NCBI GenBank assembly: GCA_026025795.1
Contig: JAPEUG010000116.1
Span: forward strand, 1-42,002
Length of the DNA: 42,002 nt
From: Thelocarpon superellum
Lineage: Eukaryota
Direction: 5' to 3'
The position numbers and the translations under genes are program-made. Every line of letters starts with the position of its first letter. Position 1 is the stretch's first letter. Positions 1 to 42,002 of the stretch are shown here, piece after piece. Below the pieces are notes generated by a model. It made no database searches. It was not told where the DNA came from and worked only from the letters and a program-made list of their open reading frames with translations.

Positions 1-16
1 TACGACGATCGCCTAC

Positions 17-62
17 CCTTGTACGCCTGCTCGAACTCTGGCTCGGCGGGGTAGTTGGACAT
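17..62 (-). CDS. gdhA: NADP-specific glutamate dehydrogenase, exon 1 (gene runs off the left edge)
   Basis: Minus strand from ATG at 62 reads MSNYPAEPEFEQAYK, then a GTAGGC donor at 16. This matches the N-terminus of fungal NADP-GDH (Neurospora am, MSNLPSEPEFEQAYKEL). Not in the ORF track. Confidence 0.9.
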
Positions 63-174
63 GATTGGGACGGCGGTGTGTGATTCACGATGGTACGAGC
101 GCTCAGACAGTCAATGGTCATGTGGAAATCAGCTCGATGACGGAAGTTGGTCAGGACACGGCAATGCAGAGGAG

Positions 175-204
175 GGTGGTGGTGGTGGTGGTGGTGGTGG
201 TGGT
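175..204. repeat. (GGT)10 microsatellite upstream of gdhA
   Basis: Ten perfect GGT units read directly; TATATA lies at about 215-221. Confidence 0.9.
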
Positions 205-922
205 CAACGGTCAATATATATGGTATGACGCGGTGTCATACGACTCGTATTGGCGGAGTAGGACGACTCGCCCGGACGCTGGCAAGACTGCACACCATGT
301 GCAAGCGCAGGCACCCCGCCGGCCTGGGCGGAGAGCTCTCGCCGTCACGCCGACAGACACGACCTACGCGTACGGTACTTGGCATAGGAACCAGCAGCCG
401 CTGAGACCGGCCCGCCTGGAAGGGAGAAAGGCCGAAGGTGGTAAGAATGGCAATGTGGCGTGGGGAATGGGCAAAGGCGAGGTATGAACGAATGGGGACG
501 ACGGAGACAGCACACCCCGTCACCGGTAGCTGCGGGCTGCGGGCGACTGGTTGCCGGACTGCTGGGCTGCGCGCAAGCTGCATGCACGCAGGAGACTGAT
601 GGAAAAGTTCATCGTCCTGCACCCACGGCAATTGAGTGCGGCATTTGCCCCACGCAGAGCTGGACAGAATCCCGCTCGGAGCTGGTCATGCTGCAGCTCA
701 GAGCTCAACCACGCCGTCGTACATCCTCAGCCTCGTCATCGCAATCGGGCTTCTTGACCTCCACCTCTTCCGCCCGGTGGAGGTGGTCCGGGTAGCTTTG
801 GCCAGGTAGCTCCGACTACCGGTGGTGCTCCCGTAACTACGTGCGAGTATCGTACGAGTACTACTCGTAGTCGTGCTGCTGCCGGACCATACTATGGTAA
901 TGATGTTGTCATGAGCTCGTCC

Positions 923-951
923 TGATAGGTCAAAGCTTATCCAAGCTTATC
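923..951. promoter_or_regulatory. Cluster of three HGATAR (GATA factor, AreA-type) sites upstream of gdhA
   Basis: TGATAG at 923-928, CTTATC at 936-941 and 946-951 (direct repeat AAGCTTATCC), about 860-890 bp upstream of the gdhA ATG. Confidence 0.45.
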
Positions 952-1934
952 CGAGCTCTTTCATTGGTCGCCTTGCTGAGCAGCGTCGTAGCGTCGTGGG
1001 GTCGTAGCTCCCACGTACCCACCCCACCACCACGACACGACAGACTTGCGCTCATGTTCCGCGACCAGACCATCGCTAAGTCGTGTGCGTACGAGTACGA
1101 GCGCGAGGAATCGTACCTGGGGACCTCCGGTTACCGTTTAGCTACAAGCATGCTACGGATCATTCCTCGGCGCAGGACGAACGGAGCGAAGAATTCTCTT
1201 CGCGTGACTGCCATTTTGTTCGGTCGCGCATCGGTGGCCTTGAATCCGAGAAACGATGGACCATTGACGCTCCATGATGTGGGTGGAGAGCTGCACCACG
1301 TGCCGAACGTTTGGTAGCTCCGGGGACTGGCTCTCGCGGACAGGGCACAGCGGGCCTGAAGACCTTCGCTTTCCTCTCGTCTGACCACCGCCATCAGCCG
1401 GCGAAGCTGCGAGAGGTTCGGTTTTGCTCGGCTTGACCACGACGACGAGCAATCGCAATTGGATCGAAACCCGTCTGGCTCCACCGGATCCTTTCCACAC
1501 CTCCCACTTACGTCACGCTCATCACCCCACATTGCGAAAAGGACGTGGAAGCAATCGAGCGAGGCAGTCGCTCTGTTTCTTCGATGCCGATTGTCCGTCC
1601 AGCCTTGTACCGCGCGAGCGGGATCTGGCATCATTACTTCACGTGAGGTAACTGAACTCTCTCCACCCCACTCCCACTCCCTTGAACCCATGTGGATGTG
1701 TAATCATATGACGGATGCATTCATCAGCCGCAATGTACGGTGATGTCTCCCGCACACCCGCCCACGTAGGGACGTAGGTAGGGAGGTAACTTCTGGGCGT
1801 TCGGACTGCAGTATCAAATCTCCTCCCAGGCACTCCGATACGCCCGTGCCCCTCGATGTCGTGAAAACCCAACCCGCTATGCAGTAGATGACATAGATGA
1901 CGAACGGGCACCAAGATGAACGCCGGAGGTGGTG

Positions 1935-4900
1935 TCACGTGCCCGTCGACTGACGCTCAAGATGCTCCAAGTCGGAGAATTTGCGATCCGCCTGCTTCCA
2001 CCACGTCAACCCACTCAAGGCGCGCGAAGTCCGACGCCGACGCAACGCGTGCACCGAATCGTCTGCTCTGATGTGATCCACCTGCGTCCGAGCCGCGGGA
2101 ACGAGATTGAGGTAGGTCGGGAAGACGGCGCCGAAGGCGTAGAGCGCCACCACGACCGCGAGCGCCTCCTGGATCCCGCTGGCGAGAAAGACGGCGTGCG
2201 CCACGGCGGGGAAGATGCCGCCACCGGATGCCGCCGCCGTCAGCAACGTCGCCGCCGTCTTGGTGTAGGATCCCATTCCGCGAAGGGAGATGGCAAAGAC
2301 CAACGGCCAGATGGCAGACTGCGCGCTCGTTAGCGCTCCCGTGCGTGCGGTGCGGAGAGGGCGGCCAACACACCTCGAACAAAGTGGCCAGGATCACCAT
2401 GGTCGCCCCAGTATTGTCCATCGTGTGCATGGCGAGCGACGAGGTCACAATCGAGCCGAGGAAGGCAAACGCCAGGATCCACCGCGAGTTGACAAAGACG
2501 CTGAGCAACGCCGCCAGGAAGCGTCCGGCGGCAAAACAGCCCAAGGCGATCATCCGGCAATTAAAGGACACCAAGATGGGCGAGCTGCGCGGCGTTAGCC
2601 AAAGATCCGCCCGCCATGACCTCTCCTCGACAAACCTCGGGTTGGCGTCGTCGACGTATTTGGTAAAGGCAGTCGCGAGCGTCTCTTGCGCCCCCACGTA
2701 GCAGAACTGCGCGAACACGCCTAGGCCCAACGTCACCCACATGACGTTGACCCCGCCCACTTTGCCATGGTCGGTGCATTGGGCCTCGTCCAGCTCCTCG
2801 TCCCTGTCCAGGTGTCAGCTGAGCACCCTCACCCTCACCCTCAGCAAGGAAAGGAGGGCCAGGACAACGTACGAGGCTTCCGGCAAGGGCAGGTAATAGA
2901 AGACGACGGCCAAGACAATGTCAAAGAGGGCGATGGAGAGGTAGGCCCACTGCGTGTCGAGCGAGGAAAAGGCGTGTTCCACGGGCCGGAAGATGACCAG
3001 CTGGGCCAGGAGCGGCGACACAACGCCGCCAATGGCTTGCACGCCTTGGGCAAAGTTCAGCCGGGCATCCGCGTACTGCGGCGGGCCGCAGAGGAAGATG
3101 AAAGGATTGGCCGCCGTCTCCAGCGTGGCCAAGCCCGTGCCCACGACGAAGTTGGACAGGGCAAAGGCGGGAAAGGAGCCCAGGACGGCCGAGGGCCAGA
3201 AGATCAACGTGCCACAGGCGTAGATGCACAGGCCCGTGATGAACGTCGCCTTGAACCCCCACCGCCGCAGCACCAGCCGCCCGATGGTTGGGGGCCCGAC
3301 GAAGTACCCGGCCCAGTAGGCGCTGTGCAACCCCGTCTGCTGGTTCGGGTTGGATTCGGCGCCGAGGATGACGGACTGGAAGTAGACGTTGAGCGCGTCC
3401 AGGAGCCCGTAGGCGAAGCCCCACATGAAGAAGAGGATGGTGACCATGGCCATGGGAAAGTAGGACTGCCGCGTCGTGATGCTCATCATGCTCTTGGGAC
3501 GCGTCGGATTGACAAAGTCGTAAAAGGGGCTGGACGCGGTGCCCGACGGCGCTGGCTCCGCCCGCCGCGCCCGCGGCGGCAGCTCCGTCATGTCGGGCGT
3601 GGTCAAAAAGTCAATCATGTCCATCTCGTACCCCTTGGGCGACACGGCCGTGCTCGCCTCGCTCGGGTGCGACGGCATCCGCTGCGCGCTGACCACGTCG
3701 GGCGGCGCCGGCGGCAGCGGCGTGACGCGGTCCTCGTGGGCCGCGGCGTCGGTGGCGCCGCCGGGTGTCGGCTTCTCGCCCTCGGCGTGCGAATGGAGCC
3801 GCTCGGCTGCCGTGCTCCCGAGCGGAGGCACGTGGCTGCCATCCAACCGCCGGGCAAAGCAATAGGGGTTCATCTCGTCCACGTCGTGGAGCATGCGCGG
3901 GAGCACGCGCGAGATCAGAGGCTTCAGCGTCGGGATGCACGCGCAGATGATGCCGACGTTGACCTCGACGGCACTCCACATGAACGCCAAGGATGCGTAC
4001 CAGCCAAAGTCGTCGCGGCCCCCGATCCGTGCGCTGGTCATGGCCGGATCTTGCGCCCGCGACAACCAGGCCTGCTCCAGATAGGCGATGCGGACGACGT
4101 CCACGATCGCGACGAAGCCACCCAGCGCTGGTCCGATGCGTCAGCCGAGCGAGACGGGCGCGTGCGAAACTCATCTACCTACCAAAGGTGAGGACCAAGA
4201 TGGATTTTTGCTTCCGCGGTAGATGCATGCCCGTCAGGATGGGCATGGGCAAGAAGAGGATGGCGAGATCGGTGATGATGTTGACCGGGGCCGAGGAGAG
4301 GTACAGCGTGACGATGTCGATGCAGTGGGCCGAGGAGGGGAGGGGATCTTCAAAGACATCCGAGAGCGGCGCGCACTGGTAGATGTTCAAGACGGTCAGC
4401 GCGAGGCCGGCCGCGTTGACCACGATCAGCGTGGCGATGGAGGCCCATTTGAACATGGGCTGCACTTTAGACAGGTTGAGATAGAAGGCCAGGATGGAGG
4501 TCTTGGTGGCCATCAAGGCCGGATTCTGCACATGCCGTCAGCGGGTGTGCGCGGCATGCCGACGGAGCGGGGCGGGAGGGAGAGCGGTACATAGAGCACG
4601 GAAAAGACGTATTCCGACCGAGTCAGGGAGACGCGCCACTCGGGAAGGATGTTGACATCGTGCAATCCCAAGCCGCGCGAGGTGCCATAGCAGATGGAAA
4701 AGGATAGTCCAACGGCCAGAAGCTGGAGCAGGACGGGCGTCAGCAGGTGCTCCCTCGACCGGTGCGCGGCGACGGCGCGTACCCAGGCCAAGATCATGAA
4801 GTAGTCAGACCAGGACACCCGCCGGACTATGGCGAGGCGTGAGATGACGCGCAGCAGGACGAAGCAGGTTGATGCGGTGGCGACGCCGGCGGTGACGGCG

Positions 4901-4947
4901 AGTACCACCGGGCCCCGATTGTCCACGCCGGGTACATTGGCGGACAT
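1935..4947 (-). CDS. PTH11-like (fungal rhodopsin domain) membrane protein fused to an MFS L-fucose-permease (FucP-like) transporter; 7 exons, about 885 aa
   Basis: Exons 4947-4783, 4722-4591, 4525-4183, 4127-2873, 2803-2636, 2584-2374, 2318-1935, all GT-AG and frame-consistent. The N-half has PTH11 motifs (SDYFMILAW, NIITDLAILFLPMP, WSAVEVNVGIICACIP). The C-half has FucP-family motifs (LFFMWGFAYGLLD, LETAANPFI, FCYVGAQE). Confidence 0.88.
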
Positions 4948-6854
4948 GTTGGCACCCACGGGGCGCTCAGCGCGAGGAGCAGGCCGATGCCTCGAGCGCA
5001 ACGCGGACGAGACGCCGCGAAGGGGGTGATGGTCGCGAAGCCGGGCACGGCAGAGGCGCAGGGCGACCTCGCATCTCACGAAGAGGACAGCGGTGGCGAC
5101 TCGACGGACGAGGAGAGAAGAGAGGGATGAGGAGGGGAGAAGAAGCGGCCGTCCGCGCGCCGCATGGCGAGACGCATGGCAAGACGCATGGCGAGGACGC
5201 AGGGTTCACAGCGGGTGAGCTCAGGCCCCTCCTCGGTAGGGTGGTCATGTTGGGGCGTCTTGGGCCATCAATGGCAGATGCTTCATCGGGCGCAACGGGG
5301 TCCCTCGTCCAGCTCGCGAGGCTCGTCAACGAGAGCCGTGGGAAGGAAACGAGCGGCTGGTCCGACGTGGTCCGGCGTAGTGAGGGGTCCGTGGAGCGCA
5401 CCATGAGGGCGCATGTGCGCGGCGAGCAATTGCCGCAGCATCCTGACATCCTGATGCTAGCGCGGGGCGTGGATGACCGCCCCCCAGGGTGTGCCATGGA
5501 GGGGGGAGCCAGGCAGGAGGCCAGGATGAGGGCCAGGTCAGCGAGGGTCGATAGGTTGACACGACCAGCTCCACCAGTGGAGACGCGGGGCAGCCCAGGG
5601 ACGATGGGGGAAGGTCGGCCTTCGCTTGGCCGGGGTGCAGCTGGCTAGGAGATGAACGACGGTCCGGCGAAGGTTTGCTCGAACGACCGCGACCCGTCCG
5701 CGGCCAATCAGCGCCCGCCTCTCCGCCGTGGTGACGCCAGGCAGACGAGATGATGCCCTTTCGCCCTCTCACATGCCGAAAGGATTCCTTCGCTGCATCC
5801 TTGTTCCGATCCTTGACTAGCCCGCTGGGCGATTGAGGTAATCGTGGGCGGCTCGCACTGACGTGTCTGTTCCTGCGCAGACTCTCACCGATGAACAGTG
5901 AACGCGTGCCATGCGAAACAGGCCTGCGAGGTCCCATGGGTAGGTGTGGGTCGCGCTGGTCCCGCCGTTCGTTGGGTCGGGTCGAGAATGAGACGGGGCT
6001 ATTTCGCGTGGCTCCCTACGCTTATGCCTGGCTGTTCCTAAGCTTAGGGCGTCGACCGCCCGGGACCGCGAGTGCTGCTCGACCCCGCAATGAACCACGT
6101 TGCGGGGACTGCTCGAGCTGCAGTAGCCCAGCTGTAGCCCCCGTAGTCGGAGGGATCGCCACCCTAAGCCAGTGATCAAGACGCGGATCTGGACGGGTGG
6201 ACGCCGGCTCAGCGACGGAGGTACGCCCTCCGGCTGGTAAGCCGGAGGGATGCTCCCTGTCTGTGGCTACTTGCGTCACCGCGCGATGGCTCGAAGCACG
6301 ACGTATGGTCCCAAGGAACAAGGTGCCCTGCTCGTAAAGCACTACCTTTGATGCAGGAGTAATGTTACTTCGTATCATCGCAGGGACTCATCTTCCTGGA
6401 CCGCGGGTCGCGAGGAGCGCCACTGTCTAAGGCGGATCCACAGGACATTGCGGGCTCGTGGTGGACGTGTATTAGCTCAGCACCCTATCGAGCATCCTAT
6501 GTAATCCGAACTACTCGTACCGACCGCGAGTGGGCCAATAAATGTCACGAGAGAAGTGACACGAGAGATCTGTGGCCATGTGCGATATGTCCAGGCTTGC
6601 TCTCCACCGGGCAACTGTGTAGTGTGTCAATTTCAGATGTGTTTGCCTACTTTCCCATCTCGCCCGCGGTGCAGACGGAGTGCCTGAATACCGCAAGTGC
6701 CGGAACGTGCGAACGCGATAGCGCGAGTATGGGCGATGCCGGGCCGCTGTAGCACATGTCACTCCGTACCGACGGCCTCCCTCCGTCACCCCGCATAAGC
6801 CGTTACGCCACGGACATGGTCTACACATGTCCCCTCGACTGATGCAGCATCTCG

Positions 6855-6894
6855 TCACTTTCACTTTCACTTTCACTTTCACTGTCACTCTCAC
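6855..6894. repeat. (TCACTT)n hexamer microsatellite in the AKR 5' region
   Basis: Four perfect TCACTT units plus degenerate copies immediately upstream of ATG 6924. Confidence 0.8.
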
Positions 6895-6923
6895 AGCGAA
6901 GCCAACATCCTCTCACGTCACAC

Positions 6924-8093
6924 ATGTCTGAACTCCCCACCCGCCAGTTGGGCCGGAATGGTCCACAGGTCTCCGCCATGGGCTTCGGCCTGATGGGGCT
7001 TAGTGCATTCTACGGGTAAGGATCACTACGGAGGGGAAGGAGAGCCGGGAGAGGCAGAGCGGAGGGGAGAAAAGAGAGGAGAGGGAGGCAAGGGCGAATA
7101 TGCTGACTCATGCGGACACAGCGAGGTTGAATCAGACGAGGCGCGGTTCAAGGTGCTGGACCATGCCTTTGCGCTAGGCGAACGCAACTGGGATTCCGCC
7201 GATGCCTACGGCGACAGCGAGGATCTACTGGGCAAATGGTTCCAGAAGACAGGCCTCCGGGACCAGATCTTCCTCGCCACCAAATTTGCCCTGGGTGCGC
7301 CCGGTGGCACCCGGAGCGATCCCGAATATGTGCGCCAGGCGTGCGAGAAGAGTCTGCGGCGACTTGACACGCCGTTCATCGACCTTTACTATTGCCATCG
7401 CGTCGATCGGAAGACGCCGGTGGAGAAGACGGTCGAGGCCATGGTGGAGCTGAAGAAGGAGGGCAAGATTCGCCACTTGGGTCTCAGCGAGGTCTCGTCG
7501 GCCACCCTCCGACGTGCGTGTGCGGTGCACCACATCGCCGCGGTCCAGGTGGAGTACAATCCCTTCACGCTCGACATTGAGAATGCAGAGGTTGGCTTGC
7601 TCCAGACCTGCCGGGAACTCGGCGTCGCCATCGTGGCGTATAGTCCGCTCGGCCGAGGCTTTGTCACGGGTCAGTACAAGTCGGTGGATGACTTTGAGCC
7701 CAACGACTTCCGTCGCCTCTCCCCCCGGTTTTCCCCCGAGAACTTCCCCCAGAATTTGAAGCTCGTGGACGATCTTGCCATCATAGCCAACACAAAGGGC
7801 TGCACCACGGGTCAGCTCTGTCTGGCTTGGCTCTTGGCACAGGGAGAGGACATCATTCCCATCCCTGGCACCAAGAAGGTCAAATACCTTGAGGAGAATC
7901 TCGGCGCCATCAAGGTCCACTTGACTCCCCAGGAAGTGCGAGAGATCCGGGCGTGTGTGGATTCCGCCGAGGTCCACGGCGCTCGCTATCCCCCCGCGTA
8001 CGTGTGCCCGTCGCTCCGTGTCCGCGCGCTCGAAGCTGACTGATCCACAGCTTGATGGCGGCGGTGTTTGCCGACACGCCGGCATTGACTTGA
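6924..8093 (+). CDS. Aldo-keto reductase (YakC/AKR13-like), 3 exons
   Basis: Exons 6924-7015, 7122-7997, 8051-8093. Starts MSELPTRQLGRNGPQVSAMGFGLMG; has DSADAYG, IFLATKF, IDLYYCHR, GLSE, AYSPLGRG and IPIPGT AKR motifs. Confidence 0.93.
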
Positions 8094-9432
8094 TGGCCCC
8101 GCCTGCAGGATGCCAGCCAACCCCCGGCTTCGTTTCACGACACCACACGTGCTTTGGTGGAGCGTCGACGGCGCTGTGACCGTAGCGACCGCTCACGTCT
8201 CATGCATCCTGGAGTGCTCGGCCCGTGAGGACCAGGAGTTGGAGTGGGTACCAAGCAACCGATCGCCATCCAGGCTGGATGGTGTGACTCGGACAGCACG
8301 CAGTGTAGAGCCATTACGAACAATCTACACGTTGTCTGAACTCAAGACACTGACAAAGGCAAGTAGCGTGCCATCAAGCGTCACCCTGACCAGTACGAGA
8401 GGACGTGCTCCTAGCGGGAATCCCTCGCGGACCGCCGGAGTAACGGAGTTGGCCGTTTTGCAGGGGTATACGCCGGCTGACAGGCTGACGTGCCGACGTT
8501 GGGGAGCACGAGTACGGGGTAGCCAGAGTAGAGGCACAGCCGGTCGAAGTGACTTCTACTCAGTGTAGTACTCCGTACAGGCGCCTATGATGCGTCCAGC
8601 AGGGCGTTCGCCAACCGATCCGTCCCTCGAACGTCCCTTGTGGAGGTGTTTAGCTTACGGTCAGCCCTCCGAGCGAGATACAAGAGGCGAGCCCAAGTAT
8701 CGTATCTGCACCGTGCCGGGATTGAGGACAATTCCACGCCGTTCGCGGGCCCAGCTCGGTGGAACGTGAGCAGCAAGGGCATTATGGTTGGCGATGGGCA
8801 GTGCACGACCTGCATCCAAATGCCGCGTCGGCCGGCGGCTGCAACACAGGGATACCGTGCCGTCGAGTTACCGTAACGCATCTCTCCAGGCCCAGTCTCT
8901 TATCGTCGATCATCCAGCGGACCGATCTAACTACCGCAGGCGAAGCAACGCACCTTAGCCGCGTGTCTTCGCGGTCTTGCCGCCCGTCCCACAGTCCCCG
9001 ACTTTCTCCGGGCGGAATCTGCCGAGGGTGCCGGACTTAGTGTAGCTCGCCATCGGCGTGGAAGCTCGTCCATCTGTATCATCTGCCCCGGCGTCCTGAC
9101 TAAGAATGATAGACTCCCGACGTGCTCGTCGTGCTCGTGAACTCAATCACCATGCATGATCGATTCTGATATTCAATCCGTTTTCGGCCGAGAGCAGCAA
9201 GGTGCGCCACGCCTTCATCGTTCAATTGATCGGCACTCACCGCTCGTAATCTAGGTCGAATCAACGGGAAAGCTGATGCATGTGACGAAAGGTCCAGAGA
9301 GCACCACCGCGCCAGACACGCATCGCGTTCTAGGACAAAGTCATCACCTCATCACCTCCTCACCTCATCCGTCCATCTCACCATGAGTGCCTGGAATCGG
9401 CAGTAGCCGCGCCCCTCCAGTCAACCGCGTAC

Positions 9433-11903
9433 ATGGCCGCCCGTCCACCCCGGCGGCTCTGGAAGCCATTCCTCTATCTCACCACGGCTACGGGCGTCGC
9501 TGGGGGAGCCTTGTATTTTGCCTATCGTCCGCGGACCATCCCCGGCTCCGACCCGGCTACCGTCCCTCCGCCAGGCTACGGCGAAGGCGGCACCTTCAGA
9601 CCACCCAAATTCCCCCGCGTCAAGAGTCGAGCGGAACAGATTGCCAATCTCAAGGCCTCTGCCCCCTCGAAACACGGCAGCAGCATCTTCAGCACTTTCT
9701 CTGGGCTCACCAGCCTCTTGGGATTCGGCGATCGGACTGCGTCCGACTCCGATGCTGATGCCGAGCCCTATGACCTGTTGATCATCGGTGGCGGCGCGAC
9801 GGGTACGGGCATTGCCCTCGACGCCGCCACCCGTGGACTCAAGGTCGCCATGGTCGAGCGAGACGACTTCAGCAGTGGCACCAGCAGTAAAAGCACCAAG
9901 CTGGTGCATGGAGGGGTTCGATACCTCGAGAAGGCCGTCTGGGACCTGGACTACAACCAGTACGCCCTGGTCAAGGAGGCATTGCGGGAACGGAAATACT
10001 TCTTGGACACCGCCCCGCATCTGTCCATGTGGTTACCCATCATGCTGCCTATCGACAAGTGGTGGAAGGCCCCGTGGGTGACCAATTGACCCCGCATGGC
10101 GGCCCGGACGCTGACGGGGGCAGGTACTACTGGGCTGGCACGAAGTTCTACGACATCTTGGCCGGGTCCGAGAACATTGAGAGTTCATACTTCTTGACCA
10201 AGAGCAAGGCCCTGGATGCCTTTCCCATGCTCAAGAGGAACGACCTGTTTGGAGCACTCGTATACTACGGTCAGTGGTGGAGAACGAGCGCCTCCGCTTG
10301 ATGCTGACCCGCGCAGATGGCGCGCACAACGACTCACGGATGAACGTCTCTCTGGCAATGACGGCGGCCTTGTATGGCGCCACGGTGGTGAACCACTTGG
10401 AGGTGACGGGACTGGAGAAGAACGCAGAGGGAAGGCTCGAAGGAGCGCGGGTGAAGGATCTGGTACCCGGGAAGAACGGCAAGACGGCACCGGAGTTTTC
10501 CATCAAGGCCAAGGGCATCATCAACGCGACCGGCCCCTTTACCGATTCCATCCGAAAGATGGACCAACAGGATGTGGAGGAGATCGTGGCACCTAGTTCC
10601 GGGGTACATGTCGTCCTCCCCGGATACTATAGCCCAGCCAACATGGTTTGCGACCATGACGTCCCTCGTCTCACCCGACGCGAAGCTGATGGGCGAACAG
10701 GGTCTCATTGATCCTTCTACGTCCGACGGCCGAGTCATCTTCTTCCTTCCGTGGCAAGGCAACACGATCGCTGGCACCACCGACGCACCCACGGAGATCA
10801 CGCCAAGTCCCATTGCGGGCGAGGCCGAGATCGACTGGATCCTGTCGGAGATCCGCACCTACCTGGCGCCGTCAATCAACGTTCGGCGAGGTGATGTGCT
10901 GTCGGCCTGGTCGGGCATCCGGCCGCTAGTGCGCGATCCTAAGGCGAAGAACACCGAGTCGCTCGTGCGAAACCATCTTGTCGACCTCTCCGAGTCGGGT
11001 CTCCTGACATGCGCTGGTGGCAAGTGGACGACATATCGGCAGATGGCCGAAGATACCGTCGACGCAGCTATCAAGGACTTCCAGCTCCAGCCGGCGCCCG
11101 TGAACAACGCTCCCGACGTGAGCGGAACAGAGATGGTCAACGACGGGGCGCGTCTGGACGGCAGCTGCCAGACACACCAGGTGAAGCTGATCGGGTCGCA
11201 CGGCTACTCCAAGACGCTCTTCATCAACCTGATTCAGCACTTTGGCGTCGAGACGGACGTGGCGCGGCACCTGACAGAATCCTACGGCGACCGCGCCTGG
11301 ACCGTCGCCGCCCTCTCCTCCCCCACCGAATCCCGCTTCCCGGTGCGCGGCCACCGTCTCTCGCCCCTCTACCCCTTCATCGACGGCGAGGTGCGGTACG
11401 CCGTGCGGCACGAGTACGCACAGACGGCCATCGACGTGCTGGCCCGGCGCACGCGCCTCGCTTTCCTCAACGCACAAGCGACGCTTGAGGCGCTCCCGAA
11501 AGTCATTGACCTGATGGCGGAGGAGCTGAAATGGGACAGCAAGCGCAAGGCGCGCGAATGGGCGGAGAGCGTGCAATTCCTGGCGTCCATGGGCCTGCCA
11601 AAGAGCCAACTCGGCGCCACCCGCCGCGACGTCGAGAGCGGTCGCGCCAGCCAGTTTGAAGACGAGGAATACCGCATGTACTCTCGACACGGTGAGCCCA
11701 CTATCCCCAACCAGCATTGACGGGAGCGGGAGATGGTGAGGTGTGAGGTATCAGGTGTGAAGCGGGATGCGCTAGCTGACGGGAGTCATATCATAGACCG
11801 CCCCGCAGACCAACTGCAGAGTGATTTGAACCCGGTGCTCGAGAAGGAATCACCCGCCAATCAACAGGAGGTCAGAGGTCAGGGTCAGGAAGCAGCACGG
11901 TAG
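9433..11903 (+). CDS. GUT2: Mitochondrial FAD-dependent glycerol-3-phosphate dehydrogenase, 5 exons
   Basis: Introns 10074-10123, 10270-10316, 10645-10700, 11692-11796. Motifs DLLIIGGGATG, GTSSKSTKLVHGGVRYLE, SAWSGIRPL, GGKWTTYR; N-terminal basic segment plus TM helix. Confidence 0.95.
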
Positions 11904-12282
11904 GAAGGTCCGCGTGTCGGCTTTGGATATAGCGCAGGAGAAGAGGGGGACCAGAGAGGGGTGATTGATTAATTGATTGGGGAGATAGATATTGTAATCA
12001 CCGCGCATTTCCTTCGCCTCTCTCTACGAAGTTGCACGTTGCATATACCGGGTTACTGTCGAGGACAGAAGATGAGTAGGCGGAGGGAGACCGTCACGAG
12101 ATCGTACTCTTCGTCGATGCCCGTGTCTCATCGTCTCTCGTATCTGCACCTCGTCCGCATCTCGTCCGCATCTCATTGATCAAGGTCAAGGCTCGGACTC
12201 AGACTCTGGCTCGTACGGGTACCACAGCTATGACACAACGGCAACGACACTGAGCAAAGCCGAACATCGCAGCCGCCGTTCA

Positions 12283-13905
12283 TCATGCCTTGGCGGCCCC
12301 CGCCTTGATCAGCAAAATGTCGCCGTCTTCCACGACGTATTCCTTGCCCTTGGTCATGACCTTGCCTGCTGCCTTGACGGCCGCTTCGTCACCTAGTTCC
12401 TTGAGCATGTCGAAGTTGAAGACGATGGCTTGGATGAAGGTCTTTTCAAAGTCTAGGCGTGCCGTCAGCGCTTCGCTCTCGTCGGAGGCGTATTGCGTTT
12501 GCGCAGAGCTCGGCCGCTTTCAAGGCAATGGGCGCTGGGATCTGGCGTATGGCGCATGGCAATGATGGACGGGACCTACCTGTATGAATCACCCCCGCCG
12601 CCCCCGGCGCTTTGGTGCCTTTTCGGATGGTCCATTGTCGGACCTCGTCGGTGCCGGTGGTGAAGAAGCTGCCGAGGTTGAGCATCTGTCGCATGGTGAC
12701 TATGACCTTGGGCAGGGCAGATTTGGTGCCCAGCTTCTTGCATTCCTCTTCGGCCTCAGCCTCCGCTTCAAATTGCGTGAGTCGCTCTTCGAAGGCGACG
12801 GACAACGGGATGATGGTGTCCCCCGTCGAGTGCTCCTTGACCCACTCCGCGATCTTGGGCAGGTGCTTGTTCTTCTGTCGGATGTAGTCTTTTTCGCTGA
12901 GATTCACCAGATATACCACCGGTTTGGCCGTGAGCAGGAACAAGGGATTGATGATCTCGACCTGCGGTCGTCTCATCGTTAGCACGAATGGTCATTCTCG
13001 TACATTGGTTCGGTGGTGCGAGGGAGATTGGAAGGGTGGGATCAGAGTTGGAAGTTCCTCTCATGGCGGCCTCTACGTGAGATTGTAATGAGACCTTTCG
13101 ACGAGCTGGGATTATGTCGAGCCTTCTGGCTCTTTATCATCATGAAATCCGACCGGGGTCGGCGGTGGCGGTGGACGGGGAAACGCAAGACAATCGGCCA
13201 TCTCACCTCTTTCGATGTCCAGTCACCTTTTCGCACGTCCTTGCCGTCCTGGATCCAGGCCAAGATCTTCTCCACCGTCGCTTGCTCTTCTTTTAGTTTG
13301 CGCATCTCCAGACTTTGTCCACCGCGGGCGGTCTGCTTCTTCAGCGACTCCAGGGCCTTTTCCACAAACTCGACGTCTTTGATCCGGAGCTCTTCACTGA
13401 TAATGTTCAGGTCGCGGACGGGATCTACATCGCCCTCGACGTGAATGATCTCGGCATCGTCAAAACACCGCACCACCTGGAAGATGGCATCGACGGCGCG
13501 AATGTGCGATAAGAAGGCATTGCCCAATCCGGCGCCGGTCGAGGCCCCGCGCGTTAAGCCGGCGATATCGTAGACCGTCAGATTAGCTGGCACTTTGGAC
13601 GCCGGCTTATAATGTGCACATAACCAGTCGTACCGCGCATCCGGCACAATCACCCGAGCTTCCTCGGGGTCAATGGTCGCATAGGGAAAATTCTGCCCAG
13701 ATCAGCATCCATTCCGCCGCTAACGTGGGAGCGGTCCGGGGTTACGGGTGCGGCATACGGCAGGATTACCCAAGGAGCATTTCGTTATGGCCTGGAAGAG
13801 GGTTGATTTGCCCACATTGGCCAGACCCACAATTCCACTCTTGAGACTGTTCCCCGGCCGTCCCAGGAGGATCTTCTCTTCCTTGGCTTGCTTCTTGGGC
13901 GGCAT
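12283..13905 (-). CDS. OLA1: Obg-like ATPase 1 (YchF/Ola1), 4 exons
   Basis: ATG 13905 (MPPKK); introns 13758-13693, 13206-12962, 12579-12453. P-loop GLANVGKST, NFPYATIDP, DIAGL, and a C-terminal TGS-type region. Confidence 0.95.
13038..13150 (-). ncRNA. Candidate intronic box C/D snoRNA in OLA1 intron 2
   Basis: The 245-nt intron is much longer than others in the window. Box C ATGATGA at 13143-13137, box D CTGA at 13045-13042, short terminal stem GGA/TCC. Box D is about 80 nt from the 3' splice site. Confidence 0.6.
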
Positions 13906-14850
13906 TTTTCGTCTTCTCGAAGTGGCGTAAGTCCGGACGCTGAGGAAAGGCTTGGGTGATGGGATCGAGGAGAAGGATAGGAAGAGGACTCGTGGCACTG
14001 CAGACCTGGCTGCTTGGGGAACGAGGAGAGAAGTGAAGGAGGGAAGGAGATGGTGGGAAAACGTCGTGAGGCGCTCACCGGGCCGACGACGGAGAGTCGC
14101 CGTCGTCCCTGTCACGAAACCCGGTCTCGAACCTGCAAATGAGTGGGTCGCAATGGAGACTACGACAGGCAAGGTGGAAGAGGGTACGACGAAGAAACGG
14201 CGGGTATCCAGGCAACTTCAATTGTTTGGCACCGCCTTTTGCCGTACGGTGGGTGTGGAATTGCATGCGATGGTTAGATCGCTGGGTAACGTCTAGTGAC
14301 CCTTACCACCGTGATCACGTGTGGGTGACATACTACTAGTACTGCTAGTAACATAGTACCAGCAGTATGTTAGTTCGTAAGCTGGCGAGGAGCACGAGTA
14401 CGAGCCACCACCGGTGCGAGCCATCGTGCCAACCGCAAGCATTCGGCGTGTCGCACTCGTATAAGTACAGGCTCCATTCGGAATGATGTGGGGTACGCGG
14501 TACACAGGTCGTCGCTAGTGGTACGAGGGTACTTCGTACCAAGCCGGACGATCCTCCAGGCCAAATGGATCTGTCGCTGATTCGGACCCGTCCTCGGCGG
14601 TGGTGTACGAGTACACCGTTTCAGATGCCGTGAGTCCCACACTACGGCCATCGAAGCTTCGTAGCTCTCGCTGGAGCTTGTCTTTGTCTGTCATTTCAGC
14701 CCATTCTCCGTCTTGCGTCTCCCCCCGGCTGCCCATCGTGTCATCGTGAGATCACGCCGGTCCTTGAGTCTCCCCAAACACACCCGTCCTCACGACCGTC
14801 CCGTAACTTCCTTCGGCTTCTCTGTGGGAGGCCACCAAAGCGTGCACGCC

Positions 14851-15779
14851 ATGGCCTCGGTCGGCAAGAAAAAGGCATCGCAGAAGACGGGGCGGAAGTC
14901 GGCCACGCTCGCCCACCGGACAAGTGGAGGACCGCGAAAAACGGAGATCCTGATCAACGTGTATGACCTGCTACCGGTAAGTAGATAGCTCGAGGTCTCT
15001 CGGTACGCTGCCTGCACAGGGTCCGGAAGAGCGCTGACCACAATTCTCGGATGCAGCCCGGCCGCCTGTCGACGATCCTGTGGACGGTGGGGACGTCCCT
15101 CCTTCACTCGGGCGTAGTGATCAATGACCGAGAGTATGCGTATGGGGGGCATGACCATCAAGGCGTGTCGGGCGTCTACTGGACCAAACCACGGACGGAG
15201 CCGCCCGGTGGCAGCTTCCGGTGCGAAATCCTGCATGGCTTTACCATGAGGTCCGACGACGAGATTGCGGACATCATCCACGAGGTGAGCCACGCACGCT
15301 GATCGAGGGCGAGGGTGATGGGAAGACTCATAGTGCGGCAGGTGTCGGAGGAATTCCTTGGACCATCGTACAATCTCCTCAGCAAGAATTGCAACCACTT
15401 CACCCACGCCCTGTGCCAGAAGATGACGTCGCGACCCGCGCCTGGCTGGCTGAATCGGGCGGCAGGCATCGGCGTGGCCTTGCCGTGCGTGGTGCCGCGG
15501 GAATGGATCGCTCCGCCGGACCACGACACGGCCGACGGAGAATTACTCGAGGAGGACGAGTACGACGAGCGATCGTCCATGCTCCGCGACGTCCACATGA
15601 CGCGACGCTCCGTCGATGAGCCTGCGGAAGGGGTGTCGGCGACGTCGCAGCCCAGCGACGGATCATCGGGCGAGCATGGCCCGGACAAGGGAAAGGGGGC
15701 GACTCGTGATACGAGCGGACGGACCATGCCCGCCAGCGAACGTGCCCCGCCCTTGCATCACCGAGAGGAGACGGCGTAA
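14851..15779 (+). CDS. PPPDE-family (DeSI/DUF862) thiol peptidase, 3 exons
   Basis: Exons 14851-14977, 15057-15284, 15342-15779. Motifs INVYDL, LHSGVVI, EYAYGG and YNLLSKNCNHF (catalytic His/Cys). Confidence 0.9.
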
Positions 15780-15899
15780 GGCGTGGGCGGCGAGGGTCAC
15801 CGCGCATGGCGTTGCATTGGGATTTGGATCGGCTACGACGCGATGGGATTGGGATACCCTGATAGACGCGCCCTCGAGATGCTCCGTCCCACTACATGC

Positions 15900-16691
15900 T
15901 TAACCTAGTCGCCGCGGCTTCTTACTGCGCGTGCCGCCGAACTTGAGCCGGGTCGAGTCGGTGACGCGGATGACGCGACCGCGGAGATTCCTGCCTTCGG
16001 TGCCCAGCAGGGCTTTGGTCACGGCCTCGCGTCCAACGCCAAAACCACGCAGGACGAGCTCCAACTTCAAGATCTCACGCAACAGCCCTTGCTCCTGAAT
16101 CCGGTTCATCACGTACGCCGCCAGTTGGTAGGCGGCATCGTACGATCCACGGGCGGACTTGCGAAACCCCAGGTTGCCGGCCGCCACGGAGATGATGGCG
16201 TTGCCATCGGGCTTGGCGAGGGTGATGTGCGTATTGTGCTTGGTGGCGTAGATGTGGAAGCGATGCGGCGGTTGGTGTTGGGCACGCATTGCGTGGTAGG
16301 GGTTGGATGCCGACAGGTCATAGTCGAGGAAGCTGGATGGGGGTGCACTGCCTCCGCCGGGCCGGGAGGTTTGCGAGTTCTCCAAGAAGCGCGCCAGGTT
16401 ATTCAGGCCGCCGGGGAACTTGTCTCGGTTCAGGTTGGACGTGGCCGGATCTGACCGGGCGCGGGACGAGACCTTAGGGGAGAGGAGGTCTTGCAGCCGC
16501 GAGGGTCTCGCTGGCTCGCTGGCCGCCGGGGCGCTGGTCGCTTCGTCCTCCGCTCTCAGGCGTGCGGCGCGTGAAAAGAATCGAGGTCGACTCGGGCTCA
16601 TGACACCCTTCGACCATTGGCAATGCGGACAGACAAAGAGGCGCTGTGATCGACTAGGCCACGACATTCTTATGACTTGGGGGCCAGTCAT
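15900..16691 (-). CDS. MRPS18: Mitochondrial small-subunit ribosomal protein uS11m
   Basis: Single ORF. C-terminal S11 domain (HIYATKHNTHIT, GFRK, RGFGVGRE, DSTRLKFGGTRSKKPRRLG) and Arg-rich presequence. Start may instead be ATG 16667. Confidence 0.9.
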   Translation of the reverse strand: MTGPQVIRMSWPSRSQRLFVCPHCQWSKGVMSPSRPRFFSRAARLRAEDEATSAPAASEPARPSRLQDLLSPKVSSRARSDPATSNLNRDKFPGGLNNLARFLENSQTSRPGGGSAPPSSFLDYDLSASNPYHAMRAQHQPPHRFHIYATKHNTHITLAKPDGNAIISVAAGNLGFRKSARGSYDAAYQLAAYVMNRIQEQGLLREILKLELVLRGFGVGREAVTKALLGTEGRNLRGRVIRVTDSTRLKFGGTRSKKPRRLG

Positions 16692-17060
16692 GGTGAGTGA
16701 GTGTGACCGCGACTACGACCGCGATAAGGACCGGGTAGATGTTTAGTCTCAAGGATTGGATGAAGAGGTGCAGCTGGCGAGGTCTTTGCACCAACCTCGT
16801 CAACTCAACTCACCAATCTGGTTGGCGTCCCGACCGAACGCCTGGAACAGGGACGGAAGATGCCGGCACGTCGCCGCGATCCAGTCGACGCGGAACTTTT
16901 TCTCGGTGTAGGGAACATTTGGTACGACGCACCTACCAGCACCAACTTCATCGAGTTGCTCCTCCTCATCCACCGCCTCCTTGATGCGCTCGCCGCCCCC
17001 AGCCTGCCTTCTGCCGCTGTCCTCTGTCCCGTTAGCCGACCTTGCGCTTGCGGGAGGAGC

Positions 17061-18757
17061 ATGAGCCTCGTACGGTACCCGGGCGTGCTGCACTCATTCT
17101 CCGGCAGTGGCGTCCGTCGGTCGCTCATCGCCTCACAAAGATGGTCATACGGCAGAAGCGCAGCGTATCGACGGATAGCGAGCCGCGCATGGCCGTCGGA
17201 CCTATCGTCGCGACGACCGAACTCTTTCCCAGCGAACCCGAACCCATCGATCCTCTCGGCGCTTCCCTCCCGATGGGGTCGCAACGACCGCTTCATCGTC
17301 TCGAGGGCGCATCCGCTGCATACGTCTGCCTCCCGCGGACAAGATCAGAGACCCAATGCAAAGAGCCCGGATGAGTCGCATGCCACCAATGAGCCGCCCA
17401 AGGAGTCATCCGGCAAGGAGGAGGAGAGCCAGCGGGGTCGTGAGGAGGGCGAGAAGCAAGGGGAGTTCGACAAGAAGGAGGATGCCCCGCCGCCGCCGCC
17501 GCCGCCGCCACCACACGGCAGTAAGACGCCGTGGCAGGTCTTCACCGAGACCTTGAAGACGGAGTTCCAGGCCTCCAAGGAATGGAACGAATCGACCAAA
17601 GCCCTGGCCTCGTCCGCCCATCAGTTCACCGAGAATGAATCGATCAAGCGAGCCCGGGCCGCCTATTCGGCGGCCTCGGGCGCCGCTACCTCGACCACAG
17701 GCACCGCCCTCCGCGGTACCGGCCGGGCCCTGGGCAAGACGGCCGCCTGGACCTGGGAGACGCCCGTGGTGCGGGGGGTGCGAGCGGGAGTCAACATGAC
17801 TGGTCGTGCCATCGAGGCCGGCACCCGGCCGGTGCGGGAGACGGAAGCGTACAAGAAGGCCGTGGGTGGCGTCAAGGACGTCATTGACGACGGTAGCAGC
17901 TCCAAATATGGTGGCTGGGTCGAGAAGGAGGAGCGTCGCAAGAAGCGCGAGTTGCGCGAGCTCGAGGAACTGAAACGCCACGGCCCACGCGGCCGTCGGG
18001 TGGAGAAGATGGAAGAGGACCCCGAGTCAGATTTGCCTGCCCCAGTCACTCACCAAGGCACAAGCTAATCCGAGGGCGTAGTGCGGGAACCAAGGTGACC
18101 TTGCACAAAGACGCGGCGTGGAAGGAGTCCTGGCGCGACTTCAAGGATTCCAGCCGAGTGATGCAGTCCCTCTTCAGCATCCAATCCACGTACAACGAGT
18201 CCGACAACCCCTTGATCTCGACCGCGCGCAGCATCTCAGACCGGGTGGCGGGCTTCTTCGCCGAAAATGAGACGGCCATGGTGATCAAGCGCTTCCGCGA
18301 GATGGACCCGAGCTTCCAGATCGAGCCCTTTCTCCGCGAGATGCGCGAGTACATCCTGCCCGAGGTGCTCGACGCCTATGTCAAGGGCGACACGGAGACG
18401 CTCAAGCTCTGGCTCTCCGCCGCGCAGTACCAAGTCTACGCCGCCCTGGCTCAACAGTACACCACGGCGGGGCTGAAGTCCGACGGCCGCATCCTCGACA
18501 TCCGCCACGTCGACATCCTCTCCGCCCGCCTCCTTGACCCCGGCGAGGTGCCCGTCTTCATCATCACCTGTCGCACGCAGGAGGTGCATGTCTACCGCAA
18601 CGCCAAGACCGATGACCTGGCTGCCGGCATGGAAGACAAGGTGCAGCTGGTGACCTACGCCATTGGCGTCACCCGCATCCCCGAGGACGTCAACAACCCC
18701 GAGACGCGCGGCTGGCGCTTGATTGAATTGCAGAAGAGCGGGCGCGACTACATATAA
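17061..18757 (+). CDS. TIM44: Mitochondrial import inner membrane translocase subunit Tim44, 2 exons
   Basis: Intron 18026-18081. Motifs KTPWQVFTETLK, KYGGWVEKEERR, REYILPEVLDAY, CRTQEVHVYRN; Arg/Ser-rich presequence. An in-frame ATG also exists at 16860, so the start is uncertain. Confidence 0.93.
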
Positions 18758-19385
18758 TGGGAGGCGTCGTCCTGCATCGTTCACGGCGTCGAGGGGGCGG
18801 TCTATCATATCTCCCATCGTTTCATGCATCCTGAACCCTGTACCTACCGCGTAGCCTGCGTTCATCGCGCCAATCAACACCACTCACCCGGATAGGTAGA
18901 CGCAGTCGCAGGTAGCTATGTGTACGAGCAGCTCGCGAGTCGTTCAGACGCGAGTGGCCAAGCAATGAGTGACGTGATGATGCCACCTCATCCGGCAAGG
19001 GACCTTCCGTCTCGTCTGCGGTACCTCGTACAGGAAGGGACCTACAGCAGTGATTGGACACGGTAGAAGTTGACCTGCGGAGTTCCTCGTACGCCTGCCG
19101 GCTACGGGACCGCACTACGACTGCAGCCTGCGCATCGTCACCATCGGTGGACCGATGCCTACGCGCACCGCACCCTACATTTCACGGTCGCGCATCGCAG
19201 CTATCCCAAGCAACGGCTCTGGGGCACCCGCCAGAAGACTACCTAAAGGAGCAGTAGGCGTCTGCGGGAGGTGGAGATTGCTCCAACGAAGCAGCCGGAG
19301 CGACTCGGACGTTTCCAGACTCATGGCGGGCCAGGCGGGTAGTAGGGCGACGCTGTTCGCGTTCGGCGAATACATCTCCTGGAGT

Positions 19386-19616
19386 GGGCGTGCTCCGCAG
19401 TAGAATATTTAGGACAGTACAAAGTGGTGGGAGCGCTCCATGATCGACTGTCTGGCAATGCTAGAGGCGAAGGGCGTGCTCCACGACAGAATATCTAGAA
19501 CAATACAAAAGGGTGGGAGCGCTCCATAATCGATTGTCTTGTAAGACTAGAATTGAAGGGCATGCTCCAGGGTAGACTGTCTAGCACAACTACTTGGGTT
19601 TGGAAAGGGGTGCTCC
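19386..19616. repeat. Degenerate tandem repeat with 43-bp period arranged as an 86-bp higher-order unit
   Basis: GCTCC cores at 19392, 19435, 19478, 19521, 19564 (43-bp spacing) and 19612. Segments 19386-19471 and 19472-19557 align colinearly. Confidence 0.8.
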
Positions 19617-20195
19617 TTGGTCGCTCTCTTAAGAGTGCGTCGACCTCTGTCTGCCACTAGCATTGTACCGACGCACCCCGAAAACTGTACTGGAGATGGG
19701 TGGTCCATTCTACGGAAGCTATCCGTCGTTCTAATATACAGCTATGGTGGGTCACGTGCGGCGGCTTAGTCAGAAGCCTCGAGCTCCTGTATGGAGCCTC
19801 CACAGTACGAAGTACCGCGACTACTCAAGGTCGTACCTTGTCCGGCCAATACTGCGAACCCCCGCTCCGATTCCTGCCATGGGACACACACGTCCGGCCC
19901 TTGCAAGAGGCCGACAGGAGCTGGGGCATGGCTGTGATTCCGACCGAAGAGACGCAGAGTGCGAGAGACCAAGGGTTAGGCCACTTGGTCCTGCCGCCGC
20001 CGCCGACGCTCTCTCATTGGCGGAAGTGACAGCACTGCCGCGAGGCTGACCCGTGGGGTCGGCGAAGCGGCGCCCGCGCCCGCGCCCGCGCCCGCGCCGT
20101 CCGCCCTCGATGGCCAACCCTACGAGATCGTGCGTGATCTGCTTCGACTGATCTCACGCCTGCCGTTCCACCCGCGTCCACCGTTGTTGACAACC

Positions 20196-23146
20196 ATGTT
20201 GATGGATCAGACGACGGGTGGTGAAGATGATCACGAGAAACATGGGCTCTGCTTGCTGTCGCTGGGTACGGTTGGCAGCTTCACCACCCATATTGTTGCT
20301 GACGGGTGTCGTGATAGACGGCGGTGGTGTGCGTGGTCTATCCACGCTATATATCCTTCACGGTCTCATGAAAAGCATCAATTCTCGGCGAAAGGGGAGG
20401 GGACTGGCGCCGGTGAAACCCTGCGAGGTGTTTGACCTCATCGGAGGAACATCCACCGGAGGGCAAGTCCTGCTGCAACTGTCCCTTCAAAGCTGACTAA
20501 TACCTCGTAGCCTCATCGCCATCATGCTTGGTTGACTAGAGATGGATGTGGACTCGTGTATCAAGGCTTATACCAGCTTGATGGAAGACATCTTCGGAAA
20601 AAGTTCCACGCCGATTGACTGGAAGCTTGACGTCAAGGGTCGATTTAGCTCGGCCTCGCTGGAGAAGGCCATCGAAAGCCTGATACCGGCCAGCGAAGAC
20701 AAGGAGACGGCCTTGCTCAACGATAGCCGTTCGGACCGAAGACCGTGTCGAGTGTACGTCCGCTGTCGTGGCGGAAGGTCCTGGCTCTCAGCTGACGGAT
20801 GCAGCTTTGTGTGTGCAGTGAGGAAGGGTAACACCTCGCTGGCGAGGTTCCGCAGCTACGAATCCGACGCCCTGATGGACGAGGGAGGCGTCACCATCTG
20901 GCAGGCGGCCCGCGCCACCTCGGCTGCAACCTCCTTCTTTGATCCCATCACCATCGGAGAAGGCTATGCCGGACGAGAATATGTCGACGGGGCGTTGGGG
21001 TGCAACAATCCGCTGGACGAGGTGTGGACGGAAGCCCACGACATCTGGACGGAGGGTCAGAGTAGACTGGAAGCGAGGCTCAAGTGCGTGGTGTCCATCG
21101 GGACGGGGAACCCGGGGACGTCCGCCGTCGGCGACAAACCCTGGTCCATTGTCGAGACGCTCAAAGGCATTGCCACGCAAACGGAGAATACCGAGCGGCT
21201 CTTCGCCATGAGTCATCCAGAGCTCCTCAGCCCGAAGCGGTGCTACTTTCGTTTCAACGTGGAACAGGGGCTGCAGGGCGTGGGGTTGGAGGAGTTCAAA
21301 CGCCAGGGCGATATCTTTAATGCCACTGCCAAATACTTGAACGACAATCAACTCCTCAAGATACAGTTTCGAGAGTGCGCGCTCATTCTGAGCCACAAGG
21401 AATGTACGTTTAACGAAGACTTTGCTTAGCGGGGGGAGACTCGTTCACCAGGGTTGACATGACCACAGATTGGCAGGGCAGCGGCCATGCGGATGGTGCG
21501 TCACTGGATTTGGCACAGAGACCGAAGATGGGGGTCTCCGGCACCGATCGTAGCCTAGCGTCGACGCCGGCGCCGGCGCCTGAACCCGAGAAGTATGTGT
21601 GCCTCTGCAGTCACTGTCTTCAAGGTCAGTGGAGCCCCTTCGACGCGGTGCTGAGTTGCCCTTGACCATGCAGATAGGCATCAAGTACAAGGAGCGACTG
21701 TTTGTCTGTACGGAGTGTTTGTTGAATTATTGTCAAGTGTGTCGTGACCATCACGACTTCCATAACGAGTCCTTGATCTCGATTGTGGGCGAAGATATAT
21801 CCTGGAAGCTGGCTCAGCAGAGGCTGCTCATGTCGTGCGCCATCTGCCTGCGAATGATGGCTTACGCCGTTGCCTGCCAAGATTGTCCGCTCAAGCTCTG
21901 CGTGCCGTGTTCCACCATGCGAGGGAGACTGAAAGGCTGGATCACGGAGCATGCACCGTCGGGAAGCGTCCATCGATCCTACATCGAAACCCTCTCCCGA
22001 CCCTTCACGTGGAAACCGCCTCCACGAAAGCCGTGCACCTGCCGCATGGTGCGCGATCTGGTCGGCCACTGCGGCGGGTGCGGCACCCGTGAGTTGCCTG
22101 GCGGGAGGGAATCAACAAGACGACTAACGCGCCTCCAGCGCTGGGCATAGGCGCGACTTTCTACGAATGCATGGACTGCCAGCGCCAACACGGCTTCACC
22201 TGGAAGCTCTGTTCCGAATGCAATGAGCACGTGGATGGCGAGCACACCGCCCGTCATACCATGCAGGTCACCGTCTTCCGAAAGGGCCAGTTCGAGGCCG
22301 ACGAGGCGCACGATCAGATGAAGGATTCGTTGGCATGCACCGAATGCTCTGCCTCATTCGACCGTGGGTCATCTCACACGCGACTGCAACGCTGGTCTAA
22401 CGTTAGCCAGCGAGCCAAACCCCTCATCCGCCGCTGGTTGGGCATAAACACCTCACCTACGTTCGAGAGGTTGGGGACGCCTTCCTCGATGCGAGCCGTG
22501 GAGGCCAGTGGGACCTGTGCTCCAAGAGAGGCCTGCTCCTCTTCTATCCGCGGGAGATTGAAAGTGGTACCGGGGCGACCTGCCCGTGCGGCGAGCGTAC
22601 GTGTCATGACCCTCTCGACCAAGCTACGCCAGATTGCTGAGCTGAACAGCCGTCATCCTTCAAACGCTGGTGTCCGTCTGCTTCGATTGCGGCACCGTTC
22701 TCTGTGCCCTCTGCCGCCACCAGAAACGAGACTTTCATCGGCACGGCCTGACCACATGCCAACTGGTCGAAGCCGGACCAGGCGAGTGGTTCAACTGCAC
22801 CCGATGCGCCGCCAGTATGTCCATCACTCCTGCTTGGCCCGACGGGCCTCTTCTCACCGTGACCGCAGAGGAAACACGAGCAGAGTTCTGTGGTGGCGCT
22901 TGTCCCCGATGCAACGCGCTCATATGCAACGCGTGTCTCTTCAAGCAGCCGAATCATAGCAACTACTGCTGCACGAACCCTCCCACTCAGCCCCGATGGC
23001 TATTTGTGGCCTTTCGGAAGCAAACGAGGACGACGTACCTCCGATCGTCTCGCCTTTCCGGCCCTTCGCCGCGGCGGGTCGACGGCGTGACTCCTGTCAA
23101 GGCCGATGGCGTCCACCGCATGCTCAATCGTCTTTTCGGTTCGTGA
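20196..23146 (+). CDS. Patatin-like phospholipase fused to tandem ZZ-like Cys/His zinc fingers; 10 exons, about 825 codons, interrupted by one in-frame TGA (readthrough candidate or recent pseudogene)
   Basis: Exons 20196-20265, 20318-20462, 20511-20753, 20805-21403, 21469-21624, 21678-22088, 22139-22363, 22411-22596, 22650-22814, 22869-23146 join in frame. DGGGVRG, GTSTG and DGA motifs are intact. TGA at 20533-20535. C-half has repeated CxxC..CxxC..CxxC..H modules. Confidence 0.75.
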
Positions 23147-23818
23147 CGGCTTGACTCGGGCGTTTCCTTTGCAGACTTGGCCCCGGATTGGGTCCCCGCC
23201 GGCGACTTCCTATGGATGCTGTGCGTCGTGCACGTTGCATACTTCTTCTCCGTCCTTTTCGCATTCTTCCAAGGCGTTGCGTGTTTGCCTCTCAAGCAGA
23301 TCTACACGGCGTTCTACATGGGGGCTTTTCGTCGTGGTCAAGATGCGATACTGACGCTCGCTGTCCACCCTCTGCCTATTCTAGTTGAGGAAGGCCAGTT
23401 GGAGAAGGATAGGGTCCGAAAAGACAGCGTTCGAACGCGCAGGCACTTTGGCTCCCCAACGCCCCGGGCGCTGTCGTATGTCCATGCAGGAATGGGGAGG
23501 CGCCAGAAGTGGTGCCCGGATGCCGATTGAATGGGGGTGGGACGAGGACAAAGCGCAGCTGAAGCGGCGGGGTGATGCATGTACGAGAATGAGCATGAAC
23601 ACATATCGCCGGCCTTTCGCCGAGACAGAGTTTCTGCATGGTGTGGGAAAGCCGCTTTGAGTCAATGGATGCTCCATGACTTTGCCCACGAACATCTTTA
23701 CGATTCACGTGAGAGAAACTTGCTAGCAGCAGGCGCCCCCCCTGGACCCCTATACTTCGGGTGCAGAGTAGTCGCACTCGGAGTCCGCCAAGTGCACATC
23801 ATGTGACCTAGGCTTCTT

Positions 23819-23959
23819 TCACTCCGTAATCAGGTGACGGGGAGCGAGACACCTAGGGATAGGACTCCTGGTGCCGATATGTGCAAGTCACTCCGTAATC
23901 AGGTGATGGGGAGCGAGACACCTAGGGATTGGACTGCTGGTGCCGATATGTGCAAGTCA
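23819..23959. repeat. 69-bp tandem duplication (2 copies, 3 mismatches)
   Basis: TCACTCCGTAATCAGGTGA...GATATGTGCAAG occurs at 23819 and again at 23888. Confidence 0.9.
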
Positions 23960-24208
23960 GAGCCGCGAATGGGAGACACAACTTGCACAAGTAGCCGAGT
24001 TACGAGTCACGAGTTACTCGTCACGATTGGCCAGAATTCAGGACAGGAAATTGCTGAGTCCCAGTACGTGGACTCGTGCCTCAATGGAACGCTCACTTAT
24101 CAGCTTCTGTGGCGCCTTCCAGATGGCCGACGAAAAGGATTAGTCAGCCATCGCATGTCTTGAATTTCTGAACCAGTGAACATCAGAAGGTTCAACGGGT
24201 TTCAGTCA

Positions 24209-24260
24209 AGACGGACAGACCCAGACGCACCCAGACGGACCCAGACGGACCCAGACGGAC
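24209..24260. repeat. 10-bp minisatellite (CCAGACGGAC)n
   Basis: About 4-5 near-perfect units read directly. Confidence 0.75.
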
Positions 24261-24467
24261 TGTTGATCTCCATTACGCCATACCAGAACACCGGGACCAT
24301 TGGGACCACCGACGAAACATCAGATCCCTGCCAGCACCACCACTCACCACGCCCACGCACCACTTGGACCTTGCTCGTGCGTCACATTGGCTTCCCCCGT
24401 CACCAACCTGCTACCACATGGGCGAGCCGCGCCAGCTCCGCCAGATCTCTGCGCGCATGCCGGATGA

Positions 24468-27400
24468 ATGCACCCTCTAAATCCTTTCCTACGTGCCTTC
24501 TTCCGAAGCAACCTCCCTGCGCAGTGTAGCCCCGCTGCGGAGCACGTACGTGCCTCGCCTCGCCCTCTTGGGCCTCCGCTGTGCACGCGTTCAAAGGCCC
24601 GCGTGCGCACCCTCATGGCTGACGTGCGTGCCCATGACAGATCCTCCTCGTCCCCACCACCGAGATCCTCCTGACCACGCGCGACGCCGACTCCAACGCC
24701 CCCTACGCCGACCTCGCCAGTGCCGATGATTTCCTGGGCAGTCATGTGCTGCGCATGCCCGGCACCCCCCTGCCCGGCGCGGCCAAAGATGCAGGCACGG
24801 TGCGGGACAACCGGGGCAAAGCAAAGCAATTCACCACCATGAATGGCCGCACCGTCGTCGTCAAGGACAACATGGTGTACAGCAACAAAGGTCAACCGCC
24901 CGTCCGCAGAAGTCATGCCCCCTCCGCTGACCATGGTCTCCGACACCTCCTAGGCTTCAAGCATCTGAACCAAGTACACTTGCTGACAGATGCGCTGTGG
25001 TACCCGGACGGTCTCGACGCCCAGCATTGGCTCATCTACTACATCTCCCGGCCCCTGGTCGGCTCGATGGACGTCATCAAGATCATCCCCGCCGTGCTGT
25101 CCCACCATCCGCCATCACCTTCGTCGCCCTCGACCGCCGCGAGCAGTCCCATCGGGGCCGAGCCGAAGAAGGACATCAAGACCTTCAACGACTTGCTGAA
25201 CGCCTTCCCCATGATTGCGCGGCAGATGCAAACCGGTCTGGAGCGCGTGTTCCACGACTTCGCCGCCGCGATGGAGAAGGCCGGCGTCATCAACGGCGTG
25301 CCGTCCGCGGACACGGATGGGTCCACGGCGGTGGAATCGTCGGCTGCATCCACGGGGAGCGATCGATCCAACGGCCATGCAAAGGCACCAGCCGCCCTGG
25401 TCCCCGTCGAGGACGAAAAGGAGATGGCCATGCGGGCCGCGCTGGAGACCGCCGTCACGGCCGCCATCGACCTCTTCCAGCTGGTGGACAAGCAGCAACT
25501 CTCGCTGCTGGGCGCCACCACCGACCTCACCGGACCGCTGGTGGAACGGCTCATCGAGCGGTACGTGACGGAGCAGCTGCACGACGCCCTCGTCTTCCCC
25601 ACGCTGTGTGCACTGCGACGCGCCGATGACCAAGAGCTGGAGCATCGCATCCGCCAGAGGGAAGACGTCGACGTGTCGCAGGTGGGCATCGCCGTCCAGG
25701 GCGGCTTGCGCGGCAAGCACGAGCTCATCCAGCGCCTGCAAAAGGCGGTGGAGGCCTTTCGTCGTCTCAGCGCCGCCGGTAGCCCGCAGGAGATGGTCGA
25801 GATCCTCCTGGAGACGGAGCGCATCGTCACCATGGTCAGTCCCGACCGGCCTGGCGGCCCCGCGGACGCCAGCGTAACGGAGAAGCCGCCGTCGGTCATG
25901 ACCATCAACGCCGACACCCTGGTTTCGCTGCTGCTCGTCGTCGTCATCCGCGCCCAGGTCCGCCATCTGCACGCCCGGCTGTCGTACATGCGCCACTTCA
26001 TCTTCCTCGACGACGTCGAAGGCGGCGAGATGGGCTATGCCCTGAGCACCTTCGAGGCCGTCCTTTCCTATCTGGCCAAGGACTCGGGTGGCTTGCGCAA
26101 AGCGAGTCGCCGCAATCGCGCCCTATGGCAAGCGACGCGCGATGGGCAGCTGGTCGACATGAAAGCCATCCTCGAGCCCGGCCTCTGCATCACGCCGGAA
26201 GCAACCCTGGTGGACGAACCGGCGCCACTCGCCTCACGCCCGCCCTCGCCCCCATCCTCCCCTCCCCCAGATCCACCACCCAAGAGCGGGGATGAAGTCG
26301 ACGAGGCGCGCCTGAGCTCCGCCCTCAAGCGCGTGCTGCCCATGCACCCCCATGAACCGACGCAGGCAAACGGCGAGGACGTCGGCCCGACCGTGCGACG
26401 AAAGACGGTGTCGATGGATACCCAGAGCGTGTCGAGCTCGTCGACCTTCTCCCTGCGCTCACGCACCACGACGTTGAACTCGCGCTGGAGCGATGGCGGC
26501 CTGGAAGGAGACACGTCCATCGACAAGCTCTCCAAGACGCAGGACGCCACGGGCGAGTCCGTGCCCATGATGGCGATCCAGAGCCGGCAGCCAGCGGCGT
26601 TGCGATATCTTCTAGGCTTGACCGACTACTTCCCCGTGAGCACGCTCATGGATGATGTCGACAACGAGGGCACCACCTTGCTCAGCGCCGCCATCCAGCT
26701 GGGCCAGGACGATCTGATCGCGCCCGTGCTCGACACGATCGGCCGGGCCGCGGATCCCGACGCCGTCGCCCATTATCTGGCGCAGCAGGACGTGCGGGGC
26801 CGGAGCGCGGCGCACTACCTCTTCAACGCGCCGCAGCTGATTGCGCGCCTCGGGCGCTTCCTGCCATGGCGGTTGAAGGACCGGAACGGGCAGACCCCGC
26901 TCTTTGCCCTCTGTCGCTCCTATGACCATCCGCACTACCGCGACATGATCGACCACGCCTTGTCGGCGGCGCAGGTGACGCAACCTGATGGCCTGCCGCT
27001 CCACCTGGATGATCATGTGGACGGCAAGGGCAACTCCCTGCTGCACATCGTGCACGATCCCCCGTTGGCGCGGCGGATCATGGACGATTGCGACACGGAC
27101 GTCAACGCCACCAACGACAAGCGTTTCACGGCGCTGATGGTCGCGAGCAAGTACGGCCGGCTCGACACCGTGCGGACACTGTTTAGCGATCCGCGCGTCG
27201 ATCTAGCGGTGCGCGAGGCTCGCGGGCTGACGGCAGTCGAGTTGGCCAAGGATGACGAGGTGCGCAACCGGATCGACGACCTCGTCCTGCTGTCCGACCC
27301 CGGCAGCGTCGATGGACGGACGACGGCCGTGGTGCGTTCCTTCTTCGTCGAGGACGCTTCGGTCCGGCTGGTGCTCAAGTCAGCCGCCCCGGCGTCGGCC

Positions 27401-28411
27401 TCGACCATTACCATCACGACGAGCCGACGGTCGCTGGCGGACTTTGAGAATCTGGCCAAGTGGCTGGCCATCGAGCACCCCGCCTCCTGGCTCCCGCCCG
27501 TGCCCACCTTCCGCTCCGCCTTCCAGATTGCGTCGAAACCGTCGCGGGCGGTGCTCCGCGACATCCAGCAGCGCATGGACCGATTCTTGAAGGTGCTCCT
27601 GTCGCACTCGACCTTTGGCACGCACGAGCTGGTGTGGGAGTTCTTCTTGGCGCCGGAGATCCAGCCGGAGATGATGGCGGAGCGCAGCCGCAAGAAGGCG
27701 GACATGCGCGCCGAGATGGTCAAGGAGGAGTACGCGCCGATGCAGGAGCTGCGCGAGGTGGAGATCTTCGTGGGCCACGCGCGCGACGCCATCCGCGGCG
27801 TGCACCACGCCACCGCCAGCGTCGTGCGACGCACCAACACCCTCCGCATCATCCACACCGACCTGGCCGACGCCGCCTCGCTCACCGCCCGCGCCTTCAG
27901 CACCGTCGCCTTCCTCCCCCCCTCGCACATCCGCGCCCTCGCCCGCTACGCCATCGCCCTCGCCCCCACGGAGAGCGCGCCCTACGCGCTCTTCTACCAA
28001 GACGTGCAATGCATCGCCACCACCATCACCGCCATGCTCGCCGCGCTCGCCCGACCAGGCACGCTCATCAGCTCGATGAGCTCAGCGTCCAAGGCCATCG
28101 ACCGCCACATGTCCTCCGTGCGGCGCTCGGACCGGTGGCCGCTGGGTCTGATGGACGAGACACGCAACAAGCTGCACCAGGAAGCGGCGGACCGGGTGCG
28201 CGCCAGCCAGCGCGACCTGCTCTTGCTCGGATCCGAGCTGCGCTACACGCAGCAGACCGTTGCGGCCGAGCTGGCCGGGTGGCAGGACCTGCATGCCAAA
28301 ATGGCCCGGAGGGCCCTGCGCACCCTCGCGCAGCGCACGGTGGTCGCGGAGCGCGCGAGGCTGGAGAGCTTGCGGCGTGCGGTGCGTGGCGTACTACCGG
28401 GGCGGGTGTAG
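24468..28411 (+). CDS. VRL1: VPS9-domain/ankyrin-repeat/PX-like endosomal Rab GEF (UPF0507/Vrl1 family), 3 exons
   Basis: Exons 24468-24545, 24641-24890, 24954-28411. Starts MHPLNPFLRAFFRS; VPS9 core INADTLVSLLLVVVIR...GEMGYALSTFEAV; ankyrin repeats (NGQTPL, KGNSLLH, FTALMVASKYG); PX-like segment (RRSLADFENLAKWL, HELVWEFF). Confidence 0.88.
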
Positions 28412-28803
28412 CTTTGCTCCTGGAGGGTTTGGATAGGATGTTCGTGCTTCTCATCCTCTCCGTGTTCTCAATTGTACACCCTTTTGGGATCCAGGGTCTT
28501 CTAATATGATCTGTATTCCACCTTGTTCTTACTATGTTATGAGTACATACAGAATCGTACGCCACGGTTGAGAAGTTCAAGCAGCCATGCGATAGAGCAA
28601 CTGGCCCGTTGTTTTCGTGGTCTGAATGGCATCTCCGCTCACCACGAAGCTCCACTTACCCCACGTCGTCGTGGCGCATTCACTCTGTGCGCCGCAGGAG
28701 CATGTCAATGCGTGGAACCTACCTTTCATCGGCATGGGTTTCCATCTTTGCTCCCGCGGAGATCAGAACACGAACGGCCGCTCGCTGGTTTCGAATAAAC
28801 AAC

Positions 28804-29244
28804 CTACATGTCAGCAAACTCAAGAACATCGGTCGTGTACGGGTCGTCCCCAACGGGCGTAAACTGCGCCACACAGCCCGAGACGGCCGCGTCGGAGCTG
28901 GACAACTGAATGGGCCCCGTGAGGTTCACGCACGGCTGCACGGTCAACGGCGAGCGTACGTGCGGCGTCGTTGACGCTGAGACATCGCCACCCTGGAGCA
29001 GCCTGGTCGACTAGCTCACGCCATGAGTCGTCACACGCTGGGCTGGGCTGGACGTGCCCTCGCCCATGCTGTATGTGCCCGTCTCGGTGCACACGATCGA
29101 CGCGTCCGTCCGCTGCAAGGTCGCATCGCAGTCTAACCCGCTGCCGTTGCCGATGCCGGTACTGCTGCTGCACGTGGTCGTGGCCGTGGTGTCCGGGAGG
29201 ATTGTGCTGGCTAGGAAGGCAAGGAGATGGAGAGGAAGATGCAC
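28804..29244 (-). pseudogene. Possible degenerate small secreted Cys-containing protein gene
   Basis: Reads (GTG)HLPLHLLAFLASTILPDTTATTTCSS...DCDATL...VC, a signal-peptide-like start with GTG where ATG is expected. A downstream frame ending ...CVAQFTPVGDDPYTTDVLEFADM* cannot be joined by canonical splicing. Confidence 0.3.
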
Positions 29245-30247
29245 GATATGCTGCCGTCAAGGACGGGTAAATAGGAGAGAAGAGAGGAGAAGATCGGAGA
29301 TGGAGGATGGAAGTGACGGCGGACGAGACGGAAGATGGAGATCAGACGTAAAACTGCACTTTCACATGACTCTCAGGAGCCCTTGCCAGGTAAACATCGT
29401 CAGTCTCCTGCCCGAATGCCCTATTTCAATCGCATTGATGCTACCAAGGGCGAGTTGGGGCCGATGAAACTCCTTCACGTGGGGATGTCAGTGCATAGCA
29501 ACGTCCCAAGCGGGGGATTGAATCGTCATCATCATGCGTATCTTCTAGTAGAACATGCTGGACGAGGATGAAAAGCAGTTGTTGCGGCTGGATGCATGAC
29601 GTGCGAGAGGAACACCGCCTGCGCCATGACCACAGTCATGGTCCCGGTCAGATCGTTCAAGTGCTGTATGCACCGTGACTCTCGATGTCTCCTCGTTTTC
29701 CGTGACTCCTCAATTCCTGACCGTGGCGATCGGCACGTGTGTTGCCGGGCTGAGTCAGCGTCTCGAGGGGCCCTCGTGGGACCAACACGTCGGCGACTGA
29801 GACCGCTGCGGCGTGTCCGTACTTCCTCCGTACGCCACCATCTACGATGTGCTCTCCGCCATTTCAATGTTGGCACGGGTGGATTAGTCCGAACTACCTA
29901 GGCACTGCGCAACTTGCCTCAGGTGATACGAGAGTGGCTAAGTAAGATGTACATAAGATGGATGTCGAGACCCAGGATTAGTACTCACAACCTCCGCTTC
30001 AAGTACGATCGGGAGAATGTTTGGCACGAGAGCGCTTGGTCATTTCCGTCGCCGTCCCGCATACGTCATTGACGACCAAACGCGATCGGCGACAAACACC
30101 TCTCTACAAATAGCAAAGCAACGCCCCTCGCCTCTTCTCGTCGACCGTGCCAAGTAAATCGAATCCTCTTGCACATCCCACCGTTTCTCCTAACTAAGTG
30201 TTACCACTCTCCATCACGCTCAACGCCACGTCGGCTCTCCTGCCATC

Positions 30248-30743
30248 ATGCCCCTCGTCGTCCCAGGAATCAACGACAACCACTCGGGCAATGATGCCAA
30301 GACGGAATGGACGAACAAACTGGTCGGGAAGAAGATCAGCGAGTCAACCTCGGACGCGACGGTAAGCTTGCCTGCCTCCTCGCCCTGACCTGTCATGACC
30401 CGCCCGGCTCGGGCAGCAGCCGCAGTGCAGAGTAGCCCGAGACTGATGCACGCACCGGTCGCGACAGAACTTTGCTAAGAGAGACCTTCCGTCTGCACAC
30501 CGCGTGCTCCCGCCCGGCTCATTAGTGACCAAGGACTTTCAACCCGATCGGTAAGCTTGGCGGCTTTGGCGACCTTGGCGACCTTGGCGACCTTGGCGGC
30601 TCTGCCGGCTTGGCCGGGTCCGGAGAGAGGGTTTGAGCTCGTTATCCGTGGTGGCCCGCGGACTAATGCATTCCATCTTTGCTCCCAGGCTCAATGTCCA
30701 CGTCGGCTCGGACGGCACGGTCACGCATGTGGACTATCAATGA
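30248..30743 (+). CDS. Small peptidase inhibitor I78-family protein, 83 aa, 3 exons
   Basis: Exons 30248-30361, 30468-30550, 30689-30743 give MPLVVPGINDNHSGNDAKTEWTNKLVGKKISESTSDATNFAKRDLPSAHRVLPPGSLVTKDFQPDRLNVHVGSDGTVTHVDYQ. Has the typical T-x-DF-x-P-x-RLNV motif. Not in the ORF track. Confidence 0.85.
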
Positions 30744-31200
30744 TGGATCGAACGGGTCGGGGTCGCATTACAACTAAGTACGAGTACCATGGTGATCGGA
30801 CGCATGCCTGGTGCTGTTGGGCGGGACGAGTGCGCCGCTTCAGTGGAGTACGATATCTTCGAGTATGAGTACATCGTAACAGTTAAACCGGTTGCACTGG
30901 CACCCCTTCCGCGTCCTAGAATGCGGACAATAATCAAACTGCGCTGGATCCTTATCGGACATGATCCAGGGCGCAACGGCCTCTGACAGGCTAACCAGTC
31001 CGGCAGATAGCTGCCAGTCAGCCACCAAGAGGGTCGATGGTGAAAAAGGGTGGTCACTTGGCAAGAGTCTTGGCGCGCAGGAGATAGGCGGTGGCCAAGG
31101 AGGTGTGGGGACGGCCCCGAGATGAAATGGCTGGCCAAGAGGCCCGGGGGCTGGGCATCGCTTGGTTGTCGTAGCTTGGGGTGGACGAACACCGCAAGCG

Positions 31201-31282
31201 AGCAGCGCCCAGCGACGCCCAGCGACAAGCGACGCCCAGCAATGCCCAGCGACGCCCAGCGACGCCGCGCGCTGCCCAGCCC
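31201..31282. repeat. Degenerate 10-bp minisatellite (CAGCGACGCC)n
   Basis: Repeated CCCAGCGACG units in intergenic DNA. Confidence 0.65.
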
Positions 31283-32626
31283 CTAAGACATATGGAGCCG
31301 GCGATGCGCGTGCACCGTCCCTGTACCCCTACCATCCCACGCGCTCAGTGGACTCGTCAGGGTAAGACCTGTAACGAGGAAAACAAGAGCGTCCAGCTCG
31401 GGTCGGACGAGGACGGAGTACCGTACTCGTTGTAGCAGCACGACTCGAGATCAAGGGCTGGCTCTCGTGTAGCCGCAGCAGCAGGAGCTGCAGCACCGCA
31501 CTGCAGCAGCGTGGCCGGTCGCAGCATTCTCATGGCCACGTACGGGAGCACTACGTCAAACACGCAGCTCCCCCGCGTTGCTCATGACGACTCACTCGGA
31601 TCGTTCGTCGTGCGAGGCGCGGAGGACGGCGCTCGTGTGGGCGTCGTCTGGTCTGCCGCACGGTTACGGACACGTACAAAGTTCTTTGTCCTCTTTTGCA
31701 TCGTAACATTCCTCACGCCCCGTGGTGCTGCCACCATCGACTGGACGGGTCGCTACGAATCATCGCCATCGCGTGGAGGTTCAGGAGCAAGTGATTGTCC
31801 TGTAGATCCAGGAGACGTACCATTGGAGGCTTCGCCGGGCGATTTTCAGGTACCTTACGATACTCCGTGCGGAAAGGTCCGCCGTCGCGGGCCCTCCTAC
31901 TCCCTCTGCTTCCTCCACGTGCGACGTCTTCGTTTCAGGGGCTCGGTTACTTTACCCGATGACGCAAAAAGATGACGCGGCCCCGACTGATTATCTGCCC
32001 GTCGCACAGAGACACGCCTGCACCCGGCGGACTCTGCGGCGCCAGGCGCTGTCGAGGGGTGGGAGAGGTGGAACGGGGGGCCGTGAAGGTGGGTTTAGCC
32101 TAAACTACGTTCGGATCCTGCGACCGTGCAACACTGCAAGTGAAGGTCCACTCAGCAGCCTTTTTGCTCCTGGGGCTCCTGGGGCTCCTGCGTCTGGCTC
32201 CCTCCCTGCCCGTCGCCAAGCGTTAATGGCCCGAATACCGATCATCGCCGGACTAATTTGCATGGTCAATGGCCAAGACCACGCCGCAGACGTGGGTATC
32301 GCTGAAATTAGCCCAGACGCCCAGCCCGACCGGGTCGACCGGGACTGACCTTGCGCGCGTCTGCACTGCTACGGGGAGCGTTAAATCTTGGTGCCGACGC
32401 CAGACGATCCTCGCCGGCTTGTGGGCTCGTAGGCTGGTAGGCTCGTCCGAGTACGATACCACACTTGTACATATCCTCGTCCGTGCCCGCGTCCGGCGTC
32501 TTCGTGGGCTCTCTCTTCTCGAGTGATGCTGGCATCGTCGCCCTCTCTTGCGACTTGCCCACCCGCCCGTCGCGACTGTTGATGCATGTCTTTCGATACT
32601 GTTTCTCCTTCCGGCGCCGAGAGCAG

Positions 32627-34203
32627 ATGGGGATCGGCGACGGCGAGGCCGGCAGCGCCGCTGCCCAGCGGACCAAATGGATCGATGTAAGTGCCACTGG
32701 TCGCGTCGTCGTGGTCGACGAGCACGTCGATATCTCCATTCCTGTTCCGGTGCCTCATGACACCAGCACTGGCGTTTCCCCGGGGGATCAAGGACTGACG
32801 GTGCCCCCCCCGGCTAGGGCCTCCGTGGCATCGCATCCGTCATGGTCATCGTGACCCATCTGACGCGCGCCTTTGACATTGACCTGTTCATCCCCCAGTC
32901 CAGGGAGGATGGGGAGCCACGATTGATGCAATTGCCCTTCCTACGCATCGCCCCACAAGGCCGAATCGGCGTCACCATCTTCGCCTTTCTCACCGGCTAC
33001 GTCTGCGCGCTGAAGCCGCTCAAACAGACGCGGGCCGGAGATCCGGCCGCGGCCTTGTCGACCGTGGCCAAGAGCGCGTTCCGTCGCACGCCGCGGCTGG
33101 TCTTGCCCGCCATCCTCGCCACCTTCTTCGCCTGGACCCTGGCACAGTTCGGGGCCTTCAAGGTGGCGCACCGCTGCGACTCGGAGTGGATCCGCGTGGC
33201 CAGCCCCAACGTGGAGGCGACGCTGCGCAAGGAGATCTACCGCTTCTTTGTCACCGTCATCACCACCTGGACCAACGGTCGCAACGACTACGACGACCAC
33301 CAGTGGTCGCTGCTGCCCCTCCTCCGTGGCTCCATGACCGTGTACACCGTGCTCTCCGCGACGGTGTACATGAAGCCGCGCTACCGCATCCTGGCGACGG
33401 CGGGGCTGTACTGGTTCTTCTTCTGGGCCAAGGATGGTGAGTGGAGCGTCGTGAGTGGGGGGCGAGGCGAGACGGAGACGCGAGACTGACGGCGGGCAGA
33501 AACGTTTGGCATGCAGGCCGTGTACGGCATGTTCATGGCGGACCTGACGCAGCATGCGCCGGTGCAACGCTTCATCGCCCAGCACCGATGGATGGAGATG
33601 GTCTTGACGCCCATCTTGATGATCGGCGGGCTGTATCTGGCCTCGTTTCCCGCGGCCTGCGCCGAATGGACGCCGTGGTCGAACCGGCTGCTGGAGATCG
33701 CGCGCTGGGTCTTCCCCAACGACGCCGACATCCCTCGCTTCTACAGCGCCATCGGCCTGGACTTGGTCATCATGGGCATCCATCTCTCGACGACAGCACG
33801 CGACGTGCTGACGCACCGGCTCCTGCTCTTCCTGGGCCGGAACAGCTTCGCGGTGTATCTGATCCACGGCACCCTGCTCCGCACCGTGCTCATCTGGATG
33901 CTGTACGGCATCTCGGGCCAGCCGTGGACGGCGCAAGTGCCGCACGAGGGCGACGGCGACCCCCCGCCCCCGACCTACCTCCCGATGCGCGGCGCGTCGG
34001 TCATCGCCGTCGCCTTCCCCGCCTGGGTGCTCCTTGTCTACACCGCGGCGCATCTCTGGACGACGCACGTGGACTCGGCCTGTGCCCGGCTGTCGCAGCG
34101 GCTGGAGAAGCACGCGTTCGAGACGGACAACGGGGCGGGGACCTTGGTCTCGCACACGCGCCATCCCGCCCTCGTGGACCCCTCGCAAAAGGCGCGGCAG
34201 TAA
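32627..34203 (+). CDS. Acyltransferase-3 family (OafA-like) multi-pass membrane O-acyltransferase, 3 exons
   Basis: Introns 32687-32817 and 33437-33499. Motifs WIDGLRGIASVMVIVTH, FRRTPRLVLP, QWSL, FLGRNSFAVYLIH. An alternative in-frame ATG lies at 32582. Confidence 0.88.
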
Positions 34204-34960
34204 CCCGCGCCGCCCGCCCCTGACGTGGAGGGGGGTGCGGCTCGATCACTTCCCTTTTGTGCCACCGATAGATTGACGGAGCCCTTGCGAGACCGGCCGG
34301 CGTGCCTGGCGGGGGCGGGGACATTCCTGGCGTCTGCGCGTTGGTAGAGGCCTGACTGCATTTGCGACCGGGCTGTGATGATGCCGAGATTGTGCTTCTG
34401 TTTCGGTCTCTGTCGTTGATCCGGGCGTTTGGACTTTGATCTACACCGACATCTCGGGAGGGGACGTCTTGTACGGGAGGAATTGGCGAGAGAAAGATAC
34501 CCGATTGGTGTACAAAGTGGCCCAATTCGTCCGTTCCGCTCGAGTCAAGGTCTCATCGAGCAAGCGCACCAGGATATCTACTCTACCATGGACATGGCAC
34601 GTTACCGTGTCGACATGGCCCATCTCTGCCTCGCACCCGGTGGACCTGGGTGAGATGAGCCGATGGGTCGTAACGTCTTCGAGGGTAAACGTCTCCGTAC
34701 TACGGACGTGAAGCGTCTGGGGTAGTAAATGTCTCGATTTGCCCTGGATGACTAAGGACGACTTCGTATGACGGCGAAGACCGGGTGGTGCTGGACGCTA
34801 TCGGCCACCGTAGCGGGGCCGGCCCGAACGTGACGGCGACGCCGACGTAGGACAACCAATGATGGACCTGGAGAGTATCAGTAAGTCACGGACTCGATAT
34901 CCTCCTCGAAGATTCATCCCCTCGCCGTCCGCGTTTCAGCTCGCACGACGCTCATCTACC

Positions 34961-36217
34961 ATGGTGCATCCTCTCCTTTCGTCCCCCCTGTTGGCACGAC
35001 GTGCCTTTGCTGACGCATCATCGGTGCACAGGTCACCGAGTCGAAGAAGCGCCTTGCGCTCGCCATCCACGACTTCCTTTCCACCTCACTGGTCGACGGC
35101 ACCCTCTCGGCCGACGACAAGGAATCGATCGAGGTGGCGCAATCATGCATCGCCGAATCCTTCCACATCGACCCCACCGACCAGGCAGCCGTGCAGGACG
35201 CGCTGGGCGGCCAGAGTCTCTTGAGCATCTACGGCGTGTATGAGAAGCTCAAGGGCAGGGGCGCGAGCAGTGCGGGTCCTTCGTCGTCCGGGTCCACCTC
35301 CACCACCACCGCCGCACCCAGCGAGACGCAACAGGCCGAGGCCGAAGGACTGAAGAGCCAAGGCAACGGCGCGATGGCCCGGAAGGATTATGCGGCGGCC
35401 ATCGAGGCCTACACCAAGGCCCTTGCCCTCGTGCCGCAAAACCCCGTCTACCTCTCGAACCGCGCGGCGGCCTTTTCGGCCTCGCACCAACACGACAAGG
35501 CCAAGGCGGATGCGCAAGCGGCCGTGGCGGTGGATCCCAAGTACACCAAGGCGTGGAGCCGGCTCGGCCTGGCGCTGTTCGCGCTGGGCGACGCCCAGGG
35601 CAGCATGGACGCCTACGCGCAGGGCATCGAGCACGAGGGGAGCGGAGGCAGCGACGCGATGAAGAAGGGTTACGAGACGGCCAAGAGAAAGGTCGAGGAA
35701 GAAGGGAGCAACAGCATGGATCCATCGGGATCGGGATTGGGATCGGCACGGGGCCCAGCAGCGGGCGCCGGTGCCGGAGGGATGCCCGATCTGTCCAGCC
35801 TGGCGAGCATGTTGGGCGGAGGTGGTGGCGCTGGCGCTGGCGCTGGAGGCGGAGGCATGCCTGACCTCGGCGGACTGATGAACAACCCGATGTTCGCCAA
35901 CATGGCACAGAAGCTGATGAGCAATCCGCAAATGATGAACAACATCATGAACAACCCGCGGATGCGCGAGATGGCGGAAGGCTTTGGTCGTGGCGGTGGC
36001 GCCGGCGCCGGTGGGGCCGGCGGTGGAGGCATGCCGGATCTGAGTGCGTTGATGTCTGATCCGAGCATTGCCGAAATGTGAGTGCGACCGTGGCGCTCGT
36101 TTCGCGAGAGAGGCTGACCGTCCCAGGGCGCGGAATATGATGGGTGGCGGGGCGGGCGGGGCCGGAGCAGGGGCCGGAGCGGGACGAGGCGGGGCCGGGG
36201 CCGGGGCCGGAACGTGA
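34961..36217 (+). CDS. SGT2: Small glutamine-rich TPR co-chaperone Sgt2 (GET pathway), 3 exons
   Basis: ATG-only first coding exon, introns 34964-35031 and 36078-36126. Dimerisation domain KKRLALAIHDFL...IEVAQSCIAESF, three TPRs (LKSQGN, YLSNRAAA, KAWSRLG), and an STI1-like Met/Gly-rich tail. Confidence 0.92.
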
Positions 36218-36310
36218 GGGGACCATGCAGCGTCGCGGATGACGGAGACCGGACACGAGCATGACCAGGGACGGCGTAGGCACGATGCATGATGAGACGA
36301 ACTAGAAAGG

Positions 36311-36987
36311 TCAATCAAGTTGTAATCTCCACAGGCCATCACCCAGATAATGCCCTCCTTCCACCGCGACGCCTTTTCCCTTTTCTCTCATCTCGTTGGT
36401 GCTCATGGCCAGGACGCCGACCATGCAGGCCTCTTCTTTCCCCTCGGCCTCCACCACGACCGGCTCTCCCCTCTCCAATGGACCTGTATCCCACGCGTCT
36501 CCCCCCCCCTCCCCCTCCTCCGTCTCCCGCCCACCGCCCACGGGTGGCAGCCAACCCCCCTTACTCGTCAACCCCGGCACCATCAGCGTGGCACCGGACA
36601 GCACGAACCGAATCGCGCCGCGATCCACCCGGACCTTGGCCCAACAGCCCGGAAAGCGATGCACGAGCCTCAGCGCCGGGAGCAGCGCGTCGTCCATGTG
36701 CTGGAAGAACAGTGGGTCGGCACCCAGGGCGTACAGGGAGATTCGGTCCGGGAGCTTGATGAGATCGAGTTGGGATTTCTTGGGCAAGATCTCGTCGATG
36801 TACGGCGTCAGGAGAGGGTAGGTGGAGAGGATCTTGCCGCGGATGCCCCGTTGGATGGAGGATTTGAGCTTGGACTTTGCCCCGGCCGAGATGCTGCAAC
36901 GAGAGGAGAGATGAGTGGGGGCCTGGCACCAGACGGAGGGCGGAAAGGAAGGGATGGGAAGGGGATCGTGTACTCTTTTTTGAACAT
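36311..36987 (-). CDS. TMA20: Translation machinery-associated protein 20 (MCT-1, PUA domain), 2 exons
   Basis: MFKKD / intron 36973-36894 / ISAGAKSKLKSSIQRGIR; VDRGAIRFVLSGATLMVPGLTS; HYLGDGLW. Confidence 0.93.
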
Positions 36988-37466
36988 GGTGCGTTGCGTT
37001 ACTTCTGTCGGTCTGTGGGTTTCTTGTGGTAGAGGAGGCTGTATCGTGGATTACAGGAGGATTGATGTACTCGATCCGATCAAATCAGTCGAGAGGATCA
37101 AGCTCCCGTGCCCCTCATCCCTCACGTCCCGCATCCAACGCCGACGGTCGTGAACTCGTTCTGCGTACTGGGTGCGAGGCGTCTGCCGAGGGGTAAATAG
37201 GGGGGTCGAGATGGACCCGGCCGCACTTTATGACTTTATATCCCGCGCCGCTTTGCGTCGTGTGTACGAGTAGGGGAATGTCCGGGACAGGAACGAGTAC
37301 GAACGATGGCGAGCGGCTGGTTCGTTCTCCGCGCGAGCTTCGAGTGCAGAGTGCTCCCTGTATATACGACAGCCTCCGGGGGGCAATGCCCACGATAGTG
37401 GACCTGTGAGCCATACCCATCAGAAGCGGAACCAAGCTAACCGTCCCAACACAGGTCGCTCCGGTC

Positions 37467-39323
37467 ATGGACCGTCACGACCAAGCGGTGGCTCGCATTG
37501 CCGCCCAGGTGCGAGGATTCCACGAGCGAAAGGAGGGATTCCGAATCTATCACGGGTCGACCAACAGCACGCGGCCGTGTACCTTCTCGGCGGACAAGAT
37601 GGTCGACACCAGCCATCTCTCACACGTGCTCTCGGTCGACCGGGGCACGAGGACGGTGGTGGTGGAGGCCAACGTGCCCATGGACGTCCTTGTCTCCGCC
37701 ACGCGGGCGCACGGCCTTCTCCCGCCCGTGGTGATGGAGTTCCCCGGCATCACGGTGGGCGGCGGCTTTGCCGGGACGGCGGGCGAGAGCAGTTCCTTCC
37801 GGCATGGCTTCTTCGACCGGACGGCCAATTGGGTGGAGATGGTGCTGGCGGATGGCGAGGTGGTGCGCGCGTCGGCGGGCGAGAGGCCGGACCTGTTTCG
37901 TGGTGCGGCGGGCACGTTTGGCACCTTGGGCGTCGCGACGCTGTTTGAGCTGCGCCTGGTGGACGCGAGGACGTACGTGCACTTGACCTATCGGCCCGTC
38001 AGGAGCGTGGCGGAGGCGATTGCCGCCATCGAGCGCGCGAGCGAGGATGAGACGGTCGACTACATCGATGGCATCCTGTATGCGCTGGATCGGGGCGTGG
38101 TCATGACCGGGCGACGCACGGACGGCGAGGACGGCGTGAGGGTGCAGGGGTTCCGCGCGGCGTGGGACCCGTGGTTCTACCTGCACGCCGAGGACATGAT
38201 GACGAGATGCATGTCGACGCCGACGATGACACCCGCCACCGAGCTCATCCCCGTGCAAGACTACCTGTTCCGGTACGACCGAGGAGCATTCTGGACGGGC
38301 AAATACGCCTACGAGTACTTCATGACGCCCTTGAACGCCTGCACGCGCTGGGCTCTGGACGCATTCATGCACACGCGCGTCATGTACCACGCGCTCCACG
38401 AGAGCGGGCTGGGCGAGCAGTATCTGATCCAGGATCTCGCGCTACCGGTTGGAAAGGCCGAGGAATTCATCCGATATGTCGATGCGAGTCTGGGTGTCTA
38501 TCCGCTCTGGCTGTGTCCGCTGGCACCGGGGGCCGCGGTATCGATGAGTCCTCATTCTCGACCCACGGTCGCGTCCAGCCGGGGTCCATCTGCATCCACC
38601 AGCACGGGGACGACCACGCCCCACGCCACCACGACGCTGCTGAACGTCGGCGTCTGGGGACCCATCCTCCCCATCCGTACCCCGTGCCCTCTTTCCCACT
38701 TCGTCCGCACGAACCGCGACCTCGAGCGGAAAGTGCGCGAGCTGAACGGGATGAAATGGCTGTACGCCACCGCATACTACACCTTGGATGAACTGTGGGC
38801 CATCTACGATCGGGAGTGGTACGACGCCTTGCGCAGGAAATACGGCGCCGAGACGCTGCCGAGTGTCTTTGAGAAGGTTTGTTCGTCGTTTGATCCGTCC
38901 GATCTGGAGGAGACGAGAGACGAGAGGGGAAAGATGAGAGGGATCCGAGATATCCTGCGCTCCACTTATCCGCTCGCGGGCGTATATGGCGTGGTGAGAA
39001 TGATGTCGGGGAGTCGGTATCTATTGTCCCCTCCCTCCGTCTCTTCCACCAGCTCTTCTCCTTCCAACCCCTCGAGAGGAAAATCTATAGGAGAGAAAAC
39101 AGCACGAGACGAGACGACAACGACGAAGATGCAGCTAATGGTGACGGTGATGACCAAAGGAATGCGAGACCTGGGATACACCCTCCTCACCTACCTGGCT
39201 CTCTTCCTTGCTGCTCTAGCGTGGGTGATCTTTCCTTCCAATCGGCGAGACCCCATCACTCGTACTTTCACCTCTTCTTCTCCGTCTCCTTCTCCTTCTT
39301 CTTTGGGTAGGATCCGTACATAG
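37467..39323 (+). CDS. FAD-binding oxidoreductase, Delta24-sterol reductase (DHCR24/DWF1)-like
   Basis: Intronless 618-aa ORF. Motifs HGSTNSTR, VEANVPMD, EFPGITVGGGFAG..GESSSFRHG, DYLFRYDRG, KWLYA; hydrophobic C-terminal helix. Confidence 0.9.
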   Translation: MDRHDQAVARIAAQVRGFHERKEGFRIYHGSTNSTRPCTFSADKMVDTSHLSHVLSVDRGTRTVVVEANVPMDVLVSATRAHGLLPPVVMEFPGITVGGGFAGTAGESSSFRHGFFDRTANWVEMVLADGEVVRASAGERPDLFRGAAGTFGTLGVATLFELRLVDARTYVHLTYRPVRSVAEAIAAIERASEDETVDYIDGILYALDRGVVMTGRRTDGEDGVRVQGFRAAWDPWFYLHAEDMMTRCMSTPTMTPATELIPVQDYLFRYDRGAFWTGKYAYEYFMTPLNACTRWALDAFMHTRVMYHALHESGLGEQYLIQDLALPVGKAEEFIRYVDASLGVYPLWLCPLAPGAAVSMSPHSRPTVASSRGPSASTSTGTTTPHATTTLLNVGVWGPILPIRTPCPLSHFVRTNRDLERKVRELNGMKWLYATAYYTLDELWAIYDREWYDALRRKYGAETLPSVFEKVCSSFDPSDLEETRDERGKMRGIRDILRSTYPLAGVYGVVRMMSGSRYLLSPPSVSSTSSSPSNPSRGKSIGEKTARDETTTTKMQLMVTVMTKGMRDLGYTLLTYLALFLAALAWVIFPSNRRDPITRTFTSSSPSPSPSSLGRIRT

Positions 39324-39429
39324 GACACGGCAGGACGGTTATAGATTACACCAAGGGTGAGTCAGGCCGCAGGATGATGCTGGTGCCGGCACCAGTCAGC
39401 CATGTCAGTCACGGAGTAGTCTAGGGAAG

Positions 39430-39999
39430 TCAGCCACACGCTATCTCGGCCGTTCGTTGCATGTCTGAGTCTGATGCTCTGATATCAGCATGTGGTGGTT
39501 GCTTCCATTTCTGGAGCGCCGTAGGAGATCCCCGAGAGCTTGGGGAGCCGGGGGCGCATCTCAATGTCCCACAAGGCTGTCGCGCCGTGAGCCTCGTTCC
39601 GGCGTGGACGAGCGACGCCCTTCGCACACGCGACCGTAAATGTCTTCTTCGCAGAGAAGCTCGCGCCACGTCGAGCATGCCCGCGCTGACGTCGACGCCG
39701 ACGACCCGCCCGGCAGCACCGACGAGTCGGCGCGCATCGAGTGGGACCAGCCCGGTGCCGCACGCCAGGTCCAGGACGGACTGACCGGGCTGGATGTCGG
39801 CCCACCGGACAAAGTCCGAGGACAGGCGCTTGTGGAACGCGTCATTGGACGCGTCGTAGCTGCTGCTGCGCGACCCGTAGAGATGGCCGACTACCTGCGA
39901 GTGGGCCGTCGAGTCATCCATGTTGGCGCAGACGGGAGGGTCGGTCCGTTGGTCGGGCGGGTCCGTCGAGGCGGTACACTGTGCCGGCTGCGTTGACAT
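39430..39999 (-). pseudogene. Truncated SAM-dependent (UbiE-like) methyltransferase
   Basis: Clear motif I (VLDLACGTG) and VVGVDVSAGMLDVAR, but recognisable similarity stops near 39660 with no motif II/III and no obvious intron to rescue it. Confidence 0.55.
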
Positions 40000-40322
40000 G
40001 GCATGCGTGAGCAGATGAGAGAGAAGGACAAGGAGAGGAGAGGGCGATGACGAGAGGGGGTCCAGCTTCATCTTTCGTGCGATCGCCGTTGATGGGTGGA
40101 TAGTTGAGGATGATGATAAAGAACCAAAGATTCATCTACCAGATCAATGGGATCATAACGTTTGATGAAGGGCGTCATTGACCTCGTCATTGAGGCATTT
40201 ATGAATGTGAATGGAATGCATCGTACGCCATCTAAGTGTACCTCAACTCCGCCCCCCTCTCCCCCTCGCTGTACCATGTCATTATGTTCGTTTCATCTAT
40301 CTTCTTGGTCAGGTAGTGATTC

Positions 40323-41360
40323 CTACCTTCGATCCATCGCATCCACCATCATGGCCCCGTCTCCCCCACCTCCCACCCCTGCTCCCACCCCTGCCCCTGC
40401 TCCTGCCCCTGCACCCTCTCCAACGCCAGTCCCAGTCTCATGCCGCGTTCCATCTCCCGTCACTGGCCCCGCGCCGTTTCCGATTCCCCCGTCGGCACGA
40501 TCCACCACCAGGTCATCTTCCTCCTCGTCCTCATCTTCGTCCTCGTCGTCCTCCTCTTCGAAGCCCGAATCGATGCGTAAGCGCCGCAGCCGATCCTTCA
40601 TCTCCGCCCTCCGCGCGTCCTGCCACCGCATCAGGGCCGCGGCAGCGTGGACGCGGAATCCATAGATGCGTGGCTCGTAGCGTCGCTGCGACTTCTCGGG
40701 GATGAGGGCCGGATAGACCTGGAACAGGATGTTGTGGAAGGAGGTGCCAAAGTATGCGCCGTCGATCTGGCCGTGCCGCGACGACTTTGGGCTGTACAAG
40801 TCTTCGCATCGGCCGCAGTAGAGCCTGACCGCTCGGACGTTCGCGTTGTCCGACATACCCATGGGGAGCAGCGGGTGGTGTTCGCACATGACGCGGGGGC
40901 ATTTGCCAAAGTCGCCTTTTTTGTATTTGTCCAGCTGTCCCGCACCCACGCCATGCCCCGTCAGCCTGGCCCTTGTCTTCTGGAGTCATTCCGAGCGGAG
41001 CGAGGAACAGTCACGCGGGGGAAGATGCTGCGAGCGCCGCGAGACACAACAACTCACCATCTTCGCCAGACCACGGGTCGTGACGATGTATCTGGCATGC
41101 ACAAGCCCGTAGAGATGGCGGGCCGATTTCTCAATCTGATCCCGCATCTCGTCGTCGCAGTCGAGATCGAAGACGTCGGTGACCATGTCCAGGGCATACT
41201 GGTAGTACTGCACCTCGGTGTTCAGGCCGGTCAGGTTGAAGCGGTCGGTGAGGTATTCTTCGTCGATCTCGCAGAAGTACTCGTTGCCGCGCGACGAGAT
41301 GAACCAGTCGCGCCAGTAGGCCGTGTAGTCGCTGTCGGTTTCGCTGTTGAAGTCGTCCAT
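40323..41360 (-). CDS. CKB2: Casein kinase II regulatory (beta) subunit, 2 exons
   Basis: Starts MDDFNSETDSDYTAYWRDWFISSRGNEYFCEIDEEY; intron 41057-40935. Motifs LYGLVHARYI, FGKCPRVMC, LYCGRCEDLY, DGAYFG. The beta-2 paralogue assignment is from N-terminal recall. Confidence 0.92.
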
Positions 41361-41419
41361 GTTGGGGAAAACGCGGGCGAGGGGTGAATGAGCGGATGTG
41401 GGACAGAGGAAAGGGTGAA

Positions 41420-41461
<42 letters not shown>
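41420..41461. repeat. Poly-G tract of 42 nt (poly-C on the CK2 beta sense strand)
   Basis: Uninterrupted G run 60-100 bp upstream of the CK2 beta ATG. Confidence 0.9.
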
Positions 41462-41462
<1 letters not shown>

Positions 41463-41664
41463 GGGGAATTTCTGGCATTATGAGTCGTTCGGTGGTTGAC
41501 GAGGATGGAGGTGGGAGGATGACTACGGGGGGCCATAGCACCAAGACTGCAAGTCAGTCACGCCCGCCTCGTCACCATCACCACCACCAGCATCACGCCG
41601 AGTGTGGGAGACTGGTAGAAGCCGGTGGATTTCGTATCCAAGACTCTCCCGGTACTGCCCCTAC

Positions 41665-42002
41665 CTATTCCATCGGCGGAAAGTACTCTCGTCGGTGTCG
41701 CCCGTCCTCTCCGTGGAGGCCCACGTTCACCACAGGACTGATGCTGCCGCCACTGCTATCGCCGCGGTCGCTACGCTCCACCAGAAAGTCCGGGTCGAGC
41801 CCGACGCCAGCTACACCTGCCACGCCACCCACGCCACCCACGCCACCCACGCCACCCACGCCGTTGACGTGAGGGGAAGCTCCCCCATGCGCGTCCACCA
41901 GCTCCAGCACGCGTCGAAGCGTGGCCCCCGACTCGTCCAAGGCCATGAGGAAGCGCGCTAGTTCCTTGCAAAGATCCCAGTCTCGGTCGTCGCGGGCACG
42001 AG
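41665..42002 (-). CDS. RIC1: 3' end of a Ric1-family protein (Ypt6/Rab6 GEF subunit); gene enters from the right edge
   Basis: Minus frame from 42000 reads RARDDRDWDLCKELARFLMALDESGATLRRVLELV, resembling the fungal Ric1 C-terminus. It is followed by a GGV-repeat tail (9-bp repeats) and a stop at 41665. Confidence 0.72.
   Translation of the reverse strand, partial: RARDDRDWDLCKELARFLMALDESGATLRRVLELVDAHGGASPHVNGVGGVGGVGGVGGVAGVAGVGLDPDFLVERSDRGDSSGGSISPVVNVGLHGEDGRHRREYFPPME

Follow-up and report, generated by a model that had tools for sequence, protein, structure and literature searches.

A probable NOD-less patatin gene with a tandem array of predicted zinc modules in Thelocarpon superellum

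The window analysed here, the whole 42,002-nt stretch of contig JAPEUG010000116.1 of Thelocarpon superellum (GCA_026025795.1), carries on its forward strand a patatin-like coding region followed by Cys-rich reading frames, set off by ~1.4 kb from the end of a Tim44 ORF (18754) and by ~1.3 kb from the ATG of a VPS9 gene (24468). Our spliced model spans 20196–23146 (+) and joins nine exons across eight introns of 47–65 nt into 844 codons in one frame. The predicted product of ~843 residues consists of a patatin domain and then five complete and one degenerate Cys/His modules of C6H2 type (M1–M6). All eight introns have GT/GC–AG ends and CTRAC-like branch sites and keep the frame. The first-pass annotation had proposed that the Cys-rich ORFs splice in frame onto the patatin domain, and the start, the end and the junction 21403/21469 are all reproduced by the model. 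In the list below, X2 and X3 stand for contigs from metagenome runs of another study and P numbers for proteins.

20196–20265, + strand: exon 1, ATG and N-terminus (MLMDQ...GLCLLSL), phase 1 end; junction LSL/DGGGVRG as in P0005 and P0017
20266–20317, + strand: intron 1, 52 nt, GTACGG...GCTGACG...ATAG; contains the X2/X3 variant 20292 A>G
20318–20462, + strand: exon 2, N-terminal part of patatin, with DGGGVRG and the GTSTG serine motif (20446–20460)
20463–20510, + strand: intron 2, 48 nt, GC–AG (GCAAGT...GCTGACT...GTAG); variant 20484 C>T inside
20511–20753, + strand: exon 3, patatin; holds an in-frame stop
20754–20804, + strand: intron 3, 51 nt, GTACGT...GCTGACG...GCAG
20805–21403, + strand: exon 4, remainder of patatin with the catalytic-Asp motif DGA (20986–20994); ends ...LSHKE + T, phase 1
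21404–21468, + strand: intron 4, the patatin-to-array junction, 65 nt, GTACGT...GTTGACA...ACAG, at a conserved phase-1 position
21403–21429 (codons, from the last exon-4 base), + strand: unspliced read-through of that junction, CTFNEDFA + TAG (21427–21429)
21469–21624, + strand: exon 5, linker of ~45 residues, then the first Cys cluster of M1 (CLCSHC)
21625–21677, + strand: intron 5, 53 nt, phase 1, two codons past the first Cys pair of M1; same junction as in the NCBI model P0001
21678–22088, + strand: exon 6, rest of M1 (module 21600–21763), whole of M2 (21836–21973), first pair of M3
22089–22138, + strand: intron 6, 50 nt, phase 1
22139–22363, + strand: exon 7, rest of M3 (module 22070–22257) and first pair of degenerate M4; synonymous variant at 22233
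22364–22410, + strand: intron 7, 47 nt, phase 1
22411–22596, + strand: exon 8, degenerate M4 (22336–22544, most ligands lost) and first pair of M5 (CPC)
22597–22649, + strand: intron 8, 53 nt, phase 1
22650–23146, + strand: exon 9, rest of M5 (22581–22744), M6 (22796–22969), a Cys-free tail of 55 residues, stop at 23144–23146

Removal of intron 2 restores the reading GTSTGG/LIAIMLG found in relatives, and one relative, the ORF-type call P0002, reads through the position homologous to intron 3. Intron 6 has a second in-frame acceptor that would start exon 7 at 22151, and the variant 22600 C>T within intron 8 leaves a valid donor (GTACGT to GTATGT). An intron of 32–36 nt that would delete the stop at 23144 was rejected as too short.

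The patatin assignment is secured by Pfam Patatin (PF01734), which is found at or above its gathering score of 27.7 bits in both pieces of the domain, with 27.7 bits at 20311–20463 (profile positions 3–38) and 29.1 bits at 20536–21426 (positions 87–191); each piece scores alone because introns split the domain. A motif scan of the spliced reading located DGGGVRG, GTSTG and YVDGALGCNNP, which we take to be the Gly-rich oxyanion motif, the GxSxG serine and the DG[AG] aspartate, respectively. There are 3081 patatin relatives at E ≤ 1e-3, some of them at 64–66% identity, and the domain is 40–49% identical to the N-terminal domains of NB-ARC/TPR proteins. NB-ARC or NACHT-type domains occur in 22 of the 30 long relatives, and a quick, midpoint-rooted tree groups the window patatin with P0002 and P0003 (SH-aLRT 99), nested in a group of 55 rows (support 93) that includes many NLR patatins. 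The domain is thus of the fungal NLR-effector type, as first annotated. The view that the gene lacks a NOD also held. No Pfam NTPase was found by profile search in any piece of the gene, and tblastn with 14 full-length NLR queries matched only 20278–21435 of the 42 kb and revealed no NOD or repeat remnant. TPR, ANK and WD40 repeats are likewise absent from the gene; ankyrin repeats occur in the window solely in the separate VPS9 gene.

Exon 3 contains an in-frame TGA at codon 80 (20533–20535; ...LIAIMLG-stop-LEMDVD), which the first-pass annotation overlooked. It comes after the catalytic-Ser motif and before the catalytic Asp, at a position where relatives have a conserved Arg. The likely source run, X1, has T at 20533 and no other letter at a word depth of 163, and X2 and X3 read CGA (Arg) at this codon at a depth of ~4. 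The allele in this genome is therefore null (CGA to TGA, codon 80), and an allele open at codon 80 is present in other samples. An acceptor at 20539 that would skip the TGA was rejected, as it shifts the frame. Against the contigs of X2, X3 and X4 (depth ~4), we counted 6 synonymous differences over 453 sites and 4 non-synonymous differences over 1444 sites (Fisher p = 0.015), the array alone contributing 2 of each, and 3 intronic differences over 254 bases. No indels occur in the ~2.1 kb covered, from which the X2/X3 contigs leave out 21272–21780, with the patatin-to-array junction, and 22394–22495.

The array of 395 residues contains 40 Cys, 19 His and 15 CxxC motifs, and composition shuffles gave a mean of 3.9 CxxC and a maximum of 12, with none of 10,000 reaching 15. 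Four stretches fit the expression C-x1-2-C ... CxxC ... CxxC ... H ... H. M6 comes close, with three pairs and one His followed by CC, and M4 retains only the first pair and one later Cys; the other five modules keep every Cys pair. This agrees with the original count of about five modules and one partial. The same holds for the exon-level modularity noted at first sight, in that each of the four introns inside the array is phase 1 and lies 2–5 codons past a module's initial Cys pair, a place where M2 and M6 lack one. All array exons are phase 1-1. The modules are not alike at the DNA level, where the best match between any two spans 30 nt at 70%, and duplication of modules, if there was any, would be old.

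With exon 6 as query, a word-index search of longer proteins returned only the self record, and residues 1–377 of P0001 against shorter proteins gave 2777 candidates with none at E ≤ 0.01; M6 and the C-terminal tail (22862–23143) were covered by the 490-aa query used on 49 related loci. The ESM Atlas gave no usable match to residues 1–376, and phmmer with the array against the PDB gave nothing at E ≤ 10. A six-module profile had no significant PDB match, the best being ribosomal zinc ribbons (E 0.046), with p300 at 0.17. Pfam ZZ (PF00569) had no match at E ≤ 1 on spliced P0001. Searched module by module, Pfam yielded on the ZZ side only ZZ_ADA2 (E 0.022; score 15.3 bits, cut-off 27.5), with other sub-threshold matches to zf-UBR (E 0.0016), an ANCHR-like B-box (0.016; two of five modules) and zf-B_box (0.037); no module reached the B-box cut-offs (PF00643, PF22586). 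Among named language-model clusters the nearest are ZZ (score 0.86), the sole ZZ signal and one that we treat as a lead. Four modules, and M6 nearly, follow the cross-brace order with six Cys and two His, a pattern that is not specific to ZZ and also fits B-box1, zf-C6H2 and AN1-like fingers. AlphaFold2 models were of low confidence (pLDDT 35 for the array as a single sequence; 50 for M2 with four other modules as alignment), and Foldseek against the PDB returned 27 rows of mixed zinc fingers, none of them ZZ, at a best E of 2.3. Membership of the ZZ family, as first suggested, is not borne out by these searches. Judged by its sequence the array is an orphan, and the label "ZZ-like" derives from ligand spacing and weak leads.

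We surveyed relatives for a patatin domain followed by such an array and found it in 0 of 30 long relatives, 0 of 150 nearest patatin proteins and 0 of 49 related loci, in line with the initial impression of an architecture without a known match. The junction itself lies at a conserved intron position. Among 26 related metagenome loci that align up to it, which form ~8 distinct sequence groups with several loci near-identical, 22 have a donor (GT in 21, GC in one) at exactly the homologous phase-1 position, and in the four loci scanned, all four encode a P-loop/NB-ARC in the exon that follows.

The patatin and the array could instead belong to separate neighbouring genes, with a patatin of ~362 residues standing alone and ending at TAG 21427–21429 and an orphan Cys-rich zinc-finger gene running from an ATG at 21459 or 21528, in the exon 5 area, to 23146, with the donor-like GTACGT a mere Cys-Thr codon pair or an ancestral relic. 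The unspliced reading CTFNEDFA-stop agrees with a [DN]-F-[SA]-stop ending known from short patatins; of 27 relatives with short tails, 13 have F or Y at position -2. NCBI lists stand-alone models of 329–359 aa from Penicillium, Xylaria, Aureobasidium (a 19-member cluster), Elsinoe and Didymella. Against a single gene it also counts that the array is without a detectable homologue even though patatin relatives at 64–66% identity exist, that the allele in this genome is truncated at codon 80, and that the array by itself shows as many non-synonymous as synonymous differences. The fusion is absent from the relatives surveyed, and the array model of the NCBI pipeline begins at ATG 21528. That start, however, follows from the upstream TGA, which breaks any longer model, and the array frame is already open from 21414, ahead of any ATG. 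The gap from the patatin stop at 21429 to the first array-frame ATGs is 30 or 99 nt, which leaves no room for a terminator and a promoter, where the neighbouring spacers run to ~1.3–1.4 kb. The initial residues of the tail ([CSR]-[MV]-T-initial codon) are the translation of the donor form xGT[AG]TGT, and relatives splice at this same junction. Clusters at 90% also unite tail-bearing short models with longer ones that extend beyond the junction (P0288, Patatin + NPHP3_N; P0284, which continues without a further Pfam domain), so the tail does not block splicing. These longer cluster members and the DNA of related loci led us to reject the KEC... tails of P0002, P0003 and P0005 as proof of a gene end at 21429. 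A 26-nt mini-intron (21404–21429), also in frame with the array, was rejected as far below the 47–65 nt of the others. On balance we regard two genes as clearly less likely than one.

The deposited model P0001 (1611 aa) reads the Cys-rich exons as the N-terminus of a VPS9-ankyrin-PX protein, joined by a 1.8-kb intron (22861–24641). That intron contrasts with the 47–65 nt of the gene's eight, and the exit at 22861 splits M6 after its first Cys pair, where the frame runs on to complete the module. The 119 VPS9-ankyrin-PX orthologues listed measure 916–1924 aa, mostly ~1300, the nearest listed being that of Thelocarpon impressellum (1291 aa, 66% identity); 99 of the 119 have LNPF in their first 60 residues and none has a CxxC. 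The best-matching orthologues start MHPLNPFLRAFFRS... (MxPLNPF...), and this N-terminus is encoded in the window at ATG 24468, where it has a GTACGT donor of its own. The model has next to no chance of being right, and the fusion of the array to the VPS9-ankyrin gene is an artefact. Patatin and array might also be a decaying relic that no longer functions in the species, the nonsense codon being one step of decay. The in-frame TGA throughout the source run, the loss of most ligands from M4, the lack of relatives of the array and the early stops after the junction in the related NLR loci L020 and L033 would all suit decay. Against it stand the CGA at the stop codon in two runs of another study, the zero indels across ~2.1 kb, the excess of synonymous over non-synonymous change, the signals and frame kept by all eight introns and the intact Cys pairs of five modules, and we consider a relic quite improbable.

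The closest known systems are NLRs of the PLP-1/HET-Z1/vic2 type (patatin–NB-ARC–TPR), which share the patatin effector clade with the window gene and whose patatin module ends at the same exon boundary; the window gene differs in having neither NB-ARC/NACHT nor TPR/ANK/WD40 and in carrying the predicted zinc-module array instead. Short patatins such as those of Aureobasidium pullulans (334 aa) and Penicillium cataractarum (359 aa) share with its unspliced reading the family and the [DN]-F-[SA] tail, but the window has in-frame downstream exons 30–99 nt away, and at least two of the tail-bearing clusters of these proteins also hold models continuing past the junction. ZZ, B-box and UBR-box fingers share the order of ligands (C-x2-C, ~9–12 residues, C-x2-C, ~4–10 residues, C-x2-C, His...His), whereas the window modules fall under every gathering threshold and their PDB searches were not significant. 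Known roles are the reading of N-terminal peptides for ZZ and UBR boxes and assembly for B-boxes. In the literature, cell death by PLP-1 requires patatin activity (PMC12881547), patatin is "almost invariably" paired with NB-ARC (PMC4986451), and 95% of Sordariales patatins are with NB-ARC (PMC12258605). The last paper also reports 57 Sordariales NLRs with C-terminal zinc fingers, 17 with ZZ, and up to three tandem copies, so fungal NLRs that carry ZZ fingers at their C-terminal (sensor) end have been described before (PMC12258605). Like the modules described here, those fingers are C-terminal and can be tandem; those NLRs keep the NOD, and 16 keep canonical repeats beside the finger (PMC12258605), whereas the window gene has no NOD, six modules and no Pfam ZZ match.

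Taken together, the sequence comparisons suggest that 20196–23146 (+) is probably one gene, a NOD-less variant of the PLP-1-type patatin NLRs in a lichen-forming ascomycete, its product missing the NB-ARC and TPR of its relatives. Exon shuffling could have produced it, with the array replacing NB-ARC–TPR at the conserved phase-1 intron that closes the patatin module. The predicted zinc modules would recognise a ligand, protein or peptide, or promote self-assembly, and could thereby control where and when the Ser-Asp lipase acts on membranes, filling the role that NOD oligomerisation has in PLP-1. That such a protein serves in defence or allorecognition, and that the array gates the lipase, as the first-pass annotation proposed, is inference.

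A more far-reaching proposal, which we hold to be doubtful, combines two readings, that the patatin cassette was re-coupled to a zinc-module array and that such loci encode two products. By the former, the patatin executor of fungal NLRs would be a portable exon cassette bounded by the conserved phase-1 intron, and tandem phase-1 zinc-module exons would supply a new sensor or assembly unit, giving an immune-type lipase that lacks a NOD and is switched when its zinc fingers bind a ligand or cluster. By the latter, patatin NLR loci may give a free lipase and a receptor-coupled lipase; since a retained intron ends the protein in the [DN]-F-[SA] tail, which is conserved in many fungal classes, two products may exist.

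The public annotation of the contig is wrong and hides the combination of patatin and array. Descriptions of fungal NLRs follow the plan effector–NOD–repeat, with patatin nearly always joined to NB-ARC. If our reading is true, no NOD is needed to drive a patatin effector of this clade, domains are swapped at one specific conserved phase-1 intron, and the entire sensing part can consist of zinc fingers, which certain fungal NLRs are already known to carry as additional C-terminal parts. The nonsense/intact polymorphism at codon 80 offers a natural null allele for comparison.

From stop-to-stop ORFs and the sequence itself, we built a nine-exon, plus-strand model on a eukaryotic contig of high GC content (~60%). 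The model recovers the start, the stop and the patatin-to-array junction at 21403/21469 proposed in the first-pass annotation.

Exons and intron 2 of the predicted gene
20196–20265, + strand, exon 1
20318–20462, + strand, exon 2
20463–20510, + strand, intron 2 (GC–AG, GCAAGT donor)
20511–20753, + strand, exon 3
20805–21403, + strand, exon 4
21469–21624, + strand, exon 5
21678–22088, + strand, exon 6
22139–22363, + strand, exon 7
22411–22596, + strand, exon 8
22650–23146, + strand, exon 9

The introns are, in order, 52, 48, 51, 65, 53, 50, 47 and 53 nt long, and every one contains a CTRAC-like branch site. Seven have GT–AG ends and one, intron 2, GC–AG; no donor difference is listed in the contigs covering it from X2 and X3, two metagenome runs of another study. 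The stop at 23144–23146 is also present in both runs. Directly past it the last-exon frame stays open for 127 codons (23147–23527, + strand) and encodes a hydrophobic stretch; this reading matches no Pfam family and is probably a chance opening in GC-rich DNA.

Both tested exon pieces of the patatin half score at or above the Pfam Patatin gathering score, and the spliced reading contains DGGGVRG, GTSTG and DGA. The 289 residues read from 20536–21403 retrieved 3081 proteins at E ≤ 1e-3 in an exhaustive HMMER search. The closest, P0002 (64% identity) and P0003 (66%), are short ORF-type fragments, followed by relatives at 40–49%. In a domain scan of 30 long relatives, 17 carry NB-ARC and 5 NACHT/NPHP3_N, mostly with TPR, ankyrin or WD40, and 2 carry AAA_16 with TPR; the other six have patatin alone (two), TPR only, ankyrin only, a GTPase or an RGS domain, and none of the 30 has a zinc finger. 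A quick, midpoint-rooted maximum-likelihood tree (117 rows) joins the window sequence to P0002 and P0003 (SH-aLRT 99) within a larger group of 55 rows (support 93), many of them NLR patatins by a P-loop regex that under-labels NLRs. With NOD domains in 22 of the 30 long relatives and this nesting, the annotated fungal NLR-effector type holds, and the domain is thus of the kind found in PLP-1, a patatin–NB-ARC–TPR receptor whose cell-death activity requires the patatin domain (PMC12881547). Published accounts describe patatin as almost invariably coupled to NB-ARC (PMC4986451, PMC12258605). In the same clade, NOD-less partners include an MMR_HSR1/AIG1-type GTPase, an RGS domain and ankyrin repeats alone (P0050, P0051 and P0042), so the patatin cassette is evidently promiscuous.

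Downstream of the patatin domain, a linker of ~45 residues precedes six modules, in agreement with the five or so modules plus a partial one reported earlier.

Modules of the Cys-rich array
21600–21763, + strand, M1, three Cys pairs, then His
21836–21973, + strand, M2, three Cys pairs, then His
22070–22257, + strand, M3, three Cys pairs, then His
22336–22544, + strand, M4, reduced to the first pair and one later Cys
22581–22744, + strand, M5, three Cys pairs, then His
22796–22969, + strand, M6, three pairs, one His, then CC

The array holds 15 CxxC motifs (composition shuffles: mean 3.9, maximum 12, n = 10,000). Its four internal introns are all phase 1, each 2–5 codons past a first Cys pair, and the patatin–array intron is likewise phase 1; the array exons are therefore freely shuffleable. 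Within-window comparison found no DNA-level similarity between modules, so any duplication is old. The exon-level modularity described earlier stands in its intron positions. The ZZ identity fared worse: spliced P0001, the deposited 1611-residue model and the one public protein that searches returned for the contig, has no Pfam ZZ match at E ≤ 1, and PDB sequence and profile searches with the array gave nothing significant. Confidence was low in both AlphaFold2 models (pLDDT 35 and 50), and Foldseek gave no match better than E 2.3. Module by module, Pfam yielded only sub-threshold matches, spread over a range of cross-brace families: zf-UBR (E 0.0016), zf_RING-like (0.0034), FYVE_2 (0.013), ANCHR-like B-box (0.016, two of five modules), ZZ_ADA2 (0.022) and zf-B_box (0.037). 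The nearest named clusters in a language-model feature search were ZZ (0.86, 0.86, 0.83), scores that the tool itself treats as a lead only. Ligand spacing suggests probable C6H2 cross-brace-type fingers, ZZ/B-box/UBR-like. Overall, what had been observed was borne out, its interpretation only in part.

Do the two halves belong to one gene? The unspliced reading ends in ...KECTFNEDFA-stop, and the closest relatives appear to end similarly (...KECMSIEGLS, ...KECVCIEDFS), as two adjacent genes would predict. Among 97 relatives aligned to the junction, 27 end 2–15 residues later, 13 of these with F/Y at position −2, typically as [DN]-F-[SA], and several are NCBI models of 329–359 residues from good assemblies. 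However, the first tail residues ([C/S/R]-[M/V] and a T-initial codon) merely translate xGT[A/G]TGT, and clusters with the tail also hold longer models that cross the junction: P0288 is Patatin plus NPHP3_N, and P0284 runs ~100 residues beyond without a further Pfam domain. The DNA of related loci turns the balance towards a join. The window's strong donor (GAAT|GTACGT), branch site and acceptor (ACAG|AT) are retained at the homologous junction position, and in 26 aligned metagenome loci, roughly eight distinct sequence groups by our reading, the homologous phase-1 base begins GT in 21 and GC in 1 (chance ~1/16). These loci have an intron of ~50–180 nt and then an exon encoding ...GLGGIGKTQLA..., which Pfam assigns to NB-ARC/AAA_16 in all four loci tested. 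The reading frame of the array is already open at 21414, and its first ATGs lie just 30 or 99 nt beyond the patatin stop, compared with spacers of ~1.4 and ~1.3 kb towards the genes on either side. We consider two adjacent genes unlikely and favour a single gene of patatin and array, probably joined by the predicted splice.

The read-through tail [DN]-F-[SA]-stop (window 21404–21429) also occurs in P0005, P0044, P0061, P0062, P0077, P0079, P0089, P0093 and P0128 and at loci L003 and L032, even where NB-ARC/NACHT exons come next. It may represent a conserved intron-retention isoform, a free short patatin, at NLR loci. At two related patatin–NLR loci, L020 (5587–5760) and L033 (5516–5700), stops fall 16–40 codons past the junction, where the closely related L004, L005 and L007 stay open for >210 codons; the former may be pseudogenised NLR copies.

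Fourteen full-length NLR relatives match only 20278–21435 within the 42 kb, in keeping with the NOD-less architecture claimed earlier. The first-pass annotation had also considered that the Cys modules might derive from a transposon or a neighbouring gene. None of 104 ORFs scanned matched a transposon family, and housekeeping genes surround the locus (aldo-keto reductase, glycerol-3-phosphate dehydrogenase-like, YchF, Tim44, VPS9-Ank-PX, SGT, CK2-beta and others). Both spacers beside the gene hold short, mutually unrelated tandem repeats, at 19386–19557 (86-nt units, 79% identity), 23819–23956 (69-nt, 96%) and 24214–24263 (10-nt periodic run).

P0001 links the array (ATG 21528, to 22861) to 24641–28408 through a 1.8-kb intron. 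The exit at 22861 splits M6, even though continued reading in frame completes the module. The 119 listed VPS9-ankyrin-PX orthologues (916–1924 residues, mostly ~1300) have no CxxC, and in 99 of them LNPF lies among the first 60 residues. Those that match best start MHPLNPFLRAFFRS..., an N-terminus that the window encodes from ATG 24468; there 24545 is followed by a GTACGT donor, and an acceptor precedes 24641. By this comparison the fusion is rejected and the deposited model is wrong; its start at 21528 probably reflects a TGA that broke the upstream frame. The downstream neighbour is a vesicle-traffic gene (24468–28408) encoding a VPS9-domain protein, of the Rab-exchange-factor type. PLP-1 and the SNARE SEC-9 form a genetic pair (PMC12881547), a resemblance that may be chance.

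That TGA, overlooked earlier, is codon 80 (20533–20535), between ...GTSTGGLIAIMLG and LEMDVD, where relatives have Arg. In contigs of the likely source run (word depth 163) no other letter occurs at 20533. Alternative splicing around it is rejected, the only nearby acceptor shifting the frame, so this genome's allele breaks off after the catalytic Ser and before reaching the catalytic Asp. An allele open at codon 80 exists in other samples: contigs of X2 and X3 (moss metagenomes, depth ~4) read CGA, two weak witnesses from one shallow study rather than a population survey. A script mapped the remaining 13 differences onto the model: 3 lie in introns, 6 are synonymous and 4 non-synonymous, and none is an indel. 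Scaled by sites, the synonymous rate (6/453) exceeds the non-synonymous one (4/1444; Fisher p = 0.015), a sign of purifying selection across the gene as a whole; the array alone, with two of each, is uninformative on selection.

No patatin representative among the nearest 150 has over two CxxC motifs, and none of 49 related loci holds array-like sequence (best tblastn E 1.5), so the combination that the annotation had singled out is absent from both sets. Word-index searches of a 5.8-billion-protein collection, which can miss distant relatives, found no array relatives, and a full-text search of the literature for patatin combined with a ZZ-type finger brought up a single unrelated review. In a survey of Sordariales NLRs, zinc fingers outnumber every other non-canonical domain: 57 NLRs carry them, 52 C-terminally and 17 of the ZZ type, with as many as three copies in tandem (PMC12258605). 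Placing zinc fingers at the sensor end therefore has a published precedent. As far as literature searches reach, a NOD-less patatin with a six-module array, predicted here at one locus of a single MAG that carries a nonsense allele, has not been described before.

Read from sequence, the locus combines a lipase domain of the NLR-effector clade, its catalytic dyad intact in the CGA-reading allele, with an orphan array of probable zinc modules, in frame downstream of a conserved splice position. Splicing would join the two, and the array would have taken the place of NB-ARC–TPR through exon shuffling. In PLP-1, NOD oligomerisation licenses the lipase; by analogy, the zinc modules may perform the same task here, binding a ligand or clustering the protein and so licensing the lipase.
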